Shown piece after piece: positions 1 through 47,488 of a stretch of DNA of 47,488 nucleotides (position 1 is the first letter of the stretch; every line of letters begins with the position of its first letter). Source of the DNA: Pseudomonadota bacterium (GTDB taxonomy: Bacteria; Bdellovibrionota; FAC87; UBA2466). The position numbers and the translations under genes are program-made. Where the stretch lies: the NCBI GenBank assembly GCA_043767805.1, contig JAYUGC010000186.1, positions 1-47,488 of the forward strand, written 5' to 3'. Under the pieces are notes generated by a model. The model was not told the origin of the DNA and did not search any database. It worked only from the letters and a program-made list of their open reading frames with translations.

Positions 1-214
1 CTGGCCCATGGCCCGCCCGATCCCGCCGGGGCAGCTGGCGGCGGTCGCGGTTGTCGGTTTCGTCCTGGACGTCGTTTCTCTCGGCGATCGCGTTTCCCAT
101 GTCGCCTATGGAGCGCACGTGGGCGGCTTCTTCTCGGGCATAGCCGTGGCGCTTTTATTGACCTCCTTGGTACCCGGTCCGCGCCGGCCCCCGGTTGCCG
201 CCCGTGACGCCTAA
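1..214 (+). CDS. Rhomboid family intramembrane serine protease, C-terminal part (5' truncated by window)
   Basis: VAYGAHVGGFFSG matches the rhomboid catalytic-His motif (AHxGGxxxG) within hydrophobic TM segments; the frame is open back to the window edge. Confidence 0.8.
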   Translation, partial: WPMARPIPPGQLAAVAVVGFVLDVVSLGDRVSHVAYGAHVGGFFSGIAVALLLTSLVPGPRRPPVAARDA

Positions 215-270
215 AATTGACCCCGCCCCCCGACTCAAGTAACACCTAAGGCCGGTATAGGGGTGCCTGC

Positions 271-1143
271 ATGAAGTCTCTCGGATTGTCTTTATTGGTC
301 TTGGTTCTGGGAACCGGCGCCTTCGCCGGCGACACAAAAAAGGGGAAAGGCTTCGACTGGCAAAACTCTCCGTCCAAAGAGACGGCGAGGGAGGTGATCC
401 GCACCCGAAGGTTCGCCGCCAAGCGCGACCTCAACGTCTACCTCGCGGACTTTCCCGCCCAGTTCGCCGACGATCTCTTTCGCCTCGGGCCCCAGGACCA
501 TCTGCTGGACGCGGGCGGCGGCGCGTTTTACTTCGCCGAGGAAGTCATTTCGCTTCGTAAAATGCCCGCTTCCGGTCCCGCGCTGGACCCCAAGGTTAAA
601 GCGAAGTTCGGCACGTTTCTAGAAAAACCCATTACGCAACGGCCCCAGGTCACCGCGATCTCTCTCAATCTCGAGCGTAAAAACATTCCGACGTACGAAG
701 GCCGCCTCAAATTATTTTGGGGCCGTTTCTTCGCGGAGATCCCCGAGACCGAGCTCGGCAAATTCGAGCTCATCACCGATTTAAAAGGCATCTTCGCGTA
801 CTCACCCGACGCTGACGAAGTGCTGCGCCGTTACCTTTCGCTTCTCAATGACTCGGGCGAACTCTACCTCTACCTGGGCGAAGACGATCGGCAGGGGTTT
901 GCCTATACGAGCACCGTGCGCAACAAGGCGGGAAAAAAGATGCCGCTCGCCGAATGGGTGCAGAGCCTGCCAGGACTCAAGGTTCAGCTTCTTGCCGGTT
1001 CCGGTGCCGCGGCCCCGAATCAAAATCACACGCTGCGGATCCAAATCGAGGACCGGACGAAGGTGGCCATTCCCGTCTTGAGTCTCTTAGGCATCGACTC
1101 ACAACACGACGGGCCCCCTACCCGCGTGTATTACGAACGATAA
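271..1143 (+). CDS. Secreted hypothetical protein with a class I SAM-methyltransferase-like fold
   Basis: Sec signal (MKSLGLSLLVLVLGTGAFA); motif I-like HLLDAGGG; FELITDLKG and LNDSGELYL resemble MTase motifs II/III. Confidence 0.55.
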   Translation: MKSLGLSLLVLVLGTGAFAGDTKKGKGFDWQNSPSKETAREVIRTRRFAAKRDLNVYLADFPAQFADDLFRLGPQDHLLDAGGGAFYFAEEVISLRKMPASGPALDPKVKAKFGTFLEKPITQRPQVTAISLNLERKNIPTYEGRLKLFWGRFFAEIPETELGKFELITDLKGIFAYSPDADEVLRRYLSLLNDSGELYLYLGEDDRQGFAYTSTVRNKAGKKMPLAEWVQSLPGLKVQLLAGSGAAAPNQNHTLRIQIEDRTKVAIPVLSLLGIDSQHDGPPTRVYYER

Positions 1144-1183
1144 GGTATAATTAAGTACCTGGGACGCGAGTCTCGGGCCACGT

Positions 1184-1615
1184 ATGAATATCCGCCATTT
1201 TTTTGTACTAGGGGTTCTGACGCTACAAGTCCTCGCCTTGGGCGCGGATTTCAATTGGAAGGAAGTGGACGAGATCACGCTCACCCTTCCCCAGGGGTCG
1301 AGTCTCGCGGCCAAAGGCCATTTCATTCGCGTGACCTTCTTGAAAGACGGCACGGCGGTGAAGCGCGACTTCAACACCAACGCCGTCTTCAACGGCGAGA
1401 TGGCTAAAGCGATCTACGAAGAGCTAGCCAAAGCCGTCGTGGAAGAAAAGGCGTTCATTTCGGCGCCGCCCGCTGAAGTCACGGGCGCCGCTAAAGAAGC
1501 CGCCATCGTATACGGCGGAGAGAAAAGAAAGTTTCGGTTTGGATTGGCGGATAAAGCGGCGATCCTCGATAAAATCGAGTCCGCCATCGATCTCGTTCGC
1601 TGGAAGAAACTCTAG
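1184..1615 (+). CDS. Secreted hypothetical protein
   Basis: 143-aa ORF with a signal peptide (MNIRHFFVLGVLTLQVLALG); TATAAT at about 1147. Confidence 0.7.
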   Translation: MNIRHFFVLGVLTLQVLALGADFNWKEVDEITLTLPQGSSLAAKGHFIRVTFLKDGTAVKRDFNTNAVFNGEMAKAIYEELAKAVVEEKAFISAPPAEVTGAAKEAAIVYGGEKRKFRFGLADKAAILDKIESAIDLVRWKKL

Positions 1616-1616
1616 C

Positions 1617-2138
1617 TTAACGGCCTTCCGATTTTCGCTTTTGGAAAAACGCGATCATTTCGGACTTTTCCCCGGCGCTGAGACCCGCCAAGAACTGCTC
1701 CATTTCCTTTGGAGGAGTGATCCCGCCGCTTAGCATGGAAATGGACTCATCCGTCCCCTTGGGCGCGCGAGAGTGACACTTGAGACATTGCGCGGGCATC
1801 AAACCAGCCGTAACCGAGCCGCCATTACCTCTAGGTCGAGTCGTATCGTCGACTTGGGTGTTGGGCCATTTATTTCCCGTGGTTCCCGAGCCGATGCCTT
1901 GGCCGACTTGGCCCAAGCCAGGGTTGATCCCGAGAGTCGAGCCCGAGCCGCCACGGCCGGCGAAACAGCTATTGACGAGATCCGAAAGCTTTTTGGCGGA
2001 GCTAGATCCCGACGAGGGCCGGCTCAGATTGAAGGTATCGCCCGTACCACTGTCATGCCTCGGCTCTCCGAAGAGAGGGTGACAGGCGAGAGTGAGAACT
2101 CCCAGCGCAAACAATAATTTTTTCGAGCTCAACTTCAT
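1617..2138 (-). CDS. Monoheme c-type cytochrome, probably a lipoprotein, with a Gly/Ser-rich linker
   Basis: Start moved to ATG 2138 (MKLSSKK..., GAGG upstream); TLAC lipobox-like; single CxxCH (CLKCH) and downstream Met residues. Confidence 0.65.
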   Translation of the reverse strand: MKLSSKKLLFALGVLTLACHPLFGEPRHDSGTGDTFNLSRPSSGSSSAKKLSDLVNSCFAGRGGSGSTLGINPGLGQVGQGIGSGTTGNKWPNTQVDDTTRPRGNGGSVTAGLMPAQCLKCHSRAPKGTDESISMLSGGITPPKEMEQFLAGLSAGEKSEMIAFFQKRKSEGR

Positions 2139-2194
2139 CACAACTGCCTCCACTAGGGCACACGCACCACAAACCGCTGCTCTCGTCGTATTAG

Positions 2195-2210
2195 TGCAAG
2201 GGAGATGCCA
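2195..2210 (-). promoter_or_regulatory. Sigma54 (-24/-12) promoter for the cytochrome c gene
   Basis: Minus strand reads TGGCAT-CTCCC-TTGCA (GG-N10-GC), 56 nt upstream of ATG 2138. Confidence 0.7.
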
Positions 2211-2302
2211 CGAAGGGCGGAGGGAGGCGCACAACCAGTGCACGGGGTCCCGCGCTCTCGAGGTAGCTGTATTCTTTTTGTAGGGCAGTTACGAAAAACG
2301 CC

Positions 2303-3109
2303 CTAGTGCGAGGCAGCTGTCGAAAGGCTAGCTGGTAGTGCTGCCGTTCTACGGTTTTGCACCCGGAAGCGCTCGGGCGTCCACAGTCCCAGGCGCGCCG
2401 AGAGCCCGGCGAGCGAGCAAGCGAGCACGCCGAGGCCATAAATGACGCTACGGCGGAAATTGATGGAGCTCGCCTCTTCGAAATATTTCGTGGGCACGCT
2501 GATTTCGCCGATGCGGAACCCCGCGACGTGGCACTGCACGAGCATCTCATTATCGAAGACGAAATCGTCGCTATTGCCGGCGAGAGGGAGGGTCATCAGG
2601 ACTTCCTTGGAGAAAGCCCGGTAGCCCGTGTGGTACTCGGAAAGCTTCTGGCCGATGCAAACATTCTCGATGAGAGTCAGCATGCGGTTGAAGAGATACT
2701 TATAGAGCGGCATGCCGCCGGTAAGAGCGCCCTTACCCAAAATGCGGGAGCCCAAAGCGACGTCATACACTTCGGTCGCCACGAGTCCCGCCAAAGCGCC
2801 GAGCAGCTTCGGCTCGTACTGATAATCCGGGTGCAGCATCACGACTACGTCGGCATCCTGCAGGATAGCCTCGCGGTAACAGGTTTTTTGATTGCCCCCG
2901 TAACCGAGATTGCGATCGTGGGAGACGACCTTGAGCGGATACTTCGCGGCCAGACGCGTGGCCACTTCCACGGTGGCATCCCGGGACTTGTCATCGACCA
3001 GAATGAATAGGTCCACGACTCCCGCGGGCACGTCGGCCAAAGTTTTTTCCAGTGTCTTTGCCGCGTTGTAAGCGGGAAGTACGGCCACGATTTTCTTGTC
3101 TGCCAACAT
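2303..3109 (-). CDS. Glycosyltransferase family 2 (DPM1-like polyprenol-phosphate glycosyltransferase)
   Basis: [51 protein letters not shown]; start taken at MLADKK (3109). Confidence 0.9.
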
Positions 3110-3119
3110 GAAGGACTTC

Positions 3120-3596
3120 CTATTTCTGGCCCAGGATGGAGACCTGCGCATCAAACGCGATGGTCATGGGAAAAAAGCAGCTCGTCTCTTCGCACGCTTG
3201 GTAACGGATCTTGCCCTGTAAGCGCCGGCGGCCGCTCTTGGCTTTGCCGGTCGCGGTGAGCGGGACACGGATTTCCACGTCGCCGTCATAGGTGGCAATG
3301 TCCGAATCGGAGCCCTTCAAGCGAAACGATTTAGAAGTCGGATAAGCGGGCGCGCCCACTTCGAGCCCTTCCGCGCCGTTCACGGTGAGGGTCGTCGGAA
3401 TGAGGTTCTTCTTGCTCGCGGGGTTGGCTTGAATGTGCATGCCCGGATCGACTTTGAAACGAAACGAAAGCATGACGGTCTCGCCCGGATGAATCTTGAT
3501 GTGATCCATCGGCGTCATTGAAAGATACTTGGCGTCGCTCGCCGGAGCACTCGCCTGGAGACCGAGCCAGAGCAAAACGGCAAAAGCCCGCTTCAT
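3120..3596 (-). CDS. Secreted DsbD N-terminal (Ig-like) domain protein
   Basis: Signal peptide; [10 protein letters not shown] and [12 protein letters not shown] (CxxxxC of DsbD-alpha). Confidence 0.8.
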
Positions 3597-3910
3597 TTAC
3601 CCATCGCCTCGTTCACCATGGTCTGAAGCTCGCCCTTTTCATAGAGGTCGCGCACGATGTCGAAGCCGCCGATGAATTCCCCTTTGAGAAAAATCTGGGG
3701 AATGGTGGGCCACTTCGTAAATTGCTTGATGCCGTCTCGGATATTGGGATCGGAAAGGACGTCCACCGTCTTGTACTTCGCGCCCACCGAATCGAGGATG
3801 TCCATGACGCCCTTCGAGAACCCGCACATGGGCATCTCGCGGCTACCTTTCACGAAAACCACGATGGTTTGGCTCGCGATGGTGTCTGAAATCGATTTTT
3901 GAGAGTCCAT
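3593..3910 (-). CDS. grxD: Monothiol glutaredoxin Grx4
   Basis: PMCGFS active site, WPTIPQ, GGFDI. Confidence 0.95.
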   Translation of the reverse strand: MDSQKSISDTIASQTIVVFVKGSREMPMCGFSKGVMDILDSVGAKYKTVDVLSDPNIRDGIKQFTKWPTIPQIFLKGEFIGGFDIVRDLYEKGELQTMVNEAMGK

Positions 3911-3913
3911 TCG

Positions 3914-4159
3914 TTACGTCCTTTCGGCCTCGGCCGGAGTCAAAGTCTTCAAAGAAAGTGCGTGAATTTCCGCTCCCACGACGGCGCCGAGCGCCTCATA
4001 CACCATGCGGTGACGGGCCACCAGGGTCTTACCCTGAAAAGCCTCGGAAACCACCAGGAGCTCGAAATGATCGCTAGTGCCTGTCATATCCCGCACTTGC
4101 GCGAGCGATCCGGGAAAACGGGTCGCCACCAATGCTTCGATTTTTTGGGCGGAAAACAT
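3914..4159 (-). CDS. bolA: BolA/IbaG family protein
   Basis: DHFELLVVSEAFQGK, RHRMVYEAL, IHALSLKT; adjacent to grxD. Confidence 0.93.
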   Translation of the reverse strand: MFSAQKIEALVATRFPGSLAQVRDMTGTSDHFELLVVSEAFQGKTLVARHRMVYEALGAVVGAEIHALSLKTLTPAEAERT

Positions 4160-4341
4160 GGCGTCATCCTACCCCGAGCCGCTCTGAAACTTCAATAAAG
4201 GGGTCGCGGGAACCATTAGGGGGTGCCTCGATAGGAGAAATCGGGCCGAAAAGCCCCTATTCCGGTAAGGGATCGGGCTCGACCGCGGCCATGTCTGCTT
4301 CGTAAGTATAAGGTTAACTTTCCATGTCGGTCTTTCGGCTG

Positions 4342-6179
<1,838 letters not shown>

Positions 6180-7634
6180 CTAACCATCGAGCAACTTTTT
6201 CACCAATTCGTTTAGCACCTTCGGGTTCGCCTGGCCTTGCGTTTCCTTCATGACCTGGCCCACGAAGAAACCAAGAAGCTTCACTTTGCCAGCCTTGTAG
6301 TCGGTAAGCTGCGTGGGATTGGCTTCCATGGTCTTCCTGATGGCCGCTTCCAGAGCGCCCGTGTCGCTTATCTGGGTGAGGCCTTTCTCTTTAATGACGT
6401 CCCGAGGCGCTTTTCCCGCGGTGAACATGTCGTCGAAAACAGTTTTGGCGATCTTGCCGCTGATCTCACCCGACTCGATGAGCTGAATCAGAGTACCGAG
6501 ATTGGCGCTGGTGACCGGCGTCGCTTCGATCTCTTTGCCAACGGCATGAAGGCGGCCCAAGAGCTCGTTCATGACCCAGTTGGCGGCGATCTTCGGCTGC
6601 TTGCAGACGGCGACCACTTCCTCGAAAAAGCGCGAAAGCTCACGGGAGCTAGTCAGCACGGCAGCGTCATAGCCCGATAAACCATGCTGCTCCGTGAACC
6701 GAGCCTTCTTGGCGTCGGGAAGCTCGGGCAGGCTCTTCCTGATGCTTTCCATCCAATCGTTCGTAATGAGGAGCGGCGGAAGATCGGGCTCCGGGAAATA
6801 ACGGTAGTCGTTGGCCTCTTCCTTATCGCGCATCACTTCCGTGATGCCTTTTGCCGGGTCAAAGCTTCGGGTCTGCTGGCGGATCTTTTCGCCCGCTTCG
6901 ACGGCCTGGATCTGGCGGTCGATCTCGTACTCGATGGCTTTCTCGACGTAGCGGAACGAGTTGATGTTTTTTAGCTCCGTGCGCGTTCCGAACTTCGTGG
7001 CACCCCGGCGCCGCACCGAAATATTCGCGTCGCAGCGGAAGCTGCCTTCGTCCATGTTGCCGTCGCACACATCGGCATACCGCAAAATGCTGCGCAATTT
7101 GCGCAAGTACTGGCCCGCCTCCTCGGCGGTGCGCATGTCCGGCTCGCTGACGATCTCACAAAGAGGCACGCCCGCGCGGTTCAAGTTCACGCGCGTGCCG
7201 GCGAAATCGTGCACGGACTTTCCGGCGTCTTCCTCGAAATGAATGCGGGTCAAACCGATCTTCTTCTCCGAGCCATCCTTTAACTGAATGGTGAGACTGC
7301 CGCCCGTGCAGAAGGGGCGCTCGTACTGGCTGATCTGATAGCCCTTCGGCAAATCGGGATAGAAATAGTTTTTCCGCGCGAAGATGCTTTCCTGATGGAC
7401 CGTGCCGCCGACCGCGAGCGCCGCACGCACGCCGAGCTCGATGGCGCCTTGATTGAGCACCGGGAGAGACCCGGGCTGGCCGGTGCACACGGGACAAACT
7501 TGCGAGTTGGGCTCCATGCCGTAGAGATTCTGGCAGGAGCAAAACATCTTGCTGCGGGTCAGAAGCTGGGCATGCACTTCGAGCCCGATGACGGCCTCGT
7601 ACTTCTCCTGAAGCTCACGCGATAAATTGCTCAC
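6180..7634 (-). CDS. gatB: Asp/Glu-tRNA amidotransferase subunit B
   Basis: IGLEVHAQL, RKNYFYPDLPKGYQISQ, EEDAGKS, YRYFPEPDL, YqeY-like tail. Confidence 0.98.
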   Translation of the reverse strand: MSNLSRELQEKYEAVIGLEVHAQLLTRSKMFCSCQNLYGMEPNSQVCPVCTGQPGSLPVLNQGAIELGVRAALAVGGTVHQESIFARKNYFYPDLPKGYQISQYERPFCTGGSLTIQLKDGSEKKIGLTRIHFEEDAGKSVHDFAGTRVNLNRAGVPLCEIVSEPDMRTAEEAGQYLRKLRSILRYADVCDGNMDEGSFRCDANISVRRRGATKFGTRTELKNINSFRYVEKAIEYEIDRQIQAVEAGEKIRQQTRSFDPAKGITEVMRDKEEANDYRYFPEPDLPPLLITNDWMESIRKSLPELPDAKKARFTEQHGLSGYDAAVLTSSRELSRFFEEVVAVCKQPKIAANWVMNELLGRLHAVGKEIEATPVTSANLGTLIQLIESGEISGKIAKTVFDDMFTAGKAPRDVIKEKGLTQISDTGALEAAIRKTMEANPTQLTDYKAGKVKLLGFFVGQVMKETQGQANPKVLNELVKKLLDG

Positions 7635-9106
7635 TTGCCACCTCCCTTGAGAGGCGGAGGCAACTCAAAACCGCCGCGGGCTTTCTCGAACGCATGAGAG
7701 ACTTGAAAGAGCTGCGTCTCTTCGAAATTGCGGCCGATGATCTGAAGGCCAATCGGAAGCTTTCGCTTGTCGAGCCCGCACGGAATTGAAATACCGGGAA
7801 GGCCGGCGAGATTCACCGGCAAGGTGAAAATGTCGGAGAGATACATCGTCAGCGGATCGCTCGTCTTTTCTCCCAATTTAAACGCCGTCGTCGGCGCGGT
7901 GGGAGAAGCGATGCAATCACACTGGGTGAAAGCCGCTTCGAAATCCGACTGAATGAGCGCGCGCACTTGATTCGCCTTCATGTAAAAGGCGTCGAAGTAA
8001 CCAGCGCTCAAGGCGTAGGTGCCGAGCATGATGCGCATCTTGACCTCGGGACCGAATCCCTCACCGCGGCTCCTCATATAGAGGGCTTCCGCCGTGTCGG
8101 CTTTCGCCGTACGATGCCCGTAATGGACGCCGTCGAAACGCGCGAGGTTGCTGCTCGCTTCCGAAGGGGCGACGATGTAGTAGGTCGAAAGGGCGTACTT
8201 CACGTGGGGAAGCTTGATATCGACGATTTTCGCGCCTTCGCCCTGAAACGTGACCAGCGCCGCTTCGAAAGACGACCGCACTTCGGCGTCCACGCCTTCG
8301 AGCCAGTCGCGGGAAACGCCAATGCGCACGTTCTTTAGAGAATAATTCTGTAAGGCCTCCGTGTAGGAGGGCACCACCCGGCGCGACGAGGTCGCGTCTT
8401 TCGTGTGGTAGCCGGCCATCACTTCAAGCAAGCGCGCCGAGTCCCAGACGGTTCTGGTGATGGGCCCCACTTGATCGAGGGAGCTCGCGAACGCGACGAT
8501 GCCGTAACGGCTCACTCGTCCATAAGACGGCTTCACGCCGACGACGCCGCAAAAACTCGCGGGCTGACGGATGGAACCGCCCGTATCCGTTCCGAGAGAA
8601 GCCACCGCATGACCCGCGGCCACCGCCGCGGCCGAGCCGCCCGACGATCCTCCCGGCACCCGGCTCGTATCCCAAGGATTGCGAACGGGACCGTAAGCGC
8701 TGTTCTCATTCGAAGAGCCCATGGCGAACTCGTCGAGATTCGTCTTGCCGACGATGAGCGCGCCCGCCGCCTCTAACCGCTCCACGCAACCGGCCGTATA
8801 GGGAGACACGTAACCGGCTAGGATCTTGGAGCCGGCCGTCATCTTCCAGCCCTTGCAAAGAAAGTTGTCTTTCACGGCAATGGGCACGCCGAAAAGAGGA
8901 AGCTTCGTCGAGGAATTGATTTGCGCTTCGAGCTCCTGCGCGCGCTTCATGGTGAGCTCGGCATTGATCTCGAGAAAATCGTTGTAGGTCGCGTTCTCTT
9001 TCTGGATCGCGTCCAAATAGTTTTTCGCAAGCTCGGTCGGAGAAAAACGCCGCTTGCGGTAACCGTCCAAAGTGCCGTGGAGATCGAGACTTCGAATGTC
9101 GCTCAT
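7631..9106 (-). CDS. gatA: Asp/Glu-tRNA amidotransferase subunit A
   Basis: Amidase signature GKTNLDEFAMGSS, PGGSSGGSAAAV, GTDTGGSIRQPAS; EASSNLARFDG. Confidence 0.98.
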   Translation of the reverse strand: MSDIRSLDLHGTLDGYRKRRFSPTELAKNYLDAIQKENATYNDFLEINAELTMKRAQELEAQINSSTKLPLFGVPIAVKDNFLCKGWKMTAGSKILAGYVSPYTAGCVERLEAAGALIVGKTNLDEFAMGSSNENSAYGPVRNPWDTSRVPGGSSGGSAAAVAAGHAVASLGTDTGGSIRQPASFCGVVGVKPSYGRVSRYGIVAFASSLDQVGPITRTVWDSARLLEVMAGYHTKDATSSRRVVPSYTEALQNYSLKNVRIGVSRDWLEGVDAEVRSSFEAALVTFQGEGAKIVDIKLPHVKYALSTYYIVAPSEASSNLARFDGVHYGHRTAKADTAEALYMRSRGEGFGPEVKMRIMLGTYALSAGYFDAFYMKANQVRALIQSDFEAAFTQCDCIASPTAPTTAFKLGEKTSDPLTMYLSDIFTLPVNLAGLPGISIPCGLDKRKLPIGLQIIGRNFEETQLFQVSHAFEKARGGFELPPPLKGGGK

Positions 9107-9399
9107 GTGGTCTCCGCGTCCATCACGGCCGGAAGCAGAAACTGATTTGCTTCGGAAGCCGGAGCGTTGTCCACGAGGGCCGCCATGTTCGTAAAGGCGA
9201 TGGCTTTGTCTTCGCGAAAGGCGACGACATCGTTGGGGATGTGGCGAACGAAGGTTTTCGAGGCCGCTCCCACTTGCGCCAGGTCGCGCACGTGATCCAA
9301 AACCTGGCTCAACTTCTTGCGGTATACCTCGACTTCGGGCTCGGAAAGCTCGAGTCGGGCGAGTTTCGCAATTTTAAGGACTTCCTCGCGGCTTAACAT
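9103..9399 (-). CDS. gatC: Asp/Glu-tRNA amidotransferase subunit C
   Basis: REEVLKIAKLARL, FRED, NAP; immediately upstream of gatA. Confidence 0.92.
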   Translation of the reverse strand: MLSREEVLKIAKLARLELSEPEVEVYRKKLSQVLDHVRDLAQVGAASKTFVRHIPNDVVAFREDKAIAFTNMAALVDNAPASEANQFLLPAVMDAETT

Positions 9400-9420
9400 A
9401 GTTCGAGCACCATACCGCCT

Positions 9421-10311
9421 CTACCACCAATCGCCAAGCTGGACGCCGCTTCCGGGCACCGCGTCGACGACCCCCGGAACGCGAACCATCGGGCATTCCC
9501 GGAGTCCCATGCTTTGAGATGTCCAAGGACGCCAATACCGAAGCCGGCCGAGACCTAAAGCGGCGGCTCTCGCCGTCCCGGCCTCGACGCAACGGCCGCA
9601 ATCTTCCTGGAGCCAAAGGGCATCGACCCGGTCGTGAATGGGATCGGGGGCCAGCGCCAAGACATGGGCGTGATCGGTCTCGAAAAACGTGTCTCCCGCC
9701 CAAGGTTTCTGCTTCAGGGAACCGAAGTAGCGAAACCGCTCCAGTTGCCAGTCCATGAGCTCACGATCGGGCTCGGGCCAAGCGGTGTGGGGAGGCGCTT
9801 GGGCGGCAAGGTCCGCGCGGGCCCACTTTTGGTACTCGAAAAAGGCGGTCGCGGGAATCGGCCGCAAGGGACCGCCAATCTCGCTCGCGGAAAAAACATC
9901 CAGCTCTTCATGGACGGTTACTTTGAAACCGAGGGTCTCGTAAAAACTGGGATCGATATCTGAAAAAAGGAGCGAGGCCCGGTCGGGCTCCGTCTTAAAG
10001 AGCTCGGTGAGAAGAGTTTTAGCGTACCCATGACCTCGGTGACTTTTGGGCGTCACAACCGAGGCGATAAGCCAGGCATCCCGTACCTTGTCTCCGACCT
10101 TCAAGCGAATCGAGACCGTATCGAGTGAGCTTAAGATTGCTTTGCCGTCTCGCCAGATCCAGGTTTGCACCCGGGACCGGCCGAACGGATGGGCGTAGAG
10201 ACGGCGATTTCTCTCCAGGAACTGCTGGTCTGTGAGCCTGCCGCGCCATTCGAGAGCGCGCTCCCCGGCCAAGCTCTCGCGGTCGGCTTCGGTTCCGGCC
10301 TCGAGCCTCAC
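9421..10311 (-). CDS. GNAT family N-acetyltransferase
   Basis: IASVVTPKSHRGHGYAKTLL acetyl-CoA motif A; LFSDIDPSFYETLGF. Confidence 0.85.
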   Translation of the reverse strand: MRLEAGTEADRESLAGERALEWRGRLTDQQFLERNRRLYAHPFGRSRVQTWIWRDGKAILSSLDTVSIRLKVGDKVRDAWLIASVVTPKSHRGHGYAKTLLTELFKTEPDRASLLFSDIDPSFYETLGFKVTVHEELDVFSASEIGGPLRPIPATAFFEYQKWARADLAAQAPPHTAWPEPDRELMDWQLERFRYFGSLKQKPWAGDTFFETDHAHVLALAPDPIHDRVDALWLQEDCGRCVEAGTARAAALGLGRLRYWRPWTSQSMGLRECPMVRVPGVVDAVPGSGVQLGDWW

Positions 10312-12593
10312 TCGGATTCCCTTAGGGAGACGAAGCGGCTCGAGATCTTTTTCGGCCCACGGCTCACGAACTCGACGATGATTTTGTCCCCGTCGAGCTT
10401 ACGCTTTACGACTCCGGAGCCGAAAATGGGATGGGTGACCTTGGCGCCCAAACGGAAACGGCTCGCCCCCTCGTCTTCGTCGTGGACCTGCGCGAACTCG
10501 TCGGGCTCGGCGTAGACTTGAGAAAAAGCCTCTTCGTGCTCACCCACCTCGGAAGAAGCGGGCGCGCCCGGCCTCTCCAGAAAAGAACGACGGCGCGCGA
10601 AATAATCGGCCTTCCTCATCTCGAGATACTCCGGCGGAACCTCGTCGAGAAAACGGCTGCGGACGCGGAAATGACTGTTTCCGAAGACGGTGCGGTTCTT
10701 GGCGAAAAGTAAGTAGAGTTTCTTTCGGGCGCGGGTCATAGCGACGTAGAAAAGACGGCGCTCCTCTTCCACGTTCGAAGGCTGTTCCTCTTCCCACGGG
10801 CGGACGCTGGGGAAGAGCTCCTCTTCGAGCCCTACAATCAAGACGAGATCGAATTCCAGACCCTTCGCCATGTGAATGGTCATCATGCGCAAAGCCGGCG
10901 CATTGGGATCGAACGTATCGATGCCGGAAACGAGCGCAATCTCTTCGAGGAAAGTCTCAAGCGTGATTTTTTGATCGGGTTTTTCAGAGCCCGAGCGCAG
11001 CTCGAATTCGACGACGCTTTGACGAAGCTCCGCCAAGTTCTCCAGACGATCTTGCGCTTCAGCCGTATTCTCGTCGATGAGCGACTTGCGGTAGCCCGTC
11101 TCGTCCAAAACGAGCGAGACCAGATCGCTGGGCAAAAGCCCTTCCTTCTGATTGCGAAGCGATTCCATCGTATCGAAGAAGCGCTTCAAGCTCTTCTTCG
11201 CGCGCCCGAGCTCGATGGAGTTATCCCCCTTGGGGCCGAGCGCCTCGCGCAGGAGCGCAAAAAGACTGATGCCCCGCTGAGAGGCTTGTTGCGAGAGGCG
11301 GTTCACGGTCACTTCGCCCACTCCGCGCGCGGGAACGTTGATGACGCGTCTGAGGCTCACGTCGTCGTCCGGATTCACGAGGAGCCGCAGGTAGGCGAGC
11401 GTGTCCTTCACTTCGAGACGGGAGTAGAACTTGAGACCACCGTAAATCTGGTAGTTGATGCCCTTACTGCGGAAGAGATCTTCCAGCACGCGCGACTGGG
11501 CGTTGGTACGGTAGAAGACGGCCACCTGGCCAAGCTGCACTCCGGCGTCGAGCCGGGCGCCCACTTCGTTAGCAACCTTTTGCGCTTCATCGTGCTCGTC
11601 GTAGCACTCGAGGAGCGTAATCTTTTCGCCCTCGACGTTTTTCGTCCAGAGCTTCTTGTCCCGGCGCTCCGTATTGTTAGAGATGACGTGGCTTGCCGCT
11701 TCGATGATGTTGGCGGTCGATCGGTAATTCTCTTCGAGCTTGAAGATCTGCGCGTTCGGATAATCTTTTTCGAAGTTCAGGATGTTGGTGATGTCGGCGC
11801 CTCGCCAGCGGTAAATCGATTGGTCCTCGTCGCCGACGGCGCAAAGATTCGCTTTCTCACCCGCGAGTAGCTTCATGAGGAGATACTGACAACGGTTCGT
11901 GTCTTGGTACTCGTCGACCAAAATGTACGGAAACCGATTTTGGTAGGCGGCCAGCACCCGGGGGTGCTCTTGAAAGAGCCGCACGGTCGATAAAATCAAA
12001 TCCCCGAAATCGAGCGCGCTCGCCACCCGCAGCGATTCCGTATAGCGCTCCCAAACCCGCACGAAGGTCTCTTCGTAAAAGCCACCGAAGCCCGCCTCGT
12101 AGATGGCAAAATGAATGCCGTCGTTTTTGAGCTTATTGATCTTGCCCTGAATGGATTTGGGGGAAAACGCGTTGTCGCTGATGTTTAAATCCCGCAGACA
12201 CGCCTTAATTAGGCTCAGCTGATCGCTATCGTCATAAATCGTAAAAGGGTTACCGAAACCCAGGTGCTTGATGTCCGAGCGCAGGATGCGGACACAGGCC
12301 GAGTGGAAGGTGCTTACCCAGAGATCGCGCTCGCTACGGATGTAGCCGGGAGCCATGCGGGTCGTCAGATCGTGGACCCGGTGGCGCATTTCGGCGGCGG
12401 CTTTATTGGTGAAGGTGACCGAGAAAATCGCCGAAGGATCGACGCCGTGCTCAAAAATAAGGTGGGCAATCCGATGGGTCAGCACCCGGGTCTTACCCGA
12501 GCCGGCGCCGGCCAAGATAAGGATCGGCCCGTCCCCCGCCTGAACGGCTAGCCGCTGCTGTTCGTTCAGCCCTTCTAGAAGATTTACGCTCAC
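10308..12593 (-). CDS. pcrA: ATP-dependent DNA helicase PcrA/UvrD
   Basis: AGAGSGKT, TFTNKAA, VDEYQDTN, VGDEDQSIY, NYRST, TIHMAKGLEF, EEERRLFYVAMTRA; C-terminal Tudor-like domain (VTHPIFGSG). Confidence 0.96.
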   Translation of the reverse strand: MSVNLLEGLNEQQRLAVQAGDGPILILAGAGSGKTRVLTHRIAHLIFEHGVDPSAIFSVTFTNKAAAEMRHRVHDLTTRMAPGYIRSERDLWVSTFHSACVRILRSDIKHLGFGNPFTIYDDSDQLSLIKACLRDLNISDNAFSPKSIQGKINKLKNDGIHFAIYEAGFGGFYEETFVRVWERYTESLRVASALDFGDLILSTVRLFQEHPRVLAAYQNRFPYILVDEYQDTNRCQYLLMKLLAGEKANLCAVGDEDQSIYRWRGADITNILNFEKDYPNAQIFKLEENYRSTANIIEAASHVISNNTERRDKKLWTKNVEGEKITLLECYDEHDEAQKVANEVGARLDAGVQLGQVAVFYRTNAQSRVLEDLFRSKGINYQIYGGLKFYSRLEVKDTLAYLRLLVNPDDDVSLRRVINVPARGVGEVTVNRLSQQASQRGISLFALLREALGPKGDNSIELGRAKKSLKRFFDTMESLRNQKEGLLPSDLVSLVLDETGYRKSLIDENTAEAQDRLENLAELRQSVVEFELRSGSEKPDQKITLETFLEEIALVSGIDTFDPNAPALRMMTIHMAKGLEFDLVLIVGLEEELFPSVRPWEEEQPSNVEEERRLFYVAMTRARKKLYLLFAKNRTVFGNSHFRVRSRFLDEVPPEYLEMRKADYFARRRSFLERPGAPASSEVGEHEEAFSQVYAEPDEFAQVHDEDEGASRFRLGAKVTHPIFGSGVVKRKLDGDKIIVEFVSRGPKKISSRFVSLRESE

Positions 12594-12624
12594 GGGGGCA
12601 AGCTAACCGTTTTTTGCCAGGGTG

Positions 12625-12699
12625 AAAAGAAAAGGGGCGAGCCCGCCTAAACCGTTCTCGTTCAAGCGAAGCTTGAACGCTGCCGGCTGGACTCGCCCC
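12625..12699 (-). terminator. Long branched hairpin followed by a U-tract, downstream of the 12717-13130 gene
   Basis: GGGGCGAG 12634-41 / CTCGCCCC 12692-99 outer stem; CGTTCAAGC-GAA-GCTTGAACG inner stem; minus strand continues TTTTCTTTTC. Confidence 0.6.
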
Positions 12700-12716
12700 C
12701 AAACTTATAGGGTACT

Positions 12717-13130
12717 TTAGTTAGCCTTGTAACGAGAACAGGTGAGACGGCTGGTCTGCCGGCTCGCGCCCTGCGCCAAGATCAAGGTGCCGTACGCGTG
12801 CTCGCCTTCGGCGAGGACTTCGCGGCCTTCCTTGAACGCGATCTGCACGATCACCTTGGAGAGACCAGCGCGGCTGCCTTCCGCCGAGTATTGAACGACG
12901 TTCGACAGGTTGCGCTTGGAGATCTCAGCCCCTTTAGCGGTGAGCAAGGTTCCCGTGTTCTCATGGCTCACCACGAGGACGGCGGGAACGCGCGTTCCCG
13001 CCTCCGCGTGGGTATGGTTGTAGATCTTTACCCGGTAACCGTCCGGGCTTTCGCAGCGGAAACCGCTCGCGAAAACGGACGAGGAAAGACCAACGACGGA
13101 CGCTAATACCAATTTGATTACAGATTTCAT
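12717..13130 (-). CDS. Small secreted hypothetical protein with one probable disulfide
   Basis: Signal peptide ending VFA; Cys near both termini (FRCES...LTCSRY); GGAG upstream. Confidence 0.75.
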   Translation of the reverse strand: MKSVIKLVLASVVGLSSSVFASGFRCESPDGYRVKIYNHTHAEAGTRVPAVLVVSHENTGTLLTAKGAEISKRNLSNVVQYSAEGSRAGLSKVIVQIAFKEGREVLAEGEHAYGTLILAQGASRQTSRLTCSRYKAN

Positions 13131-13408
13131 CGCACTACTCCCGTAGCTACTTTTATCAGCCGGTAAATTCAGCGCCCAACGCGCTGGTAAACCCCAGCTA
13201 TCAACGGTGTTTAGGAGTTGTGCCTACTTGAGGTAGGCCAAGGAGCCGAAGAACGCGGTTGCCCGCGAAGAAGTACTCCTTGGTCCTGGTCCGAGGGCCA
13301 GTTCTTGATTTTGGATTGAAAATATTCGAGTGAAATCCACAACCCGACTGCAGAGCTACACTTTTGAAAAAAGGTCCGTCAAGGGCTTTGTTCTGGTACA
13401 ACTATTCG

Positions 13409-15532
13409 GTGCGACTTTCCCTCGTTTTGCTGCTCTTTTTTGCCCTTGGTCTCGGCCCGTACGCGCAAGCGGCCCGGCGCTACCGAGCGGCTCCGAGACG
13501 TCCGGCCGGCATCTCCACCGACGACACGTTACAGAAAATCCTGTTCAACGAAGACCGGCGCATGGCAAAAGCCGATGTTTTGGTGCGCTCGCTGTCTCAT
13601 CCCTCGGCCAAGGTCCGAAAAGCCGCGCTTCTCGCACTCGGCCGCATTGGGGACATTTCCGGCTTGGACGAAATGGCGCGCCTTCTCACTCGCAAGGACG
13701 TGAGCGACCGCGTGGACACGGCCTTCGCCTTGAGTCTCATTCCCGACGAAACCGCCGCGAAGATTTTGAGCCAGAACTTTCCCATGCATAAGGACCCGGA
13801 GACTCGCTCCGCCCTCTTGGAGGGTATCGGACGCACCGGCAATGAAAGCATCGTGCGCCTGATGGCGGAAACTCTGGGCACCGAGCCCAACTCCCGGCTT
13901 TTTCCCTCCATATATGAAGGCCTGGGACTGCTATGGAACCGAGACTCGGAAACCTGGGCGGTTCCCCCCGGCTTACTGAGCCATCTCCTTCGGGCGACTC
14001 AGAGTCACGGCAACGAGGCGACGCTTGCCGCTTTTGCCCTCTCCCGTTTCAAAAGCACGACGACGGCCCTCCCAGTGGAAGAGCTCATTACCGCCGCCAG
14101 TCTCGCGCCCAGCGAAGTTGCCCGCGCTTTCTTGGCCCGCGCCCTTACCAAAGTGCATAGCGCCACGGCCGTGGGCGTACTCGTCAAAGGCGCCGCCAAT
14201 CTTTCCTCGGTGCCCGTGCGCGTGGAATCGATAAAGGCTTTGGGCTCCCAAGAGCCGACTCCGGAGTCGTTGCAGGCCCTAAACACCGCGTTCGGCGATG
14301 CGTATCAGCACGTCGTATACGAGGCGCTCATCGCCTCGGGAAAGCTCGGCGTGAAAGCGGCGGCGCTCAGCGGAGCCATCGCCGGCCTGTGGACCAAGTC
14401 CCGTTCCACCTGGATCAAGGGAACCGCTTTGAATACGCTCGCGCACATCGACCCCGCGACGGCGCGCACGGAAGTTTTGAAAGCACTCGGTAGCCCGTCT
14501 TCGCCAAATTTCACGGACGCGATTTTGGCGCTGGGAGTCCTGGGGCAACCCTCCGACGTTCAGCTTCTGACGGGTTATTTGGGAAACACTTCGCTGCCGA
14601 TAGCCACCGCTGCCGGCGAGGCTTTGAGCTTCGTCGATGCCGCGACTCTTGCGGTCGAAGTTCAAGCCGCCCTCAAACTTTCCTTGGACCGGGCGGACGC
14701 GAATCTCACTACCGTAGTGGCACAGCTCGCGACTCAGAACCAGTGGCAGGATTTCGCGCCTTCGCTCGCCGCGACTTATCCGAAGCTCACCTCGGCGGAG
14801 CAGCTCGAAGCGAAGATCGCCGTGCTCGCCGCGCTGGGAAGCTTGGGCGATACGTCGTCGGCGCACTTGGTTCTCGCCGCCGTTAGCGATCGGGAAAAGC
14901 TGGTGGTGGAGGCCGCCGTAAAAAGCACGCGCCTTCTCATGGAAAAAGTGCTGACGGAGGGCTCGGGGGGCGTGCCGGAAAAAGAGAAAGCCAATATCGA
15001 GGCGGCGGCGAAAGCTTACAAGGGCCAGAAAGAAAAGTTCCTGGCCGATCGCATTCCGCTAAACAGCAAGGTGGAAGGAAGCGCTCCGCTTCTGTCCGCG
15101 GTGACCGGCGCCACGTCGGTGCGGGTGGTATTGAAAACCACGCGCGGCGAGATCCACCTGAAGATGCTCTCCGTCGCTCCTGTAACGGCTTATAATTTCG
15201 TCCATCTAGTGAAGACGGGCTTTTATCAGAACAAGATTTTCCACCGGGTAGTGCCGAACTTCGTGGTTCAAGGCGGCGATCCCCGGGGCGACGGCTTCGG
15301 CGGGCCGGGCTATCTCATTCGCGACGAAGTCTCTCGCCGCAAGCACGATCGCGGCACGGTCGGCATCGCCACCGCGGGTAAGGACACGGGCGGCTCGCAG
15401 TTCTTCTTCAACCTCGCTCCGAACTATCATCTAAACGGCCGCTACACCGTATTTGCCGAGGTAACCCAAGGCATGGCGGTCGCCGATCACCTCGAAGCGG
15501 GCGATAAAATTCTGTCCGCGCGGGTCTACTAG
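13409..15532 (+). CDS. Secreted HEAT-repeat protein with a C-terminal cyclophilin-type peptidyl-prolyl isomerase
   Basis: Signal peptide from GTG 13409; repeats such as VRKAALLALGRIG and VRVESIKALG; FHRVVPNFVVQGGDP, GTVGIATAGKDTGGSQFF. Confidence 0.9.
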   Translation: MRLSLVLLLFFALGLGPYAQAARRYRAAPRRPAGISTDDTLQKILFNEDRRMAKADVLVRSLSHPSAKVRKAALLALGRIGDISGLDEMARLLTRKDVSDRVDTAFALSLIPDETAAKILSQNFPMHKDPETRSALLEGIGRTGNESIVRLMAETLGTEPNSRLFPSIYEGLGLLWNRDSETWAVPPGLLSHLLRATQSHGNEATLAAFALSRFKSTTTALPVEELITAASLAPSEVARAFLARALTKVHSATAVGVLVKGAANLSSVPVRVESIKALGSQEPTPESLQALNTAFGDAYQHVVYEALIASGKLGVKAAALSGAIAGLWTKSRSTWIKGTALNTLAHIDPATARTEVLKALGSPSSPNFTDAILALGVLGQPSDVQLLTGYLGNTSLPIATAAGEALSFVDAATLAVEVQAALKLSLDRADANLTTVVAQLATQNQWQDFAPSLAATYPKLTSAEQLEAKIAVLAALGSLGDTSSAHLVLAAVSDREKLVVEAAVKSTRLLMEKVLTEGSGGVPEKEKANIEAAAKAYKGQKEKFLADRIPLNSKVEGSAPLLSAVTGATSVRVVLKTTRGEIHLKMLSVAPVTAYNFVHLVKTGFYQNKIFHRVVPNFVVQGGDPRGDGFGGPGYLIRDEVSRRKHDRGTVGIATAGKDTGGSQFFFNLAPNYHLNGRYTVFAEVTQGMAVADHLEAGDKILSARVY

Positions 15533-15534
15533 GC

Positions 15535-16677
15535 CTAGATGTAGTTACCGCTCTTGATCTTCTCGAGGATGATCTTCTCGGGCATCGTCGGATCCCGAGG
15601 ATCGACGGTGAAGAACGCTTGCTGCTCGCAACGTCGTTTGTTGGTGAGCAGCCACGTCAGAATCTTGGAGAGCCGGGCATTCTTCTTATCCTTGAAGAAA
15701 GGGTCGTTCTTCAGCGCGTCCGCGGCTTTTTTAAGCGCGCGGGCTTCCTGAATGTCGTTCTCTCTCACGGGATAATCGTTCAAGTCGTACTTCTTGATGT
15801 CTTCCGGCAGCACGCCCAGAAAATGCACGTCGGGAGCGCTGAAGTCGGAGTTACGAATCAAGCTCGCCGCCGAGCCCGCCTTTAACGTGCGGTAGATGTT
15901 CTGCATCGTATAGGCGTCCAGATCTCCGAAGAAGAAGATCGGCACCTTGAGCTCGTGCTGAATCAAATGCACCCAGCCGCGTACGGCGTTACTCGGCACG
16001 CCCTGGGCGCCGAGAAGAATCGCGTTGTTGCGTTTGCAAAAGCCGTTCGCGACGAAAGTGTTCGCCGTGCCTTCCGACTCCACCACCAGGCAGAAATCGA
16101 TTTTCTTTTTGGCCTTGAGCTTCAAGCTCTGAGGGCGGTTCTTCGGCTGAAACGGGGTCGTTCCCATATTGCCGAGCTCAACTACCGCCTTCGTTCCGTC
16201 GGGAAGGGTTTCCGTGACGACGAGATTGTTGCAGTAGGTCTGTCCGCCGCGATCGTTGGCAAAACAGTTCAAGTCTTCGCGGTAGCACTCCAGCATTTCG
16301 CAGATGAAATCGATGACCGAATCGCTTTCGGTCTGATCGGCAAAATCCAAAGCTTTGAGCTCGGGGTTATGCTTAATTTCACCTTTTGAGATGTAGTAAA
16401 TTTCGCGCTTGGTGTTCACCGCGCCGGTATCGAGGTTTCTCAGAAAAATCTCGAGGAGAAAAATCGCGCGCGACATCTTCTGCACGGAAGAGACGTTCAG
16501 CTCGGAACGCACCATCTTGTCGCCGGGAGTGAGATACCCGACCTTCTGCGAGTAGCGCGCATTGTCGAGGGAGCACTTGATGGCTTCCAGCACCGGGCGC
16601 CGCGCGTTCTCCAGATCGCTCAGCATCTTCAGACAGGTGTCTTTCGAGACCTTGATTACGTCTGTATCGCCTCTCAT
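15535..16677 (-). CDS. top6A: DNA topoisomerase VI subunit A (Spo11-like)
   Basis: TKREIYY (catalytic Tyr), Q-x-ESD, TOPRIM VVESEG, GxQGVP, GDLDAY (DxD), C-terminal EQQA; 4-nt overlap with top6B. Confidence 0.9.
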   Translation of the reverse strand: MRGDTDVIKVSKDTCLKMLSDLENARRPVLEAIKCSLDNARYSQKVGYLTPGDKMVRSELNVSSVQKMSRAIFLLEIFLRNLDTGAVNTKREIYYISKGEIKHNPELKALDFADQTESDSVIDFICEMLECYREDLNCFANDRGGQTYCNNLVVTETLPDGTKAVVELGNMGTTPFQPKNRPQSLKLKAKKKIDFCLVVESEGTANTFVANGFCKRNNAILLGAQGVPSNAVRGWVHLIQHELKVPIFFFGDLDAYTMQNIYRTLKAGSAASLIRNSDFSAPDVHFLGVLPEDIKKYDLNDYPVRENDIQEARALKKAADALKNDPFFKDKKNARLSKILTWLLTNKRRCEQQAFFTVDPRDPTMPEKIILEKIKSGNYI

Positions 16678-18476
16678 TTATGGGCCTCCGGTTGGCGTTT
16701 CGCGGTTTTTTTGGTGGCTGCCTTGGCCTTCTTAGGCTTCGTGGCGGCCGCGGGCTCGGCGCCTTCGATCACGTCTTCGATGGAGTCGCCTTCGGCGGCG
16801 GCCGCGGCTCCTCCCTCGTCATCCCCGCCTACCATATGCACTTTGCCGGCTGCTTTGGCCTTTTCGAACTCTTGCACGGACTCGTGGAGCTCTTGCTTGG
16901 CCTGGTTGATCTCACGGCCCAGAAGTTTCACAAGGCCTTCGGTCGCCTTCTTCTTGCGAGCGTCCGAGGAATTGGTAATGCGGCAAAGGGTTTCGACCAG
17001 GATCGGGCAGAACTGCTCGATGTGCTGAAGTTTCTTCTCGAGATCGGCTTCGCGCGATTCCTTGCGGATATGGCGGGAAAGGCGCTGGCCGGCCTGAATG
17101 AGAGCGCGCCGGAACTCTTCGACGAGCTCGTCACTCGCGTCGATGGTTTCCTTGGACGCGTTTTTAAATTTAATAAACGGTGAAACGATGGATACGGCGA
17201 CGACATAAGGGCCGATCGGCAACCCGCCTTTGGGTTGGTTCAAGCCGTAGGTGCGCCACTGTACGGAGGTGATCGACTTCACGATCGCGCACGCCGCTTT
17301 ATCGAACTGTAACGGCACCCGGTTCGCGAAACGAAGCACCGTGACCGGTCCCTCTTCTCCGTCGGCTAGCCGCTCGCCGCCGCTCTTTAAGCGCGCGATG
17401 GCGATCTCTACCGCCACCGGCTTGAAATCGCAGATGCACGGCTTACGCGTGACCACCGAGAAGAAATCCACTTCACCGAGGCGACGAATACTTTTCGAAA
17501 GCGGTTCTTCGCCAATGGTCATGACCGACTTGGTGCTCGGCGCCATGAGCGTCGTCTTCTGGATGGCCGCGAATACGTCTTTGAAATTGGCCTCGGTCAG
17601 CTTGTTGCATGGCTGCTCCAGCCATTTCTTCTGAAGACCGCTTTTGACGAACTCGCCGATGATGTTGTCGGTGACCCGGGAAAAGCCCGTCTTTAAAAAA
17701 GCACGCAGGGTGGAGCGGCCGAAAATGTGAGAGTGGGCGATGAACTCGCCGAGCTTCATGGTGTGCGGATGCGGCTCGGTTGCCGGCGGAATCTCCGGGA
17801 CCACACTCGAAACTCGCGGCACGTTGACCCAATCGGACTCCGGCACCTTGTACTTCAAGGATAGGTGCGGGTTCACGAGGGTGTTACCCAAAAGATACGT
17901 GAGAATACCGCCTTCGCCGTTCAGTTGAATGCGGCCATCGACGAGAAATTCCACGGAAACGCCGTGAGACTTATCCCACTTCACTGCTTCCTTCGTCTTG
18001 ATGACACCCTTATTGTTACGGATGTCGACTTCCACCGTCACTCGCCAAGCTTGGCGCATGGCTTTCGTCTTAGTGGTGACGATAACGCCCTTGGCGCTCG
18101 TCAGCTGCGCCCAGGTCGTGGCAGCCGAGATACCGATTCCTTGCTGGCCGCGCGAACAACGGCCACGGCCGAACTTCGAAGACGCGAGGTACTCGCCGAA
18201 AACTTTGGGCACGTCTTCGAGATCGAGACCCGGGCCGTTATCCTCGACGAAGACCCGAACGAGATCGGTGTTCTTCATCGTACCCGGACCCTTGCGCTCG
18301 ATCTCGACGGTGATTTCGGGAAGAATCTCGTGGTCCTCACAGGCATCCAAAGCATTGTCCACGGCCTCTTTGAGGGTGGTGAGAACGGCTTTGGTGGGGG
18401 AGGAAAATCCGACTTGCTGTAAGTTCTTGGAAAAGTATTCGGCGGTGCTGCTTGAAGTGATCTTCTGTTTCGCCAC
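16674..18476 (-). CDS. top6B: DNA topoisomerase VI subunit B (GHKL ATPase)
   Basis: AEYFSKNLQQVGF, KEAVDNALDACE, VEDNGPG, SRGQQGIGIS, PHPH, RFANRVPL, FKNASKETI transducer. Confidence 0.93.
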   Translation of the reverse strand: MAKQKITSSSTAEYFSKNLQQVGFSSPTKAVLTTLKEAVDNALDACEDHEILPEITVEIERKGPGTMKNTDLVRVFVEDNGPGLDLEDVPKVFGEYLASSKFGRGRCSRGQQGIGISAATTWAQLTSAKGVIVTTKTKAMRQAWRVTVEVDIRNNKGVIKTKEAVKWDKSHGVSVEFLVDGRIQLNGEGGILTYLLGNTLVNPHLSLKYKVPESDWVNVPRVSSVVPEIPPATEPHPHTMKLGEFIAHSHIFGRSTLRAFLKTGFSRVTDNIIGEFVKSGLQKKWLEQPCNKLTEANFKDVFAAIQKTTLMAPSTKSVMTIGEEPLSKSIRRLGEVDFFSVVTRKPCICDFKPVAVEIAIARLKSGGERLADGEEGPVTVLRFANRVPLQFDKAACAIVKSITSVQWRTYGLNQPKGGLPIGPYVVAVSIVSPFIKFKNASKETIDASDELVEEFRRALIQAGQRLSRHIRKESREADLEKKLQHIEQFCPILVETLCRITNSSDARKKKATEGLVKLLGREINQAKQELHESVQEFEKAKAAGKVHMVGGDDEGGAAAAAEGDSIEDVIEGAEPAAATKPKKAKAATKKTAKRQPEAHK

Positions 18477-18896
18477 GATGTCTCTGCTTTCCTCGAAAGT
18501 GAGTTAAGTTACCTTAATATACCGGCTTGTCATCCTCTCGGGACAGACCCGATCATCGCCGAACCCATCTAGTATACACAGGCGGCACACTCAGATAATC
18601 GACGCCTTGCGGCGACAACTCCGAAAAATGCCGTTCTATCGACGATATTTTCTAAGTTATCGTCGACAAAATTGCTCGCACCTCGAAAGAGGAAGCTCCT
18701 AATTGTGAAGGAACCCACACAATGGGCACTCCTAAGTCCAGGCTCGCCCTGTATACCGCCAGTACACGTGACCAAAGACCCACCAAAAGAGATAAATATA
18801 TGATATTATAAGTATTTCATAGACTGGTGTGGCCCCCGTATTCGGGCTGTATAGGGGGGTGGGACCTAGCTTCCAGGCTTCGTGCGGGGAGCGCCG

Positions 18897-18912
18897 TGGC
18901 ACCCCGCTTGCA
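18897..18912 (+). promoter_or_regulatory. Sigma54 (-24/-12) promoter for the beta-barrel gene pair
   Basis: TGGCAC-CCCGC-TTGCA with exact GG-N10-GC spacing, about 84 nt upstream of ATG 18996. Confidence 0.75.
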
Positions 18913-18995
18913 ATTTAACCCTTCTGAATACGCCCCAGTCCCACTCACCTTAGTTACCGCACCACAAGATTCACACTTAGAACCGAGGTCGTTTG

Positions 18996-19880
18996 ATGAA
19001 GCACTCGCTTTGGAAAACTCTTCTTCTCGCTTCCGTACTCACCTCAGTGGGCGCGCTGGCCGAATCTTCCCATAAGCTTTTGCGGCCCAAGAAAATCGGA
19101 CGCCGCGTGGCGAGCTTGGAAACCAATAGCGACGCGAGCTATAGCGAAACGGAAGAAAAATCCCCCAAAGCCTCTCGCTCTTTTTATCTCCGCTTGGGTC
19201 TCACGGCCGGCATGGGAACTTCTTCGGGATCCGAAGTCGCCACCGCCTCCGAGTCCGGCGAGGTTTCCGACTCAGGAATTTCCTTCGGCTTGAGTGCGGA
19301 ATTGACGGCTTATCGCTACTTCGGCGCCGAGCTCGAGGCGACCTCGGGCCTCAAGGCGAATCAGGCGACGACGGTGGGCGCTGAAAATCCTTTCACCCAG
19401 ACGCGTAGCCGCACGGTTTCTTCCGCCATGGCGAACTTGAAAGCCCAAGTGCCCTTCCAAATGGGCGGGGTGAAAGTCATCCCGAAAGCCGGTCTCGGTT
19501 TCGGTCTCACTCAGCTGAACGAAGCCGTGAGTTTGGATACGTCTTCGACCCAGACCCAAGCGCGGCTCAATGTCCCTTACGTCATCGGCGGACTCGAAAT
19601 CGTTCCGGCTCGCCGCTGGGTGCTTTTCGTGGATTTCGCGAAATCGATCGGTGGCTCGGGCGTCATCGCCTTCAGCAACTCCGAAAGCGAAGAAGGCTTG
19701 AAGAACGTGGGCCTCACTCGGTTGCGGGCTTCGGTCGCGTATCGATTGAGCCCGGCCTGGAGCGTGGGAGGACAGTTCATCCGCCGCTCGCTTGGTTTCT
19801 CCCAGCCGCTCGGCGACGGAGACGTGAGCTCGGTCATCCTTCAAAACCAGTTTCTCGGCTTAGTGCAGCTTGATCTCTAA
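18996..19880 (+). CDS. Outer-membrane beta-barrel protein (OmpA/OmpW-like barrel), paralog 1
   Basis: Signal peptide; alternating amphipathic strands (YFGAELEA, VIPKAGLGFG, YVIGGLEI, WSVGGQF); GAGG RBS. Confidence 0.75.
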   Translation: MKHSLWKTLLLASVLTSVGALAESSHKLLRPKKIGRRVASLETNSDASYSETEEKSPKASRSFYLRLGLTAGMGTSSGSEVATASESGEVSDSGISFGLSAELTAYRYFGAELEATSGLKANQATTVGAENPFTQTRSRTVSSAMANLKAQVPFQMGGVKVIPKAGLGFGLTQLNEAVSLDTSSTQTQARLNVPYVIGGLEIVPARRWVLFVDFAKSIGGSGVIAFSNSESEEGLKNVGLTRLRASVAYRLSPAWSVGGQFIRRSLGFSQPLGDGDVSSVILQNQFLGLVQLDL

Positions 19881-19899
19881 CGCTGAAAGGATTTGCTTC

Positions 19900-21264
19900 A
19901 TGAGTCGCTTCTCAAAAATTCTCAGCTTCGCCTTAGTGACACTCCTGGTGTCGGCCAACGCCTTAGCGGAGTCCTTTCCCTCGGACGACGCGGCTCAGAG
20001 AGCCAAGATTGAAAGCCTTTTGGATAAAGAAATCGGCACTCGCCGCAGCGAACGACCGGCTACCAGCGGCCGCCGCGGTTATCGCTACAACGCCGAAACC
20101 GGATATGCTGCCGATAACAAACCCCCCAGCCGCGATTACTCGGCGGATGCCCGCCGCAATGAGCGCGCCCGTACCTTTGCTGACCCGTACCGCTCCAATG
20201 AAAAGTCCCCAGTCAGAGCTTTCTCCGGAGACTCTCCGGCGGAAACCATGGTCGGCGGCGCGGCACCCGAAGAAGCGGCTCCCGCTCGCAAACAACGGTG
20301 GCGGGTCGAGGGCGAAATCTGGAACTCGCCGGCTCCCAAAGCGAAGACGGAAGCGCCTTCCAACTACCCTTTCGATTCTCAAGATCGCGCTCCCGCCGGT
20401 GATTTCGCCGCCGCTTTCGACAACGGCAACAAGCCCAAGGGCAACAAGTCCCGTCAGGCTTTGCTCAACGTGAAGAAGTGGATGAATACCGAAGATGAAA
20501 AAGCCGCTCGCGCTACTGCCGAGAACGAAGACGATTTTCCCTCGGTCCATGATTACAACGCCCGCATCGGCCTGCTCGGCGGCATGAGCAGCCTCAATAG
20601 CTCCACAGCCACCACCGAGGCCGCTCCGGCGAACTTGTTTCTCGGTCTTTTCACCGACGCGCACTTCGGTCAGTACTTTGGCGCCGAGGTCGAAGGCTTT
20701 TACGGCATCGCGCCGAAGATTCAAGAAGTCGACGTGAACTCCGCTGGCGTGACCACCTCGGACACCACCCGCTCCGTGCAGCACATGGGCGGCATGCTGG
20801 ATTTGAAGGTCCGGTACGCGATTCCCTTCGGTTCCGTCTCGGTGGTTCCGAAGTTCGGTCTCGGATACGGCTTCGTGTCCTTGACTGCGAATGCCTCTTC
20901 CGCGAGCGGCGAAAGCTCTTTGAAGCAGGCCGTGAGCGGCCTTTACTGGATGACGGGCGTCGACATCATCCCGAGCGATTCTTTTTCTCTGGGCATCGAC
21001 TACTCGGCTTCCCTCTCGGCGAGCGGCTCGGCGACGGAAGACAAAGGCGGCACGGTGACGAGCCAAGCCATCGAAGGCGCGGCCTATAACCGCCTCCGCA
21101 TCGGTGCTTACGTCCGGGTACTTACCAAGGTTTCTCTCGGCGCGCAGTTCATCTTGCGCAACCTCACCGCGGGCTCCGCGGGAGCCGCGAGCGTGAACGG
21201 CACTCTCAGCAAGTCGAACGAGGGCTTGAGCCAAATGCTCGGCGTGCTGATGTTCCAGCTCTAA
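19900..21264 (+). CDS. Outer-membrane beta-barrel protein with a long charged N-terminal extension, paralog 2
   Basis: Signal peptide (ANALA); about 200 aa of low-complexity charged sequence, then strands YFGAEVEG, VVPKFGLGYG, YWMTGVDI, VSLGAQF; AAAGGA RBS. Confidence 0.75.
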   Translation: MSRFSKILSFALVTLLVSANALAESFPSDDAAQRAKIESLLDKEIGTRRSERPATSGRRGYRYNAETGYAADNKPPSRDYSADARRNERARTFADPYRSNEKSPVRAFSGDSPAETMVGGAAPEEAAPARKQRWRVEGEIWNSPAPKAKTEAPSNYPFDSQDRAPAGDFAAAFDNGNKPKGNKSRQALLNVKKWMNTEDEKAARATAENEDDFPSVHDYNARIGLLGGMSSLNSSTATTEAAPANLFLGLFTDAHFGQYFGAEVEGFYGIAPKIQEVDVNSAGVTTSDTTRSVQHMGGMLDLKVRYAIPFGSVSVVPKFGLGYGFVSLTANASSASGESSLKQAVSGLYWMTGVDIIPSDSFSLGIDYSASLSASGSATEDKGGTVTSQAIEGAAYNRLRIGAYVRVLTKVSLGAQFILRNLTAGSAGAASVNGTLSKSNEGLSQMLGVLMFQL

Positions 21265-21296
21265 TCTTAGGAGGTAAGGGCCTACCTTTTAAGATT
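21263..21296. terminator. Hairpin between the convergent beta-barrel and gltA genes
   Basis: AATCTTAGGAGGTA-agggcc-TACCTTTTAAGATT, 14-bp stem with G-U pairs. Confidence 0.45.
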
Positions 21297-21308
21297 CGGA
21301 CTATGGGG

Positions 21309-22589
21309 CTAGCGGCGATCGATCGGAACGTAATCGCGCTTAACGGGACCCGTGTAGATCTGTCGCGGACGGCCAATCTTGGAGTCCTTCGCTTCGATCA
21401 TCTCTTTCCACTGCGCAATCCAGCCCGGGAAACGACCCAGCGCGAACATCACCGTGAACATATCGGCCGGGATGTTGAGCATGCGGTAAATGATACCGCT
21501 GTAGAAGTCGACGTTCGGGTAGAGCTTGCGCGAGACGAAGTAATCGTCCGAAAGCGCCACTTCCTCGAGCTGCTTGGCGATGTCAAGGAGCGGATCTTTG
21601 AGTCCCATGCGCGCCAGCACCAAGTCGCACTCGCGCTTGATGATCTTCGCGCGGGGATCGAAGTTCTTGTAAACGCGGTGGCCGAAGCCCATGAGCCGCA
21701 CGCCGGCTTCCTTGTTCTTCACGCGATCGACGTACTTCTTCACGTTGCCGCCTTCTTGGCGGATTTGCTCGAGCATCTCTATGACGGCTTGGTTCGCGCC
21801 GCCGTGGAGCGGGCCCCAAAGCGCCGAGATACCGGCCGAGACGGAAGCGTAGAGATTCGCGCGGCTAGAGCCCACCATGCGCACAGTGGAGGTGCTACAG
21901 TTCTGCTCGTGATCCGCGTGGAGCACGAGAAGGGTGTCGAGCGCTTTCGCCATTTCGGGGATGACCTCGTAAGGCTCCGCGGGAACGGCGTGCATCATCT
22001 TCAGGAAGTTCGAGCAGAAGTCTAAGCTGTTCGTCGGGTAGATAAACGGCTGAGAGATGGCTTTTTTGTAAGACATGGCCGCGATGGTCGGCGCTTTGGC
22101 CAAAAGGCGCGCGATGGAAAGCTCCATCGAAAGCTGGGTGTCGGGCATGTCTTGGTAAAAGGTCGAAAGCGTATTGATGGCCGCCGACAAAGTCGCCATC
22201 GGATGGGCGTCCCGAGGGAAGCCGTCGAAGAAATGGCGCATGTACTCAGGGATCATCGTGTGCCGGGTCAGGTTGGTCTCGAAAACCTGGAGCTCCTGAC
22301 GGTTGGGCAAACGGCCGTAAATCATGAGGTACGTGACTTCGACGAAAGAGGATTTCTCGGCGAGCTGTTCGATGGGATAGCCGCGGTAACGGAGGATGCC
22401 GTTCTCGCCGTCCAGGAAGGTAATCGAGCTTTCGCACGATCCGGTATTCATGTACCCGGAATCGAGGGTGATGAGACCCGTGCGGCTTCGTAGCTCACGG
22501 ATGTCGATTCCCTTCTCGCCTTCCGTCCCCTCGACGATGTCGAAGGTATATTCTTTATCGCCGATACGAAGGACTGCTTTTTCTGCCAT
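21309..22589 (-). CDS. gltA: Citrate synthase (type II)
   Basis: LRYRGYPIEQL, LHADHEQNCST, GPLHGGANQ, MGFGHRVYKNFDPRA, YPNVDFYSG. Confidence 0.98.
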   Translation of the reverse strand: MAEKAVLRIGDKEYTFDIVEGTEGEKGIDIRELRSRTGLITLDSGYMNTGSCESSITFLDGENGILRYRGYPIEQLAEKSSFVEVTYLMIYGRLPNRQELQVFETNLTRHTMIPEYMRHFFDGFPRDAHPMATLSAAINTLSTFYQDMPDTQLSMELSIARLLAKAPTIAAMSYKKAISQPFIYPTNSLDFCSNFLKMMHAVPAEPYEVIPEMAKALDTLLVLHADHEQNCSTSTVRMVGSSRANLYASVSAGISALWGPLHGGANQAVIEMLEQIRQEGGNVKKYVDRVKNKEAGVRLMGFGHRVYKNFDPRAKIIKRECDLVLARMGLKDPLLDIAKQLEEVALSDDYFVSRKLYPNVDFYSGIIYRMLNIPADMFTVMFALGRFPGWIAQWKEMIEAKDSKIGRPRQIYTGPVKRDYVPIDRR

Positions 22590-22688
22590 AACGACCTCTT
22601 AATTAAATGAACGCGCAATGACCAGCACATCCGTTTAAGGCGCCTACCGGTTACCATAAATCCAGACGGCTTGAAACTTCCCCGTTAC

Positions 22689-23528
22689 CTAGTCTTTAGC
22701 CTTCATTCCGGAGCGCTTGGCCAAGGATTTAGCGCGCTTCGTGGCCTGTACGATCGCCTTGATGATCGTGACTCGGAGCTTACCCTCCTCGAGCTCTAGA
22801 AGCCCGTCGATGGTGCAACCAGCCGGGGTCGTCACTTCGTCTTTAAGCGCAGCGGGATGCCGACCCGTAATCTGGAGCATGCGGGCGGAACCCAAAACCG
22901 TTTGAGAGGCGAGCTCGGAGGCGAGCTCGCGCGGGAGGCCGACCTTGATGCCGGCTTCCGTCATGGACTCTAAAATCAGATAAATATAAGCGGGACCGCA
23001 GCCAGACAGGCCGGTGACCGCGTCCATGTGTTTTTCTTCCACTCGGACCAGACGGCCCACGGGAACGAAAACGGATTTCACTCGCTCCCAGTCGCGCTCG
23101 CTACTCGCGGCGTTCAAACACGCGGCCGTGATGCCTTCGCGGACGAAGGCGGGCGTATTGGGCATCGCGCGCGCGATCGGAACGGCTTTCTTCGAGAAGT
23201 TGCCGAACTGAGAAAGCGAGATGCTCGCGATGATGGAAATCAAAGTGTGATCGGGCGTGAGCCGAGGGCCAATCTCTTCCATCACCTCGGCGGCTTGCTG
23301 AGGCTTCACCGCGAGAATGATCGTGGAGCAGGAGTCGACGAGCTCGCGGTTGTTTTTGGAAGGAGCCAGCGAAAACTCGGCTTTCACTTTTTCGGCGCTC
23401 GCCGCGGTCCGGGAGGTGAAGGTGATTTGTTTCGCCGAGAAGGTCTCTGATTCGAGCCACCCCTTGGCGAGACAACGCCCCATGCGACCAAAGCCAATGA
23501 TGCCGATGCGAGAAGTGTCTGCTGCCAT
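22689..23528 (-). CDS. proC: Pyrroline-5-carboxylate reductase
   Basis: IGFGRMG, LAVKPQ, RAMPNTP, TGLSGCGPAY, VTTPAGCT; start at MAADTS 23528. Confidence 0.95.
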   Translation of the reverse strand: MAADTSRIGIIGFGRMGRCLAKGWLESETFSAKQITFTSRTAASAEKVKAEFSLAPSKNNRELVDSCSTIILAVKPQQAAEVMEEIGPRLTPDHTLISIIASISLSQFGNFSKKAVPIARAMPNTPAFVREGITAACLNAASSERDWERVKSVFVPVGRLVRVEEKHMDAVTGLSGCGPAYIYLILESMTEAGIKVGLPRELASELASQTVLGSARMLQITGRHPAALKDEVTTPAGCTIDGLLELEEGKLRVTIIKAIVQATKRAKSLAKRSGMKAKD

Positions 23529-23556
23529 GAGGGAACATTCTCCCACAGGACCTAGC

Positions 23557-24426
23557 CTACTGCCAGGGGGGCGGCGGCAGGTCTTTCTTTGGCGGGCGAA
23601 TGCCTTGGCGGGAGAGCGTGTAAGTTTCCGACCACCCGGTAAGTGCAACGAGCAAAGAAGCCTCGCGGGCTTCTAAGTCCTTGCGTAACGCCGGGTAGAC
23701 TTTCGCGGCGGGACAACGAGGCTTGCCGGTCCAAGGCGGCCGCGTGAAGAACCGAACTCGGTGCGTCCGGGTCGCCGTACGCGGCTTCACGGTGAGCTCG
23801 CTCAAATGGGGGCCGAACTCAAAATCCTGCCGGGTCACGAAAGGCGCCGCGTCCGCCGCGGAATCGGCTGGAAAGACGATCCCGAACTTTTCCCAGTCGG
23901 ATTTTTGAATGCCGTCGGCGCCGACGTCGGCGTACATGAAACGAACCGCCTCGCCCGAGGTCGAGCCGTGTTCCGCCATGGCTTGAATGGCTTTTGGAAA
24001 CTCTTTCTCAATCCACACCGGCAGGGTCGCCCCTGAAGGGAAAGACACGGAGCTAACTCCGCGCACTTCCAAAAGACGTTCCCACGAGAGGGAGTAAAGC
24101 GTGATGGTCTCGCCCTTCTTGAGAGAGAGTTTTGGTAGCAATAAGGAGATATTCTTTGCTTTGATCTTGGGAAGCACGCGCGCTTCGGGGGATGGGGCGG
24201 ACGCCAAAGGCTGAAGGATCTTCGCTGGTGGCGGCAAGAGACAAGGGTCCGCATCGGGCTTTTCGAGAAGGACGGGATCGGTCGCCTTATCGAGCAGAAT
24301 GCCCTCTTCAGCCGAGGCGGTTTCGGCGTACGGCCCGCTATTCCCATCGATGTAAATTAGGACCAACCGGGCCTCGGCCCGGGCCGCCAAAAAGAAGGCA
24401 AAAAGGATAAGCGCGAAGGGTTTCAT
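23557..24426 (-). CDS. Secreted protein resembling a divergent, shortened DUF2330-family protein
   Basis: Signal peptide; C-terminus RPPWTGKPRCPAAKVY...EASLLVALTGWS and middle FPSGATLPVWIEKEF resemble DUF2330 proteins as I recall them. Confidence 0.5.
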   Translation of the reverse strand: MKPFALILFAFFLAARAEARLVLIYIDGNSGPYAETASAEEGILLDKATDPVLLEKPDADPCLLPPPAKILQPLASAPSPEARVLPKIKAKNISLLLPKLSLKKGETITLYSLSWERLLEVRGVSSVSFPSGATLPVWIEKEFPKAIQAMAEHGSTSGEAVRFMYADVGADGIQKSDWEKFGIVFPADSAADAAPFVTRQDFEFGPHLSELTVKPRTATRTHRVRFFTRPPWTGKPRCPAAKVYPALRKDLEAREASLLVALTGWSETYTLSRQGIRPPKKDLPPPPWQ

Positions 24427-24460
24427 GCCTGGATAACCCTATGGTATAGCTTGGGGCCTT

Positions 24461-24534
24461 GGGCGGCTAGCTCAGTTGGTTAGAGCGTCGCGTTTACACC
24501 GCGAAGGTCCACGGTTCGAGCCCGTGGCCGCCCA
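24461..24534 (+). tRNA. tRNA-Val(TAC), CCA not encoded
   Basis: Acceptor GGGCGGC/GCCGCCC, D-arm AGCTCAGTTGGTTAGAGC, anticodon stem TCGCG-TTTACAC-CGCGA, T-arm CACGG-TTCGAGC-CCGTG, discriminator A followed by CGC. Confidence 0.95.
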
Positions 24535-24563
24535 CGCTTTTGCTCCGCAAAAAGCGAGAGATC

Positions 24564-24668
24564 AGTTCTAGATCTAGAGATCAGAAAATAGCCCGGACAA
24601 GACAGGGGCAAGAGGGAGCGAAAGTCGTGCCACTCATGCTCATACTAGATCTAGAACTCATGCTCCTT
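24564..24668. repeat. 14-bp inverted repeat plus a degenerate hexamer tandem array
   Basis: AGTTCTAGATCTAG 24564-77 / CTAGATCTAGAACT 24645-58; CTCATG CTCATA CTAGAT CTAGAA CTCATG CTCCTT at 24633-68. Confidence 0.7.
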
Positions 24669-24729
24669 TCCCCTCGCATGCTCCCCTCTCATTCTTGTGC
24701 TAATTCCTTCGCCCCGGTAATACCCGCCA

Positions 24730-25095
24730 ATGCCGTTTCCATTTGAAAACCTAAACGCCTACCAACAGTCCCTAAAAGTCGTAAGCCTGGCCCAAGACGT
24801 CTGTTCCAGAAACAAAGATAAGTCTCTATTACGCCTTTTCGACCAATTCACCCGCGCCGCCTGGTCAATCCCATTAAACATCGCCGAGGGAAACGGACGC
24901 TGGCATAAGCCCGACAAAAAACAATTCTTCTGGGTTGCCCGCGGCTCAGCCTTTGAATGTGTCCCAATCATTCAAATTCTCAAAGAAAGAGGCGTCTTGG
25001 ATCAGCCGACTTACGCACACTGTTACTTCCTGCTCGAAGAAATCTCCAAAATGCTAAGCGGACTCATAAAGTCAGTGGACTTAGAAAAGACATAA
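24730..25095 (+). CDS. Four-helix-bundle protein (23S rRNA IVS protein / TIGR02436-like family)
   Basis: FENLNAYQ, DQFTRAAWSIPLNIAEGNGR, FFWVARGSAFEC, ISKMLSGLIKS. Confidence 0.9.
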   Translation: MPFPFENLNAYQQSLKVVSLAQDVCSRNKDKSLLRLFDQFTRAAWSIPLNIAEGNGRWHKPDKKQFFWVARGSAFECVPIIQILKERGVLDQPTYAHCYFLLEEISKMLSGLIKSVDLEKT

Positions 25096-25141
25096 GAGCG
25101 ACCGAAAACTCGTGATAAAAGCAGCTCCCCACGAGTTGCAC

Positions 25142-25627
25142 ATGCGATTTGAGACTTTAAAAACGGAGCGACTTACCCTACGCCGGCTGCGAACCGAAGA
25201 CGCGGAGATTTTGGCGAATTACCGCAATCTTCCGGATATAGCGCGGTTTCAAAAATCGTACACTGTCACCAAGGCCCACGCTTTGATCCAGGAAATGGCG
25301 AAGTCGGACCCCTCTGAAAAAGGAAAGTGGTTTCAATTTGCGATTGAGCTCACGGGAAACCGTTTAATCGGAGATATCGGCTTTCTCAATACGGATGAAA
25401 ATCGAAAAAACTGGGTTGGATTCACTCTCGTTCCCGAATACTGGCATTGTGGCTACGCGGCCGAAGCCGTCCACGCGGTTCTCAAATACTATTCGGGTCT
25501 GGGAATCTCTTCTATTTGGGCGTCAACAGATCCCGAGAACTTCGCTTCTATGAAACTGTTGAAGACGCTTGGATTTGCTCTTGTCGAATCGAAGTCAGAC
25601 GACGTGCTTTTTTGCCGCGAGACATGA
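25142..25627 (+). CDS. RimJ/RimL-type GNAT N-acetyltransferase
   Basis: LKTERLTLRRL, LIGDIGF, GFTLVPEYWHCGYAAEAV, NFASMKLLKTLGF. Confidence 0.9.
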   Translation: MRFETLKTERLTLRRLRTEDAEILANYRNLPDIARFQKSYTVTKAHALIQEMAKSDPSEKGKWFQFAIELTGNRLIGDIGFLNTDENRKNWVGFTLVPEYWHCGYAAEAVHAVLKYYSGLGISSIWASTDPENFASMKLLKTLGFALVESKSDDVLFCRET

Positions 25628-25642
25628 TAATTTACCGTTCGA

Positions 25643-27109
25643 ATGTTCGGCAACCTTGGACCAATCGACGCTTCTCTTTGGCCTTCCCTTGAAACAAACG
25701 AGCGCCCTTACGCTGGGCTCGCCACGTCTTTTCCCGGCGATGTTCATTACCGGGGTGAAATCGAAGGTAAACTTCCCGCTTCCTTACGCGGAACACTTTA
25801 CCGAAACGGCCCTGGCCTTTTTGATCGGGATGGACGCCGCAAAAGAATGATCCTCGACGGCGACGGCCTCGCCGAAAGCTTTCATTTCGACGATAAGGGC
25901 GTGGATTTCTCCGCGCGCTTCATTCGCACGCCGAAATACGTCGAGGAAGAAAAAGCCGGGCGATTTCTGCACCCGACATGGTCAACTCTTTCTCCCGCTG
26001 GCTGGTGGCGCAACCTCGGCCTAAAAGTCCAAAACCAAGCAGGTATCACCATCTGCGAATGGGGAGGCCGCGTCTTCGCTTTCGACGAAGGACAAAAACC
26101 GGTGGAGCTCGATCCCTTCACGCTCGGCACGCGAGGCGAAGTGAATATTGTCCCGGGTCGCCCGGAAGTCGCCTTCCAAGCGCACTTCAAGTGGGGAAAG
26201 CGCTCGAAAGAATGGATCCCCTTGTCCGTAAATTACGGCAAGTCCATGACCGCCGAAGCCTTCTTTTTCGACGAGACCGGCCAAGCTAAGGGCAGTCAAA
26301 AAGTAAACTTACCGCGCGCGGTTTACATCCACGACTGGTTCGCGACGGAAAAACATCTCATCTTTCTTTTACACCCTGGTTTCGTAACGCTGGGAAGTTA
26401 CCTAAAGCTTCTTACGGGATTTTTGACCTTCGCGGAAAGCGTCCAATGGAAGCCGCAGGAAGGAAACGTCATCGCCGTCGTCGAGCGTGGCTCCGACAAA
26501 CCACCCCGCCTTTTTGAAACCGACGCCCTCTGGATGTGGCACTCGGCCAATGCCTACGACCGCAAAAACGAAATCGTTTTGGAATTTGTCGGTGACGCGA
26601 GCGGTGGCGGCATCGGCACCACCGATTCCGGCTTCTATCACATCATGTCCGGCAAGGAGCCGTCGGTCGGCGGCCCCGCCACTTCGCTTCTCTATCGGTA
26701 CACCTTGAATCTTTCCAACGGGACTTGCCGACGAGAAACGGTCACGGACGGCGGTAACTTCGAAATGCCCTTTCTCGATCCCGATGATCGCGCCCTGCCC
26801 CATCGCTACGTTTACGTAACGAAAGCCGACTCCGATCAGCTTTTTTGGTCTTCCGTCGTGCGCGTGGACGCGACGACCGGCGCGACGAACGCTTTTCATT
26901 TCGGGAAAGGCTGCTTCTGCACGGAGCCCGTGTTCGCGCGGTCTCTCGAGGGCGGCTGGTTGCTCACCGTGGTGTACGAGCACGCAAAACGAAAGAGTTA
27001 TCTCGCCATATTGAAGGCCGATCGCCTGGAAGACGGCCCAGTCGCGAGAGTGCGCTTACAGCACGCTCTGCCGCTCAGCTTTCACGGCTCGTTCTCGGCC
27101 GCGCGCTGA
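25643..27109 (+). CDS. Carotenoid/lignostilbene cleavage dioxygenase (RPE65 family)
   Basis: GTLYRNGPG, DGDG; four Fe-binding His (QAHFK, IHDW, WHSAN, SFHGSF); EPVF. Confidence 0.92.
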   Translation: MFGNLGPIDASLWPSLETNERPYAGLATSFPGDVHYRGEIEGKLPASLRGTLYRNGPGLFDRDGRRKRMILDGDGLAESFHFDDKGVDFSARFIRTPKYVEEEKAGRFLHPTWSTLSPAGWWRNLGLKVQNQAGITICEWGGRVFAFDEGQKPVELDPFTLGTRGEVNIVPGRPEVAFQAHFKWGKRSKEWIPLSVNYGKSMTAEAFFFDETGQAKGSQKVNLPRAVYIHDWFATEKHLIFLLHPGFVTLGSYLKLLTGFLTFAESVQWKPQEGNVIAVVERGSDKPPRLFETDALWMWHSANAYDRKNEIVLEFVGDASGGGIGTTDSGFYHIMSGKEPSVGGPATSLLYRYTLNLSNGTCRRETVTDGGNFEMPFLDPDDRALPHRYVYVTKADSDQLFWSSVVRVDATTGATNAFHFGKGCFCTEPVFARSLEGGWLLTVVYEHAKRKSYLAILKADRLEDGPVARVRLQHALPLSFHGSFSAAR

Positions 27110-27612
27110 TAGAGGACGACGTCGCCCTTTTTAATCGTCTGAATGAGCGCCGTCGTTTGCCAAGGGCAATACGTCTTCACGGAGTTCATCCAGTCGTCGA
27201 GATGGGTCTCGAGATAAGAAAAATCTCCGTCGCATACTTCCGTCGTCATATCGTCGAAATGAATGGTGCCGGGCTCCAGACAATAGGGCCATTTGTGCCG
27301 CTCTCCGGCCGCGCACTTAACCACGGTTCCCGACAAAATGCCGACCGCGGGATTGCCGGAGGGATCTTTAGTGACGGCCGCTTCCGAAAGATAACCTTCG
27401 AAAGACTTCACGCCTTCCGTGTTAGTGAGTGGCATTTCCACGACGAATGTCCGGTCGGGCCAGCGGGTGTCTTTTAGAACGAACTCGTACCCCGTCTTTT
27501 TTTCGGCTGGGGTCGCGGGCCCCTCCACCACTACCGTTCCCGGGTCCTTTTTCGCGCAAGCCAGGGGAAACAGAAAAACGGGCACCAAGAGAATCTTCGC
27601 AAGTGCTTTCAC
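27082..27612 (-). CDS. Lipoprotein with a BP74-related Cys-containing domain
   Basis: PLAC lipobox; IHFDDMTTEVCDG...YLETHLDDW...YCPW pattern. Confidence 0.6.
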   Translation of the reverse strand: MKALAKILLVPVFLFPLACAKKDPGTVVVEGPATPAEKKTGYEFVLKDTRWPDRTFVVEMPLTNTEGVKSFEGYLSEAAVTKDPSGNPAVGILSGTVVKCAAGERHKWPYCLEPGTIHFDDMTTEVCDGDFSYLETHLDDWMNSVKTYCPWQTTALIQTIKKGDVVLYQRAAENEP

Positions 27613-27658
27613 GAGGACAAAAGTATCCCGTTCGCCCCCAAAATTCGAGCCGTATCGA

Positions 27659-28687
27659 TTATTTTTTAATGAGGCCGAGAACCGCCTGGGGACTGCACGC
27701 GTCGAAGCCCGCGGGAAGCTCGAGCTTCGAGGCCTTCGAGAAATTCTTGTTGAACGACCGGAAGATCGCCGGATCGAACTTGCCCGGCTGCATGCCGAAC
27801 ATGCAGTTCATCGCCTCTTTCGGCGAGATGGCCTTGTGGTACGAGCGGTCCGTCGTCAAAGCATCGAAGACGTCGGCGATGGTCACGATACGGGCAAGAT
27901 TATTGATGTCCTCGCCCTTGAGTCCATTCGGATATCCGGTCCCATCGAAGTTCTCGTGATGCTGATAGACGACGAGGCGGCTCAAGTCGGGGACGCAACC
28001 CACGTGCTCGAGGCAATCTCTGCCCGTCGTGGGGTGGCGCTTAATCTCTTCCCACTCGCTCGGCGTGAGGGCGCCTTTTTTATTAATGACGTTCGAATCG
28101 ATCTCGCGCTTTCCGATGTCGTGGAGAAGGCCGCCGAGACCGGCCGCAATCAGCATGTTCCGATCTTCACCGAAAATCCGGCGAGCCAACACGATGGAGT
28201 ACACCGCCACGTCGACGCAGTGGTTGTAGGTGTAATAATCATGACGAGAAAGGTTCATGAGCGAGCTGACCGCTTCCATGTCGGCGGTCAGAAAGGTGAC
28301 CATTTCCTCGACGAGATTCGAGGCTTCATTGATCACATGGCCCACTTCTTTTTTCGTGAAGAGATCGTTCACGTGCAGGAACGCGGACTCTTTCAAAAAC
28401 TTGCCCTTCATCTCGGAAGAGGAGTCCGGATCGTGAACGATGTTGATGAGCGAGTTGCGGTAAATCGAGCGCTCATCGTTGGCGACTAAAAACTTCTCGC
28501 CGCCGTGGCTAAACAGAAGCGTCATGCGGTCCGTGGTGAGCACGTCCCCTTTGCGCCGAAAGAGCACCGGCTTTCCCGCGACGTACAGATAGAGATCGAA
28601 AAGCAGTGGGACCTCGGGGGTCACGCTGGTGATTCGGATCTCGAAATACTGCGCCAGGTTCTGATTGAGTTCTAAGAGTGATTGCAT
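27659..28687 (-). CDS. HD-GYP domain cyclic-dinucleotide phosphodiesterase
   Basis: YTYNHCVDV, LLHDIGK, HHENFDGTGYPNGL, IADVFDALTTDRSY. Confidence 0.93.
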   Translation of the reverse strand: MQSLLELNQNLAQYFEIRITSVTPEVPLLFDLYLYVAGKPVLFRRKGDVLTTDRMTLLFSHGGEKFLVANDERSIYRNSLINIVHDPDSSSEMKGKFLKESAFLHVNDLFTKKEVGHVINEASNLVEEMVTFLTADMEAVSSLMNLSRHDYYTYNHCVDVAVYSIVLARRIFGEDRNMLIAAGLGGLLHDIGKREIDSNVINKKGALTPSEWEEIKRHPTTGRDCLEHVGCVPDLSRLVVYQHHENFDGTGYPNGLKGEDINNLARIVTIADVFDALTTDRSYHKAISPKEAMNCMFGMQPGKFDPAIFRSFNKNFSKASKLELPAGFDACSPQAVLGLIKK

Positions 28688-28702
28688 AGGCCCGCCTGTT
28701 TG

Positions 28703-28730
28703 CTTATCGGAAGGCCTGCCCGAAAATTAG
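28703..28730 (-). promoter_or_regulatory. Candidate sigma28 (FliA) promoter for the HD-GYP gene
   Basis: Minus strand CTAA-N15-TCCGATAA(G), just upstream of ATG 28687. Confidence 0.45.
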
Positions 28731-30376
28731 ATGTCTAGAAACATGGAGATAACCGCAGGTTTCATGGCGGAGTGCCGCTTGAAGTAGCGTCTAAGCTCGA
28801 TGCGCACCGCTTCCGTGAGGTCAGGCTCCTGATAGAGCTTGGGATAACGGTCTTCCAAATGCTGCTCCGCTCCTTCGATGACTTCCATAATGTCTTCGCC
28901 GGGCGCCATGAGAAGGCCGTATGTCGCGATGCGTGGCGGATGAACGAGCTTCTTTCGGTTACCCGCCTTCATCAGTAACGTGCAGAAAATAATACCGGTT
29001 TTCGCTAGTGCCGCGCGTTGCGTGAAGAGAGAGGGGTCCCCGTCCATGTAAGACCCGCTGACGATGATTCCCTTCTGCAACGGGTGGTTTTCGCCGAGCG
29101 TTATCTCGGTTTTGGAGACTTCAACGGACTGACCGTCTTCGACCACGCAAATATTGTCGGGGTCCACGCCATTGGCTTTCGCGAGCTTCGCGTGCATGGC
29201 GAGGTGTCTGAACTCCCCGTGAATGGGTACGAAGAACTTAGGCCGGCAGGCTTTCAGCATCATGCCCAGCTCTTCCTGAAACCCGTGCCCCGAAACGTGA
29301 ATGTGGCTGATCGATTCATAAGTCACTTCCGCGCCTTGGCGGTAGAGGTGATCGATCATGCCGGTAATCGCTCTTTCGTTGCCTGGAATGAAACGGCTCG
29401 AGAGCAACACGCGATCGGAAGGCTTGATACGAAAACTCTTGTGACTACCCGTCGAAATGCGAACCAACGCCGACTGAGGCTCCGCTTGGCTTCCCGTCAG
29501 CAAAACCACGACTTTGTCGTCTGGATACTCGTCGATGTTCTCGATGAGCACGATGGTGCTCTCGGGCAGCTTCATCGAACCCTGCTCGTGCGCGATGTGC
29601 ACGTAAGAGTGCATGCTGCGCCCTTCGAACGCGACCGCCTTGCCCTGGCTTTTGGCGAGCCAAAGCAGGTTTTCGATACGTCTAATGTTGGACGCAAAGA
29701 GCGCGACGAGAAGCCGCCCCTTCTGCTCCTTAAAGATAGTCTCGAAAGAATTGACCACTTCCTCTTCGGAAATGGTGTGCCCCCGGCGCTCGGCGTTCGT
29801 GCTGTCCGACAATAAGAGCTGCACGCCCTTGTCGCCCCACTCTTCGAACGCGGCGAAATCCTTCACTGGCCCGCCGACATCCGAGGCATCGTGCTTGAAA
29901 TCGCCGGTATGCACGACGGTTCCCACCGGGGTTTCGATGGCAAATCCCAAGCTCTCGATGATGGAGTGCTGAACCGGGATGGGATCGAACTTAAAAGGCC
30001 CCACCTTAAATACCTTCCGCGGCGTGATGTCGTGGAAGCGAAGCTCCTTCAGATCGCTGTACTCCGAGGTCTTATGCTTGATGAGACCCCGGGGAAAAGG
30101 CGTGCAGTAGATATCTAAAGCGAGGTGTTTGGCCAAAAACGGAATGGCCCCGATATGGTCTTCGTGCCCGTGAGTGACGACCACGCCCCGCACCTGATTC
30201 GCGCGAGCGCGCACGTAGCCGAGATCGGGCGTCAAAAGATCCACACCTGGAAACCGCGAGTCCGGAAATTGAATTCCGCAATCCATCAAGACGATCTCCT
30301 CATTGTACTCGAGCAAAAGGCAGTTCATGCCAATCTCGCCGAGTCCACCAAGAGGAAGGATCTTTAATCTTTTCAT
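28727..30376 (-). CDS. rnj: Ribonuclease J
   Basis: LPLGGLGEIGMN, THGHEDHIG, HTGDFK, SDSTNA, TGSQAEP, HVSGHG, PIHGEFRH. Confidence 0.96.
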   Translation of the reverse strand: MKRLKILPLGGLGEIGMNCLLLEYNEEIVLMDCGIQFPDSRFPGVDLLTPDLGYVRARANQVRGVVVTHGHEDHIGAIPFLAKHLALDIYCTPFPRGLIKHKTSEYSDLKELRFHDITPRKVFKVGPFKFDPIPVQHSIIESLGFAIETPVGTVVHTGDFKHDASDVGGPVKDFAAFEEWGDKGVQLLLSDSTNAERRGHTISEEEVVNSFETIFKEQKGRLLVALFASNIRRIENLLWLAKSQGKAVAFEGRSMHSYVHIAHEQGSMKLPESTIVLIENIDEYPDDKVVVLLTGSQAEPQSALVRISTGSHKSFRIKPSDRVLLSSRFIPGNERAITGMIDHLYRQGAEVTYESISHIHVSGHGFQEELGMMLKACRPKFFVPIHGEFRHLAMHAKLAKANGVDPDNICVVEDGQSVEVSKTEITLGENHPLQKGIIVSGSYMDGDPSLFTQRAALAKTGIIFCTLLMKAGNRKKLVHPPRIATYGLLMAPGEDIMEVIEGAEQHLEDRYPKLYQEPDLTEAVRIELRRYFKRHSAMKPAVISMFLDI

Positions 30377-30427
30377 CTACATAGTATTTAACTCTCTCAG
30401 CCACCTCATTCCAAGCACCTTTTGCCT

Positions 30428-30454
30428 TAACCTTCCCCGCGTTATTGCCGATAG
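30428..30454 (+). promoter_or_regulatory. Candidate sigma28 (FliA) promoter for the LysM lipoprotein gene
   Basis: TAAC-N15-GCCGATAG versus consensus TAAA-N15-GCCGATAA, 46 nt before ATG 30501. Confidence 0.55.
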
Positions 30455-30500
30455 ACAGGATGAAAGAGAGGGCCTGCAGTCCGGCTCTCTTGGACACATT

Positions 30501-31718
30501 ATGAGAAATCGGGGATTCATCCTTCCGGCCCTCACTGGTTTCACGGTCTCGGCGCTATTCATTTTCATGTCGTGCGCCGGCCAAGAAGCGAACAATGAAG
30601 ATCCGCTCAGCGAGCTCGGTCAAGAACAACCCGCGACGGAACAGACGGCCGATGCCGCTCCGAAGGACGACGCTGGACTCGGCGACTTAACGCCGCCCGA
30701 AGAGCCCGCGAAAGCCGATAACGTCGGCCTTCCCTCCGAAGACGAAATGGCAAAGACCGCCGAAGCCGGCTCTGACCTCGGCGATATTCCGGCCGAAAAG
30801 GCGTCGAACGAAGACCTTTCCAAAGATTCCGCCTTGAACGACGTGCTTGGCTTGCCCAGCGATGCCGACATCGCGAAAGCCGCGCGCGAAGAAGAAATGT
30901 CGAAAGCCCGCACGGCGTCTCTCGGCGAGGGCGGCGGACAATCTGTCGAACAGCCTTGGAGCGGCGTGTCCCGCCTTCCCTCCATCCCTCAGTCCGCCAT
31001 CAAGCGCAAAGGCAAGAGCCTCAATCGGTTCTACTTCGTGCGTAAGGGCGATACCCCGGCTTCCGTTTCCGAGCTCCTTTATGGGTCCGCCGGTCAGGCG
31101 AAAGACCTCAAAGCTTGGAACAAAGGCGCCTGGAAGCCCGGCAAACTCCTTTTCTACGCCTCTGCCCAGTCCCCGACGGACACGCAGATGCAGTCCTTCT
31201 ACAAAGAGCGCGGCATCCAAAACGGTGAGTACACCGTGAAAAAGGGCGACTGGCTCTCCAAAGTCGCGAAAAACCTCCTTGGACACCCGGGCAGCTGGAA
31301 GGAAATCGCCATCATCAACGGCCTTTCCTCCGCGGACGCCATCGAAAAAGGCCAACGGCTCGCGGTATACCCGGCGGACCTTCGTGGCGGCGCTCCGGCG
31401 GGCGGCTTGGCTCAGAATATCGACCCGACGGTGCAGCCCACGGTGCCCCCGGCCGGTACTCCCGACTCTTTCCAGGCTGATTCCGGCTTGCAAAACGCGC
31501 CCCCGGTTCCTTCGGGCGGCCCGAACAAGAAGATCACCAAGAAAAGCGGCCTCGATACCCTGCTAATTCTCAAGCAAGAGTGGATCACCATCGTGTTTGG
31601 ATCGGTGGTCGTGCTCTTCCTCATCGCGCTGCTCATCGTCAACAAGCGCCGCAAAGCCCGCCGCAATACGGCGACCGAAGACGTGCCGGATGATATCTTC
31701 GGCGGCGGCGCTCAGTAA
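30501..31718 (+). CDS. Two-LysM-domain lipoprotein with an acidic linker and a C-terminal TM anchor
   Basis: FIFMSC lipobox-like; YFVRKGDT and YTVKKGDWLSKVA...WKEIAIIN LysM repeats; WITIVFGSVVVLFLIALLIVNKRRK TM plus basic stop. Confidence 0.85.
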   Translation: MRNRGFILPALTGFTVSALFIFMSCAGQEANNEDPLSELGQEQPATEQTADAAPKDDAGLGDLTPPEEPAKADNVGLPSEDEMAKTAEAGSDLGDIPAEKASNEDLSKDSALNDVLGLPSDADIAKAAREEEMSKARTASLGEGGGQSVEQPWSGVSRLPSIPQSAIKRKGKSLNRFYFVRKGDTPASVSELLYGSAGQAKDLKAWNKGAWKPGKLLFYASAQSPTDTQMQSFYKERGIQNGEYTVKKGDWLSKVAKNLLGHPGSWKEIAIINGLSSADAIEKGQRLAVYPADLRGGAPAGGLAQNIDPTVQPTVPPAGTPDSFQADSGLQNAPPVPSGGPNKKITKKSGLDTLLILKQEWITIVFGSVVVLFLIALLIVNKRRKARRNTATEDVPDDIFGGGAQ

Positions 31719-31837
31719 AAGCGCGCTCCCTTAGCGCCTTTTCTCCTCTAGAATCCGCCTTAAATTCCCGCGCCGCAGTTTGACATTTTCCCCCAAAACC
31801 ATCAGATTGGGCCCTTTCTATCTCCACAGGGGAACCC

Positions 31838-33010
31838 ATGAATCTGAAGAATTGCTTGTTCACTTCCGAGTCAGTCACGGAAGGCCACCCGGATAAAATG
31901 TGCGATCGGATTTCCGACGCTGTTTTGGACGCCATTCTGGCTCAGGACCCCAAAGGCCGCGTGGCCTGCGAAACCATGGTGACCACCGGTCTGGCCATGG
32001 TCAGCGGTGAAATCACCACTTCCGCCGTCATCGACGTGCCGAAGCTGGTGCGGGAATGCATCAAGGACATCGGATACACCTCCGATGACATGGGTTTCGA
32101 CTCGAAGACCTGCGCGGTCCTCACCTCCATCGGCAAGCAGTCGGTGGACATTTCGCAAGGCGTGACCGAAGGGGAAGGCCTCTTCAAGGAACAAGGCGCC
32201 GGCGACCAAGGTTTGATGTTCGGTTATGCCTGCGACGAAACGCCGGAGCTCATGCCCGCGAGCATTGCGTTCTCGCACCGGCTGACCAAGCGCCTCGCGG
32301 ATTGCCGCAAAGAAGGCGTTCTCGGTTTCCTTCGTCCCGACGGCAAGGCCCAAGTCACGATTCAGTACGAAAACGGCGTTCCGAAGCGCGTGTCCGCTGT
32401 GGTCCTTTCCACCCAGCACAGCCCGGAAGTGTCGTACGAAGAATTAAAGACCGCGGTCATGGAAGAAGTCATCCAGAAGGCCATCCCGGCCAAGATGCTC
32501 GACGCCAAGACCATGTACTACGTGAACCCCACGGGACGGTTCGTCGTCGGCGGCCCCATGGGCGATTGCGGCCTCACGGGACGTAAGATCATCGTCGATA
32601 CCTACGGCGGACACGGCGCCCACGGCGGCGGCGCTTTCTCTGGTAAGGATCCCTCGAAGGTGGATCGCTCGGCTTGCTATATGGGCCGTTACATCGCGAA
32701 GAACCTCGTCGCGGCCGGCCTCGCCAAGCGTTGCTTGGTGCAGCTCGCCTACGCCATCGGCGTTGCGGAGCCCGTCTCCATCATGATCGACGATTTCGGC
32801 ACCGGAACGACCAATACCGAAAAGCTCTCCGGAGCCGTGCGGGAATTGTTCGGCACGAAGCCGTCTGAAATCATCAAGTCCCTCGATCTCTTGCGCCCCA
32901 TCTACCAAGAAACCTCGGCCTATGGCCACTTCGGCCGTACTTCGGCGAAGGGTTTCACGTGGGAACGCCTGGATCGAGTCGACGAGCTTAAGGGCTTAGC
33001 TAAGCACTAA
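31838..33010 (+). CDS. metK: S-adenosylmethionine synthetase
   Basis: [40 protein letters not shown]. Confidence 0.98.
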
Positions 33011-33201
33011 GCCTTCTTATCGGTAACCGCGGGTACGGTCGTGGCTTTAGTGCCTTCGTGCGCGCCCTGAGCGTTCATCTCTTCGCATTCGATTTCCATA
33101 TCGAAGAGAAGCTCGTCACAAGCGAGGCACACCTGCTTGTTGTTCATGACGAACGGGGATTTGTCTTTGCCGCAGACTCCGCAAACGTGATTTTTCGACA
33201 T
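33007..33201 (-). CDS. Small (64 aa) putative C4 zinc-finger protein
   Basis: Start MSKNHV with GGAGG upstream; CGVC...CLAC; acidic tail; stop overlaps the metK stop. Confidence 0.65.
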
Positions 33202-33449
33202 AGGGATAAGAACCTCCGAAACGGGCATAGGGTGAGCGCCCGGGAATTCTAATTTCAGCGGGGAATGATTTAAGTCTCTAAGAGGTAAAACAGGATTGAG
33301 AGCTAGCAACGATCCACTAACTAGATTGTAGATCTTCTAGCCCACCGAATCAATCTAACACACTGAAAATACAAACTTTTTTGTATTCTCTCAGAATACA
33401 CCACCAGCCATCAGCTACTTACGTATCTAAAAAGGTACCTGGTACCTCG

Positions 33450-35870
33450 TTAGTGCGACGGCAGAACTGGTACCGGAGGCACGACTTCGGGGACGATGAC
33501 CGCGGGGACATCGCCGCCTTTCGCTCCGCCCACGAAGACTTCATCCGTGATGAGCGCGTGGCGAAGGACCTGGTCCATATGGGTCACGTCCACGATTTCG
33601 AGGCCGTCGAGAATATTGGCCGGCACGTCCCGGAGATCTTTTAAGTTCTCTCTGGGGAGTACGACCTTCTTCACGCCGCCACGGCTCGCCGCGATGATCT
33701 TCTCTTTGAGGCCGCCGATGGGAAGCACGTTGCCTCGGAGCGTAATCTCTCCGGTCATGGCGACGTCCTTGCTGACCGGCTTACCGGTGAGCGCGCTCAC
33801 CAAGGCAGTCGCCATGGTGATGCCCGCGGACGGGCCGTCTTTCGGTATGGCGCCTTCGGGAACGTGAATGTGGATGTCCACCTTCTCGTAGAAGTTCGGA
33901 TCGATGCCGAGCATCCGGGCGCGTGAGCGGACGTAGCTGAACGCGGCCTGAGCCGATTCCTGCATGACATCGCCGAGCTTACCGGTGACCTTCAGATTGC
34001 CTTTACCGGGCAGCTGAAGGACTTCGATCTGCAGCAAGTCACCGCCGACTTCCGTGTACGCGAGACCGGTGCAAAGCCCGATTTCGGAGGTCTCTTCCGT
34101 GCGGTTGAACCGGAACTTGTGGGGTCCAAGGAGCTTCACGAGACGCTTCGGAGAAATGTGTACCTTGTCTTTTTTGTCCTTCTCGGTAGCCCATTCGCGC
34201 GCCGTTTTGCGGCATACGGAAGCGACTTCGCGCTCGAGGCTACGGACGCCGGCTTCTTTCGTATAGTGCCGGACGAGATCCTTTAAAGTCGTCATCGGGA
34301 TCTCGATCTTGTCGTCGTTCAGGCCGTGACGCTCGATCTGCTTCGGCACGAGGTGGCGGCGCGAGATCTCAATCTTTTCTTCCTCGGTGTAGCCCGAGAG
34401 AGAGATGACTTCGAGACGATCGAGCAGCGGCCACGGGATCGAATGCTGGGAGTTCGCGGTGGTGATAAACATCACGTTCGAAAGGTCGTACTCGACCTCA
34501 AGGTAATGGTCCGCGAAGAACTTGTTCTGTTCCGGATCGAGCACTTCGAGCAGCGCGCTCGAAGGATCGCCACGGAAATCCGTGCTCATCTTGTCGATCT
34601 CGTCGAGCAAGATGACCGGGTTAATTGTGTTGGCCTTTTTCATGGCCTGAATGATTTTCCCAGGCAAAGCGCCGATGTAGGTACGGCGATGACCGCGGAT
34701 TTCCGCTTCGTCGCGCACGCCGCCCAAGGAGATCTTCACGAAGTTACGGCCGATGGATTTCGCGATGGAGCGGGCCAGAGACGTCTTACCGACGCCCGGA
34801 GGCCCAACCATGCAAAGAATGGGTCCCTGCATTTTCTGCACGAGACTCTGGACCGCGAGATGCTCGAGGATGCGCTCTTTTACGGTCTTCAAGCCGTAAT
34901 GATCGTGATCGAGGACCTTTTCCGCGGCTTCGAGATCGATCTTGTCTTCGGTCTTCTCGTTCCAGGGAAGGCTTATGATCCAGTCGAGATAGTTGCGCAC
35001 CACGGTGGCTTCCGCCGACATGGGCGACATCATCTTGAGTTTTTTGAGCTCGGAGTTCGCTTTTTTGAGCGCCTCTTCCGTCAAGCGCTTGCGCTTGATG
35101 GCCTTCTCTAACTCGAAAACCTCGGACTTGAACTCGTCTCTCTCGCCGAGCTCCTTCTGAATGGCCTGCATCTGCTCATTCAGGTAGTACTCTTTCTGCG
35201 AGCGCTCCATCTGCTTCTTAACGCGGCTGCGGATCTTCTTCTCGACTTGGAGAATCTCAATCTCACCTTGGATGAGGCTATAGAGCTTTTCGAGACGCGG
35301 CACGGCGTCTACCATCTCGAGAAGCTTCTGCTTCTCTTCGACCTTGATGTTGAGATGAGGAACGATGGTGTCGGCGAGTTTGCCTGGCTCTTCGATGGCG
35401 AGTACCGACATGAGCAACTCAGGCGGGATGCGCTTATTGAGCTTCACATAGGACTCGAACGTCCCTTTGATGCTGCGGACGAAAGCTTCCGCTTCCACCG
35501 GCGCGGACATCACTTCTTCGAGGACGTTGCCCTCGATACGGAAGATGCTGTCCTTCTCTAAAAACTTGGTGATGTGAAAGCGCTGGAGCCCCTCCACCAG
35601 CACTTTGAGCGTGCCGTCAGGAAGCCTAAGCAGCTGGATGATGTTGGCCAGCGTGCCAATGGGGAAGATGTCTTTGTCTTCCGGGTTATTGTTCTGCGCC
35701 TTCTTCTGGGCCGCGAGCACAATCTGCTTGTTGGCGGCCATGGCGTCCTCTAGGGCGCGGATGGACTTCTCCCGGCCGACGAACAACGGCACAACCATAT
35801 GCGGGAATACGATGATGTCTCTGAGCGGAAGAAGGGAAAACTGCAAGGCGGCGCGGTCTTGTTTTTTCAT
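33450..35870 (-). CDS. lon: Lon protease
   Basis: [11 protein letters not shown]-domain, [24 protein letters not shown] (catalytic Ser), IGGLKEK. Confidence 0.98.
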
Positions 35871-35890
35871 TCAAGCTCCTGCTCTAATCA

Positions 35891-36029
35891 GTCGCTGTCG
35901 GGAATCCGACAGCGACGTGTCCTGAGGCTTTAGCCGAAGGATCCCGTGGTAAAAATCTCTGCTAGTTAAGATGAGATCCTTCGCTTGGCTCAGGACACGT
36001 TGGTATCGGAAACTTCGTTTCCCATACCC
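35891..36029. repeat. Three tandem palindromes in the clpX-lon spacer, the middle one REP-like
   Basis: GTCGCTGTCGG-gaat-CCGACAGCGAC (35891-916); ACGTGTCCTGAG...CGAAGGGATC...GATCCTTCG...CTCAGGACACGT (35915-36000); GGTAT-C-GGAAAC-ttc-GTTTCC-C-ATACC. Confidence 0.75.
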
Positions 36030-36141
36030 ACTTATTATCGCTTCTTTTTTAGACAATCACTAGCGGGGCGCGCAAAGGCGACCTGTTGACACGAGAAAGG
36101 AAAGTCCTCTTTATTTTAGCTCAACCGGAAAGCCTGGAAGC

Positions 36142-37437
36142 TTAAGCCGTCTCAGCTTTTTTCACGTCGCGGGCGGCTTGCTCTTCAGGGCTCGTGTACG
36201 AGAGCTCAGGCTTATCGTTCTTCAGAACGACGCCTTCGTTGATGACCACTTCCTTCAGATTCGGGATGGACGGCAGCTCATACATGATGTCGAGCATGGC
36301 GCTTTCCAGAATCGAGCGAAGGCCGCGGGCACCCGTTTTGCTCTTCAGCGCTTCTTTGGCGATGGTTTTCAGGGCGCCATCGGAGAAGCGAAGCTTCACG
36401 TTCTCGTACTCGAATAGCTTTTGGTACTGCTTCACGATGGCGTTCTTCGGCTCCGTCAGAATCTTCACGAGGCTGACTTCGTCGAGCTCTTCCAAGGTGG
36501 CGACCACCGGCAAGCGGCCGATGAACTCCGGAATCATGCCGAAGCGGAGCAAATCCTCGGGCAGAACCTGGTGGAGCAGCGCTCCCACGTTCCGATCGAG
36601 CTGTCCTTTGACTTCGGCGCCGATTCCGATCGCGCGCTTGTTCGTACGGCCTTCGATGACCTTATCGAGACCCACGAAAGCGCCGCCGCAGATGAAGAGG
36701 ATGTTCTGCGTGTCGACCTGCAGGAACTCCTGCTGCGGGTGCTTACGGCCGCCTTTGGGCGGAACGTTCGCGCGGGTGCCCTCGAAGATTTTGAGCAGCG
36801 CTTGCTGCACGCCTTCACCGGAGACGTCGCGGGTGATCGACGGGTTCTCGCCTTTGCGGGCGATTTTGTCGATTTCGTCGATATAGACGATACCCTTCTG
36901 CGCCTTCTCGATGTCGTAGTCGGCGTTTTGCAAGAGATAGAGAATGATGTTCTCGACGTCTTCTCCGACGTAACCGGCTTCGGTCAAGGTCGTGGCATCG
37001 ACGATGCAAAAGGGAACTTTCAAGAGGCGCGCGAGCGTCTGCGCGAGCAGCGTCTTACCCGAGCCAGTAGGCCCGATAAGCAAGATGTTGCTCTTTTGCA
37101 GTTCGACTTCGGAACCGTAGCTCGCCGTCACCTTCGAATTGCCAATGCGCTTGTAGTGGTTGTGTACCGCTACGGAGAGCGTCTTCTTCGCACCCTGCTG
37201 CCCTATGATGTAATCGTCGAGCGTATTCTTAATCTCCGTGGGCTTCGGAATCTTTTGATTGCCGGCCTTGAGTTCTTCCTTCTCGGCCTCCTCCGCGATG
37301 ATGTCGTTGCACAACTCGATGCACTCATCGCAAATGTGGACCGTGGGCCCGGCAATCAGCTTCTTAACTTCCCGCTGGCTCTTCCCGCAGAAGCTGCAAA
37401 CCAAATTTCCGAAACTGTCGCTATCTCTACGGCTCAT
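36142..37437 (-). CDS. clpX: ATP-dependent Clp protease ATP-binding subunit ClpX
   Basis: CSFCGK...ICDEC zinc domain, [36 protein letters not shown]. Confidence 0.98.
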
Positions 37438-37482
37438 CTATTTGTCTCCCCCGGATATTCCTTATTATGGAACGGTCCGAGC

Positions 37483-38181
37483 TCAAGTAGGTAACTTTTT
37501 AGACTTTCCGCCAATGCTACGGAGAGTCACCACCGAGTCCACGATGCCATAGTCCTTGGCTTCCTGGGCTGACATGAAGAAGTCGCGGTCCGTGTCTTTT
37601 TCGATGCGATCGAAAGGTTGATCCGTGTGCGAGGACAGAATCTGGTTCAATTTCTGCTTCGCCGCCAAAATGTGTTTCGCCTGAATGGCGATATCCGTCG
37701 CTTGTCCCTGAGCACCGCCCAAGGGCTGATGGATCATGATCTCGGAGTTGGGCAGGGCGAAGCGCTTGCCCTTGGTGCCGCAGGTAAGGAGCACGGCTCC
37801 CATGCTGGCCGCCATTCCGGTGCAGTAGGTGGCGATGTCGGGCCGCACGTACTGCATCATGTCGTAGATGCCCAGGCCCGCGGAAACGGATCCGCCGGGG
37901 CTGTTGATGTAAATGTGAATGTCCGCCTCGGGATTCTCCGACTCGAGGAAGAGGAGCTGCGCGATGACCAAGTTCGCAATGGCATCGTCGATGGGCGTGC
38001 CGATGAAAATGATCCGCTCTTTCAGAAGGCGGGAATAGATGTCGAAGCTTCGCTCTCCGCGAGCCGTTTGTTCGATGACGATGGGAACCAGATAATTCGA
38101 CGCAGACATCGTAGTTAACCCGCTTTCATGGTTTGCTTTGGAAATCACAGGAGAATAGAAAACCGATTGAAGGTCCAGCAC
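37483..38181 (-). CDS. clpP: ATP-dependent Clp protease proteolytic subunit ClpP (possible N-terminal propeptide)
   Basis: [42 protein letters not shown] lies 9 nt upstream of GTG 38181 (alternative ATG 38109). Confidence 0.97.
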
Positions 38182-38259
38182 GTAAGGACACCTCCAAGGT
38201 TTATTTAACTCAAGGCGATTTGGGATGACAAGACCCGTCGTGGCTCGCCGAACGCTAAT

Positions 38260-39573
38260 TTAGCGTTTTGGCGAGGATTCGACGACCTGAGCGTTTTCGA
38301 TGAGAAACGCGAAGACCTGGTCTGTGAGCACCTCATCGCGGATTTTGTCGAGCATGCCGCGCTCGGCCAAGAGCCGCTGAGTCTGTTCCGGCGTCTGATT
38401 GATTTGTCCCGCGAAACCGAGCACTTTTTCCTCGACGATCTTTTCGTCGAGCTCGATTTTCTCTTTTTGGGCGATTTCTTTCAGGATCAGGGAACTTCTT
38501 ACCATCTGCTCCGCGCGTTTGCGTAGTTCTTGGACATCTTTTTCCAGGAGCTCCGGGAACTGGTTGGCCCCACGGCGTTTCATGTCGTCGAACATCCATT
38601 GCAGAAGGGTGCGCGACTGCGTTTCGACCATGGAGGGCGGCACTTCGAACGTGTGGTTAGCGATCAAATAATCGACGATTTCTTTGCGCTGAGTGCGCTG
38701 GGTTTCTTCCTGCTTGGACTTCACCATGTTTTCCCGGATCTCCGTTTTGAGAGACTCGAGCGTGTTGCCCTCTTTGAGCTGGGCGGCCATGGTGTCGTCG
38801 ATGGTGGGGAGCGCTTTTTTCTTCAGCTCCACGAGTTTGAGCGAGAAAACCGCTTCCTTGCCCGCGAGCTCCTTGTCGCCGAAATCGTCGGGGAACTTCG
38901 CCGTCACGTCGCGCGCGTCGCCGACGGTCATGGAGAGGAAAGCTTGGTCTAACTCGTCGATAAGCTTGCCGGTGCCCAACTCCACGGAGAAGGGCTTGCC
39001 GGAATCTTTCTTACCCGTGCCGACTACCTCGTAGGCGACTTCGACCAAACCGTAGAAACCTTTTTCAGGCTTGGTTGCGTCGGTCGGCTCCAAAACCGCG
39101 AGGCGGTCCTGGATGTTTTCCAAAGTTTTTTGCACTTCGTCTTCGGTGACGTCCGTGGTGGCGCGCTTCACGGGCACGCCTTTGTAATTGCGAAGCTCGA
39201 TCTCGGGGGAGACTTCGAACTCAGCCTCGAACTCGAGCGGCTTTTCGGCTTCAATCGGCATCGCCGTGATTTTCATCTTCGGGCGGCTGACCGGCTGAAG
39301 GTTCGTCTTTTGAACCGCCTCTTGCAGGCCGGCTTCGATGAGGTGGTTGACGACCTCTTTTTGGATCTCTTCTTTGTACTTGGTCTTCACCATGGAAATG
39401 GGAGCCTTGCCGGGGCGAAAGCCGGGGAGCTTCGCCTGCTTGGCAAACTGGCGGGTAGTCCGCTCGTGCTCTTTTTTGAGGGTCTCGCCGGGAAACTCGA
39501 GGTGGAGGCGGACCAGCGTCTTGGAAACGCGGTCGACCTTCTTAACGTTCAAGTTATGCTCATGTTTTTCCAC
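38260..39573 (-). CDS. tig: Trigger factor
   Basis: LPGFRPGKAP ribosome-binding motif, FKBP-like middle (FPDDF..KELAGKEAVF); tig-clpP-clpX-lon synteny. Confidence 0.95.
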   Translation of the reverse strand: MEKHEHNLNVKKVDRVSKTLVRLHLEFPGETLKKEHERTTRQFAKQAKLPGFRPGKAPISMVKTKYKEEIQKEVVNHLIEAGLQEAVQKTNLQPVSRPKMKITAMPIEAEKPLEFEAEFEVSPEIELRNYKGVPVKRATTDVTEDEVQKTLENIQDRLAVLEPTDATKPEKGFYGLVEVAYEVVGTGKKDSGKPFSVELGTGKLIDELDQAFLSMTVGDARDVTAKFPDDFGDKELAGKEAVFSLKLVELKKKALPTIDDTMAAQLKEGNTLESLKTEIRENMVKSKQEETQRTQRKEIVDYLIANHTFEVPPSMVETQSRTLLQWMFDDMKRRGANQFPELLEKDVQELRKRAEQMVRSSLILKEIAQKEKIELDEKIVEEKVLGFAGQINQTPEQTQRLLAERGMLDKIRDEVLTDQVFAFLIENAQVVESSPKR

Positions 39574-39671
39574 GATTTTTCCCCGTCTTTTCCGAAAACT
39601 GAATTATAGAACCCACGGTAAATACCACACCGTGGTGGGGATCACAACGGGGCCTAGTCCAGGACTAAAGC

Positions 39672-40226
39672 CTAATCCTGGGGGGCTTTGGGCGTGGCGC
39701 CGAACTTCCCGTTTTGGGGGTCGAGGTATTGGTTACCCTGCTTGAAGGACTGAAGGAACATCAGGGAGACGCCCACCACGATGGCGGCATCGGCCACGTT
39801 GAAGGCGGGCCAATGGTAGTCCTTCCAAAAGAAGTCGAGAAAATCGACCACGAAGCCAAAACGCAGGCGATCGATGAGGTTACCCACGGCGCCGCTGACG
39901 ATGAGGCTAAGCGCGGTCGCGGTCAGGATTTGCTTCGAATCGAGCTTCGCGAGCACGAAGCCGATGACGAAAAGCGCGATGACCGGAACGATGATGAAAA
40001 AAGGATCGCGAAAATACGCCGGGGCCCGATGCAGAAGGCCAAAGGCTGCGCCGGTATTACGCACATAGGTCAGCGAAAAAAAGTTCGCGAAGATGGGGCG
40101 GCTTTCGCCCCAACGAAACCCGCTGTGGACGATGTGCTTGGTGTACTGGTCTATGACTAGAACGACGAGTACGACGCCGATCAAAATGAACCATTTGCGC
40201 GAGTCACGTGGGTTTGCTGCGGTCAT
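39672..40226 (-). CDS. lspA: Lipoprotein signal peptidase II (copy 1)
   Basis: DQYTK, NTGAAFG, GAVGNLIDR, VVDFL, WPAFNVAD. Confidence 0.95.
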   Translation of the reverse strand: MTAANPRDSRKWFILIGVVLVVLVIDQYTKHIVHSGFRWGESRPIFANFFSLTYVRNTGAAFGLLHRAPAYFRDPFFIIVPVIALFVIGFVLAKLDSKQILTATALSLIVSGAVGNLIDRLRFGFVVDFLDFFWKDYHWPAFNVADAAIVVGVSLMFLQSFKQGNQYLDPQNGKFGATPKAPQD

Positions 40227-40714
40227 GCCTTCTCCGGGCGTTCTTGCTTCAAGGTATTATAGAACATCAAAGCCACCCCGGCGATGATAGCGAAATCGGC
40301 GATATTAAAGGCGGGAAGCTTCACGGAGCTCCCCAAGTGAAAATCCAGAAAGTCGATGACGTAGCCGTACTGGATTCTATCGAGGAGGTTTCCCGTCGCG
40401 CCGCCCAGAATGCTGGTGAGCGCCAAAGACGTCAGCATCTGGTTGTCTTGCAGCTTAATGAAGATGAGGACGATGAGGATCAGGGCGAAGACCGGGATGC
40501 CGATGAAGAACACGTCCTGTAACGACGGAGGAACCTTCTGCATGAGGCCGAAAGCGAAACCGGGGTTCTGCGTATGGGAGAGGCTCATGAAGCCCGGGAT
40601 GAGCCAATGGCGCACGCCTATGGCGAGCTTGCTGTGGACCAGGTGCTTCGTCAGCTGATCGCAGGACAGAATGAAGCCACTGAGTGAGAAGAGGATCAGA
40701 TATTTTTGCTTCAT
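40223..40714 (-). CDS. lspA: Lipoprotein signal peptidase II (copy 2)
   Basis: DQLTK, NPGFAFG, GATGNLLDR, VIDFL, PAFNIAD. Confidence 0.95.
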   Translation of the reverse strand: MKQKYLILFSLSGFILSCDQLTKHLVHSKLAIGVRHWLIPGFMSLSHTQNPGFAFGLMQKVPPSLQDVFFIGIPVFALILIVLIFIKLQDNQMLTSLALTSILGGATGNLLDRIQYGYVIDFLDFHLGSSVKLPAFNIADFAIIAGVALMFYNTLKQERPEKA

Positions 40715-40737
40715 GGTCCTCTACGAACGAACAGCGT

Positions 40738-41985
40738 CTAGCTGCTCATAGAGTCGAGAAACTCTTGGTTCGTCTTGGTCGCCATCACCTTGTCGAGCAA
40801 GAACTCCATGCTGTCCACCGCGTTCATCGGCTGGAGCACCTTACGGAGAATCCACACGCGATTGAGCGTCTCTTTATCGAGCAGCAACTCTTCACGGCGC
40901 GTGCCGGACTTGTTAATGTCGATACAGGGGAAAATGCGCTTTTCCATCAGCTTGCGATCGAGCGTGATTTCCGCGTTACCCGTTCCCTTGAACTCTTCGA
41001 AGATGACTTCGTCCATGCGGGATCCGGTATCGATCAGCGCCGTCGCGACGATGGTCAGCGAGCCGCCGCCTTCGATGTTACGGGCCGCGCCGAAGAAGCG
41101 TTTCGGCTTGTGGAGCGCGTTGGAATCGACGCCGCCCGACAGGATCTTTCCGCTCGGCGGAACGACCGTGTTGTAAGCGCGGGCGAGACGCGTGATGGAG
41201 TCGAGAAGGATGACGACATCCCGCTTGTGCTCGACCAGACGCTTCGCTTTTTCGATGACCATTTCGGCGACCTGCACGTGGCGGGTGGCCGGCTCGTCGA
41301 ACGTCGAGCTGACGACTTCGCCTTCCACGTTACGTTCCATGTCGGTGACTTCTTCCGGACGCTCGTCGATGAGCAGCACGATGAGAGCCGCGTCCGGGTG
41401 GTTCGCCGTGATGCTGTTGGCGACTTCCTGGAGCAGAACCGTCTTCCCGGCACGGGGCGGCGCCACGATGAGCGCGCGCTGGCCCTTGCCGATCGGACAG
41501 AGCAAATCGATGATGCGCGTGGAGTACTTCTTGGTGTTGTACTCCATCTTGAAACGTTCTTGCGGATAGAGGGGCGTGAGGTTGTCGAAGAGGATTTTCT
41601 CTCTGGCAACGTCGGGATCCTCGAAGTTCACCTTCTCGACTTTGAGAAGCGCGAAGTAACGCTCGGAATCTTTCGGCGGACGGATCTGGCCTTCGACGGT
41701 ATCGCCGGTGCGAAGACCGAAACGGCGAATCTGCGAGGGCGAAACGTAAATGTCGTCCGGGCCCGGAAGGTAGTTATAATCGGGGGCACGGAGAAAGCCG
41801 AAACCGTCGGGAAGCGTCTCGAGTACGCCCGAGCCGTAAATCTGGCCGTTCTGTTCCGTCTGAGCTTGCAGGATCGAAAAGATGAGCTCTTGGCGACGAA
41901 GGCCGCCGGCCGCCTCCACACCCAGAGATCGGGCTAGCTCAGTGAGCTCCGCGATGGGCTTTTCCTTTAACTCCTGTAAGTGCAT
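40738..41985 (-). CDS. rho: Transcription termination factor Rho
   Basis: [53 protein letters not shown]. Confidence 0.98.
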
Positions 41986-42237
41986 AGGTACTACCTCAAC
42001 TAGTGTGAGCGGCTTAGTGTCCGATTGGACACCTTGGTTTGATTAAATCTTGTGGCCAAAAATTCGCCTGAAACCGTTTCACCAGGAGGGCAGGAACTTC
42101 TTATACCAACGAAGTTTTTTTGTGAGGCCCCCCGGGCCCTGGACCTTAAGAAACGTGGGCTATCCAGGATGAAAACGGTGCGTTCAAGCTAGGGTTGCAA
42201 CGCAGGCGTGTCAACCCAAAGTTTTCTTAAACGGGGG

Positions 42238-42265
42238 AGAGAAAATAGGCCGGGTTGCCCCGGCC
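42238..42265 (-). terminator. Intrinsic terminator of the cold-shock gene
   Basis: Minus strand GGCCGGG-GCAA-CCCGGCC followed by TATTTTCT, about 10 nt after the stop. Confidence 0.75.
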
Positions 42266-42274
42266 CATCTAAAG

Positions 42275-42487
42275 TCACGCGTTGCCGGCGACTTTGCGAA
42301 CCACAGTCGCTTGAGGCCCTTTCGGGCCTTCGACCATTTCGAATTCAACCTCTTGCCCTTCAACGAGAGATTTGTATCCCTCGCCTTCGATGGCAGAGAA
42401 GTGAACGAACACGTCAGCTCCACCTTCCTGTTCGATGAAACCGTACCCCTTATTGTCGTTGAACCACTTCACGTAACCCTGAGGCAT
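42275..42487 (-). CDS. Cold-shock protein (CspA family)
   Basis: [15 protein letters not shown] (RNP1), DVFVHFSAI (RNP2), GPKGPQA; GGAGG RBS. Confidence 0.96.
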
Positions 42488-42689
42488 ATTCCCCCTCCCC
42501 ATGCCCCAAAGAGACTCGTGCCGCGCACCGCTATACGTACCGCAGGATAAGCATTAAAAGATGCACCCTACTGGACCATCGATTCGAGCCGTCTTCGGAA
42601 GTCGGAAACTAGAGAACCGTTAGGTTCTCCCCCATTACCATTCGCGTTGATGTTACCAACGGCGGCGATCGCCTTGTCAAGCCGCGCGT

Positions 42690-42717
42690 TTGACAACCAA
42701 TGTCACTAAGTTATAAT
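42690..42717 (+). promoter_or_regulatory. Sigma70 promoter for ftsK
   Basis: TTGACA-N16-TATAAT; a back-to-back TTGACA on the minus strand (42675-80) likely serves csp. Confidence 0.75.
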
Positions 42718-42793
42718 GATCTTAGCTCTTTTCCCCCTTTCCCAACTGCTTCCCAATCCAACTTAAGCCAAGCTTTCTCGGAGACGACCCCCC

Positions 42794-45133
42794 ATGGTTA
42801 TCGGAAAAACCGAATCCAAAAAGGCAAAACCGCGCCCCACTTTTTCCCTCGCGCATCCGCCGCAAAATAAAATCGTGCGCGAAGTGTGGCGCCTCGTTTG
42901 GCTCGCGCTCGGCGTTCAGGTGATTGCTTCGTTGCTGAGTTTTTCTCCCGCAGATCCTTCGTGGAGCACGTGGTCTTCCACCGCGAAGTTTAAAAATTGG
43001 GTAGGGCGCGCGGGCAGCATTCAAGCTGATCTCTTGCTGCAACTTTTCGGCTTGCCTGCTTTTGCTTTGGGATTTTTGCTGCTTCGCCTGGCGTTTCGCA
43101 AAGTTGGGAACTACGGCGACAACTCGAAACGAGTCGTGCTCATCCCTGGCGCATTTTTACTTTCCCTCTGCGCCGTCGCGCAGACGGCTCTGCCGAGCGC
43201 GTGGATTCCTTGGAAGCTCGCCAACGGCGGCGGCGTCACGGGCCAGCTCATTCAAAGCGGTCTGGTCTATGCCCTGGGTGCGCCCGGCGCGGTGACCGCG
43301 AGTGCCCTGCTTCTCCTTGCCTCGACGATACTTCTCTTCGAATGGCCCGTACTTTCCGCGCTGGTCAACGCGCTACGGGAAACCGCAGACGACTTCAAAG
43401 CGTGGTGGATGGAATTTAAAGAAAAGCAAAAGACGCAAAAAACCACCCCGCCCAAGATGGCGATGGCTGCCGTACCGGGACTCGCCGCCCTTCCCGCGCC
43501 TCGCACGGAACGAGTCGTTTCTCCCTCTAAGAAAGCCGAAGGGGAAGAAGACGAGTCTCCGCTCATCATCGAAAGCGGTCTCGATGGCGCCGTCAAAGAT
43601 TTGCCTGACTTTGTGAGCTTTGAAGTTAAGAAGCCCAAATCCGCGCCGCCTCCGCCGAAACCGGTGAGCCGCGATCCGAATCGTAAATACGAACTGCCGC
43701 CGGTGAGCTTGCTCTCCAAAAAGAACGCGAAGAACGCGAAACCAATCGATCGCGCCTGGTTCCTCGAAAAAGGTCAAATCCTCGTCGAAAAACTGAAAGA
43801 CTTCGGCGTCGAGGGCGAAATCGTCAATATCTCGCCCGGACCGGTCATCACCGTGTACGAGTTCAAGCCGGCGAGCGGCGTGAAGATCAAAGACATCGCC
43901 AATCTCTCCGACGATCTCACGTTAGCGCTCAGCGTGATGAGCGTGCGCATCGTCGCGCCCATCCCGGGCAAACCTGTCGTCGGTATCGAGATCCCCTCGC
44001 CCGAACAGCAGATCGTTTACTTCCGCGACCTCATCGAAGAGACGCCGTTCTACGAGCCGAAAATCCGTATTCCGATCCTCTTGGGCCGTCTTGCTTCGGG
44101 CGAGCCGGTTGTAGCCGATCTCGCTTCGATGCCTCACTTACTCGTCGCGGGAGCGACGGGTACTGGCAAATCGGTATTCATCAACGCGCTCATCTCGAGC
44201 CTTCTCTATCGCTATACGCCGAACGATTTGCGGCTCATCCTCGTCGATCCAAAAATGGTCGAGCTCTCTAACTACGAAGGCATTCCGCATCTACTCCTCC
44301 CGGTCGTCGTCGATTCGAAGAAGGCCGTCATGGCGCTTCGCTGGGCCGTGGATGAGATGGAACGGCGCTATTCGATTCTCCACGGAGCGGGCGAGCGCCA
44401 CATCCACGCTTACAATGACCGCCTTCTGAACGATCCGCCGGAAGTCAAAGAAGGCGAGACCGCTCCCGAGACGTTGCCGTTCATCGTCGTTATTATCGAC
44501 GAGTACGCGGACCTCATGGCGGTCGTGCAAAAAGAAGTCGAGATCCTGATTACCCGCCTCGCTCAGAAAGCGCGCGCGAGCGGCATTCACCTGGTGCTCG
44601 CGACCCAGCGCCCGTCGACCGACGTGGTGACGGGCCTCATCAAGGCGAACTTCCCGAGCCGCCTGTCGTTCCGCGTGGCTTCTTCCATCGATTCGAAGAC
44701 GATCTTGGACCGTACGGGCGCCGAGCGCTTACTCGGTAACGGCGACATGCTCCTGCAATCGGCGGGCTTTACTATGCTCCGTCGTATGCAAGGCTCTTTC
44801 ATCTCGGACGACGATACCAACAAGGTCGTCGACTTCCTGAAGAGCCAAGGTGAGCCCTTGTACGATGAGCGCATCCTGCAACGCATCGAGAACGAAGAGA
44901 TGGGCCTGGAAGAAGGCTCTTCCGACGGAGAAGAAAGCAGCGGACGGCTTTACGATCAGGCCGTTCGTCTCGTCGTCGAAAAGGGAGAGGCGAGCATCTC
45001 TCTCATTCAGCGCCATTTGAAAATCGGCTACAACCGCGCCGCCACTCTCATCGAAGAGATGGAGAAGGAAGGCGTCGTTGGCCCGTCGAGCGGAGCCGGG
45101 AAACGCCGTCCGGTCCTCGTCGGTCAGATTTAA
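42794..45133 (+). CDS. ftsK: DNA translocase FtsK
   Basis: N-terminal TM domain (SFSPADPSW, NWVGRAG), MPHLLVAGATGTGKS, IIDEYADLM, ATQRPS, gamma domain SISLIQRHLKIGYNRAA. Confidence 0.97.
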   Translation: MVIGKTESKKAKPRPTFSLAHPPQNKIVREVWRLVWLALGVQVIASLLSFSPADPSWSTWSSTAKFKNWVGRAGSIQADLLLQLFGLPAFALGFLLLRLAFRKVGNYGDNSKRVVLIPGAFLLSLCAVAQTALPSAWIPWKLANGGGVTGQLIQSGLVYALGAPGAVTASALLLLASTILLFEWPVLSALVNALRETADDFKAWWMEFKEKQKTQKTTPPKMAMAAVPGLAALPAPRTERVVSPSKKAEGEEDESPLIIESGLDGAVKDLPDFVSFEVKKPKSAPPPPKPVSRDPNRKYELPPVSLLSKKNAKNAKPIDRAWFLEKGQILVEKLKDFGVEGEIVNISPGPVITVYEFKPASGVKIKDIANLSDDLTLALSVMSVRIVAPIPGKPVVGIEIPSPEQQIVYFRDLIEETPFYEPKIRIPILLGRLASGEPVVADLASMPHLLVAGATGTGKSVFINALISSLLYRYTPNDLRLILVDPKMVELSNYEGIPHLLLPVVVDSKKAVMALRWAVDEMERRYSILHGAGERHIHAYNDRLLNDPPEVKEGETAPETLPFIVVIIDEYADLMAVVQKEVEILITRLAQKARASGIHLVLATQRPSTDVVTGLIKANFPSRLSFRVASSIDSKTILDRTGAERLLGNGDMLLQSAGFTMLRRMQGSFISDDDTNKVVDFLKSQGEPLYDERILQRIENEEMGLEEGSSDGEESSGRLYDQAVRLVVEKGEASISLIQRHLKIGYNRAATLIEEMEKEGVVGPSSGAGKRRPVLVGQI

Positions 45134-45167
45134 GTCATTCCTCTAACCCAACATCCAAGGAGTCCCC

Positions 45168-45296
45168 ATGAAGCGCAGTAAGGCTTTGCTGTTCTTAAGT
45201 GTCCTCGTCCTATTAGGAGCTCTCACCACCCTCACCCGCTGCGGGAGCGGTTCTGTCGGCGATATCGCGGCAAGTTTCAACGGAATCAAATTCTAA
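45168..45296 (+). CDS. Unannotated 42-aa small lipoprotein (below the ORF-track cutoff)
   Basis: AAGGAG RBS at 45157-62; MKRSKALLFLSVLVLLGALTTLTR-CGSGSVGDIAASFNGIKF*; the stop TAA overlaps the AAGGAGG RBS of the next gene. Confidence 0.75.
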   Translation: MKRSKALLFLSVLVLLGALTTLTRCGSGSVGDIAASFNGIKF

Positions 45297-45305
45297 GGAG
45301 GCACC

Positions 45306-46457
45306 ATGAAACCCACTCTACTTTTAACTCTCCTGTCTTTCGCGGGGCTCGCCTACGGTTCCGCGGGGTTCATCACGCCGTCCGAGATGACGATGACTTT
45401 CACGGGCGCCAGCCTGACAACGGTAGACAATAGTCGTAAGACGATCGTTGCCTCCGGCACGTATCCCATCACCTTTAAAAAAACGGACACGGACTTTGCC
45501 GCGGTTACAGTCGGCACTGCTGGAGTCGAAGCGGGTCGCTACATCGGCGTTCAGATTTGCTACAACTCCGCGCGCTCGGTGAAAGTGAACGGCGACATCT
45601 ACGACGGCCCGACGAGCGGTGCCATCTCTAGCGGCACAGCGCTTTATTCCACCGGCACCGAGGCCACCGCCGCGGGCTCGGTAACGACATCGGTAACCGC
45701 GTCTCCCACGACGCTCGCCAATTACACGGTGGGGAACGGAACGAGCCAATGTTCCGAGTCCTATTTCGTTAAACCCGTTTGCGTGACCACTTCGGGTACG
45801 ACCGGGTGTGAAGCAACCGATACGGTAATCGACACCAGCACAACGCCGCCTAACCTCTCCGTCATGCTCGATATGTACGACAGCGTCGGCGTGGATGCGG
45901 CGACGGGCGCGCTCGACGCGCACGTTCCTATCTATCCGTACCCTGCTTTCGGTAAGCCCGGCGCGGCCGTTCATTTGCGCAGGTCCTCAGGTGGCAATAT
46001 CGGCAACGTGAGCCTAATCTTCGGGTCGGACGGAAATCTCGTCTACTCCTCGCTCTACCAAAGCGGAAGCAATACGGGCTTCTGTAGCATTGGGGGCGGC
46101 GTGGGCTTCGTCACGACGACGGCGGTGCCTTCGGGCGGTTTCCAAAACGCCTACGGTCCGTCGGCCGTTCAAAAAGATACGGCGGGCAAGATCGAGTTCG
46201 CCTCGGGCGGATGCGGCACGGGAAGCACGTGCACGTCGAGCGGGCTTCAAACCATCACCAACTACAAAGTGGGTGTGCCCAATACCACGGCGGTCGATTG
46301 CCTTCCGGATACCACCGGAGCCCTCGGGTTCACCTATACGGGCACCGCGGCCGTATCTAGTCCGGGGACAATTACCGTCAAGCGCATCATCGACCCCAGC
46401 AATATCCTCGGTGGTATCTGCACCACGGGTGGCGGCATTTGCGGCGACTATCTCTAA
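45306..46457 (+). CDS. Secreted Thr/Gly/Ser/Cys-rich beta-strand-rich hypothetical protein
   Basis: AAGGAGG RBS; SPI signal ending AYG; 10 Cys; C-terminal GGIC-TT-GGGIC repeat. Confidence 0.8.
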   Translation: MKPTLLLTLLSFAGLAYGSAGFITPSEMTMTFTGASLTTVDNSRKTIVASGTYPITFKKTDTDFAAVTVGTAGVEAGRYIGVQICYNSARSVKVNGDIYDGPTSGAISSGTALYSTGTEATAAGSVTTSVTASPTTLANYTVGNGTSQCSESYFVKPVCVTTSGTTGCEATDTVIDTSTTPPNLSVMLDMYDSVGVDAATGALDAHVPIYPYPAFGKPGAAVHLRRSSGGNIGNVSLIFGSDGNLVYSSLYQSGSNTGFCSIGGGVGFVTTTAVPSGGFQNAYGPSAVQKDTAGKIEFASGGCGTGSTCTSSGLQTITNYKVGVPNTTAVDCLPDTTGALGFTYTGTAAVSSPGTITVKRIIDPSNILGGICTTGGGICGDYL

Positions 46458-46936
46458 TCGTCGGTAAAGGCTGGTTTGCGGCGGCGGGGGCGAGTTTCGC
46501 CCTCGCCGCCGATCAGGCTTTGAAAGTCTGGTGCGACACGCACCTGCGCTTATACCAACACGTCTCGCTTTTCCCCGGGCTCGCTGTCACGCGAAATCCT
46601 AATCGCGGTCTCGCCCACGGTTTTTACTCGAACGTTCCTAACGGCTATATCGACCTCTACGTCCGTTACATTCCGAGCGCGGTTTTACTTTGCCTGATGG
46701 GTTTCACCCTTTGGCGATGGCGCGAAGCAAATCGCACGGAACGGCTCGGCTGGTCTTTAAGTCTTGCGGGCGGCGCCTCCAACCTTTGGAATCATTGGAC
46801 GAGTGAGTCTGTCCTGGACACCCTCGCCGTTCCCACCGGGCTCAACTCTAGCCTCGTCTTCAACGTCGCCGACGTCGCTCTCTGTGTGGGCGCGGGCCTA
46901 GTCCTTCTCTCCCTCTTGAAGAAACCCACACCCTAG
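46439..46936 (+). CDS. lspA: Divergent lipoprotein signal peptidase II (copy 3)
   Basis: ADQALK, NRGLAHG, GGASNL, VLDTL, VFNVADV; four TM segments; the canonical NLxDR reads NLWNH; TTG start uncertain. Confidence 0.8.
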   Translation: MRRLSLIVGKGWFAAAGASFALAADQALKVWCDTHLRLYQHVSLFPGLAVTRNPNRGLAHGFYSNVPNGYIDLYVRYIPSAVLLCLMGFTLWRWREANRTERLGWSLSLAGGASNLWNHWTSESVLDTLAVPTGLNSSLVFNVADVALCVGAGLVLLSLLKKPTP

Positions 46937-46951
46937 TCCAGACTCCGGGGC

Positions 46952-47488
46952 ATGCGTGCTCTGTGTAGTCTTTTGCTCTATTGTCTTCCTCTCCTCGCCG
47001 CCCCCGCGGCGAAGCCCAATCCCGCGCTTCCCGTTGTCGATAAGATGCAAACGACTTGGGACGCGGCCAAAACTTACGAAGCGAAGTTCAAACAGAAGGT
47101 GACCGCGAAACGCATGGGCACTGAGGACGAGAGCGAAGGCACCGTGGTCGTTTCGAAGCCCAATCGCCTGCGCTGGGTATCTGTCACTGACGGAACCTTC
47201 CAGATTTTGAACGGAAATCGGCTGACGGCGGTGCGTGAGAACAAGCGCCGGCAGATTACTGAAGTCGACATCTACGCCAAGGCGGGGAAGTCGATCGACA
47301 GTAAATTGCTGAAATTCCTGGCGGGAAAGGCGCAGTTCAAGACCCTTTACCGCTTCGAGCTGGAATCCGAAACCCCTGAGATTGCTACGATAAAGTTCCA
47401 CGGCAAGAGTGGTGACGCGGAGACCCTTATTGCGGAAATAGACAAGAACAGCTATCTTCTCCGGTCTTTAACGACGGACAGCGAAGAT
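46952..47488 (+). CDS. lolA: Outer-membrane lipoprotein carrier LolA (3' truncated by window; not in the ORF track)
   Basis: MRALCSLLLYCLPLLA signal; YEAKFKQKV, SEGTVVVSKPNRLRW, ILNG motifs; ftsK-lolA synteny. Confidence 0.85.
   Translation, partial: MRALCSLLLYCLPLLAAPAAKPNPALPVVDKMQTTWDAAKTYEAKFKQKVTAKRMGTEDESEGTVVVSKPNRLRWVSVTDGTFQILNGNRLTAVRENKRRQITEVDIYAKAGKSIDSKLLKFLAGKAQFKTLYRFELESETPEIATIKFHGKSGDAETLIAEIDKNSYLLRSLTTDSED

Follow-up and report, generated by a model that had tools for sequence, protein, structure and literature searches.

The window, i.e., the whole stretch of DNA of 47,488 nucleotides, which comes from an uncultured environmental bacterium, was analysed by computational means throughout. 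Between ftsK and lolA, a cassette of three tightly packed genes was found on the same strand, as the initial annotation of this DNA had claimed: an ORF of 42 aa, a gene for a 383-aa protein with a signal peptidase I (SPI)-type signal peptide, and a third gene for signal peptidase II (LspA), referred to here as lspA3. The features of the locus are as follows.

39672-40226 and 40223-40714, minus strand: lspA1 and lspA2, tandem canonical copies (PF01252, 139.9 and 128.3 bits)
42794..45133, plus strand: ftsK (Pfam FtsK_SpoIIIE, FtsK_4TM, FtsK_alpha, FtsK_gamma), upstream context
45156..45161, plus strand: Shine-Dalgarno-like AAGGAG of the small ORF, read from the sequence, 7 nt 5' of the ATG at 45168
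45168..45296, plus strand: small ORF, 42 aa, micro-prolipoprotein-like precursor (ORF listing, family alignment)
45295..45301, plus strand: Shine-Dalgarno AAGGAGG of the 383-aa gene, read from the sequence, overlapping the TAA stop of the small ORF
45306..46457, plus strand: gene for the 383-aa secreted all-beta protein (SPI-type signal peptide, AF2 model)
46439..46936, plus strand: lspA3, 165 aa, divergent signal peptidase II paralog (PF01252, TTG start)
46952 to 47488, running off the window, plus strand: lolA (PF03548, 39.2 bits)

The distances separating ftsK, the small ORF, the 383-aa gene, lspA3 and lolA were 34, 9, -19 and 15 nt, respectively, the negative value being the overlap of lspA3 with the 383-aa gene; this layout is operon-like. 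The overlap of the AAGGAGG sequence with the stop codon of the small ORF was exactly as quoted in the initial annotation. No promoter-like site was found, and terminator-like sites were no more numerous than in shuffled sequences. The TTG codon taken as the start of lspA3 was the sole ATG/GTG/TTG start preceding ADQ (residues 24-26), the earliest of the conserved LspA motifs. In three sediment metagenomes, all from a single study, contigs assembled per run matched the stretch without differences; one of them extended from ftsK to within the 383-aa gene, and further contigs joined the 3' end of the 383-aa gene, lspA3 and lolA. Base composition gave no sign of recent transfer, the cassette having a GC fraction of 0.54-0.62 and its flanks one of 0.55-0.61. 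The two canonical lspA genes reported to lie about 6 kb away were both present, although the distance was 4.5-5.5 kb. Both encoded proteins carried the GNL(I/L)DR and FN(V/I)AD motifs, and the tandem pair presumably represents the housekeeping copies. With lspA3 included, the genome contained exactly three PF01252 genes.

A link of the cassette to lolA and ftsK, as initially assumed, was not borne out. Orthologs of lolA were present in 17 of 25 relatives. At 8 of these 17 lolA loci, ftsK was located directly upstream (less than approximately 100 nt), and at another 8, it lay outside the 1.5-kb flank; at the remaining locus, that of a relative from the same genus, the gap between ftsK and lolA was approximately 0.8 kb. 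Since neither gene was found in the flanks of any of the 11 other loci of the cassette, and since the gap in the same-genus relative was filled by other genes, the position between ftsK and lolA looks incidental. Surface display by the cassette, which had also been proposed, found no support in the present analyses.

The product of the 42-aa ORF consisted of a basic n-region (MKRSK), a hydrophobic h-region, an L-T-R-C-G box containing Cys25, and a mature part of 18 residues with the C-terminus NGIKF. It matched nothing in Pfam (at E<=1) or NCBIfam. The initial annotation had treated it as a plain lipoprotein. The signal peptide and the Cys were indeed in place, with the positive n-region, hydrophobic h-region and Cys at +1 of a prolipoprotein, but the L-T-R-C box deviated from the canonical lipobox in having Arg instead of Gly/Ala/Ser at -1. 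Among 12 aligned loci, Leu at -3, Cys at +1 and Gly at +2 were invariant, and Arg at -1 and the penultimate Lys were found in at least 90%; Arg was present at 11 loci, the exception being Gly at the locus without LspA3. All 14 further database members of the family read L[PTS]RCG...[KQ][FY], with Cys in 14 of 14. One close pair of small ORFs differed by 16 synonymous codon changes versus 1 non-synonymous change. These data indicate that the small ORF is a genuine gene under purifying selection.

Related loci were searched for using the 5 closest rows of a 17-row alignment of the 383-aa protein family as the query. The small ORF was located immediately upstream of the 383-family gene at all 10 distinct loci, with Arg at -1 at 9 of them, and a gene of the LspA3 clade was located directly downstream at 8 of the 9 assessable loci; thus, the small ORF and an lspA paralog travelled with the homologs, a point that the initial annotation had proposed to check. 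At the sole locus without LspA3 (L059, genome G199), the small ORF had a canonical L-P-G-C box, and the genome contained only two high-scoring LspA genes, both canonical-type; this comparison between the LspA3-less, Gly-Cys form and the others consists of a single locus. The 383-family loci came from three families of the phylum and differed in genomic context. Since the same layout recurs in other genomes and in different contexts, the trio is more than a chance arrangement, and it travels as a portable module in several predatory-type Bdellovibrionota bacteria.

Of the 401 genomes sampled from the phylum, 7 had an LspA3-clade gene and 394 did not, the same-genus relative being among the latter. 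In all 7 genomes, an R-C small ORF lay upstream of lspA3, either adjacent to it or with the 383-family gene between them; in this sample, LspA3 was never found without the small ORF. Two genomes (G003 and G013) carried a two-gene form consisting of the small ORF and LspA3. Hence, the 383-aa protein is not the necessary member that it had been taken for, and since its gene is absent from G003 and G013, the peptide and LspA3 can probably work without it. At 6 of 9 assessable loci, the module was adjoined by a gene for an outer membrane protein (OMP)-like product of 160-175 aa, which at two loci (L060 and L061) read in one frame with LspA3. This product was placed by the ESM Atlas among OMP_b-brl/OmpA-like barrels (TM 0.55-0.77). 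The window's cassette had no OMP-like neighbour, the only homolog in the genome being on another contig.

LspA3 was compared with canonical LspA (peptidase family A8; S. aureus 6RYO/6RYP, P. aeruginosa), with which it shares the length class and the PF01252 domain (73.3 bits, cut-off 25; profile positions 4-141 of 142 covered). Its score against the TIGR00077 equivalog was 57.9 bits, below the cut-off of 73.95. In the LspA tree, LspA3 was placed on a branch apart from 58 canonical copies (split support 97), and with a profile built for the LspA3 clade, members scored at least 202 bits and all other LspA proteins of the 401 phylum genomes scored at most 99 bits. According to a study of S. aureus LspA, the catalytic dyad of that enzyme consists of Asp118 and Asp136 (PMC6952399). 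D127 (VLDTL) and D145 (FNVAD) of LspA3 aligned with these two residues (6RYO) and with those of both canonical copies. The dyad is therefore intact and is formed by the Asp residues of V-x-D and FNxAD; the Asn of the SNLWNH motif of LspA3 is not a dyad residue. Of the 14 highly conserved LspA residues listed in the same source (PMC6952399), 12 were retained. The two replacements were Asp109 to Asn118 and Arg110 to His119 (S. aureus numbering first). His at the Arg110 position was invariant in 9 of 9 members of the clade, and Asn in place of Asp109 was found in the window's LspA3 and in a 78%-identical relative. Additionally, Gly105 was replaced by Ser, and the DF that follows the first catalytic Asp read DT. 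In S. aureus LspA, Arg110 is described as forming a hydrogen bond with the amide of globomycin that mimics the lipobox; the R110A variant was inactive, and R110K had 50% activity (PMC6952399). Canonical LspA is encoded by a housekeeping gene, whereas LspA3 was found only beside one small substrate-like gene. A third LspA of another type (g12-type, with SNLxSR) was related to LspA3 but was not accompanied by an R-C small ORF and was set aside. The idea that the Lgt copy number tracks LspA3 was rejected, as two copies were common with or without it.

The extent to which Arg at -1 points to LspA3 was also considered. When the genome was scanned for the lipobox pattern, Gly, Ala or Ser occupied the -1 position in 280 of 392 matches, and Arg occupied it in 8. 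Other R-C boxes of the genome belonged to LemA and to proteins of 298, 545 and 305 aa. In the same-genus relative (G001, 93% complete), which had two PF01252 matches only, i.e., the tandem pair, the LemA ortholog read L-P-R-C. Considering these other R-C boxes and the L-P-R-C box of LemA in a genome without LspA3, the presence of Arg at -1 alone does not imply a need for LspA3. In other relatives, LemA orthologs had His or Gln at this position. Because LemA orthologs have G/S-C boxes and R/H/Q-C boxes interchangeably at one site, the alignments suggest that R/H/Q-C boxes are functional in this lineage.

The 383-aa protein has an SPI-type signal peptide with the putative cleavage site ..LAYG|SAGF, as well as conserved Cys residues. 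Its AF2 model (pLDDT 85.3, pTM 0.82) was all-beta and comprised an N-terminal beta-sandwich (residues ~20-215) and a C-terminal 8-stranded beta-barrel (residues ~217-370). In a search of 1.84 billion representatives, 63 relatives were found at E<=1e-3. No match was obtained for the protein in Pfam or NCBIfam, nor in Pfam for 17 family members; no homolog was detected among 40 relatives, including the same-genus one, and no paralog in its own genome. The peptides of ~42 aa and their partners of ~390 aa are two unannotated families, whose members, where named at all, are called "hypothetical protein". Foldseek against the PDB returned nothing at E<=1e-3 for the 383-aa protein. The best solved match of the N-terminal domain folded alone was MbnP (Z 3.9), and that of the barrel domain was 7n34_A (Z 8.3, rmsd 2.8, 87 aligned), a generic similarity. 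The ESM Atlas gave weak rows only (up to 0.79); one of its leads, DUF4382 (PF14321) at 0.77, was discarded since 0 of 17 family members matched PF14321 at E<=5.

In its two-domain, all-beta architecture with a C-terminal barrel, the 383-aa protein resembles TbpB, HpuA and hemophilin (Neisserial-type surface lipoproteins, handle plus 8-stranded barrel). The Z scores of the barrel against the TbpB C-lobe, the HpuA barrel and hemophilin were 6.1, 6.0 and 5.5, respectively, and unrelated barrels topped the list (Z 7-8). Because these scores were no better than those of avidins, OmpW or designed barrels, the modelled likeness appears to reflect a common fold only. Moreover, TbpB, HpuA and hemophilin either have a lipobox in their own sequence or lack one, and the cassette showed no Slam-like gene.

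Co-folding of the peptide and its 383-aa partner, which the initial annotation had put forward as a check, gave ipSAE values of 0.91, 0.86 and 0.86 (median 0.86), whereas the best of 3 controls reached 0.01. The alignments supplied for the co-fold were our own and were unpaired; of 157 solved complexes, 116 attain the pass mark, as do 2 of 215 mismatched pairs, counts that apply only roughly here because the alignments were self-supplied. The runs shared at least 57% of contacts, and the pLDDT of the 42-residue partner was at least 53 (~54). On the peptide, the interface comprised residues 28-42 only, all of them in the mature part; on the 383-aa protein, it included the most conserved motifs of the family, 181-190 (D189) and 214-223 (H223). 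The contacts involved the N-terminal sandwich and the C-terminal tail of the peptide, and the N-terminus that would bear the lipid was not in the barrel. The 383-aa protein is therefore predicted by the model to bind the mature small peptide.

Taken together, these data are best explained by a reading to which a probability of roughly 55% was assigned, namely, that the trio is a portable unit for making a two-part lipoprotein and includes a dedicated signal peptidase II. The 42-aa precursor would be exported and then lipidated at Cys25 by one of the Lgt enzymes of the cell. LspA3, which keeps the dyad and has His in place of the substrate-contacting Arg, would cleave the precursor before Cys25, Arg being the -1 residue of its putative cognate substrate. 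The 383-aa protein would be secreted separately via signal peptidase I. According to the co-fold, the 18-residue lipopeptide may bind the N-terminal beta-sandwich of this protein through its conserved C-terminal tail (..NG-x-K-F), by strand addition, and the peptide could in this way supply the membrane anchor of the 383-aa protein in trans. The earlier proposal that both the substrate and the enzyme processing it are encoded in the cassette, and that a non-lipidated partner is held by the lipopeptide, agrees with the linkage and with the co-fold, i.e., with computational evidence.

A tentative extension of the two-part lipoprotein reading, possible but on the whole rather doubtful, is that LspA3 is specificity-switched by the Arg-to-His replacement and, together with Arg at -1 of the substrate, is orthogonal to the housekeeping pathway. 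The 18-residue lipopeptide would then be a detachable anchor for a separately secreted protein, the two-part lipoprotein would be assembled after export, and the neighbouring 8-stranded OM barrel may be the docking site.

It is unlikely, though still worth weighing, that the small ORF encodes a precursor whose lipopeptide is released or trafficked, for example to act as a signal, as a membrane-active agent or as a sorting tag. LspA3 would then be the maturing enzyme, the 383-aa protein would serve in the periplasm as carrier, chaperone or receptor and would not be an anchored cargo, and the adjacent 8-stranded OM barrel would be the destination. The two-gene form without the 383-aa protein and the frequent OMP-like neighbour are consistent with such a role, as is the C-terminal barrel, which is avidin/lipocalin/TbpB-like at a generic level (Z 6-8) and has a fold that often holds ligands; the co-fold result fits a carrier as well as it fits a cargo. 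However, the predicted interface is formed by the N-terminal sandwich and the tail of the peptide, the barrel does not contain the lipid-bearing end, the OMP-like neighbour is missing from the window's cassette, and no evidence of peptide release was found.

It is quite improbable that LspA3 is a general-purpose signal peptidase II, either a spare copy or one insensitive to inhibitors, and that its neighbours are ordinary envelope genes sharing an operon. A precedent exists in M. xanthus, which is described as having tandem housekeeping lspA1/lspA2 genes and additional lspA3/lspA4 genes in the myxovirescin gene cluster (PMC8689077). In both organisms, a tandem housekeeping pair is thus accompanied by an extra lspA in a specialised gene cluster. 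Furthermore, Arg110, which is changed in LspA3, contacts both globomycin and myxovirescin (PMC6952399), and the other R-C box proteins of the genome could be further substrates. However, the extra copies of M. xanthus lie in a cluster for antibiotic biosynthesis and are linked to self-protection, whereas a micro-prolipoprotein and a secreted protein are encoded here, and no biosynthetic genes were found around the cassette, where ftsK and lolA lie, or among the ORFs listed in the immediate flanks of the other loci. An enzyme of broad use is also at odds with the restriction of the LspA3 clade to loci with the small ORF and with its absence from most genomes of the phylum, and every active-site mutant of S. 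aureus LspA that was tested became more, not less, sensitive to globomycin (PMC6952399).

Least probable of all is that Arg at -1 breaks the lipobox, so that the peptide is not lipidated but signal-anchored or cleaved by SPI and LspA3 is a lipid-independent intramembrane protease or a non-catalytic partner: the rarity of Arg at this position in the genome scan, the two conserved residues missing from LspA3 and the inactivity of R110A in S. aureus (PMC6952399) speak for it, and the invariant Leu, Cys and Gly of the box at 12 of 12 loci, the textbook L-P-G-C box of the LspA3-less variant, the retained dyad with 12 of 14 conserved residues, and the exchange of box types among LemA orthologs speak against it.

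No description of the cassette layout was found within the literature covered by a full-text search on lspA paralogs, the lipobox and Bdellovibrio. Entericidins are very small lipoproteins, whose precursors of approximately 40-50 residues have hardly anything besides the signal peptide, the Cys and a brief mature segment. The 42-aa precursor is similar to them in size and make-up but has no sequence match, and it differs from them in having Arg at -1 and a conserved C-terminal G-x-K-F tail. It also differs in being paired with a private LspA (except at L059) and, usually, with a secreted partner that it is predicted to bind.

Accounts of lipoprotein maturation commonly give a single general route, in which Lgt, one LspA and then Lnt act on every lipobox. 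If the two-part lipoprotein reading is correct, a conserved module with its own LspA and a single Arg-Cys micro-substrate would be a natural substrate-dedicated signal peptidase II. It would make the recognition of the -1 position by LspA directly accessible to experiment, since the Arg-to-His change in the enzyme and the Gly-to-Arg change in the substrate can both be swapped. If the co-fold is right, the 383-aa protein would be lipid-anchored in trans via a genetically separate 18-residue lipopeptide, and this lipopeptide could serve as a small, portable membrane tag.

Three tightly packed genes on the same strand were confirmed between ftsK and lolA, as proposed in the initial annotation, the reading frames, spacings and Shine-Dalgarno sites all being present in the sequence.

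Genes of the cassette and its surroundings in the window
39672-40714, minus strand: tandem canonical lspA pair (PF01252, high scores)
42794-45133, plus strand: ftsK (Pfam)
45168-45296, plus strand: small ORF, 42 aa, 34 nt after ftsK; no Pfam or NCBIfam match
45306-46457, plus strand: 383-aa ORF, 9 nt after the small ORF; no Pfam or NCBIfam match
46439-46936, plus strand: LspA3 ORF, 165 aa, TTG start, 19-nt overlap with the 383-aa gene; Pfam Peptidase_A8
46952 onward, plus strand: lolA, 15 nt after the LspA3 ORF (Pfam)

A strong Shine-Dalgarno site, AAGGAG, lies ahead of the small ORF at 45168, and a second strong one, AAGGAGG, ahead of 45306, spans the TAA stop of the small ORF exactly as had been claimed. 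Scanning of the cassette stretch revealed no promoter-like site, and terminator-like sites did not exceed the level in shuffled sequences. The GC content of the cassette equals that of its flanks. Contigs from three runs of one sediment study were identical to this stretch; they connect ftsK with the 383-aa gene, and that gene, by way of lspA3, with lolA. Among the runs listed for the stretch there was none of RNA.

The distribution of the 383-aa gene was used to judge whether the three genes belong together. No homologs were found in 40 relatives, including the congener G001, and no paralogs in its own genome (G000). When 1.84 billion representatives were searched exhaustively with HMMER, 63 relatives were recovered; 52 had E<=1e-10, and 26 had E<=1e-30. 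By family-profile scan, the family was present in just 6 of 401 phylum genomes, distributed over three families; one record in GTDB is a MAG labelled Bdellovibrionales, and a scan of JGI metagenomes added four more loci. Ten distinct loci were compared (the window, L053=L056, L054, L057, L058, L059, L060, L061, L062 and L063). A small ORF was located at most 20 nt upstream of the 383-family gene in all ten, with an L-x-R-C-G box in nine, and an LspA3-clade gene abutted or overlapped its 3' end in eight of the nine assessable loci (L062 ends too early). A canonical L-P-G-C box occurs in the small ORF of a single locus, L059 in genome G199, which is also the sole locus without LspA3; the only two high-scoring LspA genes of G199 are canonical-type. 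Therefore, the expectation that homologs of the 383-aa protein travel with the small ORF held throughout, and that for the lspA paralog held at all assessable loci except L059. A two-gene form was found in G003 and G013, of another genus, where an M-L-S-R-C-G small ORF is followed directly by an LspA3-clade gene and the 383-family gene is absent. Among the 401 phylum genomes, the small ORF was present in all seven that carry an LspA3-clade gene. The module is real and conserved, and its genes are very probably linked in function.

The 42-residue frame, missing from the ORF track, had been proposed as a real gene, and this proved sound: the same architecture was found in 12 aligned loci, and of 17 codon differences between two related loci, 16 were synonymous, the pattern of a coding sequence. 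Leu(-3), Cys(+1) and Gly(+2), numbered relative to the lipobox Cys, were invariant in these loci; Arg(-1) and the penultimate Lys were each present in at least 90%, and the C-terminal K-F in 9 of 12. When the small-ORF profile was run against 5.8 billion proteins, 14 further members of 36-67 aa were found, all with an L[PTS]RCG box and a [KQ][FY] end; the five that have source names are always called "hypothetical protein". As to its annotation as a lipoprotein, the signal-peptide-like start and the invariant Cys were upheld, but the canonical lipobox was not, because Arg occupies position -1 in nine of the ten 383-family loci.

The third gene was indeed an LspA paralog: it scored 73.3 bits with Peptidase_A8 (PF01252; cut-off 25) and fell below the NCBIfam lspA equivalog cut-off (57.9 vs 73.95). 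A profile search of G000 found three PF01252 genes, every one inside the window. LspA3 was aligned with both canonical window copies and S. aureus LspA, and the conserved residues were taken from the list in PMC6952399. The dyad was kept (D127 and D145, equivalent to S. aureus Asp118 and Asp136), and of the 14 residues listed as highly conserved, 12 were retained; the two changes were Asp109 to Asn118 and Arg110 to His119. According to the same paper (Olatunji et al. 2020, PMC6952399), S. aureus Arg110 and Asp136 hydrogen-bond the globomycin amide that mimics the lipobox beside the scissile bond, and the R110A mutant is inactive, while R110K retains 50% activity. His119 was invariant in all nine LspA3 members; Asn118 was shared only with the 78%-identical relative P0002, the remaining members retaining Asp. 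When a profile built on the nine LspA3-type sequences was searched in the 401 phylum genomes, the scores were bimodal, with seven genomes at 202 bits or more, the next best at 99 and canonical copies at 91 or less. A maximum-likelihood tree built from 71 LspA sequences by a quick search split 13 rows (the nine LspA3 sequences and four of a related "SNLxSR" type) from 58 canonical copies with an SH-aLRT of 97.

Whether Arg(-1) marks substrates of LspA3 was considered. A six-frame scan of G000 for lipoprotein-like N-termini gave 392 pattern matches, 280 with Gly, Ala or Ser at -1 and eight with Arg. The latter represent seven distinct sites, four of them in sizeable proteins.

Sizeable proteins of G000 with an Arg-Cys box
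C169:12492-13076 (L065): LemA with an R-C box (orthologs L066-L094)
C29:36208-37101: ORF of 298 aa, signal peptide ending in Arg-Cys
C47:3891-5525: ORF of 545 aa, signal peptide ending in Arg-Cys
C3:15882-16796: ORF of 305 aa, TTG start, signal peptide ending in Arg-Cys

The 298-, 545- and 305-aa ORFs are possible additional LspA3 substrates. LemA orthologs of relatives carry G-C or S-C in most genomes, R-C in G000, G012 and the congener G001, H-C in G017, and Q-C in G011 and G022. This variation in the residue before Cys (Arg, His, Gln, Gly, Ser) suggests that position -1 is unusually permissive in this lineage. The alternatives are that its housekeeping tandem LspAs tolerate boxes of this kind or that the LemA copies carrying them are left uncleaved. 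Since G001 has an R-C LemA and no LspA3, an Arg at -1 does not prove LspA3 dependence.

All 383-family members inspected had an SPI-type signal peptide followed by a conserved G-F-V-T-P start, and none was fused to the small peptide. Full-length members are mostly 380-470 aa; in the family alignment, Cys residues are conserved, as are two motifs, LDxY-x-SVGVD and PGAAxHL. The AlphaFold2 model, based on 17 sequences, was all-beta and confident (pLDDT 85.3, pTM 0.82). Foldseek against the PDB returned nothing at E<=1e-3. With VIA-align, matches were confined to residues 217-370 and comprised many up-and-down barrels of eight strands: Cap15 was best (7n34_A; Z 8.3, rmsd 2.8, 87 aligned), followed by OmpW (7.5), avidins (6-7), the TbpB C-lobe (6.1), HpuA (6.0) and hemophilin (5.5). 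Barrels of this kind are common, and the modelled likeness does not assign the protein to a family. Folded by itself (pLDDT 83.4), the N-terminal domain matched no solved structure better than MbnP, at Z 3.9.

Binding of the peptide to this protein, which the initial annotation had proposed to examine by co-folding, was predicted. Residues 19-383 of the partner and the 42-aa precursor were folded in one job, each with its own alignment, giving ipSAE values of 0.91, 0.86 and 0.86 vs 0.01 in the best of three controls (verdict "supports binding"). Of 157 solved complexes, 116 reach the ipSAE mark, as do 2 of 215 mismatched pairs; with own alignments, these rates are only rough. The runs shared at least 57% of contacts, with a partner pLDDT of at least 53. 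On the peptide side, the predicted interface comprised only residues 28-42, in the mature part, to the exclusion of the signal peptide. The lowest-error pairs placed peptide residues 36-40 opposite partner residues 183-188, consistent with the peptide adding a strand to the conserved strand preceding D189; further predicted partner contacts were residues 45-76 and 214-223, including the conserved PGAAxH.

A tie of the cassette to lolA or ftsK was not borne out, neither gene being found in the immediate flanks of 11 other loci. The premise that ftsK and lolA are usually adjacent applied directly to 8 of 17 relatives' loci; the gap of G001 (L036:2160-2865) holds other, unrelated genes, encoding a 98-aa membrane protein (same strand) and a 117-aa Cys-rich secreted protein (opposite strand). 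The gap is apparently a site of variable insertions. Therefore, given the 11 loci and the congener gap, the place beside lolA is most plausibly just one of many insertion sites of the module.

A fourth, facultative component of the module is a 160-175-aa gene adjoining it in six of nine assessable loci. This gene had no Pfam match, and Atlas models put its product among 8-stranded OMP barrels (TM 0.55-0.77). In L060 (1608-2654) and L061 (1532-2578), LspA3 and a C-terminal OMP-like domain share one 348-aa frame without a stop, the OMP-like part being preceded by a signal-peptide-like linker, apparently its own. This frame, conserved in both loci, represents a genuine fusion or else a pair of genes that has lost the stop codon between them. 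The gene is absent from the window's cassette, and its sole homolog in G000 lies elsewhere; it also occurs upstream of an SNLxSR-type LspA in L107.

The SNLxSR type (L012, L013, L107 and L110, in genomes G023, G012, G142 and G184) has Ser for conserved Asp109, retains Arg110 and clusters with LspA3 in the tree; no R-C small ORF was found beside these four genes. The acidobacterial protein P0003 carries the same SNLISR motif. Upstream of these lspA genes (L012, about 1090-1400, reverse complement; L013, about 630-870, reverse complement; L107, about 540-870), spurious ORF translations give near-identical peptide strings across genomes, and because they recur, the sequence suggests a conserved non-coding RNA gene. 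In L029 (G038:C151, a 1.5-Mb genome), the LspA, the sole match in G038 when searched with LspA3, reads GNFVNR, with Asn replacing Asp109. In this bacterial family, canonical lspA genes as a rule form overlapping tandem pairs (window, L008, L009, L014-L016, L018, L028, L031-L034), whose copies fall into two separate clades of the tree; these pairs resemble lspA1/lspA2 of M. xanthus (PMC8689077). Two Lgt (PF01790) genes were found in G000 (C60:3975-4703 and C76:8012-8725), two also in G001, G005, G012, G013, G199 and G376, three in G294, and one in G003, G064 and G373. Tracking of LspA3 by Lgt copy number was therefore rejected, the duplication being independent of LspA3.

Very small lipoproteins, such as the entericidins, exist. 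The small ORF had no Pfam match, and the literature search found, among the papers listed, no description of a module combining a micro-prolipoprotein, a secreted partner and a private LspA. Producers of LspA inhibitors are known to carry additional lspA genes; in M. xanthus, lspA3/4 lie within the myxovirescin cluster, besides the tandem lspA1/2 (PMC8689077). No such antibiotic cluster was seen around the LspA3 of the window, in contrast to M. xanthus lspA3/4. The proposal that the cassette encodes its own substrate and processing enzyme and that the lipopeptide tethers the partner is favored by the linkage and the co-fold, but not by Arg(-1). The best-supported reading, with a probability of roughly 0.55, is that the peptide would be lipidated, cut by LspA3 and then anchor the secreted 383-aa partner in trans, as predicted from sequence and co-fold. 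On this reading, the module would be a version of the lipoprotein pathway with a dedicated peptidase and a split substrate.
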